From assembly GCA_018263365.1 (NCBI GenBank), contig JAANXI010000175.1, positions 1 through 32,751 on the forward strand: DNA of 32,751 bases, in the 5' to 3' direction. Below, piece by piece: positions 1-32,751 of the stretch; the stretch's first letter is position 1, and every line of letters starts with the position of its first letter. Under the pieces are notes generated by a model that did not search any database, was not told the DNA's origin, and saw only the letters and a list, made by a program, of their open reading frames with translations. Source of the DNA: Fidelibacterota bacterium (lineage in GTDB: Bacteria; Fidelibacterota; JAANXI01). The position numbers were made by a program, and so were the translations under genes.

Positions 1-1
1 T

Positions 2-958
2 ACAGATCAGAATCAATTCTCGGGGACTGGATACCTCTCGGTTTACGATTCCGAACAAAGGGTAAAACATGTATATACAAATCGTGATTCCCTGGAATAT
101 TCTCTTCCCGGCTCCCGGATTTTTTATGGACCAGTCGGCATCTCTCAGGGCCAATTTGGCGGTGAGTTTCTGATCCCCAAAGATATCAATTATACCGGCG
201 ATGCCGGAAAAATGCTTTTCCTGTACCAGGGTGCGGATGCGGATAGCAGCATTACGGGAGCGGGAATACAACGCCCCATTTCATTTCGGGGGACGGCTAC
301 CGGCGTGTCGGACACCGAACCGCCACAAATTACCGTAGATTTCCAGGGCTATAACTTTCAATCCGGAGATGTAATTCCAACGACTGCGGTTCTTGACGTG
401 GCCTTGGCTGATTCATTCGGCCTCAACCTGACAGGCAGTGTCGGCCATCAGTTGAAATTGCTAGTGGATGGTCCTGTTACCAGGGAGTTCAATCTCACCG
501 AATTTTTCTCCTATGATCTGGATAGTTATCAGGAAGGCCACGCCGTCTATCCATTGACCGACCTGGAACCGGGCCAATACACCTTTACTATCCGGGCGTG
601 GGATACCTCCAACAATCTTGCAGTGCAAACGGTGGATGTCACGTTGATCGAGGGAGGTGATTTCGCCGTTTCACAGGTCTACAATTATCCGAATCCCATG
701 CGGAAATCTACAAAATTCACGTTTTCGCTCAGCGAACCCGGCGCCGTCTCAATTACTGTCTATACCCTTGCCGGGCAACCGGTGACTACTCTGAAGAATA
801 CCTATTCTCAAGCGGGATTCCACACCATTCACTGGGATGGCCAGGATGAATTCGGCGCGCCGGTGGCCAACGGAATGTACCTATATCGGGTCACCGCCCA
901 CGCCAATCAATCCGAGAACTCGGACCGGGTGATTGGGAAACTGGCAATCACGCGGTAG
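2..958 (+). CDS. 3' part of a PorU-like (T9SS sortase, peptidase C25 family) protein with C-terminal FlgD-Ig/T9SS-type sorting domain; 5' truncated by window edge
   Basis: The frame of ORF 212..958 is open back to position 2 (…SRIFYGPV…FLIPKDINY…). PorU-like segments: DTEPPQI, GLNLTGSVGHQL, YTFTIRAWDTSNN. C-terminal domain: VYNYPNP…VYTLAGQPV…WDGQDEFG…VANGMYLYRV. Confidence 0.7.
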   Translation, partial: TDQNQFSGTGYLSVYDSEQRVKHVYTNRDSLEYSLPGSRIFYGPVGISQGQFGGEFLIPKDINYTGDAGKMLFLYQGADADSSITGAGIQRPISFRGTATGVSDTEPPQITVDFQGYNFQSGDVIPTTAVLDVALADSFGLNLTGSVGHQLKLLVDGPVTREFNLTEFFSYDLDSYQEGHAVYPLTDLEPGQYTFTIRAWDTSNNLAVQTVDVTLIEGGDFAVSQVYNYPNPMRKSTKFTFSLSEPGAVSITVYTLAGQPVTTLKNTYSQAGFHTIHWDGQDEFGAPVANGMYLYRVTAHANQSENSDRVIGKLAITR

Positions 959-971
959 CTGTTTCAAACAA

Positions 972-1577
972 ATGTCCGTCCACGAAATGCTACCCGATAT
1001 TGATCGCCCGGTTATTCTTGCCTCCCGGTCTCCCAGACGATCCAATTTGTTGAAACAAATCGGGCTGGATTTTACGGTGCAGCCCGCTGATGTTAACGAA
1101 GCCAAATTTGGGTCCACAGAAAAATCTCCGGAAGAACTCGCTGTATTACTCGCGTCCAAAAAAGCTGAAGTTATAGCCAAAGAGCAGTTTTCTTCTTCCA
1201 TTATTATAGGCGCAGATACCATTGTTTGCATTGGAGAAACCATTCTGGGAAAACCATCCAACCGGGGAGAGGCCAAATCAACCTTACGACATCTCTCCAG
1301 TCGAAGTCACGAGGTTATTACCGGCGTTGCAATAATGAAAGCACCGGAACTCCAGGAAATCACCTTTTCGGAAACCACCGAAGTGCATTTTCGTGAACTG
1401 TCCGACCAGGAAATGGACGCGTATATCAATACCGGGGAGCCTATGGACAAAGCCGGTGCCTATGGCATTCAAGGATTCGGCGCCCTGCTCGTTGATTACA
1501 TCCATGGGGATTATAATAATGTCGTCGGATTTCCGTTGGCCGCATTTTACCGGTATTTCCGCCAATTTGTTGAATAG
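972..1577 (+). CDS. maf: Maf family nucleoside triphosphate pyrophosphatase (YhdE-like)
   Basis: Motifs ILASRSPRR, IIGADTIV, ILGKP, H-x-VITG, DKAGAYGIQG, NVVGFP. Start set at ATG 972 (987 possible) to avoid overlap with the upstream gene. Confidence 0.93.
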   Translation: MSVHEMLPDIDRPVILASRSPRRSNLLKQIGLDFTVQPADVNEAKFGSTEKSPEELAVLLASKKAEVIAKEQFSSSIIIGADTIVCIGETILGKPSNRGEAKSTLRHLSSRSHEVITGVAIMKAPELQEITFSETTEVHFRELSDQEMDAYINTGEPMDKAGAYGIQGFGALLVDYIHGDYNNVVGFPLAAFYRYFRQFVE

Positions 1578-1749
1578 ACCAACTTCTTATTGTGGCTCTG
1601 TCTATCTTTGCTTATTGTTTTTCACGTTAATTTCTATTAATTAATGGCATCACAGAGAAAATTGCACCATCGGTGCAAAGGCACTTTGCTCTTGGCTGAG
1701 ATTTCGTTATACTTTTTGTTGATTTTTACGGACACCCCAGGGAGCCTAC

Positions 1750-2631
1750 ATGAAAAATTTTTTCCAGGAATTTAAGGAGCACAGAGAAAAACAGTCCATC
1801 ACGCTGAAGGAGATCTCCGCGCGAACGAAAATTAACGTGCGGTTTCTCCAGGCTATTGAAGAGGGCGAATTCGATGTACTTCCTGAAACATATATGCGAC
1901 TGTTCTTGCGCGCTTATGCCGTGGAAATTGGCATTGATCCCGACGAGGCGATCGAAAAGCTGGAACTCTACCAGGGTACTATCACCGAACCGCGCCCCAA
2001 ATCCGAAAAAAAATCCAAAGAATTTGGTGACGAGCCGGAATCCAGCGAAACGCATACCACCCCGCCAATCGATCTGAAACCTAAAAACAAGTTCAACTGG
2101 AAACGTACGCTCATAGTGCTGGCAGTGGCTGCGTTTGCCATCTGGGTGATCAAATCGTATGTGGACAGTACCAGCATTACGGAAACTCCACAGCCTGTTG
2201 CCTCTCCGGGAACGACGTCTCAATCCGAAACAACCCAGCCGAGCGAGGCAAAAATCTCTGAAGAGCAGTTTGAGCAGGGAACGGTAGTGGACGAATCCCA
2301 ACAATCAGTTCGCTCCACCGCACCAAACCAGCAGATTGTGCTCGTACTGAGCGCTGTCGACCGGACATGGGTGAGAGTACGACGGGATACCTTGCCCAGC
2401 CAAGAATTCACCTTTTTACCGCAAGACAGCCGAACCTGGCGGGCGAACGAGCGCATTGAAATATTGATTGGAAATTCAGCCGGAGTTAATTTAGTCCTCA
2501 ATGGTGAACCGCTGGGCGAACTTGGTGCTCCCAACACCGTGACTAACCTGGTAATTAACCGCGAGGGCGTCGTGAACAAACGCACCGTCGTATCTCAATC
2601 GAATACCCCGGATACAACAAACACCTCATAA
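1750..2631 (+). CDS. rodZ: RodZ-like cytoskeleton protein (HTH, single TM helix, DUF4115)
   Basis: N-terminal HTH (TKINVRFLQAIEEGEFDVLP…YMRLFLRAYA), TM segment LIVLAVAAFAIWVI, C-terminal TWVRV…IGNSAGVNLVLNG. GGAG RBS upstream. Confidence 0.85.
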   Translation: MKNFFQEFKEHREKQSITLKEISARTKINVRFLQAIEEGEFDVLPETYMRLFLRAYAVEIGIDPDEAIEKLELYQGTITEPRPKSEKKSKEFGDEPESSETHTTPPIDLKPKNKFNWKRTLIVLAVAAFAIWVIKSYVDSTSITETPQPVASPGTTSQSETTQPSEAKISEEQFEQGTVVDESQQSVRSTAPNQQIVLVLSAVDRTWVRVRRDTLPSQEFTFLPQDSRTWRANERIEILIGNSAGVNLVLNGEPLGELGAPNTVTNLVINREGVVNKRTVVSQSNTPDTTNTS

Positions 2632-2887
2632 TATTCCCGGTGAAGTCCACACTACCGGAAAACCTCGGAAATCATAGACCTCATCAGTTTGGTTTGACCA
2701 CATAAATTTTTTACCCACCTCCCCCACATTTTCTGTAGTCAATACTTAAAAATTCACCGATTATTTCAAATTTTCCGCCTTAGGAAACATTTGTACACTT
2801 TTTGTTCACTTTCCATATTATCACCACTTACCGCAATCGACTTAAAAGAATAAGTGAGTATCCCGTATTTTATTTTTTGTTTAATTC

Positions 2888-2940
2888 TTGACATCCTTAA
2901 ATTCGTAGTGTATAATTGTGGGTAATAGTGGGTAATTGTC
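2888..2940 (+). promoter_or_regulatory. sigma70 promoter of the dcw operon overlapped by MraZ-binding repeats
   Basis: TTGACA (2888-2893), 17-nt spacer, TATAAT (2911-2916). 10-bp-periodic repeats GTGTATAATT/GTGGGTAATA/GTGGGTAATT at 2908, 2918 and 2928 match known MraZ GTGG/TGGG boxes. Confidence 0.88.
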
Positions 2941-2966
2941 CCAACCACTAATCCGAGAAGAGCAAA

Positions 2967-3434
2967 ATGGCGTCACGGACGAACACTTTTTCAGGTCAGT
3001 ATCAGTATTCGATCGACAGTAAAGGTCGGATCAATGTGCCTGCAAAGTTTCGACAATCCCTGTCTCCCGATTCCGATGATACGTTTGTTATCACCCGCGG
3101 ACTTGATCCCTGTCTCTGGATTTATCCTCTGGAGGAATGGGAGCGCATTGAAGACAACCTGCGCAATCTTTCTTTTTTACGTCCAAAAGAACGCCAGTTT
3201 ATTCGACAAATTGTGCGCTGGGCAACTCCGGCGAAATATGACAAACAAGGTCGTATCACAATTCCCTCTACTTTGCTCGAGATTGCAGATTTGCAGGACA
3301 ATGCGATCATCATCGGATATTTGAATAAAATTGAAGTCTGGAATCCGGACAATCTCGAATCTGAAGCGGCCGAAGTGGATTTCTCTGATGAGGAATACGA
3401 AAGTTTGGCCACTCAGAATCAAATAAGGCTGTAA
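2967..3434 (+). CDS. mraZ: division/cell wall cluster transcriptional repressor MraZ
   Basis: Two SpoVT-AbrB repeats (IDSKGRINVPAKFR; DKQGRITIP), GLDPCLWIYP, IEVW. First gene of the dcw cluster. Confidence 0.97.
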   Translation: MASRTNTFSGQYQYSIDSKGRINVPAKFRQSLSPDSDDTFVITRGLDPCLWIYPLEEWERIEDNLRNLSFLRPKERQFIRQIVRWATPAKYDKQGRITIPSTLLEIADLQDNAIIIGYLNKIEVWNPDNLESEAAEVDFSDEEYESLATQNQIRL

Positions 3435-3442
3435 CTCGTGAC

Positions 3443-4360
3443 ATGAACCGCATTCACATTCCGGTTCTTTTGGACGAGACAATCGAGTGGCTGTTAACCC
3501 GGCGTGATGGCGTGTACGTTGACGCCACCATTGGAGCGGGAGGGCACAGCCAGGCATTACTAAAACATCTGGACAGCGGTGCCACACTTGTGGGTATCGA
3601 CGCAGATGGGACAATTTTGGATCATGCGGCGGCAGCACTGAAGGAATTTCCCCAGCGGATTCTGCTGGCGGAAACGAACTTTAGTCATGTAACAGCCGTG
3701 CTGAAAAGCCAGCACATTACAGGGATAGACGGGATACTCATGGACCTTGGCATCTCCTCTCTTCAAATCGATGAGGCGAAACGCGGATTTTCCTATCAGC
3801 AGGAAGGACCGCTGGATATGCGCTTTGCGGAGGACGCCACGGAAACGGCGGCAAAAGTCATTAATACAGCCAGCGAGGAAAAAATCGCCTCTATTATAAA
3901 GGAATACGGCGAAGAGCGATATGCGAAGTCTATCGCACGGGCCATTATCACCAATCGTCCCATGGAAACTACGACTGATCTACGCGCGGCCATCGAAACG
4001 GTGACGCCAGAACCGTATCGGATTAAAACGTTGGCCCGCGTATTTCAGTCGATTCGTATTCATGTAAACCGCGAACTGGAAATGCTCAAACAGACGCTTC
4101 ATGCAGTACTACCCTATTTGCATTCCGGCGGCAGAATGGTGGTGATTGCCTATCATTCACTGGAAGATCGAATTGTGAAGCAGTTCTCCAAATGGGCGGA
4201 GAGCGATTGTGTGTGTCCGCCGGAGCTGCCCCAGTGTATGTGTGACAAGGAGCAGGAGTTAAAAATTCTCACCCGAAGTATTGTGCGTCCATCAGATGAG
4301 GAAATCGAACGGAACCCGCGAGCCAGAAGCGCCCGGCTCCGGGCAGCGGAGAAGGTATAA
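3443..4360 (+). CDS. rsmH: 16S rRNA (cytosine1402-N4)-methyltransferase
   Basis: HIPVLL, DATIGAGGHS, DLGISSLQID, RGFS, PLDMR, YHSLEDRIVK, NPRARSARLR. Confidence 0.98.
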   Translation: MNRIHIPVLLDETIEWLLTRRDGVYVDATIGAGGHSQALLKHLDSGATLVGIDADGTILDHAAAALKEFPQRILLAETNFSHVTAVLKSQHITGIDGILMDLGISSLQIDEAKRGFSYQQEGPLDMRFAEDATETAAKVINTASEEKIASIIKEYGEERYAKSIARAIITNRPMETTTDLRAAIETVTPEPYRIKTLARVFQSIRIHVNRELEMLKQTLHAVLPYLHSGGRMVVIAYHSLEDRIVKQFSKWAESDCVCPPELPQCMCDKEQELKILTRSIVRPSDEEIERNPRARSARLRAAEKV

Positions 4361-4689
4361 TGGCTGCCTCTAAAAAAACCTCCGATGATATGTTCTTCAC
4401 CATGTCCTTTATGGTAGTGGTTGCTTTGCTCATTGGACTGTTTCTTGGATATCTCTGGGTGCATAACGCTGTGACAAAAACAATTAAGGAAAATATGGCT
4501 CTCCGGAAATTGGAGCAGCAATTGGATAATCAAAACCGGGAACTCCGGAGCGAATTGACCAACCTCTCCCGCGGCGATCGGATCAAGCGAATCGCCCGGA
4601 CTGAACTGGGGATGGTCACACCCGAACCGGAATCTCTGGTCGTGTTCATCGACGGCGAATTCTATGAATCAAAAAGATTAAACCAATAA
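4360..4689 (+). CDS. ftsL: cell division protein FtsL
   Basis: Short bitopic protein with TM helix, leucine-zipper coiled coil and RIKRIARTELGM. Lies between rsmH and ftsI. Confidence 0.85.
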   Translation: MAASKKTSDDMFFTMSFMVVVALLIGLFLGYLWVHNAVTKTIKENMALRKLEQQLDNQNRELRSELTNLSRGDRIKRIARTELGMVTPEPESLVVFIDGEFYESKRLNQ

Positions 4690-4690
4690 A

Positions 4691-6694
4691 ATGAGTCCCC
4701 GCGACGATATTTTTTCCGGACGGTTTCTCGTTATTTTAACAGGATCGTTGCTTCTCTGGGTCCTGCTAGTGGGTAAACTATACGTCGTTCAGGTTGCCCA
4801 GGGAGACCAGTACAGAGCGCTGGGAAAACGGCAGGCGGAAAACCGGGAACCGATCCCTCCTATCCGCGGCAATATTTATGATCGACATCACAAGCAGCTC
4901 ACGATGAACATTCCGCAATACTCGTTTGGCGCCCATCCGTATCTTATTGAAAACAAAAATACACTCGCGGCACAGTTTGCCAAGGTGTTCGGCAGTTCTA
5001 CCTCCTTTTACCTTAATCGCTTAAACTCCTCTGCCCCGTTTGTCTGGCTGGAGCGCAACGTAGAAAAGTCCCGGGCGGAGCCGTTTTTGAATTATTCGGG
5101 ACGCGGCCTGGTCACCATTGTCGACCGGGAACGGTACTATCCATACAAGGAACTAGCCTCTCAGATTATCGGATTTACCAATGTGGATGGGGTGGGGATC
5201 AATGGAGTGGAGGCACAATTCGACTCGCTGCTCAAGGGCAAGCCTGGCTGGACTATCCTGCGTAAGGATGGCCTGGGGAGCAGCATGCCAAGCCCCCGGT
5301 TTCCGTCAATTGAACCGGTCGACGGCTACGACATTGACCTGACCATTGATTTCGAATACCAGACCATACTCGAAGAGGCGCTGGGCCAAGGGCTAAAAAA
5401 ATATAACGCCCAGTCCGGGATGGCCCTCCTGATGAATCCCGGTAACGGGGCAATTCTCGGGATGACGTCCCTTCCCTCGTACAACCCCAATAATGTTTCC
5501 AGAGCCAATCCGGCCAATATAAAAAATCGGGTCATCACCAACATTTACGAGCCGGGATCGACGTTCAAAATCGTAACCGCGACAGCCGCGTTAGCGGAAG
5601 ATGTCGTCTCCATGTCGGACATCTTTTTCTGTGAGCAGGGTGAAATTCAAATCGAGGGAGAAACCATCCACGATTGGAAACCGTATGGCTGGCTGACTTT
5701 TGAGGATGTCATTGTCAAATCCAGTAATGTGGGCACAATTAAAATTGCGGAAAAAGTTGGCCAGGAGCGGCTATACCGCTACTTGCGTAAATTCGGAATC
5801 GGCACCAGAACCGGCATCGATTTAGCCGGTGAGGTGCCCGGCATCACCCATCTGTTAGACAAATGGACGGAAATTTCTACCGCCAGTGTCGCTATTGGGC
5901 ACGAGGTTTCAGTGACGGCGCTGCAGTTGGCAAACGCATTTGCCGCCGTCGCCAATGACGGATATCTGATGGAACCGTACATCGTTGATAAGGTGTACAA
6001 CCAGTCCGGTAAAGTGATGTACCAGGCGGAACCCACCGTTATTCGTCAGGTCGCCAGTCCCGAGACTATGCAAAAAGTCAAAGAGATCCTGGAGCAAGTG
6101 GTGGTGCGCGGCACAGGCGAAAATGCCCATATTGATGGCATTCGCATCGCCGGGAAAACGGGCACGGCTCAAAAATCCATTGATGGCGAATATTCCGACA
6201 CGGAGTACGTTTCCTCGTTTATCGGCTTTCTGCCGGTAGGAGAACCGAAACTGTTGTGTGCAGTTATCCTGGATTCACCGGATTTCGGCCAGCACTGGGG
6301 CGGATACGCGGCGGCGCCAATCGTCAAAAATATCTTTTCACAGATTATCAATTCGACTGACCGCTACTTCATCGCTGACGATGCGAGACAGCCAACTCCA
6401 AAATCAATGGACACCCTAAATCATACGGAGGTGCAAACAGCCTCCAATTCCCCGGTTGCACTCACCACGCAAATGATCTTTGATCCGGAAAAACCGAAGG
6501 CAGAGATCAAGCAGCAAAAGAGTGATAGAATGCCGGATGTTCGGCAGATGAGCTTACGCAAGGCTATCGTCCGGCTGTATGAAATGGACCTAAAAGTAGA
6601 GATATCCGGCTACGGCAAAGTCGTGCGGCAAAGTCCGCGGCCGGGTGCGCATATTAACAAAGGAACAACCGTATACCTGGAACTCGCGAGCTGA
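4691..6694 (+). CDS. ftsI: class B penicillin-binding protein FtsI (PBP3) with C-terminal PASTA domain
   Basis: RGNIYDR, EPGSTFK (SxxK), KSSN (SxN), GKTGTAQ (KTG). C-terminal PASTA-like MPDVRQMSLRKA…QSPRPG. Confidence 0.95.
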   Translation: MSPRDDIFSGRFLVILTGSLLLWVLLVGKLYVVQVAQGDQYRALGKRQAENREPIPPIRGNIYDRHHKQLTMNIPQYSFGAHPYLIENKNTLAAQFAKVFGSSTSFYLNRLNSSAPFVWLERNVEKSRAEPFLNYSGRGLVTIVDRERYYPYKELASQIIGFTNVDGVGINGVEAQFDSLLKGKPGWTILRKDGLGSSMPSPRFPSIEPVDGYDIDLTIDFEYQTILEEALGQGLKKYNAQSGMALLMNPGNGAILGMTSLPSYNPNNVSRANPANIKNRVITNIYEPGSTFKIVTATAALAEDVVSMSDIFFCEQGEIQIEGETIHDWKPYGWLTFEDVIVKSSNVGTIKIAEKVGQERLYRYLRKFGIGTRTGIDLAGEVPGITHLLDKWTEISTASVAIGHEVSVTALQLANAFAAVANDGYLMEPYIVDKVYNQSGKVMYQAEPTVIRQVASPETMQKVKEILEQVVVRGTGENAHIDGIRIAGKTGTAQKSIDGEYSDTEYVSSFIGFLPVGEPKLLCAVILDSPDFGQHWGGYAAAPIVKNIFSQIINSTDRYFIADDARQPTPKSMDTLNHTEVQTASNSPVALTTQMIFDPEKPKAEIKQQKSDRMPDVRQMSLRKAIVRLYEMDLKVEISGYGKVVRQSPRPGAHINKGTTVYLELAS

Positions 6695-6698
6695 TTCA

Positions 6699-8180
6699 AT
6701 GGAACGAGACCTGACACAACTGCTGGAGGGAACTGACTTCGTGGGACCAGAGGGTGTCACTGTCACTGGTTTCACCAGCGATTCCCGGGATGTCCGGGAT
6801 GTCCGGGACGGTTTTGTATTCATCGCCGTACCGGGCTTCCGGACAGACGGTCATGAATATATACCACAGGCAATTGATCGGGGAGCAGCAGCGATTGTCC
6901 TGGAAAACATGACAGATACGCAGGGCGTGCCCACCTATCAAGTGCCGTCTTCGAGGCGGGCACTCTCCCGGATTGCTGCTGCATGGTTCGATTTTCCCGC
7001 CTCCCAGATGAAAATAATTGGCATTACCGGAACGAACGGTAAAACCACGATAACGAATATTCTGCGCACGATTTTTACGACGGCGGGCATGAATGCCGCG
7101 TCCATCGGGACGCTGGGCTATACCATTGGTGAGCAATTCTATCCCACAACGTTGACCACTCCGGATGCGCCGGAATTGCACGAGCGCCTTGCGGAGATGG
7201 TCGAAGCCGACACAGAAATAGTTGCGATGGAAATATCCTCTCACGCACTGGCGCTTGAACGGGTAGTCGATATTCCGGTTGAGACGGCAGTCTTTACGAA
7301 TCTCGGCGAAGATCATTACGAGTTCCATAATACGAGGGAAGCCTATCGCGCCGCCAAGGGAAACCTGTTTAGCAGATTGCCTGATTCGGGCCACGCTGTA
7401 CTGAATTACGACAGTCCGGAATATGTCTGGTTTGTCGAGAATTGTGGCGGCTCTGTCCACTCCTATTCCCTGCAAAGCCAGGATGCGGATTACTATTACC
7501 GCGATTATACTGCCGATTTCACGGGTGGGCAAGGAACCGTTCAAACCCCCTACAATGAATTTGAGATTTCCACGCGACTGCTTGGCAGATACAACCTGTC
7601 CAATATATTGGCAGCCATTGCAGTGGCGGAAATCCACGGCGTAGATATCTCTTCGATCGGGGAGGGTGTCGGTTCCATTTCCCACGTGGCCGGACGGCTT
7701 GAGTTAGTGGAGACCGGCGATGAATTCCCCCGGGTCTACGTGGATTACGCCCATACGCCGGACGCCCTGGAATCAACGTTAACTGAGGTAGTTTATCTGA
7801 AAAACAGTACCCCCGAACCCGCACAGGTCATCGTGGTTTTCGGCTGCGGCGGGAATCGCGACAAGGCAAAGCGGCCAAAGATGGGCGCTATTGCAGAAAA
7901 GCTCGCTGATCGGGTGATCGTGACCAGCGATAATCCCAGGGATGAAAATCCGCTGGACATTATTGAGGACATTCAGTCAGGAATGGCACGGGAGGATACG
8001 ATTATCGAGCCTGATCGCGAAAAAGCTATTTATAAGGCATTGGCCTTAAGTACACCGAACGATTTCGTGCTCATCGCCGGAAAAGGTCACGAGGATTATC
8101 AGATTATTGGCGATGATAGAATTGATTTCGATGATAAGGTGGTCGTGCAACAAGCCATAGAGGACTTGCAGACTCCATGA
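6699..8180 (+). CDS. murE: UDP-MurNAc-tripeptide synthetase MurE (meso-DAP type)
   Basis: GITGTNGKTT, LTTPD, MEISSHAL, VDYAHTPDAL, VFGCGGNRD, SDNPR (meso-DAP signature), AGKGHE. Start ATG at 6699, just after the ftsI stop. Confidence 0.97.
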   Translation: MERDLTQLLEGTDFVGPEGVTVTGFTSDSRDVRDVRDGFVFIAVPGFRTDGHEYIPQAIDRGAAAIVLENMTDTQGVPTYQVPSSRRALSRIAAAWFDFPASQMKIIGITGTNGKTTITNILRTIFTTAGMNAASIGTLGYTIGEQFYPTTLTTPDAPELHERLAEMVEADTEIVAMEISSHALALERVVDIPVETAVFTNLGEDHYEFHNTREAYRAAKGNLFSRLPDSGHAVLNYDSPEYVWFVENCGGSVHSYSLQSQDADYYYRDYTADFTGGQGTVQTPYNEFEISTRLLGRYNLSNILAAIAVAEIHGVDISSIGEGVGSISHVAGRLELVETGDEFPRVYVDYAHTPDALESTLTEVVYLKNSTPEPAQVIVVFGCGGNRDKAKRPKMGAIAEKLADRVIVTSDNPRDENPLDIIEDIQSGMAREDTIIEPDREKAIYKALALSTPNDFVLIAGKGHEDYQIIGDDRIDFDDKVVVQQAIEDLQTP

Positions 8181-9532
8181 TCACATGGGATGACATCCAG
8201 GCGTTGAAACCTCTCCGGACGCAAAATCTTCCGAAAGAGGAGTCGATTCGGGGCGCGGATATCGACAGCCGCCGAATGGACGAGGGCATGATTTTTATCG
8301 CCCGACGCGGCGAGGAGAGGGACGGGCATGAGTACATCCGCCCTGCCCTGCAGTCCGGCGCTGTCGCAGCGATCATAGAGCAACGGTGGTTTCAGGATGC
8401 AGAGGATATTAATGATCTCCCGTTAATCGTAGTAACCGATGCCGATCAGGCGCTTCGCGAGCTGGCAAAACAGGTGCGGAGCCGTTTTACCGGGCCGGTA
8501 CTCGGTATTACCGGGAGCAATGGTAAGACAACTACAAAAGAGATGGTGGATGAGGTACTCTCTGCGAAATATAACGTGCTTTCTACTCCCGGTAATTTTA
8601 ACAATCTCTGGGGATTGCCACTGGCAATTCTCCGCACGAAACCGGAGCACGACTTCTGGGTCCTGGAGCACGGGATGAACACCACCGGTGAAATCGCTGC
8701 CCTCTGCGATATTTCCAGGCCCACCTGTGGCCTTATCACCACCATCGCCGAAAGCCACACCAAATTTTTCAACTCACTGGATGAAATCGCAGCGGAGAAG
8801 CTCTCACTGTTTAACGCCGTACCATCTAATGGTGTGATTTTCAAAAACCGCGACAACCCGTATACCGCCAACTACTATTCCGAAAATAAGATCGCGATTA
8901 CCTACGGTACGGAGTCTAAAGCAAACTATACCGGACAGATTGCATCTGTCGACGCCTACAGTCGGGTTCAATGCCACATCGATAAAATCGGAAAGGTCAA
9001 ACTGCGTGTTCCCGGTATGTTCCAGCTGATAAATGCGCTTGCCGCCGCAACGGTCGGTTTGACTTTCGGCATCCCTGCGCCACAGGTTAAAGAACAACTG
9101 GAAAATTTCAGTGGTGTGCCCGGTCGCGTAAACATCCTCGAGAAAAGGCAGTGTACGGTTATCGACGATACGTATAATGCCAATCCATCATCAATGCGCG
9201 AGGCGGTTGATATCCTGGCAAAGATGCCGACCGGCAATCGCCGGATTGCTATCCTTGGCGATATGCTTGAGCTAAACAGCACCACTGAGCAGCATCATTA
9301 CGAAATCGGCGAATATCTGGCAAATCACCGCATAGATGTGGTTGTAGGTGTCGGCTCGCACTCCGAACATATTATTGAAGGGGTCCGGGAGCATTCCGAT
9401 GCGAGAACTTTCCATTTTCCGGACTATGCCGCCTGTATGGACCGGCTTGGAGACATTGTAAACGCCGGGGATATTGTTCTGGTCAAAGGCTCGCACGGGA
9501 TTCACCTCGAAAACGTGGTGGAGGCGCTCTGA
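8177..9532 (+). CDS. murF: UDP-MurNAc-tripeptide--D-Ala-D-Ala ligase MurF
   Basis: GITGSNGKTTTKEM, GNFNNLWGLP, EHGM, DDTYNANPSSM, LGDMLEL, VKGS. Confidence 0.97.
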   Translation: MITWDDIQALKPLRTQNLPKEESIRGADIDSRRMDEGMIFIARRGEERDGHEYIRPALQSGAVAAIIEQRWFQDAEDINDLPLIVVTDADQALRELAKQVRSRFTGPVLGITGSNGKTTTKEMVDEVLSAKYNVLSTPGNFNNLWGLPLAILRTKPEHDFWVLEHGMNTTGEIAALCDISRPTCGLITTIAESHTKFFNSLDEIAAEKLSLFNAVPSNGVIFKNRDNPYTANYYSENKIAITYGTESKANYTGQIASVDAYSRVQCHIDKIGKVKLRVPGMFQLINALAAATVGLTFGIPAPQVKEQLENFSGVPGRVNILEKRQCTVIDDTYNANPSSMREAVDILAKMPTGNRRIAILGDMLELNSTTEQHHYEIGEYLANHRIDVVVGVGSHSEHIIEGVREHSDARTFHFPDYAACMDRLGDIVNAGDIVLVKGSHGIHLENVVEAL

Positions 9533-10635
9533 TGCTGTATCACCTGTTATATCCGCTGCGGGAGTATGTTTCCGGACTGAATATTTTCCAGTATATCACA
9601 TTCCGGGCCGGTGCGGCCGCAATCACTGCCTTGTTTATCGCATTTATTGTTGGACCGTGGATTATCAGGAAACTCCAGTCTCACAGCATCGGAGAGGAAA
9701 TCCGGAGGGAAGGCCCGGAAACGCATTACGAAAAACACGGCACGCCAACCATGGGAGGCCTCATTATCCTCCTGGCAACGGTCATCCCAACGCTCCTGTT
9801 CGCAAACCTGCAAAACATTTATATCTACATGATACTTCTGGCGACGGTCTGGATGGGGGGCATCGGGTTTTTGGACGATTACCTCAAGGTCGTAAAAAAG
9901 TTGCCTGACGGGCTGGTTGCCAAGTACAAACTTTTGGGACAGCTCACACTGGGGATCGTCATCGGAGCCTGGATTTATACCGAACCGGCCTTTGTCGATT
10001 TCCGGAGCGCCACTACTGTCCCCTTCTTCAAGAACCTGGAAATCGATTTCGGCTTTATGTACATCCCGGTGGTAGCAATGGTGATCGCTGGGACGTCCAA
10101 TGCGGTGAATCTTACCGACGGTTTGGACGGCCTGGCCACTGGACTGCTGGCAATCAGTACCCTGGCGTTTGCCGTCATCGCCTATATCTCCGGTCGGGTG
10201 GACTTCAGCGACTATCTGAACATCATTTATCTACCTGGAGCCGGAGAACTGACGATCTATTGTACCGCCCTCATGGGTGGCTTACTGGGATTCCTCTGGT
10301 TCAATGCGAATCCGGCGATGGTTTTTATGGGCGACACGGGAGCGCTGGCAGGTGGTGCGGCGCTGGGGACCATTGCGGTGTTGGTGCGTAAAGAACTATT
10401 GTTGGTCATCATCGGTGGACTATTTGTTGCGGAGGCCCTTTCTGTTATCATGCAAACGGCTTATTTCCGTTGGACGAAAAACCGCACCGGCACGGGAAAG
10501 CGGCTATTCAGAATGGCGCCGCTGCATCATCATTTTGAGCTGAAGGGCTGGAAGGAAAATCAGGTGGTAGTGCGTTTCTGGATCATTGGAATACTGCTGG
10601 CGTTGCTCTCGCTGACCACCTTCAAAATCAGGTGA
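9532..10635 (+). CDS. mraY: phospho-N-acetylmuramoyl-pentapeptide transferase
   Basis: GTPTMGG, GFLDDYLK, NAVNLTDGLDGL, FMGDTG, MAPLHHHFE; multiple TM helices. Confidence 0.98.
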   Translation: MLYHLLYPLREYVSGLNIFQYITFRAGAAAITALFIAFIVGPWIIRKLQSHSIGEEIRREGPETHYEKHGTPTMGGLIILLATVIPTLLFANLQNIYIYMILLATVWMGGIGFLDDYLKVVKKLPDGLVAKYKLLGQLTLGIVIGAWIYTEPAFVDFRSATTVPFFKNLEIDFGFMYIPVVAMVIAGTSNAVNLTDGLDGLATGLLAISTLAFAVIAYISGRVDFSDYLNIIYLPGAGELTIYCTALMGGLLGFLWFNANPAMVFMGDTGALAGGAALGTIAVLVRKELLLVIIGGLFVAEALSVIMQTAYFRWTKNRTGTGKRLFRMAPLHHHFELKGWKENQVVVRFWIIGILLALLSLTTFKIR

Positions 10636-12022
10636 TTGCCATGCGACAACAAGACAAAATACAATCGCTTGAAAGCAGCCGGGTTATTGTGCTGGGCGCA
10701 CAGCGGAGCGGTCTGGCCGCCGCACAATTATTAAATCACTGGGGTGCCTCTGTTTTGATCTCGGATATCGCCACAGATGTCCTCTCGGAAGATGTTTTAC
10801 GCAAACTGGAGAGCATTGGCATCGAATATGAGCTTGGCGGACACTCGGAAAAGGTGTTTAATGCGGACCTGGTGATCGTTTCGCCCGGTATTCCGAACTC
10901 CGCATCGGTCATCAAGGATTTGGAAGTCAGACAGATTCCAATGATTTCAGAGGTGGAACTGGCGTCTTGGTTTGTGGATTCGCCGGTCATCGGAATTACA
11001 GGTTCCAACGGAAAAACGACAACGAGCACACTGGTGTCCCAGTTTCTCGATATCAAAGATACCGATCCAGCGCTTGTCGGTAATATTGGCAACCCGTTTG
11101 CCAATGAATTGCTGGATTATGATGAGAACGACTCAAAAAAAAAATTTTCGTAGTTGAAATGAGCAGCTTTCAGTTAGAACGGATACCGACCTTGCGACCG
11201 GATGTGGGAGTGATCCTGAACATCACTCCGGACCATCTCGATCGGTATGACTCCTTTGAGGCATATCGCGATGCGAAGATGAACATCACTGCGAATCAGA
11301 CTTCGGACGATATACTCGTTTACAATATGGACGATACCAATTTGACTCATATCAAAACAGATGCGCAATTAGTCGGATTTTCGATTGTTCCGGGGCGATC
11401 GAAGGCCGCATTCCGGTGGAACGGCGAACACATCGAATACAACGGAGAAAATCTCATGGTCTCCGCCGATTGTGCGCTGCGCGGGTCCCATAATCTGGCC
11501 AATATTCTCGCCGGGCTGAATGCCATTACTCCATTTATCACTCCGGGAAACACGGAGGAGTTCCTGGAGCATATCCAGAAGGTACTCCGGACATTCAGCG
11601 GCATCGAGCACCGGCTTGAGTACGTGGATACGGTTAATGGCGTCCAGTATTACAACGATTCCAAAGCCACGAACGTGGATGCGGTGAACTTCGCCATTTC
11701 CAGCTTCGATGAGCCGGTAATCCTGATTCTGGGTGGCTACGATAAAAACGGCGATTTCCCGCAGCTGATCCCGAATATCACAAAGCACGTGAAACACACC
11801 ATCGCCATTGGGAAAGCCCGGGGAATGATTCAGGAGGCTCTATCGATTGACGTAGATGTGGAAATGTGCGCCGATTTAGCAGAGGCAATTCAATCCGCTA
11901 CTGCAATCGCAAAATCCGGGGATGTGGTGCTCCTCTCCCCTGCCTGCGCCAGCTTCGATCAGTATGAGAACTACGAGCACAGAGGACGACACTTTAAGGA
12001 ACTGGTCAACGAAGTAGAATGA
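10632..12022 (+). CDS. murD: UDP-MurNAc-L-Ala--D-Glu ligase MurD, frameshifted at an A10 tract (11135-11144)
   Basis: The N-part (10632..11153) has VSPGIP and GITGSNGKTTT…GNIG. The C-part (11159..12022) has SSFQLE, NITPDHLDRY, HRLE, YNDSKATN, LLSPACASFDQ. One extra A restores …DSKKKIFVVEMSSFQLE. Confidence 0.93.
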
Positions 12023-13143
12023 TGCATAAACAGGCGACCTCATACGACCGCATGGTGTTCAGCGTCATCTTTATCCTGATCGGGATAGGGACTGTGATGC
12101 TGTACAGTTCCAGCTCCATGATCGCCGCGGAAAAGTACGGAAATTCCGGTTTTTTCCTTCAGCGCCACGCGATGCGACTACTCCTTGGGATGATTGCAAT
12201 GTTCATAATGATGCGCTTTGATTATCACAACCTGAAAAAGGTCTCTCCATTGATTTATGTCGGGAGCATACTGCTGCTGCTAATCACGCTGGGCTACTAC
12301 TGGTCGAACAATATCGATACCCCGGCCCGTTGGCTTCCGCTGGGATTTTTCAGCCTGCAGACCTCCGATGTGGCCAAGTACGGAATCATCATTTATCTGT
12401 CGGCCTATCTCAGCCGGCAGCAGGGGACAATCAGGTATTTCAAGCAGGGGCTGGGTCCTGCGCTCATTATGATAATGCTTTGTATCGGTCTGATTATCAT
12501 CCAGCCGGATTTCAGCACGGCGATCACCATTGGTATCATCGCCTTTTTCCTGCTCTTTCTCGGGCGCGCCAAGATTTGGCATTTGCTCTCCTTGGTTGGC
12601 GTGTTTGGCGTTGCAGCAATCGGTATAATTCTGAGTTCACCGTATAAACTGGAGCGCGTCAAAACATTTTTAAATCCAAGCAGCGACCTGGCCGATGCAG
12701 GTTATCAGATCCAGCAGTCGCTTATCAGCCTTGGCAACGGCGGCCTGTTCGGCATGGGGCTGGGCGACAGCTATGAGAAAAACCTCTTTCTCCCGGAGCC
12801 GCACACGGACTTCATCTTTGCGATTATCGGAGAGGAGCTGGGATTTATCGGCGCGGTGGCGGTCCTATTCCTCTTTCTGCTCTTCTTCCTGCAATCACTG
12901 CGGATTGCCCGGCAGTCGAAAGACCTGTTTGGGATGTATCTCGCAGCCGGTTTAAGCGCTGCTATTTTCATCTATGCGGTGATTCACGCCGGCGTGGTGA
13001 CCGGAATGCTGCCGACAACGGGGCTTCCGCTCCCGTTTATGAGTTACGGCGGCTCTCAGTTAGTAACAGGGATGGCTGCGGTCGGGGTGATTCTCAACAT
13101 TTCAAGCCAGCGCAAGATGAAAAAGGAATCGCCGGTATGGTAG
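12019..13143 (+). CDS. ftsW: SEDS peptidoglycan polymerase FtsW
   Basis: ARWL, QPDF, GYQIQQSL, FLPEPHTDFIFAIIGEELG, PTTGLPLPFMSYGGS; dcw position. Confidence 0.97.
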   Translation: MMHKQATSYDRMVFSVIFILIGIGTVMLYSSSSMIAAEKYGNSGFFLQRHAMRLLLGMIAMFIMMRFDYHNLKKVSPLIYVGSILLLLITLGYYWSNNIDTPARWLPLGFFSLQTSDVAKYGIIIYLSAYLSRQQGTIRYFKQGLGPALIMIMLCIGLIIIQPDFSTAITIGIIAFFLLFLGRAKIWHLLSLVGVFGVAAIGIILSSPYKLERVKTFLNPSSDLADAGYQIQQSLISLGNGGLFGMGLGDSYEKNLFLPEPHTDFIFAIIGEELGFIGAVAVLFLFLLFFLQSLRIARQSKDLFGMYLAAGLSAAIFIYAVIHAGVVTGMLPTTGLPLPFMSYGGSQLVTGMAAVGVILNISSQRKMKKESPVW

Positions 13144-14284
13144 CGCAGAACGGACCGATTCGGATAATGTTTGCAGGCGGCGGCACTGGCGGCCATCTCT
13201 ACCCCGCTATGCGTCTCGCAGAGGGGGCGCGGGTATTCGCCCAAAATCGCGGCTTACCGGATCCGGAAATTGCCTTCATCGGTAACGAAGATGGCCTTGA
13301 AGGGCGGATGCTCTCAGGCAAGGAAACCTTTTTCGCCATTGATGTCCAGAGCTTTCACCGGGGCAGTATCGCGACCATGATTACAAAGAATCTGGCATTC
13401 CTTGGAAAACTGCTGAAGAGTTATGTTCGGTCAAACGCCATCCTGGAAAAATTTGCTCCGGATATCATGGTTGGTACCGGCGGATACGTCAGCGGGCCGC
13501 CAGTCTATGCGGCGGCAAAGATGGAGATTCCGACGCTCATTCAGGAGCAGAATAGCTATCCAGGCGTAACAACGCGACTGCTTGCAAAGCACGCGCAGGA
13601 AATTCATGTGGCTTACGAGGAAGCAGCAGAGAGACTTGATAAAAAAAAAAGACAAAATTAACGGGTAATCCTGTCATGCAAATGCATCAGACCATCTCGC
13701 CGAATATTGCGAAGCAACATCTGGGCTTCGATCCGGAGAAGCCGCTGGTATTTATCCTGGGCGGCAGCCAGGGCGCTGAGTCCATCAACCGGCATATCGA
13801 GGAACATATTGACTGGTACACAACCCATGAAAAATTCTCTCTGCTCTGGCAGTGCGGCGAACGGAATCTTGAGAAATACATAGATTACGTCACGACGGAT
13901 GGCTCCATTCAGGTGAAGGGTTTTATCTACGAAATGGGTATGGCCTACTCTGCCAGCGATATCATTATTGCCAGGGCGGGCGCGCTTACGATCTCCGAAC
14001 TGGCAATTATCGGTAAGCCGGCCATTCTCATTCCGTTGCCGACAGCCGCCGCCAATCATCAATATCATAATGCCATGGGATACGCAAGTAATGGCGCGGC
14101 GATAGTTGTGGAGCAGGATGAACTCAAAAACGGCTTATTAGAACAATCTTTAACGGCTTTGTTAGAGACGGAAGCAAAGCGCGAGCGCATGTCCGGAAAG
14201 GCGCTGGAACACGCCAAGCCGGAAGCGACCCAGCAGATAGTTGAATCGATTTACGAATTAGCGGGATACGGCATCGATGTTTAG
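13137..14284 (+). CDS. murG: undecaprenyl-PP-MurNAc-pentapeptide GlcNAc transferase MurG, frameshifted at an A10 tract (13641-13650)
   Basis: The N-part has GGGTGGHLYP, GTGGYVSGP and EQNSYPG. The C-part frame has TGNPV, GGSQGA, ARAGALTISE, HQYHNA. One extra A restores …LDKKKKTKLTGNPV. Confidence 0.93.
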
Positions 14285-15656
14285 GAAATTCAAAAAAATA
14301 CACTTCATCGGGATTGGCGGGATCGGGATGAGCGGCATCGCTGAACTCCTGCTTAACCTCAATTTCGTGGTGACGGGTTCCGATCTCAAGATGTCGGAAA
14401 CGACGAGACACCTGGAGGAAAAAGGCGCCACGATTTTCGAAGGCCATGATCCGGATAATGTAAATCAGAGCGATGTAGTCGTTTACTCCTCTGCTGTTAC
14501 ACTGGACAATCCGGAGATCATTTCGGCGCAGGAACGGAAGATCCCGATCATCCGCCGCGCAGAGATGCTTGGTGAACTGCTCAAACTCAAGCTCTACAGC
14601 ATCGCGGTGGCCGGGACACACGGCAAAACGACCACCACTTCAATGGTCGGCAATATGATGACCGCCGGCGGTCTTGACCCGACGCTGATTATCGGCGGCA
14701 TTATTAAAAACCTGAAAAGCAATGCGCTGCTCGGTCAGGGTGATTACGTAGTGGCGGAAGCGGATGAGTTCGACCGGACATTCCTGAGCCTGACGCCAAC
14801 CATCGCCATTATCACCAATATTGAAAGGGAGCATCTTGACACCTACGAGGACCTGGAGGACCTGAAAAACGCATTTATCCGGTTCGCTAACAAGGTGCCC
14901 TTTTACGGTGTGGTGATCGCCTGCCTGGATGAGCCGAGCGTCCAGGATATTCTGCCCCGGATTTCCCGCCGGGTCATCTCTTACGGATTATCGCCCCAGG
15001 CGGATGTCCGGGCGGCGAATGTCTCCTTTTCCGAATCCGTTTCGAAGTTTGACATCTACATCCAAAATGAGAAATACGGGCGAATAACTTTGAATGTCCC
15101 CGGTGAACACAACATTAAAAACGCAACGGCAACCGTGGCCCTGGGTCTTGAACTGGGCATCGATTTCGAAGATATTAGAAGCGGCCTTGAATCGTATGAA
15201 ACGGTCAATCGGCGATTTGAATTTCGCGGGAAGCAGGACGATATCCTGTTCGTGGACGATTATGCGCATCACCCTACGGAGGTGCTCGCCACGCTGAATG
15301 CAGCAAAATCCGGCTGGAACCGGCGGGTGGTGGCCGTCTTTCAACCGCACTTATTTAGCAGAACGCGCGATTTCAAGGATGATTTTGGTAAGGCGTTCCT
15401 GCAGTCAGACGTGCTTTTTGTCACCGATGTCTACCCGTCCCGGGAAGAGCCGATTCCCGGCGTGACCGGACAGTTAATCGCTGACGCCGCGCGCGGCTTC
15501 GGGCATAAACAAGTGTTTTATATCGAAGAGAAGGAGCACCTCCCTCAGTCGGTGGCAAACGCGTTAGAGTCAGGTGATCTGGTTATCACTCTGGGAGCGG
15601 GCGACATCACGAAATACAACACGAAAATTCAGGAATACTACGAGAAGAATAATTAA
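14277..15656 (+). CDS. murC: UDP-N-acetylmuramate--L-alanine ligase
   Basis: HFIGIGGIGMSGIA, AGTHGKTTTT, EADEFD, DDYAHHPTE, FQPHLFSRT, LGAG. Confidence 0.98.
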   Translation: MFRKFKKIHFIGIGGIGMSGIAELLLNLNFVVTGSDLKMSETTRHLEEKGATIFEGHDPDNVNQSDVVVYSSAVTLDNPEIISAQERKIPIIRRAEMLGELLKLKLYSIAVAGTHGKTTTTSMVGNMMTAGGLDPTLIIGGIIKNLKSNALLGQGDYVVAEADEFDRTFLSLTPTIAIITNIEREHLDTYEDLEDLKNAFIRFANKVPFYGVVIACLDEPSVQDILPRISRRVISYGLSPQADVRAANVSFSESVSKFDIYIQNEKYGRITLNVPGEHNIKNATATVALGLELGIDFEDIRSGLESYETVNRRFEFRGKQDDILFVDDYAHHPTEVLATLNAAKSGWNRRVVAVFQPHLFSRTRDFKDDFGKAFLQSDVLFVTDVYPSREEPIPGVTGQLIADAARGFGHKQVFYIEEKEHLPQSVANALESGDLVITLGAGDITKYNTKIQEYYEKNN

Positions 15657-15664
15657 CTGAAAAA

Positions 15665-15747
15665 TTCGGGGCAAGACGAATCCTCCGGAGGGCGAAACCG
15701 GCGTACGAGGCAAAGGGCTAACTTATCCGGAGGATTCCCCGCCCCGA
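15665..15747. repeat. long imperfect inverted repeat (stem-loop) in the murC-ftsQ spacer
   Basis: TCGGGGC/GCCCCGA outer arms and perfect GAATCCTCCGGA/TCCGGAGGATTC inner arms around a 36-nt loop. Confidence 0.75.
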
Positions 15748-15762
15748 TAAATTGGCGAAACG

Positions 15763-16521
15763 ATGGAATCCGAAAACATCAAAACTTATTTGACACGCCT
15801 CCTGACTGCAGTGCTGGTCGTCGGAATGGTGGGCGGGTTTGCGTATGGCGTGTTTAAATACGCCAAAGCGATTAACCTCTTTGGATTGGAGAAGGTTGTT
15901 GTCAGCGGCGCCTCCCTGATTCCGAATGAAAAAGTACTGGAATACACGGATCTTGAATTCGGCAGGTCACTGTTTGATTTGCCGCTGGATTCCATTCAAC
16001 AGCAAATTTCTCAGAACCCGTTTGTCCTGGCAGCACAGGCGAGCAGGCAGTTTCCGCGGACGCTCTTCATCGAAGTGCATGAGCGGGAACCGATTGCATA
16101 TATCAATCATTCGGAGTTCTCGTGTGTCGATGAGTACGGATATATCATGCCCCTGCCCCCTGCCGGACTGACACTCGAAATGCCGATTTTATCAGGATTT
16201 ACTGAAGACGATACGATCAAAACAGGCGGTGTGACCGGAAATCGCCGGGTGCAACACATGGTTGAGGTATTGACGGAGATACACAAAATCTATCCGCAAC
16301 TCTATCCGGAGATTTCGGAACTCGTCGCTGCGGGACAGCAATATACGCTGTACACGGCGGACAGCGCCACCCGCGTTTACCTCGGAGAAAATGACTTACA
16401 CCACAAGGTCCGTTTACTGGAAACGTTCTGGGATACTATCGGACAAAAACGCACCTGGGCAGACTACGAATACATAGATCTCCGCTATAAGAAACAGATA
16501 ATCGTGCGCGAACGAACGTAA
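15763..16521 (+). CDS. ftsQ: cell division protein FtsQ/DivIB
   Basis: TM helix, POTRA-like region (NPFV…RQFPRTLFIEVHEREPIA), C-terminal YIDLRY; upstream of ftsA. Confidence 0.93.
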   Translation: MESENIKTYLTRLLTAVLVVGMVGGFAYGVFKYAKAINLFGLEKVVVSGASLIPNEKVLEYTDLEFGRSLFDLPLDSIQQQISQNPFVLAAQASRQFPRTLFIEVHEREPIAYINHSEFSCVDEYGYIMPLPPAGLTLEMPILSGFTEDDTIKTGGVTGNRRVQHMVEVLTEIHKIYPQLYPEISELVAAGQQYTLYTADSATRVYLGENDLHHKVRLLETFWDTIGQKRTWADYEYIDLRYKKQIIVRERT

Positions 16522-16624
16522 GGGTGAAGGTTTATGAGAGGTGTTGGGTATAGGGTAAAAAGGTATAAGGAAAACGGAAGTGGGAGGTTGGAAGCTGTAA
16601 CACTACATCACGGAAACGGCTTTT

Positions 16625-16660
16625 TACCTGACCACGTGAATACTCGAACACCTGAACACT
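16625..16660 (+). repeat. degenerate octamer tandem array (TACCTGAC CACGTGAA TACTCGAA CACCTGAA CACT)
   Basis: 8-nt periodicity read directly; same family as 20317-20364, 27211-27258 and 31839-31886. Confidence 0.6.
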
Positions 16661-16742
16661 GTGTTAACCAATATGCGCTGGGCCATGTGATACAGGCTAA
16701 AAGATTTAGAGAGAATATCAGACAGTACATCAGGATTCAATT

Positions 16743-18014
16743 ATGGTAAAAAAGACCCAAAGCAAAGATATCGTCTGCGGCGTGGATATTGGTACCACCA
16801 AGATATGTGTTCTCGTCGCTGAATCCATCGAAGATGGCGGTGATTTCAACATCATTGGCATTGGACAGCACCCCAGTAAAGGACTGCGCAAGGGTGTGGT
16901 CGTGAACCTTGAACAGACGATCACCTCCATAGAAGAAGCCGTTGGAGAAGCGGAAATGATGGCGGGCGTCGGCATCGAGAATGTTTATGTCGGTATTGCC
17001 GGGGACCACATTCGCAGCATCAACAGCACCGGCGTTATCGCTATTTCCAAGGCTGGTAAACGGCACGTCGGCGAAAATAACCTAATCACCGAACACGATA
17101 TTCAGAGGGTGCTGGACTGGGCCAAGGGCATCTCTCTCCCCATGGATCGGGAGATCCTGCATGTGCTGCCGCAGGAATACATCGTTGACGATCAACCGGG
17201 TATCAAAGATCCTATCGGGATGAGCGGCCAGCGTCTTGAAGCGCGGGTTCATATCGTGACCGGCGCTATTGCGTCAGCAAAAAATATCGTGAATTGTATT
17301 AAGGGCGCAGGCTTGACAGTGCAGGACCTCGTGCTGGAACCTTTGGCCTCTTCTTATGCTGTCCTCGATGAGGATGAGAAGGACCTGGGCGTTGCCCTTA
17401 TTGATATCGGCGGTGGCACTACGGATGTTGCCGTGTTTTTCGAAGGCGGCGTGCAGCACACCGGCGTCATCGGACTGGGCGGCGAAAACGTAACCAAAGA
17501 CCTGGCACACATGCTGCGCACGCCAATGCACGAGGCCGAGGAAATTAAGATCAACCACGGCTGCGCAAAGATATCGGTGGCCTCCAATGATGACATGTTT
17601 GAGGTGCCGGGTATCGGTGGCCGGGGGACAAAAGAGATCAACCAGGAAATCCTGGCTGAATACATCGAGCCGCGTATGGAAGAAATCCTGAAAATGGCGA
17701 AACAGGAAATCCACAAGGCCGAATGCTGGCCGCACCTGTCGGCGGGAGTGGTGCTCACCGGCGGCGGGTCAATGTTGGGTGGTTTAGTAGATCTTGGAGA
17801 AGAAGTCTTTGATGCGCCGGTGAAACAAGGCGGCGCACAAATCAGCGGTAATCTGCTGGACAAAAAGAAAACGCCTATGTATGCCACTAGTATCGGTTTG
17901 GTGAAATACGGGATGGACAGCCACCGGTCACCTGTCTCGTTTCAGGGCGACGAAAATAAGGTATTTAATCGCATCATGGAACGGATGCGGGATTGGTTTA
18001 ACGAATTCTTTTAA
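16743..18014 (+). CDS. ftsA: cell division protein FtsA
   Basis: DIGTTKI, GLRKGVV, DIGGGTTD, VTKDLA, AEEIK, VLTGGGS. Confidence 0.98.
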   Translation: MVKKTQSKDIVCGVDIGTTKICVLVAESIEDGGDFNIIGIGQHPSKGLRKGVVVNLEQTITSIEEAVGEAEMMAGVGIENVYVGIAGDHIRSINSTGVIAISKAGKRHVGENNLITEHDIQRVLDWAKGISLPMDREILHVLPQEYIVDDQPGIKDPIGMSGQRLEARVHIVTGAIASAKNIVNCIKGAGLTVQDLVLEPLASSYAVLDEDEKDLGVALIDIGGGTTDVAVFFEGGVQHTGVIGLGGENVTKDLAHMLRTPMHEAEEIKINHGCAKISVASNDDMFEVPGIGGRGTKEINQEILAEYIEPRMEEILKMAKQEIHKAECWPHLSAGVVLTGGGSMLGGLVDLGEEVFDAPVKQGGAQISGNLLDKKKTPMYATSIGLVKYGMDSHRSPVSFQGDENKVFNRIMERMRDWFNEFF

Positions 18015-18064
18015 TCAGAAATTGAATTTCGGACAAGACAAGCAAACGGAAAGAGGAGGACCAT

Positions 18065-19249
18065 ATGTTATTTGAATTTGATGACTTCATAGACCAGAAG
18101 GCGGTCATGAAAGTAGTTGGTGTCGGCGGCGCCGGCGGCAACGCGCTGAACCGGATGATAAGCGCCAACCTGCAAGGGGTGGAGTTTATCGCAGTAAACA
18201 CGGACTCCCAGGCACTGGACAACAATAATGCCCAAACGAAGATCCAAATAGGCAAAAACCTGACGAAAGGTCTGGGAGCCGGAGCCAATATGGAAGTCGG
18301 TCGCCGCGCCATAGAAGAGGATCGCGATGCAGTCGCCGGCGCACTGTCCGGTGCGGATATGATTTTTGTCGCGGCTGGCATGGGCGGCGGTACCGGTACG
18401 GGTGCTGCGCCGATTGTGGCGGAAATCGCCAAAGAACTGGGCGCGCTCACGATCGGAATAATTACCAAGCCGTTCGTGTTTGAAGGGCCTAAGCGGATGA
18501 AGCGGGCGGAGTCCGGTATTGATGAGCTGAAGGTGAATGTCGATACCCTGATTGTGATTCCGAACCAGCGACTGTTGGCCATTGCGGATAAAAAGACCTC
18601 CATGACAGAAGCATTTCAGCTGGCTGACAGCATTTTGATGCAGTCCACCAAGGGCATTTCGAGCCTTATCAACGTGCCCGGGCTGATTAACCTCGACTTT
18701 GCTGACGTCCGCACGGTGATGATGGATATGGGCGATGCGATCATGGGTACCGGAATTGCCACCGGCGAAGAACGGGCGGCACTAGCAGCGCAGCAGGCAA
18801 TCTCAAGTCCATTGCTGGACGATGTGAAAATCACGGGCGCGCAAGGGGTGCTGGTCAACATCACCGGCGGTGAAGACCTGGCGCTTATGGAAGTGGACGA
18901 AGCCACATCCATCATCTACGAGGAAGCCGGCGAAGACGCGAACATCATCTTTGGTGCAGTTATAGACCCCAACATGGAAGATGAAATCAATGTGACGGTT
19001 ATTGCTACCGGCTTTAACAAGGAGCGCCATGATTTCTCCCGGTTCAACCGTGAGGAACAGCAGAAAAAAGAGATCGAAAAGAAGGCGGGCAATAATCTCG
19101 AATTGCCAACCTATCAGCGGAAACAATACGAAAAAGAACAGTCGAAGAAAAACGGACAGGCTCAAGAGAAAAAGGAGGATTACCAGGAGACGCTCTACTT
19201 CGATGACGACCTGGAAGTACCGGCATTCATCCGGAAACAGATGAAATAA
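18065..19249 (+). CDS. ftsZ: cell division protein FtsZ
   Basis: [19 protein letters not shown] tubulin signature, INLDFADV, C-terminal [10 protein letters not shown]; GGAGG RBS. Confidence 0.99.
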
Positions 19250-19374
19250 ACGGTTCTCTTGCAACCATGGGATTACTCAACCGCAGAGTTCTCACACACA
19301 GGCGTTCGGCATTCCGTTTCTATTCGTAGATCGGGGAATCTGCACGCCTCCGTTTGCTTGTCCAATGCAGTAAC

Positions 19375-19411
19375 AAAAAAAGCCCTGACCGTAACGGCCA
19401 GGGCTTTTTTT
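19375..19411. terminator. bidirectional rho-independent terminator between convergent ftsZ and rpmB
   Basis: A7-GCCCTG-ACCGTAACGGC-CAGGGC-T7. Confidence 0.9.
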
Positions 19412-19432
19412 ACTTCAAATACTGCCGGGATG

Positions 19433-19645
19433 TTATCCCATTTTGTGGGTATGGCTAACTGCCTTTTTCACCCTTCCCTGCTTAATGCAGGATGTACAGA
19501 CTTTCATCCGCTTATGCGTGCCGTTCACGTCCACGCGAATTTTCTGCAAATTCGGCATAAAGCGTCGTTTTGTTCTGTTATTCGCGTGACTCACGTTATT
19601 TCCGACTTTCGGGCCTTTCCCACACACTTCACATACTTGCGCCAT
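19433..19645 (-). CDS. rpmB: 50S ribosomal protein L28 (zinc-ribbon C+ form)
   Basis: [34 protein letters not shown]…VCTSCIK; start at the second ATG (19645). Confidence 0.97.
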
Positions 19646-19882
19646 TATTTTCTCCGTCATTCCTTGAATTCAAAAATCGTTAAAATTTAGACGTTCACAA
19701 TCGAAAAGCAAGCGGTAAAGCGTTTTCTGCTCAGAAAACGCGGATAGAACCGCCCGAATCGATCCCCGCCGTGGCGGTGTCATTGCCGGTGAATTCATAA
19801 AAGCGTCAGTGAAGGTGGATTTCTTGAATCCCACGCCCTCGCTCAAACCCACTTCGCGGACTTTAAGCGGGTTTTCCATTAG

Positions 19883-19914
19883 ATACAAATATGTCGCCTC
19901 CGTAAGGCTCACTG
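19883..19914 (-). repeat. dispersed REP-like repeat, homologous to 32018-32049
   Basis: Reverse complement CAGTGAGCCTTACGGAGGCGACATATTTGTAT versus CAGTGAGCCCTGTCGGGGCAACACATTTATAG: 23/32 identical, ungapped. Confidence 0.6.
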
Positions 19915-20023
19915 CTGAAATTTTGGGTTATTTTTTTTGAGAACTGATAACTATTCACTGTCGACTGAGTATCGTCTCACAACTGAGGTCTCAGGTTTTA
20001 CTACTCATGCAATTTTTTACTAG

Positions 20024-20221
20024 CCTGAATGATTCATTAAATAGCAGCATATTTTTGGGGAATCCAATAGAACAAATATTTAGTGGGCTATTCCGAGCCA
20101 GAGCAAGCACTGGAAATGTTCCAAGTAGAGACGTTCCATGGAACGTCTCTACATAACTATAAATATTGATCTTAGCACGCCTAAAATGCGCGCATTTATT
20201 TCGATTTATGAATTATTCGGG
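20024..20221. mobile_element. 198-bp MITE-like element with IS1380-type TIRs and an internal GTAG REP palindrome
   Basis: Left end CCTGAATGATTCATTAA, right end TTTATGAATTATTCGGG, TAG on both flanks. Perfect palindrome GTAGAGACGTTCCATGGAACGTCTCTAC at 20125-20152. Confidence 0.72.
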
Positions 20222-20316
20222 TAGTAACTCATTCTCCAAAATTTCTAATAACCATAACGCAATAACACCAGAATACGTGAGTAAGATTAAGAGTACGATT
20301 ATGATTAGGACATGTA

Positions 20317-20364
20317 AACTCGAATACTCTAACACCCGAACACTTTAACACTATAACACTCCAT
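20317..20364 (+). repeat. octamer tandem array (AACTCGAA TACTCTAA CACCCGAA CACTTTAA CACTATAA CACTCCAT)
   Basis: Six degenerate 8-nt units, preceded by a hexamer run (AGTAAG ATTAAG AGTACG ATTATG ATTAGG, ~20280-20309). Confidence 0.7.
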
Positions 20365-20374
20365 CCCTCTCCAT

Positions 20375-20403
20375 TTGCTCCTTCACAGGAAACCCGATAT
20401 ATT
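20375..20403 (+). promoter_or_regulatory. putative sigma70 promoter of dusB
   Basis: TTGCTC, 17 nt, TATATT, ending 8 nt before the ATG; no Shine-Dalgarno sequence. Confidence 0.45.
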
Positions 20404-20411
20404 TAGCCGTT

Positions 20412-21428
20412 ATGAAAATTGGTCCATTAGATATACCAAGCCGGGTTCTCCTGGCACCGATGGCTGGCGTCACGGATCATATTTACCGGGTGATCTGTAG
20501 GGAGTTCAGCGCGGGACTCGTTTATACGGAATTCGTCAGTTCCAACGGGATCATCCGGGAGAACGAGCGGACGCTGGAGATGCTCCACTTTGAGGAGCGG
20601 GAGCGTCCAATCGGCATCCAGATTTTTGGCGATGATGCGGATATTCTGGCGGAGAGCGCCGCATACCTTACCGAGTCACTAGAGCCGGACCTTATCGACC
20701 TGAATTTCGGCTGCCCGGTACCGAAGGTGACCAAAAAAGGGGCGGGATCGGCTATTCTGAAGGATCAGGGAAAGGTCGGCGAGGTCTGCGAAAAAGTCGT
20801 GAATGCGGTGGATATCCCCGTGACAGTGAAAATGCGCAGCGGCTGGTCTGACAAAGAGATCGTGGCGCCGGAGTATGCGCAGCTCATGGAATCGCTGGGA
20901 ATTGCTGCGGTGACAGTCCACGGCCGCACCACGCAGATCCGGTATGAAAAGCCGTCAGATAACACGGTGATTGCGGCAACGAAGGAAGCCGTGGATATTC
21001 CGGTTATCGGTAACGGTGACATTCTGCAACCGGAAGATGGGCGAAGAATGATCGACGAAACCGGCTGCGACGGTGTGATGATTGCCCGTGGCGCCCTGGG
21101 CAATCCGTGGATACTGCATCGCACCAATCATTATCTGGAAACCGGCGAACTATTGCCTGAACCTGACTATGCCGACCGGCTGAACTTATGTTTCCGACAT
21201 CTCCAGCTGAAGGAAGAAGAAAAGGATTCGACGCTTGCGGCCATGTTGATGAAAAAGAACATCGGCTGGTATCTCAAAGGGATGCCGAATGCGTCGACAA
21301 TGCGCCAACTCATTAATACCAGTGATGAGTCTCAGGAGATGTATGAAATACTGCGTGACTATGCGAAGGAACTCAATGTTAAGTTAACGGCAGAAGAACC
21401 GGCGCTCTCCTACCAAAAAAGCGTCTGA
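20412..21428 (+). CDS. dusB: tRNA-dihydrouridine synthase DusB
   Basis: LAPMAGVTD, TEFVS, QIFG, IDLNFGCP, VHGRT, VIGNGDI, DGVMIARGALGNPW. Confidence 0.95.
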   Translation: MKIGPLDIPSRVLLAPMAGVTDHIYRVICREFSAGLVYTEFVSSNGIIRENERTLEMLHFEERERPIGIQIFGDDADILAESAAYLTESLEPDLIDLNFGCPVPKVTKKGAGSAILKDQGKVGEVCEKVVNAVDIPVTVKMRSGWSDKEIVAPEYAQLMESLGIAAVTVHGRTTQIRYEKPSDNTVIAATKEAVDIPVIGNGDILQPEDGRRMIDETGCDGVMIARGALGNPWILHRTNHYLETGELLPEPDYADRLNLCFRHLQLKEEEKDSTLAAMLMKKNIGWYLKGMPNASTMRQLINTSDESQEMYEILRDYAKELNVKLTAEEPALSYQKSV

Positions 21429-21911
21429 TTATCCCGGCAGTATTCGCTGAATATATTTCCCAAAATTCCTGACTAAATCGATCCCTTTTACAATACCCCG
21501 TAACGCAGTCAATTCTTCAGCGGAACCCCGCCAGATCTCATTGATGATCTCTTTTTCGCGTTCGTTATCACCATTGAGAAGAGAATTCACCAGCGCCAGC
21601 GCCACCACGACATCGTCGACATAGCCGACCGGCCCGGCGACAGCTTCGGGAATAACATCGAAAGGCATGACAAAATATCCCACGGCGACCGCCACGCGCC
21701 GCTTTGTCTTTTTAGAAACTTCGGGATGATTCAGCAGGCTGATGAGCAGATGCAGCACAAGCGGCCCCGCCTTGACAAGCCGGATGGTTGTTTTCATTGG
21801 CAGAATTTTCAGGAGTCTGTATTTTTCCCGATACCGCGTGACATTCTCATCCCAGTGTGCGATTTTCGCTTCGATCTTGTCGTAATAGTCGTCGAGTTTT
21901 TCCTGGTTCAC
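21429..21911 (-). CDS. YkvA/DUF1232 family protein
   Basis: YFVMPFDVIPE-AVAGPVGYVDD matches the DUF1232 motif Y-x-x-x-P-x-D-x-I-P…G-x-x-D-D. GTG start with GAGG RBS. Confidence 0.85.
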   Translation of the reverse strand: MNQEKLDDYYDKIEAKIAHWDENVTRYREKYRLLKILPMKTTIRLVKAGPLVLHLLISLLNHPEVSKKTKRRVAVAVGYFVMPFDVIPEAVAGPVGYVDDVVVALALVNSLLNGDNEREKEIINEIWRGSAEELTALRGIVKGIDLVRNFGKYIQRILPG

Positions 21912-22145
21912 TTGTTACCCCTCACCTGCTCTGTTTCTTGTTTCAATTGAGTCTACCGAATGGAATGTAAAGTGTAAAGTACCAGATTAGTATCGGAGAT
22001 GGAAAATGCCAGAAAATGCGACAGGAAATACTACCCTCCGAACTGTTAGGTATATCACATGATGAAATGGCTCGTGACCCACAACACTCAAAGGCCGGGC
22101 GATCTCTCATATCTTTGAGAAAAGCAACAAATCGGAGGGATCACT

Positions 22146-22544
22146 ATGAGGGCGTTAATCTTATGTTTGCCTTTTTTGGCGCTGCTTTTCACTTTTTGCG
22201 ACCAACAACAGTATAATAAAGAACTCCTGACGGAACGATTCAACCAATCAGACAGCGCAATCCACGCCTTAGTCAATGATGCGAAGATCGAGATAATGGA
22301 AAGCACGGGTGACACACTGTACAACGAGCATATTCAATATATCCTGGAATCGGCCAAATTCCGGCTGGATTCGCTGGAGCATTCCATAGATACTTATAAC
22401 CGGCAGAGCTTTGAGCGCGTTGAGGCGCGAATCGAGCAAATTATTTACCAAACTGAGCAGGATTTACTGGAGCTGAAACAAGTCGCAAATGAAAAAACCA
22501 AGTCGGTGTACGATGAACTAGCGCGGGGTGTCAAGAGTTCCTGA
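22146..22544 (+). CDS. hypothetical helical protein, putative lipoprotein
   Basis: GGAGG RBS; hydrophobic signal ending LLFTFC; coiled-coil-like body. Confidence 0.65.
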   Translation: MRALILCLPFLALLFTFCDQQQYNKELLTERFNQSDSAIHALVNDAKIEIMESTGDTLYNEHIQYILESAKFRLDSLEHSIDTYNRQSFERVEARIEQIIYQTEQDLLELKQVANEKTKSVYDELARGVKSS

Positions 22545-22613
22545 GTAGATCCCTTTGACGACTAAATTCGCCGTTGGATTCAATCGTAAAATCGAATATA
22601 TTTCACTCCCAAT

Positions 22614-22697
22614 GGAGGTGTAGCCCTAACTGGTAAGGCAGCGGTCTTGAAAACCGCCGGGTTCACGCCCTTGGGGGTTCGAATCCCTCCACCTCCG
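22614..22697 (+). tRNA. tRNA-Ser (anticodon UGA), CCA not encoded
   Basis: Acceptor stem GGAGGTG/CACCTCC with G discriminator, anticodon arm GCGGT-CTTGAAA-ACCGC, long variable arm, T-loop GTTCGAATC. Upstream TTGGAT-17 nt-TATATT (22574-22602). Confidence 0.97.
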
Positions 22698-22704
22698 CTG
22701 TCCG

Positions 22705-22739
22705 AAATCCCCTGAGCCATAATGGTTGCAGGGGTTTTT
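22705..22739 (+). terminator. stem-loop plus U-tract after tRNA-Ser
   Basis: CCCCTG-AGCCAT-A-ATGGTT-G-CAGGGG-TTTTT. Confidence 0.65.
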
Positions 22740-22866
22740 GCGTTTTCAGCGGTGGATAAACCGTGGCACACCGTTACGCCACATCTGCGCAAAACTTATC
22801 ATATCACCCTCGACTGTTCGACGGGAGTTCCCCGTAAGAGTAATAATCCCCCACAAGTTTACCTAG

Positions 22867-23187
22867 CCTGAATAATTCATAAACTCAGGAAAAAAGAGTT
22901 CCAATAGTGGTTGTAAAATGTTAAATTACAGTAAGTTAAAAACACATAAACATTCACAACCACTCAGGAACTCTCTTATGAATAATGTACCAGCTATTCC
23001 CGGTAAAAACCAGACCGAATTCCCATTGGAAGTCACCGCCGTGGAAGGCACTCCGGTTTTCATCGATGCGCAAGGAGGCGACCTCACCTCGGATGCGGGC
23101 GTGCTCCTGCTCCGGGAGACCGAAGCCCACGTCGGGATCATTGCGACGTTGACCGATTGTCTGCCCGATCCGCGGCATCCGTCGTTG
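22867..23187 (+). mobile_element. IS1380-family relic: left TIR and 5' fragment of transposase
   Basis: TIR CCTGAATAATTCATAAA at 22867. N-terminal motif GGDLTSDAGVLLLRE…LTDCLPDPR is typical of IS1380 transposases; similarity ends after DPRHPS. Confidence 0.8.
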
Positions 23188-23485
23188 CATTTGCTTGGGC
23201 CGGCTGCCTTCCTCCGAATAGAGCACCGCAAAGACGTCCTCCGGAATGCGGCGGAAGATCAGCTGGTAGAACTGATATGCGTCCGAGTCCTCCAGCTGCT
23301 GCCGCTTCCGGTCGCTCAAATGCGGGCCATAGCCGAACGCCTCGGTTTGGGTGGGCGATTGGTTGGGTTTGAACAGGGGGATCCCACGAGGTTAATCGTT
23401 GGTAAACTCCTGATATTATTAGAGATAATGTACCAAATTCCCCGGAGAATTCCTATGAAAAATCGGGACTTTTTAGACTGCACTC
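23188..23485 (-). pseudogene. 5' fragment of a second, oppositely oriented transposase (IS1182/IS5-like, family uncertain)
   Basis: Minus frame from CTG at 23376 reads LFKPNQ…LSDRKRQQLEDSDAYQFYQLIFRRIPEDVFAVLYSEEGSRP, resembling transposase N-termini of the form F..I.E..FA.LYS..GSRP. Possible IS end GAGTGCAGTCTAAAAAGTC from 23485. Confidence 0.55.
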
Positions 23486-23497
23486 ATGTCTTTAAAA

Positions 23498-23696
23498 CCT
23501 GATAATTCATAAACCGGGTTTATTCTGATGATAAGACCAAATGTAACTTATGGAATAACACGTGCTTGTAGAGACACGCCATGGAGGGTCTCTACCCAAC
23601 GATATTGTGGACGGTTATACTCCACAACTTGCACCTCCAAACCCCGCCGGAACATGGATGGTATGATCCGGAAATCGCATTCATGAATTATTCAGG
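23498..23696. mobile_element. 199-bp MITE-like element with IS1380-type TIRs and an internal GTAG REP palindrome
   Basis: Left end CCTGA-TAATTCATAAA, right end ATGAATTATTCAGG, AAAA on both flanks. GTAGAGACACGCCATGGAGGGTCTCTAC at 23568-23595. Confidence 0.7.
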
Positions 23697-23863
23697 AAAA
23701 GATAAATTCATTAGGGTATTTTCATATTCATAGAGTAACGATGTGGTTATAATGACATATGATAACAACCCCATGAAGACTGTAATGCCGTATCTTCTTT
23801 TTCGTCTATTTGACTCCCCATTTTTTGCCTTTCCCAGTATGGTTGAATACAATTGGATTGTGT

Positions 23864-24913
23864 TTATTCCCCAAGAAATGCAGTAACCCCGTCCGAATAA
23901 TACGTAGTCCCGGACGAATCGATCACCATTCCTTCGACATTGGGGAGGTTGTTGACCCAGCGCATACCGTCAATTGGCCCCAAAATAAATAACGCTGTGG
24001 CGTATGCATCGGCCTGCTCCGGACTTTCAGCAACAATAGTTGCGCTCAGTGACTTCCGTGTCGGTAAACCCGTTTCCGGATTCAGGATGTGATGATAACG
24101 GACTCCGTCGTATATGTAGTATCTCTGATAATCACCGGAGGTGGCCACGGCATTTCCTCCGGAGATGTTGAGTACTTCAGCAAGGTCATTAGTCTTACGG
24201 GGATCCTGAATGCCGACCTTCCACGGTTGACTGTTTTTCATCCCGAGACAGTAGAGATCGCCGCCCGCATTGATGAGTGCATCTTCGATTCCCTGCTCTT
24301 TCAAGATATCAATGGCCCTGTCGACAGCATACCCTTTCGCAATACCGCCTACAGCAAGACGGACACCAGATTTTTCCTTTTCCAGAAGGAACTTCTCGTT
24401 TTCCTGTCGCAGGCTCACATAGGAAAAACCAACAATTTTCAGGGACTGTTCGATCGTCTCTTTTGCAGGTGGCTCAGGATTATCTGCCGTCAAATTGTAG
24501 AGGTCCAGCACAGGCTTTATCGAAATATCGAATGTCGAAACCGAGGTTTCGTAATACTCTTTTGCCCTCGCCAGTAGATTGTACACTTCATCCGTTGTAT
24601 GAATTGAATCGTTGGCGTAATTGAACCGGTAGATTTCGCTTCCCTGGTTCTCTTCCCACAACAGAACGGAAATCCGTTCAATTTCCTCCTGCGCCGCCAG
24701 CATGCTTGCTCTGGCGGATTCCCGGTTCTCCGCGAAAATGGTGTAATCGATGACCGTATCCATGGCGAAACGGGTGAAGTTAAACGGTTGCTGATTTGAA
24801 CTGCAGGAAACGAGCACAAGGAGTGAAAAAAAAGTTGCCAGGAACCAACTGGGATAATAAGAAAATAATTGGTTGGGATTGACTCCCTGAAATTTGCCGG
24901 AGACACCACTCAT
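23864..24913 (-). CDS. apbE: FAD:protein FMN transferase (ApbE family lipoprotein)
   Basis: Lipobox LVSC, AMDT, FDISI, GGIAKGYAVD, INAGGD, ATSGDYQR, YHHILNPETG, ADAYATA; at the end of the rnf cluster. Confidence 0.96.
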   Translation of the reverse strand: MSGVSGKFQGVNPNQLFSYYPSWFLATFFSLLVLVSCSSNQQPFNFTRFAMDTVIDYTIFAENRESARASMLAAQEEIERISVLLWEENQGSEIYRFNYANDSIHTTDEVYNLLARAKEYYETSVSTFDISIKPVLDLYNLTADNPEPPAKETIEQSLKIVGFSYVSLRQENEKFLLEKEKSGVRLAVGGIAKGYAVDRAIDILKEQGIEDALINAGGDLYCLGMKNSQPWKVGIQDPRKTNDLAEVLNISGGNAVATSGDYQRYYIYDGVRYHHILNPETGLPTRKSLSATIVAESPEQADAYATALFILGPIDGMRWVNNLPNVEGMVIDSSGTTYYSDGVTAFLGE

Positions 24914-24926
24914 TTTATTTCAAGAG

Positions 24927-25191
24927 GTAGAGCATGGAGGGAATGAAATTTCGAACGTCCTCGATTTAGTAGAGACGTTCCATGGAGAGTGTGTGAAAAC
25001 AGAAAAACAAGGGAAAAATTGTGAGTAATCATCGTATTTTCTTCCGAGTAGAGACGTGCCATGGCACGTCTCTACATTCAATAATATCAATGGGTTATCA
25101 CATAATTTATGCTGTGTGGTGTTTAGGAACGCCCGGAGGAAAAAATGTCTTGACTCGGTATTCTCACACACCCTCCATGGAACATCTCTAC
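24927..25191. repeat. cluster of GTAG-type REP sequences forming a nested inverted repeat (REPIN/BIME-like)
   Basis: Arms 24969-24999 and 25161-25191 are 28/31 complementary. Perfect 28-bp palindrome at 25048-25075; degenerate copy at 24927. Confidence 0.85.
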
Positions 25192-25252
25192 ATTAACCAG
25201 CATGGATTATTTGGAATAAACCATCCATGATAGATTCTCAACAACTAATCTT

Positions 25253-25894
25253 TTATCCGGTGATGCCATCCACCCGGCGTTTGCCGTCGATAGTCGCCAC
25301 CAGTTTATTCGGTGCACAGATAATCCGGCCGGACTGTTTCTCACCCATCTTCACGCAGATGTCGTGGCGACAAAACGATTCAACAGCTGCGAGTTTTCCA
25401 TTTTTCAGCGAAAAACGTGTATCTCCCTGAGATCCAGGAATCACAATATCGTTATAGGTTTTCGACCGATCGATACGTTCGACAGTGCGTCCATCCACCT
25501 GAAAAGTCACGTATTTTCCATCGGAATTGTTACGGGTACCGATCGTCACACACGTGTTTCCCTCGCCTCGCCTGTTCCGCATTTCACTGGCAAATGTCCG
25601 GATATCCGATGAGACATCTCCCGATTGCGTGGGATCGAGGACCTGTGTATTGCTGATGACAGACAGATCCTGCGCTGCCGGGCGAATGGGATGAGAGTCG
25701 ATCGCTGGATTTTTCCCAATGAGTCCGGATGCCGATTGCAGTATCTTGCGGATATCTTGTTCCGGTGAATCAGTAATCAGAACGACGGTATTTTCGCTTG
25801 CTTTGGTTTTCAATAGCGGTAATCCGGCGGCCAATACTCCTGTCCCAGCTATCGATGCCATTTTCAGGAATTCCCGTCTATCCAACTTTTTCAT
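25253..25894 (-). CDS. Tat-signal protein with C-terminal NusG domain II (DUF1312-like)
   Basis: ATG at 25894 gives MKKLDRREFLK followed by a hydrophobic stretch. C-terminal ESFCRHDICVKMG…IICAPNKLV fits the C-x3-C…C-x-PN pattern of NusG-II/DUF1312. Confidence 0.8.
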   Translation of the reverse strand: MKKLDRREFLKMASIAGTGVLAAGLPLLKTKASENTVVLITDSPEQDIRKILQSASGLIGKNPAIDSHPIRPAAQDLSVISNTQVLDPTQSGDVSSDIRTFASEMRNRRGEGNTCVTIGTRNNSDGKYVTFQVDGRTVERIDRSKTYNDIVIPGSQGDTRFSLKNGKLAAVESFCRHDICVKMGEKQSGRIICAPNKLVATIDGKRRVDGITG

Positions 25895-26348
25895 GTGTCT
25901 TACTCCCGTTTGAGTATATCTTTGAAATTTCGAAATAATTATCTTCGTTCTGTGACGCCAGCGCTGCCCACTTCCACGATAACGCACTCGTCAGAGCCAA
26001 CCCAACGAGTCCACCGACAAAATATACAACCTCGTCTGCGATGCCAGCAACCGAGATGTCACTGAAATATAATGCAAAGATACCGAGGAGGAAACCCAGA
26101 AGCGGCAAGCCGTACTGCATGAGTGATAATTTCAGCAGCAGATCCCGGGATTCGGTGACGATCACCTTTTGCCCGGTTGTCGCCCCCGCTTCATTTTTCG
26201 CCAATACGCCCCGCTCACCTTTTTCATTCGGGGCACATAAAATTTTCGCCCCACAATCCTCACAGGTGTCGTTTTCCATCAGCGTGACGAAGGCCTTGTC
26301 ACCTTCGATGCGTTTAACTATGCCCTCGTCGAGAATTTCTTCGGACAT
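25878..26348 (-). CDS. rseC: RseC/MucC family (SoxR-reducing system) membrane protein
   Basis: EGIV…A-x-V…CEDCGAKILC, G-x-x-V, YGLPLLG, two TM helices; adjacent to rnfB. Confidence 0.85.
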   Translation of the reverse strand: MSEEILDEGIVKRIEGDKAFVTLMENDTCEDCGAKILCAPNEKGERGVLAKNEAGATTGQKVIVTESRDLLLKLSLMQYGLPLLGFLLGIFALYFSDISVAGIADEVVYFVGGLVGLALTSALSWKWAALASQNEDNYFEISKIYSNGSKTHEKVG

Positions 26349-27199
26349 CAGGCTGCCTTCTCCTGGATTGCCGTCGGTTCTGCCGCTTCCTCATTCCCGT
26401 CCAGCACCACCAGACATTCGGTGGGACACCGATCGGTCGGTAATTTCGCCTCTTTTCCGTACTGGTCGTAATTCACGTAGGCCAGGTTATCCTCCATGTA
26501 CATCTGTCCGTCCTCCACGGCGCGGACACAGATCTGGCAACCGATACACGCCTTGGTACACAGCTGGCGCGAGGTTTTCGGATCGTCGAAATTTTTACAG
26601 AGCACAAACAGTTTATCCGATTCCGGATGCATTTCGATGACGTTCCGTGGACACGCTCCGACGCAGTTGCCACAGCCGTTACATTTGTCCTCGATGACCA
26701 CCGGCAATCCGTTATCATCCATATACATCGCTCCAAACTGACAGGCATCTACACACTCGCCGAAGCCCAGACAACCATACTCGCACAATTTGTCGCCGCC
26801 GCTCATCAGATTGGCAGCCAGGCAAGACTCGATACCAGCGTAATCGGCTTTGACGGCCGTTTCATAAGTGCCGCCCTGGCACATGACCCGGGCGATTTTC
26901 CGCTCCGCCGCCTCGACTTCCACTCCCATAATCTCGGCAATCTCATCGATCTCACTCTGGGTGGCGACGGTACAATCGCTGATTTCAACGTCATCCAGTA
27001 CCACCTCTCCAGCGAATTTAGCGCAGCCTGGAAATCCACAGCCGCCACAGTTGGCGCCGGGAAGCGCATTTTTCACCTGCTCGATCCGCGGGTCCTCATC
27101 CACGTGCAATTTTTTGTTGGCAATGGACAAACCGGCGGAGAACATCGCGCCCAGTCCGCCCATACTTCCCATTGATATTAGTAGTGCTGTAACGTCCAT
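26348..27199 (-). CDS. rnfB: Rnf electron transport complex subunit B (polyferredoxin)
   Basis: N-terminal TM, LPGANCGGCGFPGC, CEYGCLGFGECVDAC, KCNGCGNCVGACP, ACIGCQICVRA. Confidence 0.95.
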   Translation of the reverse strand: MDVTALLISMGSMGGLGAMFSAGLSIANKKLHVDEDPRIEQVKNALPGANCGGCGFPGCAKFAGEVVLDDVEISDCTVATQSEIDEIAEIMGVEVEAAERKIARVMCQGGTYETAVKADYAGIESCLAANLMSGGDKLCEYGCLGFGECVDACQFGAMYMDDNGLPVVIEDKCNGCGNCVGACPRNVIEMHPESDKLFVLCKNFDDPKTSRQLCTKACIGCQICVRAVEDGQMYMEDNLAYVNYDQYGKEAKLPTDRCPTECLVVLDGNEEAAEPTAIQEKAA

Positions 27200-27210
27200 A
27201 GTTTCAGCTC

Positions 27211-27430
27211 AGTGTTATTGTGTTAAGGTGTTAAGGTGTTAGCGGGTTAAAGTTGAAATCTGTCATCGGTCGTGAGTCCTCAGTCCTGTGTCGTGTTGTT
27301 ATCATCAGTGATTTCGGTGTTTTTCAGTGTTTAATCTGCTTTTTCTTTGCGTTTTCTTCGCGTCCTTAGCGGCTTAGCGGTAACATTTTTTATCCGTGCT
27401 AATCTTTTGTTTCCGTGTTAATCCGTGTTC
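27211..27430. repeat. patchwork of short tandem micro-arrays filling the rnfA-rnfB spacer
   Basis: 8-mers (27211-27258), 7-mers GTCNTNN (27262-27296), 9/10-mers TCAGTG (27304-27338), CTTNGCG units (27345-27383), TCCGTGTT 10-mers (27392-27430). Confidence 0.7.
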
Positions 27431-27444
27431 CATGCGTTTTTTTT

Positions 27445-28023
27445 TCAAATCGATATCAACCCGGCAAATCCCATAAACGCCAGCGCCAGGCTCCCGGCGA
27501 CGATCATTGTAATCCCCGCACCCTGAAAATGTTTCGGGACATTTGCAAGTTCCAACTCTTCCCGGATGCCCGCCATAATGACGAGCGCCAGCGTGAATCC
27601 AACGCCGGCGCCGATTCCGTACACGATGCTCTCGATAAATCCGTACTCCCGGAGTACGGCGAACAGCGCCAGCCCGAGGATAGCACAGTTCGTGGTAATC
27701 AGCGGCAGGTAGATACCAAGCGTATCGTACAACGGTTTACTGATTTTCCGTATGAACATCTCCACCAACTGCACCAGTGATGCGATCACCAGGATAAACG
27801 AGACGTATTCCAGGATGACCACGTTGAACGGTACCAGGATCAGGTGGTAGATGAGCCAGGTCACCGCCGCGGTGATTGTCATGACAAACGTGACGGCCAT
27901 TCCCATGCTCACTGCCGAGGACACTTTCTTCGAGACGCCAACAAATGGGCAAATCCCCAGAAAATACGAGAGGACAAAGTTGTTGACGATGGCAGCCGAG
28001 ATAAATATCAGGAAGAGTTTCAT
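27445..28023 (-). CDS. rnfA: Rnf complex subunit A
   Basis: VNNFVLSYFLGICPF, FILVIASLVQLVE, LGIYLPLITTNCAILG, LAFMGF. Confidence 0.96.
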   Translation of the reverse strand: MKLFLIFISAAIVNNFVLSYFLGICPFVGVSKKVSSAVSMGMAVTFVMTITAAVTWLIYHLILVPFNVVILEYVSFILVIASLVQLVEMFIRKISKPLYDTLGIYLPLITTNCAILGLALFAVLREYGFIESIVYGIGAGVGFTLALVIMAGIREELELANVPKHFQGAGITMIVAGSLALAFMGFAGLISI

Positions 28024-28631
28024 GCTTCAGCCCTCCTCTCATTAATCCAGTTGGAGAGCCCGATTAACAAACCGAGTGTCAGAAATGCACCGGGCGGCAG
28101 GATCATCACCATCCACGGCATAAACCAGTCGCCCAGGATTGTGAAATTGAGTATCGAGCCGGAGCCGAGCAGTTCACGAATCGCGCCGAGGACAAACAGG
28201 ACTAACAGGAACCCGGTCCCCATGCCGAGGGCATCCAGAAAGGAGCGTCCCGGACTATTTTTGGATGAGAACGCCTCCTGTCGCCCGAGAATCAGACAGT
28301 TCACCACGATCAGCGGCACATACGGTCCGAGCGCTTTGCTAATCTCCGGCGTAAATGCCGCCAGAAACCGGTCTGCCACGGTGACGAAGGTGGCGATAAC
28401 CACGATGTAACTCGCGATCCGCACCTGGTGCGGAATCACTTTTCGGATGCTGGAGATGATCACACTAGAGCTAACGACTACGAAGGTCGTTGCCAATCCC
28501 ATAGCGATTCCGTTGATTGCCGAATTGGTGACGGCGAGCGTCGGACACAAGCCCAGCAGAGATATCAGCACCGGGTTTTCGTCCCAGAGCCCCTTCGCGT
28601 ATTCCCGCATTAATGTTGCTTTCTTTGCCAT
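28020..28631 (-). CDS. rnfE: Rnf complex subunit E
   Basis: NPVLISLLGLCPTLAVT, PLIVVNCLILGR, RELLGSG, LPPGAF. Confidence 0.96.
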   Translation of the reverse strand: MAKKATLMREYAKGLWDENPVLISLLGLCPTLAVTNSAINGIAMGLATTFVVVSSSVIISSIRKVIPHQVRIASYIVVIATFVTVADRFLAAFTPEISKALGPYVPLIVVNCLILGRQEAFSSKNSPGRSFLDALGMGTGFLLVLFVLGAIRELLGSGSILNFTILGDWFMPWMVMILPPGAFLTLGLLIGLSNWINERRAEA

Positions 28632-29224
28632 TAGGAAACCTGCTCTTTTGTCGAATTGTATTTCTTCCTGGCCTGTTCAATGGCCGAATTTAAAATATCG
28701 ACGACTGCTTTTGATGAAATTGTCGCACCAGTGATCGCCTGAATTTCGTTATCGTTTTGCGGCGCCTGGTTTTTCAGCGCCTCGATCTTTGGCTGTGGTA
28801 CAAGTCCTTTGAACTGATCAGTAAACCAGTCCGGATTTTCCTTATTAGAGGGGTCCGTGACGATTTTGGTGCCGAGACCCGGTGTTTCCACCTGCTCCAA
28901 AACCGAAAGACCGGTGATTTCAGAGAAGTCGGGCCTCATACCAACCATCATTCGGATTTCGCCCTGAAATCCGTTTCCGATGGCCAAAAATGCTATCCCG
29001 ACGGTTGCCGCCCCTTCTTTACCAACGTAAAAGGTCATCCCGTCGGCCTCGACTTTCTCGTAATCCTCATGCGCAGGGAGGACGTCGCCGACAGCCTGCC
29101 GCAGTTGTTCCAGACGATACTGCTCGATTTTCGGCGCGGTATACCCGTCCCAAGAGGACAACACCCCGCCGGAAATCATCGTAATCAGGGTGAGGACGAG
29201 TATCATCTTCGCTGAGGTATTCAT
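28631..29224 (-). CDS. rnfG: Rnf complex subunit G (FMN-binding)
   Basis: N-terminal TM, GFQGEI, ETPGLG, flavinylation motif ITGATISS. Confidence 0.95.
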   Translation of the reverse strand: MNTSAKMILVLTLITMISGGVLSSWDGYTAPKIEQYRLEQLRQAVGDVLPAHEDYEKVEADGMTFYVGKEGAATVGIAFLAIGNGFQGEIRMMVGMRPDFSEITGLSVLEQVETPGLGTKIVTDPSNKENPDWFTDQFKGLVPQPKIEALKNQAPQNDNEIQAITGATISSKAVVDILNSAIEQARKKYNSTKEQVS

Positions 29225-30360
29225 GCCCGCACCTCGCCGAAGATCTCCGGCCGGGTGTACCGGTTAATGAGTGGCGTCACCGAGTTCATCAGGAGAATCG
29301 AGTACATCACACCCTCCGGCAATCCGCCGTATAATCTGATGATAATGAGAATTAATCCTGCACCTGCACCAAATATCCACGCACCCTTCGGCGTGATCGG
29401 CGAGGTTACCATATCTGTCGCCATGAAAAACGCCCCGAACATAAGTCCGCCGGAGAGCAGATGAAATATCGGATCCGGAAATTGGGCTGGATTGATGAGC
29501 CAAAAAATTCCGCCAAGGATGAAAACGCTGCCGAGAAAACTCACCGGAATTCGCCAGTCCGCATACTTTTTCACCAGCAGATAAATACCGCCGATGAGAA
29601 TCGCAATTGCCGAGGTTTCACCTAGCGATCCACCGATGTTACCAGTCAATAGATCGCCGTACTGCGTCATGATATTCTCGAATTTGAACTGTCCTAATGG
29701 AGTTGCGGCGGAGACGGCATCTATGCCGGCGAATTTTGCGGTGTTCGGCGCGGTCCAGGTCGTCATTGCCACCGGGAAACTCGCCTGCAAAAACGCCCGG
29801 CCAAGCAGGGCCGGGTTAAAGATGTTTGCGCCCAGTCCGCCGAAAATCTGCTTCCCGATGGCAATCGCGAAGACAGAGCCGATAATGCCGCCGCTTACCG
29901 GGAACGACGGCGGTAATGTGAGCGCCAGCAGCAATCCGGTAATTGCGGCGCTGCCGTCGCCAATTGTATATCCCTCGCCTTTTATGCGATTAATGAGTGC
30001 TTCCGTTCCAAGCGCAGCGCCGATACAGGCGAGAATCATCCAGACCGCCGGCATCCCGAAATAGTAGACCGCCATAATCGCCGCCGGTGCCACCGCACCC
30101 ACTACCGACCACATGATCTTCGGAACACTGTCCTCCGTATACTGGTGCGGCGACGGCGCCAGAATAAACGGCTGCCGGTCTAACTGAAACAGTTTGCTGC
30201 GGGGATCGGGCTTTTTCTTTTTGGCTTTCTTCTTTTTCCTTGCCCGGGCTTTTTTCTTAGTCCCGGTTTTGGAGTCGGAAGTTTGCTTGTCATCCGACTT
30301 ACCATCGGAAGATGGGGGTTCTCCCGTCTCTTCCTGTTGTTTCTTTTCTTCGTCCGTCAT
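29221..30360 (-). CDS. rnfD: Rnf complex subunit D
   Basis: SPH…IMW, DGSAAITGLLLALTLP, KQIFGGLGANIFNPA, flavinylation motif SAATPL, GSLGETS, FMATD. Start at ATG 30360 (GAGG upstream); 30408 is an alternative. Confidence 0.95.
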   Translation of the reverse strand: MTDEEKKQQEETGEPPSSDGKSDDKQTSDSKTGTKKKARARKKKKAKKKKPDPRSKLFQLDRQPFILAPSPHQYTEDSVPKIMWSVVGAVAPAAIMAVYYFGMPAVWMILACIGAALGTEALINRIKGEGYTIGDGSAAITGLLLALTLPPSFPVSGGIIGSVFAIAIGKQIFGGLGANIFNPALLGRAFLQASFPVAMTTWTAPNTAKFAGIDAVSAATPLGQFKFENIMTQYGDLLTGNIGGSLGETSAIAILIGGIYLLVKKYADWRIPVSFLGSVFILGGIFWLINPAQFPDPIFHLLSGGLMFGAFFMATDMVTSPITPKGAWIFGAGAGLILIIIRLYGGLPEGVMYSILLMNSVTPLINRYTRPEIFGEVRA

Positions 30361-30379
30361 AACCCTCTGCTTCCGGTTC

Positions 30380-31708
30380 TTATGCTGCCTGCTTGTTTCG
30401 GGATTCATTCACGCGGTATTTGCCGACGCGTATCCATTGCACTAATGGGATGTATGATGGACACACAAACGCGCATGATCCGCACTCCACGCAGCTGTCA
30501 ATTCCGTAGTCTTCCATGGCGTCTATCTGCTTGTTTTCTGAGAATTTGGCTAATCGAGTCGATACTAAATTCATCGGACAGGCGTCCACACATGCACCAC
30601 ACTGGATGCACGGATAGGACTGCATTTTTTTTACGCGGGACTCCGTGCTGCAAATAATGCCGCTGGATGCCTTGATCACCGGTACCGACAAATCATGCAG
30701 CGCCATGCCCATCATCGGTCCGCCCATAAAAACCTGAGCCGTCTCTTCCGATAATCCGCCGGCGAAATCTACCAGTGATTGGAGAGGCGTGCCGATCCGT
30801 GCCAATACGTTTTTCGGTTCGGAGATGCCGTCACCGGTAATCGTCACGACCCGCTGCACGAGCGGCTTGCCTTCGGTGACGGCTTCCGCCACAGCCATGG
30901 CCGTCCCCACATTATTTACAACTGTGCCCACATCCATGGGAAGGCCGCCGGTGGGGACTTTGCGGTCCAGCACCGACATAATAAGCATCTTCTCCGCACC
31001 CTGCGGATATTTGGTCTCCAGCGCCATCACCTTGAAATCTAAATTCAGATTCTGCACCCGCTCATTCATGGCTTCCACGGCGTCCGGCTTGTTATCCTCG
31101 ATGCCGATGTAGCCATTCTCCACACCGAGCACCTTCATTATTATGGACATCCCGGTGAGGATTTTATCGGTCATCTCCACCATGGCACGGTGGTCCGAGG
31201 TGAGGTACGGCTCGCATTCGCAGCCGTTCAGGATGAACGAGTCGATGGGTTTCTCCTCCGGCGGCGCCAGTTTGACGTGCGTCGGAAATGCTGCGCCTCC
31301 GAGCCCAACGATGCCGGCGTCCCAGACGAGTTGCCGCAGGTCATCAATGGAGGCTGATTCCCAATCCTCCGGATGCTTTAGCAGTTCCCAATCATCCTCT
31401 CCGGTGCGCTGAATCTGTATCATTTTGACTTTCGATCCCATGGGATGCAAAAAGTTGTTGATCTTCTTCACCTTGCCGGTCACCGGCGAGTGCACGGGGC
31501 TCGACACATACTTATCACTCCGTCCGATGACCTGACCGGTCTTCACCTCATCCTTCCGATCCACGATCGGTTCGTCCGGCGCGCCGATGTGCTGCTGCAC
31601 GGGTATGAAAACCTCATTAGGCAACGGCATAAACTCGATGGACTTGGTGTTTGTGAACTCTTTATGGTCCGACGGATGAATGCCTTTGCTAAAAGTTGGA
31701 AACTTCAC
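30380..31708 (-). CDS. rnfC: Rnf complex subunit C
   Basis: QQHIGAP, AGIVGLGGAAFPT, NGCECEPYLTSD, YPQGAEK, GGPMMG, CIQCGACVDACP, CVECGSCAFVCP; GTG start. Confidence 0.96.
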   Translation of the reverse strand: MKFPTFSKGIHPSDHKEFTNTKSIEFMPLPNEVFIPVQQHIGAPDEPIVDRKDEVKTGQVIGRSDKYVSSPVHSPVTGKVKKINNFLHPMGSKVKMIQIQRTGEDDWELLKHPEDWESASIDDLRQLVWDAGIVGLGGAAFPTHVKLAPPEEKPIDSFILNGCECEPYLTSDHRAMVEMTDKILTGMSIIMKVLGVENGYIGIEDNKPDAVEAMNERVQNLNLDFKVMALETKYPQGAEKMLIMSVLDRKVPTGGLPMDVGTVVNNVGTAMAVAEAVTEGKPLVQRVVTITGDGISEPKNVLARIGTPLQSLVDFAGGLSEETAQVFMGGPMMGMALHDLSVPVIKASSGIICSTESRVKKMQSYPCIQCGACVDACPMNLVSTRLAKFSENKQIDAMEDYGIDSCVECGSCAFVCPSYIPLVQWIRVGKYRVNESRNKQAA

Positions 31709-31838
31709 CGGCTGTATTCCTCGTCTGTATTTTTATTTTCCCAATTCCAAGAATGCAAAACTCTGAAACCCTTTGTTCCCATAGATGAGTTCATTAGTCC
31801 CATTTTCCTGTTTCAAATTGTATGCCATCCGTAAAGAC

Positions 31839-31979
31839 AGTGTTATAGTGTTCATGTGTTTAAGTGTTCAAGTGTTCAAGTTGCAAGAATCCACCGGTGA
31901 GGGATCCATGGCAGAAAGATGCGAGACGTCAGACGTGAGACAAAATGTCTCCAGTTGGCAGTAAACAGTCGGCAATTAC
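31839..31979. repeat. octamer array plus two heptamer arrays upstream of rnfC
   Basis: AGTGTTAT AGTGTTCA TGTGTTTA AGTGTTCA AGTGTTCA AGTTGCAA (31839-31886); AGATGCG AGACGTC AGACGTG AGACA (31917-31942); CAGTTGG CAGTAAA CAGTCGG CAATTAC (31952-31979). Confidence 0.75.
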
Positions 31980-32017
31980 CAAAAGCATTTTAAATTCGAA
32001 TTAGGTGCAAGAGAATT

Positions 32018-32095
32018 CAGTGAGCCCTGTCGGGGCAACACATTTATAGTGCAGTATACCGAAACTACTTAGAAGCCTCGTAGCGGCGTTATATC
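32018..32095 (+). repeat. two degenerate REP-like direct repeats
   Basis: AGCCCTGTCGGGGCAACACAT and AGCCTCGTAGCGGCGTTATAT; the first matches 19883-19914 in reverse. Confidence 0.5.
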
Positions 32096-32145
32096 GAATT
32101 GTATCCATTCAGTAATGTGCTGACTCTTTTGCATCAGGTAATATT

Positions 32146-32318
32146 TTCTATGCGCTACCTAGCGTTCGTTGCGGTAAAAAATTACATTTTTTGTTTTCTC
32201 TTTGTTTTTGGCTCTTTCCTGATTCCCGTTGTTCTTTGCGTCTTGGCGTCTTTGCGGTTCATATCTTTTGCTTATTTCCGCTTTTTTTCTCTGGGTTCTC
32301 AGCGCCCTCAGCGGTGAA
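32146..32318. repeat. three short CTNNGCG-unit arrays, each ending in GCGGT
   Basis: 32146-32177, 32232-32259 and 32288-32318; same pattern as 27345-27383. Confidence 0.6.
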
Positions 32319-32334
32319 ATTATTTAATGTCACC

Positions 32335-32363
32335 TTGACAACCCCGAAGATTTGGCGTACGTT
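32335..32363 (+). promoter_or_regulatory. putative sigma70 promoter for the riboswitch-led transcript
   Basis: TTGACA, 17 nt, TACGTT, about 22 nt before the riboswitch P1. Confidence 0.6.
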
Positions 32364-32385
32364 TCCATCACTATTTGACAACAGA

Positions 32386-32565
32386 GAAATGGCCAAGGGA
32401 AGCCCGCGAAAATCGGGCACAGCCCCGCTACTGTGATCGGTGACGACCAGTGCGTGAACCACTGTCCCCCAATTTCGGGACGGGAAGGTGCACCGGAAGG
32501 ATGAGCCGTCAGTCAGGAGACCTGCCATTTCCGAACCAGCAACTCCAAACCTTCGAGGGCAAGGT
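32386..32565 (+). ncRNA. cobalamin riboswitch (long, class I type)
   Basis: AAGGGAA, P4 GCCCG-CGAAAAT-CGGGC, CCCCGCTACTGT, CCACTG…GGGAAG, B12 box AGTCAGGAGACCTGCC, P1 GAAATGGC/GCCATTTC, downstream hairpin ACCTT-CGAGGGC-AAGGT. The regulated gene is mostly or wholly outside the window. Confidence 0.95.
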
Positions 32566-32751
32566 CATGGTGATCACACACACATTATTAGTACCTGATC
32601 GATCATCGTTTCTGCTCCCGTCCAAACGGGACGCAGGATGCGCATCGTAAAATACACACTACTCATATTCGGGTACCTTTTCCCTTTTCTTCTTTGGGGG
32701 CAAAGTACGGTTAAACTCTCCGGTGCAGTCCTGGATGCAAAAACAGATCAG

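Follow-up and report, generated by a model that had tools for sequence, protein, structure and literature searches.

Two elements and one layout

How did a palindrome belonging to one family of transposases come to lie at a fixed position inside small elements whose ends belong to another? The question is raised by a stretch of 32,751 nucleotides, here called the window, from the genome of a Fidelibacterota bacterium (G000; 88.6% complete, 178 contigs, to which C-numbers refer). It holds two short elements, A and B (Table 1), which the original prediction described as ~199 bp long, with a 101/28/69-70 geometry in inverted arrangement. The sequence reads as claimed, A (101+28+69) and B (70+28+101) having equal geometry and opposite orientation, and the layout recurs genome-wide. 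For comparison we used the sister genome G001 (97% complete) and other related genomes.

Chance can be excluded as the origin of the terminal inverted repeats (TIRs) and palindromes, because the 14-mer TIR occurs four times in the window with at most one mismatch (0.03 expected), not counting the deletion-bearing left TIR of B, and the palindrome pattern occurs three times (0.00 expected). The palindrome of A pairs perfectly over 14+14 nt, and that of B at 12 of 14 arm positions, with two arm pairs broken; a copy of B on C66 retains GCGT in its palindrome. No ORF of at least 60 aa lies wholly within A or B, and alignment of A with B revealed no similarity outside the TIRs and palindrome.

Table 1. 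Features of the window and, in the last row, of the sister genome (strand: + or -; a dot where no strand applies).
Feature	Position	Strand	Remarks
MITE A, A-type subfamily	20024..20221	+	198 bp: 101-nt long arm, REP, 69-nt short arm
Left TIR of A	20024..20037	+	CCTGAATGATTCAT
REP of A	20125..20152	.	perfect 28-nt double-foot palindrome, GTAGAGAC-GTTC-CATG-GAAC-GTCTCTAC
Right TIR of A	20208..20221	-	sequence on - strand CCCGAATAATTCAT
tRNA-Ser (anticodon TGA)	22614..22698	+	
IS1380-family IS relic	22867..23193	+	left TIR, 111-nt leader, first ~70 transposase codons
Multi-copy segment terminating the IS relic, outside B	23195..23497	.	recognised by depth and loose end
MITE B, B-type subfamily	23498..23696	-	199 bp: 70-nt short arm, REP, 101-nt long arm
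Left TIR of B	starts 23498		CCTGATAATTCAT; one base missing
REP of B	23568..23595	.	ACGC variant; right inner arm GAGG in place of GCGT
Right TIR of B	23683..23696		terminates the 101-nt arm
Host REP split by N-type MITE	24969..25191	.	halves 24969-24984 and 25176-25191, CATG duplicated
N-type MITE	24985..25175	-	191 bp, ends (C/G)AGG(C/G)TGTGTGA, within CATG centre of older REP
Own REP of N-type MITE	25048-25075		99 and 62 nt from AGGSTGTGTG cores; 100 and 63 from element ends
RAYT locus of G001 (L202)	8484-9125 (gene)	-	REPs at 9190-9217 and 8430-8457

A and B are IS1380-type MITEs

The outermost 14-17 nt of A and B match full-length, PF13701-encoding elements of the IS1380 family in related genomes, among them one of 1805 bp bounded by the duplication TTAA/TTAA (L003) and one of 1668 bp with ends as in A and B (L193). 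The predicted IS1380-type nature of the ends is thereby corroborated, since the full-length elements share both the ends and the 4-bp duplication. B is flanked by a clean 4-bp duplication, AAAA at 23494-23497 and 23697-23700, as had been proposed. At A only TAG/TAG is exact (left four bases CTAG, right four TAGT), and a 4-bp CTAG/GTAG duplication could be read only by assigning the terminal G of the right end to the flank. Perfect 4-bp duplications border 6 of 17 MITE-sized TIR pairs in G000, with a 3-of-4 match in 7 more, and 6 of 7 complete elements in G001; a 160-bp MITE in a Mariprofundaceae MAG, with a shared 20-nt end, has the duplication in 12 of 13 cases.

Both elements have paralogues close to full element length or with flanks of their own: A at C94:1203-1396 (91.2% over 194 nt, near full length) and B at C66:1153-1346 (97.4% over 194 nt, own flanks). 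A-type copies in G001 are 76-87% identical to A, three of them at 84-87%, each 198 bp and gapless, and occupy sites non-orthologous to those in G000. The interiors, held to be unalignable, are so for A against B, but each aligns over its full length with copies elsewhere. Small, non-coding and multi-copy, with IS-like TIRs and 4-bp duplications, A and B are real MITEs, combining IS1380-type ends with a fixed inner REP of a different transposase.

That the repeats are instead immobile, kept by the host as regulatory or structural cassettes such as RNA hairpins at gene boundaries, is very improbable. It is true that a divergent promoter region surrounds A and that B follows a gene end, roles in mRNA stability and the termination of transcription have been proposed for REPs (available text of Di Nocera et al., 2013, PMC3733652), and the predicted folds of the elements exceed shuffles in stability (z = -3 to -5). 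However, this stability traces to TIR pairing plus the palindrome, and the target duplications, the IS-type ends, the copies at non-orthologous places in two species and the existence of nested insertions all argue against such a role.

An IS relic beside B

A nest of mobile-element debris begins ~170 nt downstream of the tRNA-Ser gene. Its first member carries an exact 14-mer TIR at 22867-22880 with the flank CTAG, and its left end resembles an IS in a further genome, G002. Positions 3-54 of PF13701 (DDE_Tnp_1_4) match 23038-23193 with 36.6-37 bits (cut-off 34.7), and tblastn with a full-length relative matched residues 14-58 only. Judged by these matches, the relic is the left end of an IS1380-family element, its transposase a fragment that lacks the catalytic part. 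It ends abruptly near 23193-23195, where a segment begins whose summed contig depth is 74-134 vs ~17 for adjacent genes; the loose end at 23195 recurs in three runs, and a Pfam search of the ORFs in 23195-23497 gave no match.

The original prediction had itself raised the alternative that 22867-23696 is a single, internally deleted IS1380 copy with the 23696 TIR of B as its right end. Exact 14-mers at 22867 and 23696 do face each other, 830 bp apart, but this reading is hardly credible: the flanks of such a copy disagree (left CTAG, right AAAA), whereas those of B by itself are AAAA/AAAA; C66 holds the copy of B with both ends included; and an unrelated multi-copy segment interrupts the relic from 23195. 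Since A and B each have a paralogue elsewhere, at 91% and 97%, B does not form the relic's right end.

The intact IS1380 that the prediction had proposed looking for is represented in G000 by the relic alone. Neither G000 nor G001, at the completeness given above, yielded an intact IS1380 transposase, the remnants being this relic and, in G002, a truncated copy; we therefore infer the mobilising enzyme. MAGs often lose IS copies, so the missing transposase is weak evidence either way. Likewise, no empty-site allele of A or B was found among the contigs of four runs and G001: none of those contigs joins across A or B, and the orthologous region of G001 is rearranged and too diverged for comparison. 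We thus infer movement from the duplications and the paralogues.

The palindrome is a REP of the RAYT group 4 kind

As a REP, the 28-nt palindrome is of the double-foot type that goes with TnpA_REP subclass 2.4 (RAYT group 4). In the available text of Quentin, Siguier, Chandler and Fichant (2018; PMC6006769), a double-foot REP has GT[AG]G at its 5' end, the complement at its 3' end and a long hairpin, and could originate from an inverted dimer that lost its centre; subclass 2.4 RAYTs bear NH[IFV]H, WQ and YIxNNP-like motifs, an in-frame REP between HuH and Y, and REPs flanking the gene. The hairpin foot GTAGAGAC...GTCTCTAC fits the definition of 5' GT[AG]G and 3' C[TC]AC. G001 encodes an intact 213-aa RAYT (NHVH, WQ, YIRTNP) with a REP in frame and REPs at both sides, and a 185-aa RAYT of another genome (G035) also contains the REP in frame. 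Named genomes supplied 79 homologous RAYT loci, of which 42 have the palindrome inside the gene, 11 in the flanks and 9 in both. The identification of the palindrome as the REP of an HUH (RAYT) transposase is thus upheld, and the RAYT gene sought is intact in the sister genome; no cognate RAYT was found in G000 (88.6% complete), where the Y1 gene on C101 is broken and of a different type. For comparison with REPINs, the 28-mer is readable as two 14-nt halves without a spacer. Movement of the 28-mer by itself was not seen.

The 28-mer of A occurs at at least 121 loci in other genomes, and the REP occupies many unrelated contexts in cyanobacteria and Bacteroidota. G000 has 40 intact REPs plus split ones, and G001 33 of the exact pattern. 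Of the 40, 12 have an IS1380-type end next to them, 17 an N-type end (see below), 2 ends of both kinds and 9 neither. MITEs thus hold 31 of the 40 intact copies, in keeping with the suggestion that REPs spread via such elements, and hitch-hiking of the REP is supported. For the further suggestion that short DNA is captured in this way we found no evidence.

A second MITE family inserts into the REP

The N-type MITE has a 99/28/62 layout close to that of A and B, though its ends are unrelated to theirs. In the window it has entered a REP whose outer flanks pair at 17 of 21 positions and whose inner variant, GTTC/GAAC, differs from the GTGC/GCAC of the inserted element; clean N-type copies on C58, C74, C85 and C95 also have complementary half-REPs at both sides. 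As the element carries an intact REP, every insertion destroys one target and supplies another. Lengths between conserved ends are 187-189 nt in six of seven N-type copies and 188 in the seventh, excluding a 20-nt loop insert present in two, and the copies differ by single-base gaps only. No autonomous parent of this MITE was found.

Fixed spacing, diverged arms

We scanned G000 for TIR-like ends with GTAGAGAC (at most one mismatch) 20-260 nt inward. The offset was 68-72 nt at 15 of the 40 ends and 98-102 nt at 14 (29/40 in total), counts in which one match per class proved on inspection not to be a REP (C36, C110) and the left end of A was missed. In G001, all five matches in the 59-89 range fell at 69 or 71 and all five in the 90-120 range at 98-101; a sixth match, from G002, had an offset of 103. 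The proposed check on TIR pairs therefore came out in favour of a fixed REP position, which holds over many copies and in a second genome.

The arms are another matter than 'unrelated filler', as they had been called. Twelve classes of long arm (98-103 nt) have no conserved position past the first 17 nt, and seven classes of short arm measure 68-72 nt. Yet similarity exceeded the 99th percentile of a shuffle null in 10 of 66 long-arm pairs and 6 of 21 short-arm pairs; identity in register was 0.30 for long arms (0.23-0.29 shifted) and 0.38 for short arms (0.23-0.36 shifted). By these comparisons the arms appear to be deeply diverged homologues with weak yet significant leftover similarity. The claim that spacing rather than sequence is conserved is therefore right as to spacing and needs amending as to sequence. 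Five A-family copies from two genomes are all 198 bp, without a gap, at ~87% mean identity (~13% divergence), and descent from one founder can accordingly explain the spacing with no special mechanism, although a genuine length constraint on the arms is conceivable as well.

We consider it improbable that the geometry is convergent, its RAYT having inserted the REP independently at a preferred site of several IS1380-type MITEs unrelated to one another. HUH superfamily transposases insert beside short specific targets (available text of PMC6006769), the REP does occur in many unrelated contexts, and in our reading A-type and N-type elements resemble each other over ~20 nt to either side of the REP, with long and short arms reversed. 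Against this, the G000 copies compared included no arm subfamily free of the REP, no conserved target motif adjoining the REP was visible across arm classes, the short arms of differing classes are homologous in register, and REP variants follow the arm subfamilies.

Harder to set aside, though still unlikely, is a dual-signal element, in which the REP is needed in cis and its position is held by selection beyond descent; the hairpin or a cruciform may help to bring together the ends of a 200-bp element, or a RAYT may process the element. Across subfamilies conservation is confined to the TIRs (17 nt) and, to an equal degree, the REP (outer 8+8 nt and CATG centre), with arms near saturation. 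The inner 4+4 nt of the REP vary solely in compensated pairs (GTTC/GAAC, GTGC/GCAC, GTTT/AAAC, ACGC/GCGT; one A-family copy has the variant GAGCC...GGCTC). Inside one subfamily, the REP of individual copies decays like the rest of the element. This pattern of conservation between and within subfamilies is the behaviour of a site required in cis, and such intactness is unexpected for a pure passenger. The arm lengths held across 12 and 7 sequence classes, and the similar layout of the N-type family with its unrelated ends, point the same way. On the other hand, same-ended MITEs work without this REP (the 160-bp Mariprofundaceae MITE, with clean duplications, and C-type MITEs of G000); such a palindrome is present at 0 of 13 full-length IS1380 loci; the absence of indels in five copies at ~13% divergence means that length can be kept without selection; recombination at the REP, evident in hybrid elements (C128, C80 and C95:1975-2185), could maintain its uniformity; and the cognate RAYT was not found in G000. 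Signals of two transposition chemistries do lie in one element, as predicted, but no evidence was found that a RAYT acts on the composite or that both enzymes work on it.

Descent from one founder is the account we favour: A and B are probably diverged subfamilies of one old MITE family, mobilised by an IS1380 transposase, which inherited the REP of its founder passively. An IS1380-family DDE transposase would act in trans on the 14-17-nt ends, and its target sites, YTAR-like or rich in A/T, would be duplicated over 4 bp. In the founder, one 28-nt double-foot REP would have lain ~70 nt from one end and ~100 nt from the other; the cognate enzyme of this hairpin is a tyrosine transposase of TnpA_REP subclass 2.4 (RAYT group 4). 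A single origin of this kind would have passed the layout to all later subfamilies while the arms drifted almost to saturation, and the spacing would have stayed at 68-72 / 28 / 98-103 because indels are very rare in the elements. The REP would then be no second working signal but a passenger, hitch-hiking on a DDE-mobilised vehicle that carries most REP copies in G000. It serves also as the landing site of the N-type MITE, each insertion into a CATG centre adding a fresh REP. Observed directly are the ends, duplications, copies, nesting and geometry, together with the link of REP to RAYT in G001.

Comparison with known systems

A and B resemble type I (IS-derived) MITEs in being non-coding, 198-199 bp long, with IS1380 ends, 4-bp duplications and many copies in subfamilies. 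Unlike these, their sole conserved inner feature is the REP of another transposase family, and G000 (88.6% complete, 178 contigs) yielded no autonomous partner. In the available text on IS1380 elements and miniature inverted repeats, no IS1380-derived MITE with a REP is described.

The hairpin foot, the RAYT motifs and the in-frame and flanking REPs are those of the subclass 2.4 (RAYT group 4) REPs as the available text of PMC6006769 presents them; in contrast to the REPs of that text, most copies here form the core of DDE-type MITEs rather than free REPs or pairs, and the cognate RAYT was not found in G000. The word 'MITE' is absent from that text as available.

Insertion into REPs has parallels. 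IS1397 reportedly inserts into the palindromic units of BIMEs. IS elements with specific insertion into REPs are treated in the available text of Tobes and Pareja (2006; PMC1525189), and the N-type MITE likewise enters one fixed REP site, the CATG centre; it differs from the elements described there in being a 191-bp MITE with an intact REP of its own, whose autonomous parent was not found.

Regular placement of a REP in a longer shell also has precedents, which differ in their ends. Very small nested repeats of cyanobacteria were reportedly described by Elhai and colleagues in 2008. BIMEs and the association of REPs with other repeats are covered by Di Nocera et al. (2013; PMC3733652, available text). 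As in those BIMEs and REP mosaics, and in the cyanobacterial nested repeats, the REP of A and B is regularly placed in a longer conserved or palindromic shell; unlike A and B, the shells of the former have no reported IS-type TIRs with target duplications, as far as the available text of PMC3733652 goes. The REP-bearing IS1380-type MITE is a known kind of selfish DNA in an unusual form.

Two REP-bearing MITEs with inverted but matching layouts

Direct reading of the sequence bore out the layouts as originally described: element A (20024-20221, 198 bp) has arms of 101 and 69 nt to the left and right of a 28-nt palindrome, and element B (23498-23696, 199 bp) is inverted with respect to it (70, 28 and 101 nt). 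Both are MITEs that bear a REP, the 28-nt double-foot palindrome, between IS1380-type terminal inverted repeats (TIRs), and the direct repeats noted earlier are present at their flanks (TAG/TAG for A, AAAA/AAAA for B). With at most one mismatch, the 14-nt end CCTGAATAATTCAT occurs four times in the window against 0.03 expected, a fifth end of this type being the left end of B, where one base is missing; the palindrome pattern occurs three times, with none expected. A sits in the divergent spacer ahead of a tRNA-dihydrouridine-synthase-like gene (20412-21428), and B lies past the 3' end of an ApbE-family gene (23864-24913, minus strand). Folded as RNA or DNA, both elements yield only the TIR pairing and the palindrome. 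The assembly (1.94 Mb, 178 contigs, 88.6% complete) holds a copy of A on contig C94 (91.2% identical) and one of B on C66 (97.4% identical). Because this second copy has its own flanks, B is an element in its own right, and not merely the right end of the truncated IS1380-family relic that starts at 22867. The REP of B differs from that of its C66 copy by a cluster of three bases (window 23582-23595), with which its right inner arm resembles the start of the end of a second MITE family, the N-type (CATGGAGGGT); this change may be the scar of a lost N-type insertion.

The REP position is fixed, the total length is not

Distances were measured from each IS1380-type end (at most two errors) to the first GTAGAGAC (at most one mismatch) 20-260 nt inward. 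Among the 40 ends of the present genome with such a match, 15 have it at 68-72 nt, 14 at 98-102 nt and 11 elsewhere; on inspection, one match in each of the first two groups (C36 and C110, respectively) proved not to be a REP. In the sister genome of the same genus (G001), all five matches fall at 69 or 71 nt when 59-89 nt are allowed, and all five at 98-101 nt when 90-120 nt are allowed; its complete elements have arm pairs of (71, 98), (71, 99) three times, (101, 69), (69, 99) and (69, 91). A sixth match, from a same-family genome (G002), lies at 103 nt and is followed by half a REP and an N-type end. A metagenome scan for the exact TIR followed by N{56,86} and GTAGAGAC returned four matches, one in a true REP context (at 70 nt, then an N-type end) and three by chance. 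The scattered positions that would have spoken against a fixed geometry were thus seen in neither of the two genomes measured. Uniformity of the TIR pairs as a whole holds for the REP position and breaks down for total length, the 17 MITE-sized end pairs of the present genome (to which A is additional, its left end having been overlooked by the scan) being spaced 193-421 bp apart. This scatter arises because several REP-bearing copies hold a nested insertion and because a subfamily, here called C-type, shares the ends and has no REP. Its nine copies carry other, nested inner palindromes, small palindromic blocks being present or absent by copy (see table).

Coordinates of MITE-related features in the present genome
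Feature	Location	Remarks
C-type MITE	C1:8276-8612	
C-type MITE	C4:136-389	
C-type MITE	C43:8474-8715	
C-type MITE	C78:7301-7521	
C-type MITE	C107:14442-14665	
C-type MITE	C110:11482-11674	
C-type MITE	C116:759-979	
C-type MITE	C129:5080-5320	
C-type MITE	C169:1708-2128	
N-type MITE, 191 bp	window 24985-25175	own REP 25048-25075; between ApbE-family gene and next gene
Host REP halves around window N element	window 24969-24984 and 25176-25191	
48-nt REP form	C32:16858-16905	
48-nt REP form	C40:9576-9623	
48-nt REP form	C74:4004-4051	
48-nt REP form	C153:10678-10725	
48-nt REP form	C166:6826-6873	

Arms of conserved length and diverged sequence

By eye and by alignment, the arms of the present and sister genomes fall into at least five short and at least 12 long classes, between which no position is conserved past the first 17 nt of the long arm. 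The arms had been taken for unrelated filler, but their similarity between classes exceeds chance: in-register identity reaches 0.30 in long arms (0.23-0.29 when shifted) and 0.38 in short arms (0.23-0.36), and 10 of 66 long-arm and six of 21 short-arm class pairs lie above the 99th percentile of shuffles, the long arm of B being linked in this way to two classes of the sister genome. The arms are thus diverged homologues. Indels are very rare: five A-family copies, drawn from both genomes, share the same length of 198 bp and align gap-free at about 87% mean identity, and N-type copies measure 187-189 nt between conserved ends (188-189 nt without a 20-nt loop insert) and show single-base gaps only. 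With so few indels, arms can drift to near saturation and yet keep lengths of 98-103 and 68-72 nt, for which reason common descent from one REP-bearing founder is the simplest reading of a spacing that is kept where sequence is not. We consider it fairly probable that the elements share such a descent and that the REP has hitch-hiked. The A-type MITEs of the sister genome (L239-L241) are 84-87% identical to A, and the flanking orthologous genes 72-79%; judging from these identities, the A-type family would either postdate the species split or have passed from one species to the other.

An alternative is that the REP acts in cis in these MITEs, so that the 70/28/100 layout is selected and not merely inherited. 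Compared between subfamilies, the REP is as well conserved in its outer feet and centre as the TIRs are, as one would expect of a site on which propagation depends; recombination among REP copies could also give this result. Within the A-family, single copies decay in the REP as elsewhere, one copy of the sister genome having four REP changes and another a compensated pair. Moreover, the REP is not a general requirement of the IS1380 transposase, since MITEs with the same ends exist without it and full-length ISs lack it. A functional second signal seems unlikely to us, and we favour descent with a hitch-hiking REP.

IS1380-type ends, their relatives and target duplications

The relic opens with the exact 14-mer at 22867. 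Of a PF13701 (DDE_Tnp_1_4) transposase it retains just the beginning, which matches profile positions 3-54 at 23038-23193, and it is cut at about 23195 by another multi-copy sequence. The stretch 23195-23497 reaches several-fold the depth of neighbouring genes in metagenome contigs, and in three runs position 23195 is preceded by one and the same foreign sequence. The stretch is a further repeated element, which truncates the relic, and its ORFs have no Pfam match. Two full-length relatives in other genomes share the ends of the relic, one of 1805 bp (L003) with ends CCTGAATTATTCAT and CCTGATTAATTCAC and the duplication TTAA/TTAA, the other of 1668 bp (L193) with end CCCGGATTATTCAT, and the left end of a truncated copy in the same-family genome resembles that of the relic over about 110 nt. 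No full-length IS1380 with a REP next to the transposase gene, a form from which recombination could generate MITEs, was found among 13 loci. The leader from left end to ATG is 99 and 100 nt long in the two full ISs (L003 1298-1397; L193 161-261) and 111 nt in the relic, as compared with 98-103 nt for the long arm of the MITEs; the lengths are close, there is no visible sequence similarity, and we leave this as coincidence.

Perfect 4-bp duplications flank six of the 17 end pairs (TTAG three times, CTAG, CTAA and AAAA) and three of four bases match in seven more; in the sister genome they are perfect in six of seven complete elements. Across the genome collection, the exact 20-nt IS1380-type end was found 26 times in a single zetaproteobacterial MAG (Mariprofundaceae; L135-L160) and nowhere else. 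There it bounds a 160-bp MITE with a different inner hairpin and clean YTAR duplications, perfect in 12 of 13 cases. This IS lineage has thus given rise to MITEs in a distant phylum as well. Empty-site alleles were sought over 19700-24000 in Logan contigs from four runs of four studies; the public runs that contain the stretch are marine, seawater and brine metagenomes. The contigs are interrupted at the repeats, and none of their joints omits precisely A or B. The only recurring joint (22883 to 23566) has just 22 nt on one side and derives from other copies. At the orthologous site of the sister genome, dusB (79%) and the upstream gene (72%) match but lie 3.3 kb apart, and an empty site is not readable.

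A second MITE family nested in REPs

N-type elements are 191 bp long, or 211 bp with the loop insert, have ends (C/G)AGG(C/G)TGTGTGA and carry their own REP at 98-100 and 61-62 nt from the two conserved end cores. The genome has about a dozen complete copies, and many REPs are split at their CATG centre by such an element. In four clean cases (C58, C74, C95 and C85, the contig of the window) the outer half-REPs are complementary at 17-18 of 21 positions, with an inner variant that differs from the REP inside the N element and that is the host MITE's own at C58 (A-type) and C74 (B-type). It follows that the N element inserted into a REP that was already there. One copy (C1) is not in a REP at all, and its TTTA/TTTA flanks set the duplication length at 4 bp. 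At C128, C80 and C95:1975-2185, hybrid elements join an N-type arm to an IS1380-type arm at the REP, which shows that recombination happens there. An autonomous parent was not found, the sister genome yielding only MITE-sized pairs and few matches occurring outside the family. A 48-nt form of the REP, always within N-type elements, has a 20-nt hairpin insert beside the CATG centre, which is a very small nested insertion.

The palindrome is a RAYT-type REP carried largely by MITEs

The 28-mer has the form GTAGAGAC-N4-CATG-N4-GTCTCTAC, its inner four bases changing only as compensated pairs. Exact-pattern REPs number 23 in the present genome, 33 in the sister genome and 0-4 in each of 39 other relatives searched. 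In other genomes, at least 121 loci contain the exact 28-mer of A; most belong to Nostocales and other cyanobacteria, some to Bacteroidota, and in none of the 80 loci inspected does an IS1380-type end lie within 260 nt. Copies from cyanobacteria and Bacteroidota (L014-L093) are often embedded in repeat shells of another, lineage-specific kind, and that at L086 forms the middle of a perfect 88-nt palindrome.

In another genome (G035), the palindrome lies in frame within a 185-aa tyrosine-transposase gene, whose product scores 58 bits against NCBIfam REP_Tyr_transpos (below the cut-off of 80) and 23.4 bits against Pfam Y1_Tnp. Its homologue in the sister genome is an intact 213-aa protein with the motifs NHVH, WQ and YIRTNP; the gene contains one full and one half REP in frame between HuH and Y, and is flanked by a REP 64 nt ahead of the start codon and another 26 nt past the stop codon. 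This REP-flanked locus (L202 7232-9931; G001:C28, about 99.2-101.9 kb) has six REPs within 1.4 kb, and the products of the genes on either side resemble, by eye, Cas1 and Cas2, with a Cas4-like gene adjoining. In 79 homologous loci of named genomes from many phyla, a palindrome of this type is inside the gene in 42, in the flanks in 11 and in both in nine, mostly 246-351 nt from the match start when inside. These in-frame REPs confirm that the palindrome is the REP of a HUH/RAYT class. In their account of TnpA_REP subclass 2.4 (RAYT group 4), Quentin et al. (2018, PMC6006769) describe NH[IFV]H, WQ and YIxNNP motifs, 'double foot' REPs and REPs inserted in frame in tnpA_REP between HuH and Y, so the link between this REP and its RAYT is known biology.

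A search of the present genome (88.6% complete) with the G035 protein found no subclass 2.4 RAYT. The sole Y1 match (C101:3857-4108, L002) is of another type, and the gene is broken: it has an internal stop and its HuH motif is altered, and no REP lies nearby. PF01797 searches of three cyanobacteria having the exact 28-mer gave 27 matches, and none of the 20 kept has the palindrome within 1.5 kb; this says little, since such a search is probably blind to subclass 2.4 genes, which score only about 23 bits. Likewise, no PF01797 locus of G001, G035 or two further genomes (G003, G011) has the REP, the right gene surfacing only with the G035 protein as query.

Of 40 intact REPs in the present genome, 12 have an IS1380-type end at the canonical distance and 17 an N-type end, two lie beside both and nine beside neither, at least three of these nine having MITE-like flanks on inspection. 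With 31 of 40 beside MITE ends, the REP population is largely MITE-borne, in support of the original proposal that REPs may spread by means of the composite; nothing was found to suggest its other proposed role, the capture of foreign short DNA.

Discussion

REPs are generally treated as long-term residents that are maintained vertically and that only their own RAYT spreads. Here, roughly three in four copies of the RAYT-type REP reside inside transposons that use another chemistry, in a genome where no cognate RAYT was found. A REP family may thus outlive or outrun its enzyme by hitch-hiking, and REP counts would then be an unsafe guide to RAYT activity. The REP-centred N-type MITE makes one repeat cargo and landing pad at once. 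The case also raises the question of whether a 200-bp MITE depends on a hairpin placed inside it at a fixed distance from the ends. One could go further and envisage three interdependent selfish elements, in which the RAYT sets the hairpin sequence, two unrelated DDE-type MITE families each need the hairpin at a set off-centre position and spread it even without the RAYT, and one of them lands in the hairpin centre, replacing each destroyed target with its own copy; we regard this as a speculative and rather improbable scheme. For annotation, these elements account for the dense nested repeats that break assembly of this Fidelibacterota lineage.

Both MITEs and double-foot REPs with a cognate RAYT are well known, and the insertion of ISs into REPs has already been described (Tobes and Pareja, 2006, PMC1525189). 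A literature search with sequence strings returned nothing relevant. Three features look new: a diversified DDE-type MITE family whose fixed core is a RAYT-type REP, a REP population carried mostly within MITEs, and a REP-targeting MITE that brings its own REP.

Follow-up and report, generated by a model that had tools for sequence, protein, structure and literature searches.

The repeat stacks upstream of rnfC and dusB are probably copies of a genome-wide mosaic of the BIME/STRR kind, amplified within the genus and built partly from solitary arms of small gene cassettes. The window (the whole 32,751-bp stretch analysed) belongs to a marine Marinimicrobia MAG (G000), in which genes were called with a crude ORF scorer. 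Stacks may themselves give rise to false ORFs, e.g. 31445–31834, opposite rnfC.

Repeat stacks in the window

The preliminary description placed four module types in front of both rnfC and dusB, and every one of them lies where it was reported. The stack in front of rnfC (30380–31708, minus strand; domains RnfC_N and Complex1_51K) is itself on the minus strand and extends beyond the region described earlier, up to ~32316. Read towards the gene, it consists of a 5′ terminal arm of the GCAGAG type (CACCGCTGAGGGCGCTGAGAACCCAGAG, 32289–32316), an octamer arm of the type found to the left of GxxExxY genes (AACCGCAAAGACGCCAAGACGCAAAGAAC, 32231–32259; TRF 32233–32256), a REP-like unit (32018–32049) with palindrome GCCCCGACAGGGC at 32024–32036, ACTG heptamers of the TAACTGA type (31952–31979), GTCTC heptamers (GTCTCAC GTCTGAC GTCTCGC; 31917–31942), a non-repetitive 19-nt linker (ACCGGTGGATTCTTGCAAC, 31880–31898) with an exact match at C1:15700, and an AACAC octamer arm aimed at rnfC (31840–31886; TRF period 8). 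This last arm has five exact units and one degenerate unit, which are position-specific (TTGAACAC to TATAACAC), and its tail (TGTCTTTA, 31832–31839) belongs to a family with consensus TGYnnTTA. Just downstream of the arm, block TGGCATACAATTTGAA (31812–31827, minus strand) is conserved in G000, the sister genome G001 and G002 and may be a sigma-54 -24/-12 promoter; rpoN is present in the genome.

The stack in front of dusB (20412–21428, plus strand; Dus domain) is on the plus strand and comprises a REP-like unit homologous to 32018–32049 (19883–19914), ACTG heptamers (19942–19969), GTCTCA heptamers (19973–19993; two units with one ACTG unit between them), an unstranded MITE-like dispersed repeat (20016–20217) with a 28-nt perfect palindrome as its core (GTAGAGACGTTCCATGGAACGTCTCTAC, 20125–20152), degenerate TAACAC-type octamers (20250–20277), RATTAR hexamers (20279–20307) and an AACAC octamer arm aimed at dusB (20317–20364; exact units 20331–20359). 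The MITE-like repeat gave 34 blast matches, including three long copies, at ~20 loci, with depth ~6-fold. A third stack lies upstream of rnfB (27200–27444, minus strand), with a GCGAAG/GCAAAG arm, an ACACYGAA arm and GGAC heptamers, then an AACAC arm (27212–27240), and a fourth, degenerate stack is found between ftsQ and ftsA (16522–16742, plus strand), with an arm that includes GAATACTCGAACACCTGAACACTGTGTTA at 16629–16667.

The rnfC and dusB stacks have only one arm and no ORF, and no inverted partner arm was found inside the rnfC, dusB or rnfB stacks. The only Rfam families in the window are a cobalamin riboswitch and a tRNA. Scans of the rnfC and dusB stacks for sigma-70 promoters and terminators gave no excess over shuffles; TTGACA-type putative promoters were noticed by eye in other stacks.

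Three modules form one dispersed segment

The two REP-like units share 23/32 positions, exactly as first counted, but the linkers, said not to align, do: the rnfC (minus strand) and dusB (plus strand) regions are colinear over a span that begins with the REP-like unit and ends with the GTCT heptamers (87/125 identical; alignment score 56 vs 20.5 ± 3.5, maximum 34, for shuffles). A third copy, on contig C100, is 120/166 identical to the rnfC segment (score 86, shuffle maximum 41). The REP-like unit, ACTG heptamers and GTCT heptamers constitute one diverged, dispersed segment of ~140–190 nt and, because these three modules align as one, the order shared by rnfC and dusB is attributable mainly to descent from one composite repeat. 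Separate insertion of four module types at ordered sites, the scenario first proposed, need not be invoked for this pair. The opposing case, that both regions align end to end as one duplication, is what is seen for three of the four modules and not for the rest. The 9-mer GGCTCACTG does not behave as a genome-wide repeat (17 occurrences vs ~15 expected, 3/17 intergenic), while a looser REP-like family does exist.

Polarity and order of arrays genome-wide

No other short-period array in the genome comes close in frequency to AACAC repeated every 8 bp. All 79 AACAC-octamer arrays are intergenic, with none in coding sequence and none in the reversed-genome control. The 3′ side is the one nearer an ORF boundary in 65/70 (median 14.5 nt vs 238 nt), 28 of the 33 arrays facing a stop lie ≤9 nt from the stop codon, and the tail consensus is the same at starts and at stops. 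Unit number is 3–4 in 70/79 arrays, again with position-specific units. Several arrays are located at contig ends. Other modules are mostly found upstream of an AACAC array and on its strand, i.e. RATTAR (16/16), GGAC (16/17), GCARAG (10/11), ACACYGAA (6/6), ACTG (5/6) and GTCTC (5/7), the GGAC and GTCTC motif definitions being noisy (43 and 10 matches, respectively, in the reversed-genome control). In gaps between co-directional genes, sense:antisense counts were 36:15 for AACAC, 12:2 for GCARAG, 18:4 for GGAC and 12:3 for RATTAR. ACTG period-7 arrays (12/13 intergenic) lie a median of 131 nt from the 3′-side boundary and are balanced in co-directional regions (4 sense:4 antisense).

One linear order is satisfied by 93/99 module pairs (shuffles 67.5 ± 3.2, maximum 76). 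Most of this signal is that AACAC comes last; for pairs of other modules, 38/44 are in order vs a shuffled best of 32.8 ± 2.2 (maximum 38), so that the reported module order stands firmly as regards the terminal AACAC block and is weakly non-random for the remainder. Polarity and order are repeated at 58 loci of G001, where GTCTC motifs favour the opposite strand (6 vs 1). Pairing of arrays around single genes (5′ AACAC with 3′ GTGTT) was rejected as a rule (2 genes vs ~0.8 expected). Across 185,579 species genomes the exact arm-plus-tail pattern was found in one stretch, from a Bacteroidia MAG, in a collection that perhaps excludes G000 and its near relatives; AACAC arrays alone also occur in Bacteroidota, Rhodothermota, Calditrichota, Ignavibacteria and one cyanobacterium.

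An origin by mere microsatellite-like slippage in AT-rich spacers, the rnfC–dusB resemblance being a coincidence, is extremely improbable and is refuted by the strand, order, alignment and reversed-pattern controls. Unit-number polymorphism is present, and repeats of heptamers and octamers abound in some bacteria (Mrazek 2007, cited in PMC4679880), but the units are position-specific, linkers are conserved, strand and order statistics exceed controls, the rnfC and dusB regions are colinear and the reversed AACAC pattern has 0 matches in both G000 and G001. The preliminary description was right to dismiss random slippage, as strand polarity and the terminal AACAC block hold genome-wide and in G001.

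Stack modules match the arms of two cassette gene families

Inverted tandem-repeat arms flank genes for four-helix-bundle proteins (PF05635, 23S-rRNA-IVS protein) and GxxExxY proteins (PF13366, PD-(D/E)XK nuclease) at all loci inspected by eye (10/10 in each family), in agreement with the preliminary description, which had similar repeats beside genes of both families. Arm scores exceeded the 99th percentile of 347 control genes for 9/22 four-helix-bundle and 21/37 GxxExxY genes. The array types of the stacks match cassette arms in G000, G001 and 36 other Marinimicrobia genomes: in G000, four-helix-bundle arms are of the AACAC, GGAC and GAAACTT types and GxxExxY arms of the GCAGAG, ACACYGAA, ACAGAT and GCAAAG types, all of which are stack modules. 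Each of the three four-helix-bundle genes of G000 lies between arms of one abundant array family. The abundance of AACAC arrays does not track four-helix-bundle gene number across 61 genomes (44 matches and no arrays in G022; 4 matches in G000 and 5 in G001). Both Avd, the DGR accessory protein, and the 23S-rRNA-IVS protein are relatives of the four-helix-bundle family. Genes of both cassette families are small and probably selfish. No papers tying PF05635 or PF13366 families to tandem-repeat arms were found in a literature search of the main texts of open-access articles.

The predicted fold of a two-armed cassette pairs the arms in an IVS-like panhandle (z -4.68), while that of the rnfC stack gave z -0.23, with the AACAC block unpaired. 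With two arms in place, a long panhandle can form around the cassette, in the transcript or in one strand of the DNA, like that of a 23S rRNA IVS, and it may be processed by enzymes of the RNase III type. One-armed stacks, those at rnfC and dusB among them, are unstructured and A/C-rich. Most probably they are leftovers or non-autonomous derivatives that themselves do little or nothing.

In the favoured explanation, a mosaic partly assembled from solitary arms, stacks are made up of three kinds of pieces: true REP hairpins, which RAYT/Y1 transposases typically mobilise; a palindromic MITE-like element; and solitary arms of 25–45 nt with 3–5 degenerate 6–9-nt tandem units, of the same types as cassette arms. 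Their shared order has two causes, namely common descent of the REP-like, ACTG and GTCT segment and the placement of the AACAC arm, always outermost with its TGYnnTTA tail against an ORF start or stop. Arrays drift by gain or loss of whole units, and stacks turn over between sister species. Counting against this explanation, long stacks join left-type GxxExxY arms with right-type four-helix-bundle arms, a mixture left unexplained by nested insertion and by the simple decay of a single cassette alike.

A more far-reaching and rather doubtful proposal is that the PF05635 and PF13366 genes of Marinimicrobia mark a class of mobile cassettes, tandem-repeat-armed and so far undescribed. Each arm would consist of units recognised by the oligomeric protein it flanks, one unit per subunit, and ORF-less and one-armed derivatives would have spread through intergenic DNA. 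The result would be a trans-acting network: a handful of cassette proteins would have dozens of targets, transcripts or DNA sites by housekeeping genes such as rnfC and dusB, to bind, cut or process.

REP hairpins and RAYT-like genes

A perfect 4–6-bp hairpin lies directly upstream of 29/59 ACTACCARC sites, with 22 distinct compensating stems. In long stacks the REP hairpins are followed by ACTACCAAC, i.e. GTTGGTAGT plus hairpin on the reverse strand, and this module is a GC-rich imperfect palindrome with a GTAG-type flank, as in the definition of a REP. The REP-like unit of the window has the palindrome at 32024–32036 and no shared GTAG. In G001, locus L292 carries a RAYT-like gene (Y1_Tnp match, E 6e-5) surrounded by eight REPs in alternating orientation, and at L290 a Y1 transposase gene is flanked by REPs similar to the 32018–32049 unit. 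The only RAYT match in G000 is weak and contains a stop codon; the position orthologous to the G001 locus coincides with contig ends.

Variation and turnover between related genomes

Across orthologous intergenic regions of G000 and G001, stacks have been kept, reshuffled or replaced. The dusB stack is missing from G001 and G002 has no array at rnfC. The rnfC array is kept in G001 beside the conserved promoter-proximal block, and in one population (run X5) the array carries an additional 16 nt, equal to two units, behind 31861. A 107-nt part of the rnfB stack has 83% identity between species vs 76% for coding DNA. Orthologous sites in relatives, suggested at the outset as a place to look for ORFs between modules, include cassette sites with ORF-less versions: where G000, G001 and G002 hold a GxxExxY cassette, G003 has an ORF-less two-armed mini element with another arm subfamily. 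All GxxExxY cassettes of G000 are at the same sites in G001 (4/4), and movement is therefore rare. It is from distribution alone that we infer movement, because neither an empty site with target duplication nor a transposase linked to the arms was found, nor were there recent copies of a whole stack that are nearly identical. For two cassettes present only in G001 (L249 and L257), the flanks of a corresponding empty site were not found in G000.

The polarised landing pad of the preliminary description, at which small cassettes would insert successively at ordered sites by gene boundaries, each leaving one arm as a scar, such that order records insertion history, agrees with the occupation of one intergenic site by different elements according to lineage, with the unrelated content of the C136 5740–5968 site in G000 and G001, with the match between stack and cassette arms and with the constant position of the outermost arm at an ORF boundary. 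It is nevertheless quite improbable, as three of the four rnfC/dusB modules travel as one homologous segment, cassettes rarely move, neither a scar series nor an empty site or duplication came to light, the order of modules other than AACAC is weakly non-random, and the left and right arm families are not mirrored, contrary to nested insertion.

The sense-orientation bias and the retention of the rnfC array in G001 could reflect function rather than junk. Tandem blocks might be platforms for an oligomeric ssRNA- or ssDNA-binding protein, with one unit per subunit, and stacks might act on the gene ahead of them by modulating its translation, promoter use or mRNA stability. Candidates would be a pentameric Avd-like four-helix-bundle protein, the GxxExxY nuclease, or S1/Csp/CsrA-type proteins, the last as proposed for TAACTGA repeats. 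The bias and retention are joined here by conserved unit cores with variable spacer positions, the narrow range of unit numbers, arrays that finish 4–20 nt ahead of 19 called start codons, the high identity of the 107-nt rnfB part, and the location of each G000 four-helix-bundle gene between arms of an abundant family; post-transcriptional binding sites were also argued for in MacGregor 2015 (PMC4679880). However, 33/79 arrays abut stop codons, in antisense, dusB in G001 and rnfC in G002 do without stack or array, neighbouring genes have no common theme, array counts and four-helix-bundle gene counts are uncorrelated, and arrays do not replace Shine-Dalgarno sequences (9/19 vs 47% genome-wide, with start calls uncertain), making such a scaffold unlikely.

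Relationship to known elements

BIMEs/REP clusters of E. coli and Pseudomonas, associated with RAYT (REP-associated tyrosine transposase), are extragenic mosaics of short palindromic units and linker motifs in defined order. The stacks resemble them in being extragenic mosaics with a fixed motif order, one module of which is a GC-rich hairpin with conserved flank GTTGGTAGT. They differ in consisting mostly of one-stranded tandem 6–9-mers rather than palindromic REP, in an order rule anchored to ORF boundaries, and in that no intact RAYT was found in G000.

Cyanobacterial STRR heptamers are intergenic heptamer direct repeats. TAACTGA heptamer repeats are intergenic in Beggiatoaceae, Cyanobacteria and Bacteroidetes (MacGregor 2015, PMC4679880). 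The stacks have in common with such repeats tandem heptamers with an ACTG core (e.g. GATAACTGATTACTGTTAACTGATAACTGA on C109), intergenic location, often just before starts or, reversed, after stops, mixture with other heptamers, unit-step indels and patchy phylogenetic spread. The tie to cassette-gene arms has no counterpart in the passages of that paper covered here. With BIME/REP mosaics and the heptamer assemblages of MacGregor 2015 (PMC4679880) as close relatives of the idea, the earlier remark that no named element has this architecture was overstated. The dominant unit here is, however, the AACAC octamer, and arrays are short, position-specific and arranged in ordered stacks. Exact TAACTGATAACTGA occurs once in the genome, the units of the window being 1–3 letters off TAACTGA, and ACTG arrays do not show the BOGUAY pattern (forward, a few nt from the start codon).

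In 23S rRNA, an IVS carrying a PF05635 ORF (Leptospira, Coxiella type) is excised by RNase III. The cassettes likewise hold a PF05635-family protein in the loop of a long inverted-flank stem, and the predicted cassette fold pairs the arms. In contrast, they lie between protein-coding genes and their stems are made of tandem short repeats, and the rnfC and dusB stacks are one-armed and ORF-less.

Foldback-type transposons have ends of tandem sub-repeats with polarity from the tip inward. Tandem sub-repeat ends, ORF-less miniature two-armed forms and dispersed copies are common to these or MITEs and the elements described here. The abstract of PMC3688188 speaks of long inverted repeats resembling those of Foldback elements, and of multiple transposase-binding sites. 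Foldback elements are eukaryotic, and here there was no sign of a transposase, a terminal duplication or an excision footprint. Integron cassettes with attC are also small promoterless genes with imperfect inverted repeats and neighbour-matched orientation, but the arms here are tandem repeats rather than an R''/L''-L'/R' structure, and the cassettes are scattered between housekeeping genes instead of arrayed. A CRISPR array was rejected, as the units are 6–9 nt long and abutting, vs 23–50-nt repeats with unique spacers of similar length.

Significance

The intergenic heptamer and octamer arrays of cyanobacteria, giant sulfur bacteria and Bacteroidetes were noticed decades ago and, to our knowledge, have been assigned no source or function. 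Such arrays are now tied to concrete genes: two families of small genes, both very widespread, have inverted arms made of these unit types. One stack module is tied to a REP/RAYT system. In practical terms, stacks break short-read assemblies. The link to genes makes the puzzle testable, through binding or cutting of their own arms by the cassette proteins and through IVS-like processing of the arms.

Repeat stacks upstream of rnfC and dusB

Contig C85, which constitutes the window, belongs to a 1.94-Mb MAG (G000; 178 contigs, completeness 88.6%) whose nearest DusB relatives are in Candidatus Neomarinimicrobiota (Marinimicrobia) MAGs (56-59% identity); metagenome runs with DNA near-identical to it are marine, seawater or brine. 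Four stacks (intergenic series of repeat modules) were identified in it, upstream of ftsA, dusB (20412-21428, +), rnfB and rnfC (30380-31708, -), the last reaching ~32316; other genes nearby belong to the rnf operon and to the dcw cluster, which ends with ftsZ.

All modules that a preliminary description had placed upstream of rnfC and dusB were recovered at the same positions, and the 23/32 identity it gave for the two REP-like units is exact. Its statement that the linkers do not align was not borne out: the two regions align colinearly from the REP-like unit through ACTG to the GTCT heptamers (local aligner with shuffles, also viewed in MAFFT; 87/125 identical, score 56; shuffles 20.5 +/- 3.5, max 34). 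Contig C100 opens with a third copy, alignable to the rnfC segment (120/166 identical, score 86, shuffle max 41) and to dusB (73/101, score 39, shuffle max 33). In that copy the modules run REP-like, ACTG, GTCTC, GGAC, TAACAC, RATTAR, GAACAC, stop codon, which is the dusB order minus the MITE-like insert. The REP-like unit, ACTG and GTCT heptamers, three of the four modules first described, are therefore one diverged composite repeat. The 9-mer GGCTCACTG was rejected as a dispersed repeat (17 matches vs ~15 expected, 3 intergenic); a looser REP-like family, CAAATATGYCGCC..GGGRCTC, is present in the genome.

Inserted into the dusB stack is a MITE-like ~200-nt element that is dispersed in the genome (34 blast hits; metagenome contigs show ~6-fold depth). 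Its core, the perfect 28-nt palindrome GTAGAGACGTTCCATGGAACGTCTCTAC, lies at 20125-20152 and 25040-25100 in the window and at ~20 other G000 loci. GTAGAGACGTTCCATGGAACGTCTCTAC starts with GTAG, as a REP does, and its arm is similar to the GTCTC heptamer unit. The hairpin module of the stacks (22 different compensating stems, then ACTACCAAC) is identified by its sequence as a REP. In the sister genome G001, a RAYT-like Y1 gene is surrounded by eight copies of this hairpin in alternating orientation and a second Y1 gene is flanked by GTCCCGGCAGGGAC-type REPs, similar to GCCCCGACAGGGC of the window, while G000 has one degraded Y1 transposase match only. Three intact Y1 transposase genes of G001 lie beside long clusters of several REP families (loci L247, L098 upstream of rnfC, L287 and L290).

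AACAC arrays

TRF reported 87 period-7 and 139 period-8 arrays among 656 rows for G000, AACAC dominating the period-8 consensus units. Among 4-mers repeated three times at fixed period, ACAC/AACA at period 8 was far ahead of all others (69 / 57 per strand), with ACTG at period 7 second among cores outside the AACAC unit. Defined as at least three exact AACAC at 8-nt spacing, arrays number 79 in G000, every one outside ORF calls, and 0 in the reversed genome. Unit number is 3 or 4 in 70/79, and the unit sequence depends on position within the array: TTGAACAC comes first, nnGAACAC in the middle and TMTAACAC last, followed by a tail, TGYnnTTA. The arrays are conserved, internally periodic sequences of ~45 nt rather than free-running microsatellites. 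The ORF boundary is closer to the 3' array end in 65/70 (median 14.5 nt vs 238 nt). Arrays point towards a start (45) or a stop (33) with identical tail consensus, and 28 of the 33 stop-pointing arrays end ≤9 nt from the stop. Readable stops past the array end (n=26) are TAA (17), TGA (7) and TAG (2); the remaining two ORFs extend 1 nt into the array.

Four-unit arrays number 49 in G000 and 143 in G001. The two genomes of the same family have none, and of 57 further Marinimicrobia genomes searched, 3 have 2-4 each (backwards control 0, apart from 1 in G051). Five-unit arrays occur in >122 stretches from other species, most of them Saprospiraceae, Rhodothermales, Cyclobacteriaceae and other Bacteroidota; further hosts are Balneolaceae, Ignavibacteria, Caldithrix and a Dolichospermum. 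Six of 13 five-unit stretches read have a GTGTT array ahead of the AACAC array, between stop and start.

Module order and polarity

Ten module types were each set by motif and period, the GGAC and GTCTC definitions being noisy (43 and 10 matches in the reversed-genome control). Modules sharing an intergenic region with an AACAC array lie upstream of it on the same strand: RATTAR in 16/16, GGAC in 16/17, GCARAG in 10/11, ACACYGAA in 6/6, ACTG in 5/6 and GTCTC in 5/7. Module pairs are same-strand in 102 cases vs opposite-strand in 18, and the best single linear order fits 93/99 pairs (200 within-region shuffles, best order 67.5 +/- 3.2, max 76). Since the fit is only weakly non-random when AACAC is left out (38/44 pairs; shuffles 32.8 +/- 2.2, max 38), the robust rule is limited to AACAC last, on the same strand; order among the other modules is suggestive only, with ACTG preceding GTCTC in 2/2 cases. 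The rule was found again around arrays at 58 loci of G001 (GGAC 17/18, RATTAR 17/21, GCARAG 8/8, ACACYGAA 4/4), where the GTCTC motif breaks it (same-strand 1, opposite 6). Read towards the gene, the common long stack comprises GCAGAG/GCAAAG octamers, ACACYGAA units, ACACGAAG units, AACAACG heptamers and optional RATTAR hexamers, then the hairpin with ACTACCAAC, GGAC heptamers, TAACAC octamers, GAACAC octamers and the tail.

Cassette genes and their arms

Arms are 25-45-nt blocks of degenerate tandem 6-9-nt units, inverted in pairs around cassette genes and single in stacks. G000 carries three PF05635 four-helix-bundle genes (TIGR02436, weak Avd match; one frameshifted) and four GxxExxY genes (TIGR04256, PF13366; PD-(D/E)XK nuclease family). 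The association of both families with similar flanking repeats, suggested in the preliminary description, was confirmed: inverted arrays of 7-9-nt tandem units flank 10/10 four-helix-bundle loci read (3 G000, 1 G001, 6 from other Marinimicrobia genomes) and 10/10 GxxExxY loci (all of G000 and G001). With a strict score, which undercounts arms with differing spacer letters, 9/22 four-helix-bundle and 21/37 GxxExxY loci lie above the 99th percentile of the 347 genes used as controls (medians 26 and 29 vs 16; both flanks were needed for GxxExxY, and 1 of 38 loci taken was dropped for a short flank). Arm types in G000 are AACAC, GGAC and GAAACTT for four-helix-bundle genes and GCAGAG, ACACYGAA, ACAGAT and GCAAAG for GxxExxY; these are the same unit types as the stack modules. 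Termini AACC..GGTT and units RCNRAK are common to many GxxExxY arms across the phylum.

In an RNA fold of the four-helix-bundle cassette on contig C136 the two arms pair into a long stem that encloses the ORF (z -4.68; 0/100 shuffles as good). The fold of the rnfC stack does not outperform shuffles (z -0.23) and leaves its AACAC block unpaired, and no inverted partner arm was found in the three window stacks searched. A literature search of open-access main texts found no paper linking either family to tandem-repeat arms. Cassette-island-like runs, with 3-5 four-helix-bundle and GxxExxY genes within a few kb, were seen in several Marinimicrobia genomes (G036:C66, G056:C23, G049:C72, G031:C30, G012:C4); G022 has 44 four-helix-bundle and 32 GxxExxY matches.

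Turnover and neighbouring features

A contig from a metagenome run of another study (X5) has 16 nt (two units) more in the rnfC array and is otherwise identical across 31557-31942. G001, at 86% protein identity to G000, retains an AACAC arm upstream of rnfC, in degenerate form, in the same position and next to a conserved block, with different upstream modules (GCAATAC heptamers, many REPs); its dusB lacks a stack and adjoins a different gene. G002, which belongs to another genus, shares the conserved block at rnfC and lacks the array. On C136, one stack is common to G000 and G001 with module-level indels, and the content of another site is unrelated. In the orthologous four-helix-bundle cassette both arms switched together, from GAACAC type to TAACAC type. 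The four GxxExxY cassettes of G000 all have counterparts at the corresponding G001 sites, with arm family unchanged; one such site is occupied in G003 by a mini element that has two arms of another subfamily and no ORF. G000 contigs C49, C99, C100, C152 and others start or end in or beside an array or stack, and Logan contigs break there too; the repeats are a probable cause of fragmented short-read assemblies in this lineage.

The AACAC arm of rnfC stops immediately upstream of the TGGCATACAATTTGAA block (31812-31827, -), which precedes the rnfC start by ~100 nt and is conserved in both G001 and G002. TGGCATACAATTTGAA is the sole match in the window to the sigma-54 -24/-12 pattern, at least one match also occurring in 18/100 shuffles; rpoN was found on C162 of G000. 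A 129-aa ORF antisense to the rnfC start (31445-31834, +) overlaps the RnfC_N domain region, takes its stop codon (TAA) from the arm tail and had no match in a Pfam search; it is probably a false ORF made by the repeat. A cobalamin riboswitch (32373-32543, +; 98.8 bits), whose synteny with rnfC is maintained in G001 and G002, precedes an ORF cut by the window end that has a signal-peptide-like start and by eye looked TonB-dependent receptor-like. Upstream of mraZ (2890-2945, +), a TTGACA..TATAAT-like promoter precedes direct repeats of GTGGGTAAT spaced 10 nt apart (TRF 2913-2936), an arrangement resembling the classical MraZ operator. A DDE/IS1380-family transposase fragment (22918-23502, +; ~10-fold metagenome contig depth) adjoins a tRNA (22614-22697).

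Origin and possible function of the stacks

The stacks are best read as a BIME/STRR-like mosaic that combines REPs and a MITE-like palindrome with solitary cassette arms; it would have spread as composite segments and may now be eroding through unit slippage and indels. Three facts are left over by this mosaic reading: it is invariably the AACAC arm that touches the ORF; long stacks join left-type GxxExxY to right-type four-helix-bundle arms; and sense orientation is favoured between co-directional genes (sense:antisense 36:15 for AACAC, 12:2 for GCARAG, 18:4 for GGAC). These keep a functional reading alive, in which the stacks could be candidate protein-binding platforms, as already proposed for TAACTGA repeats (MacGregor 2015, PMC4679880).
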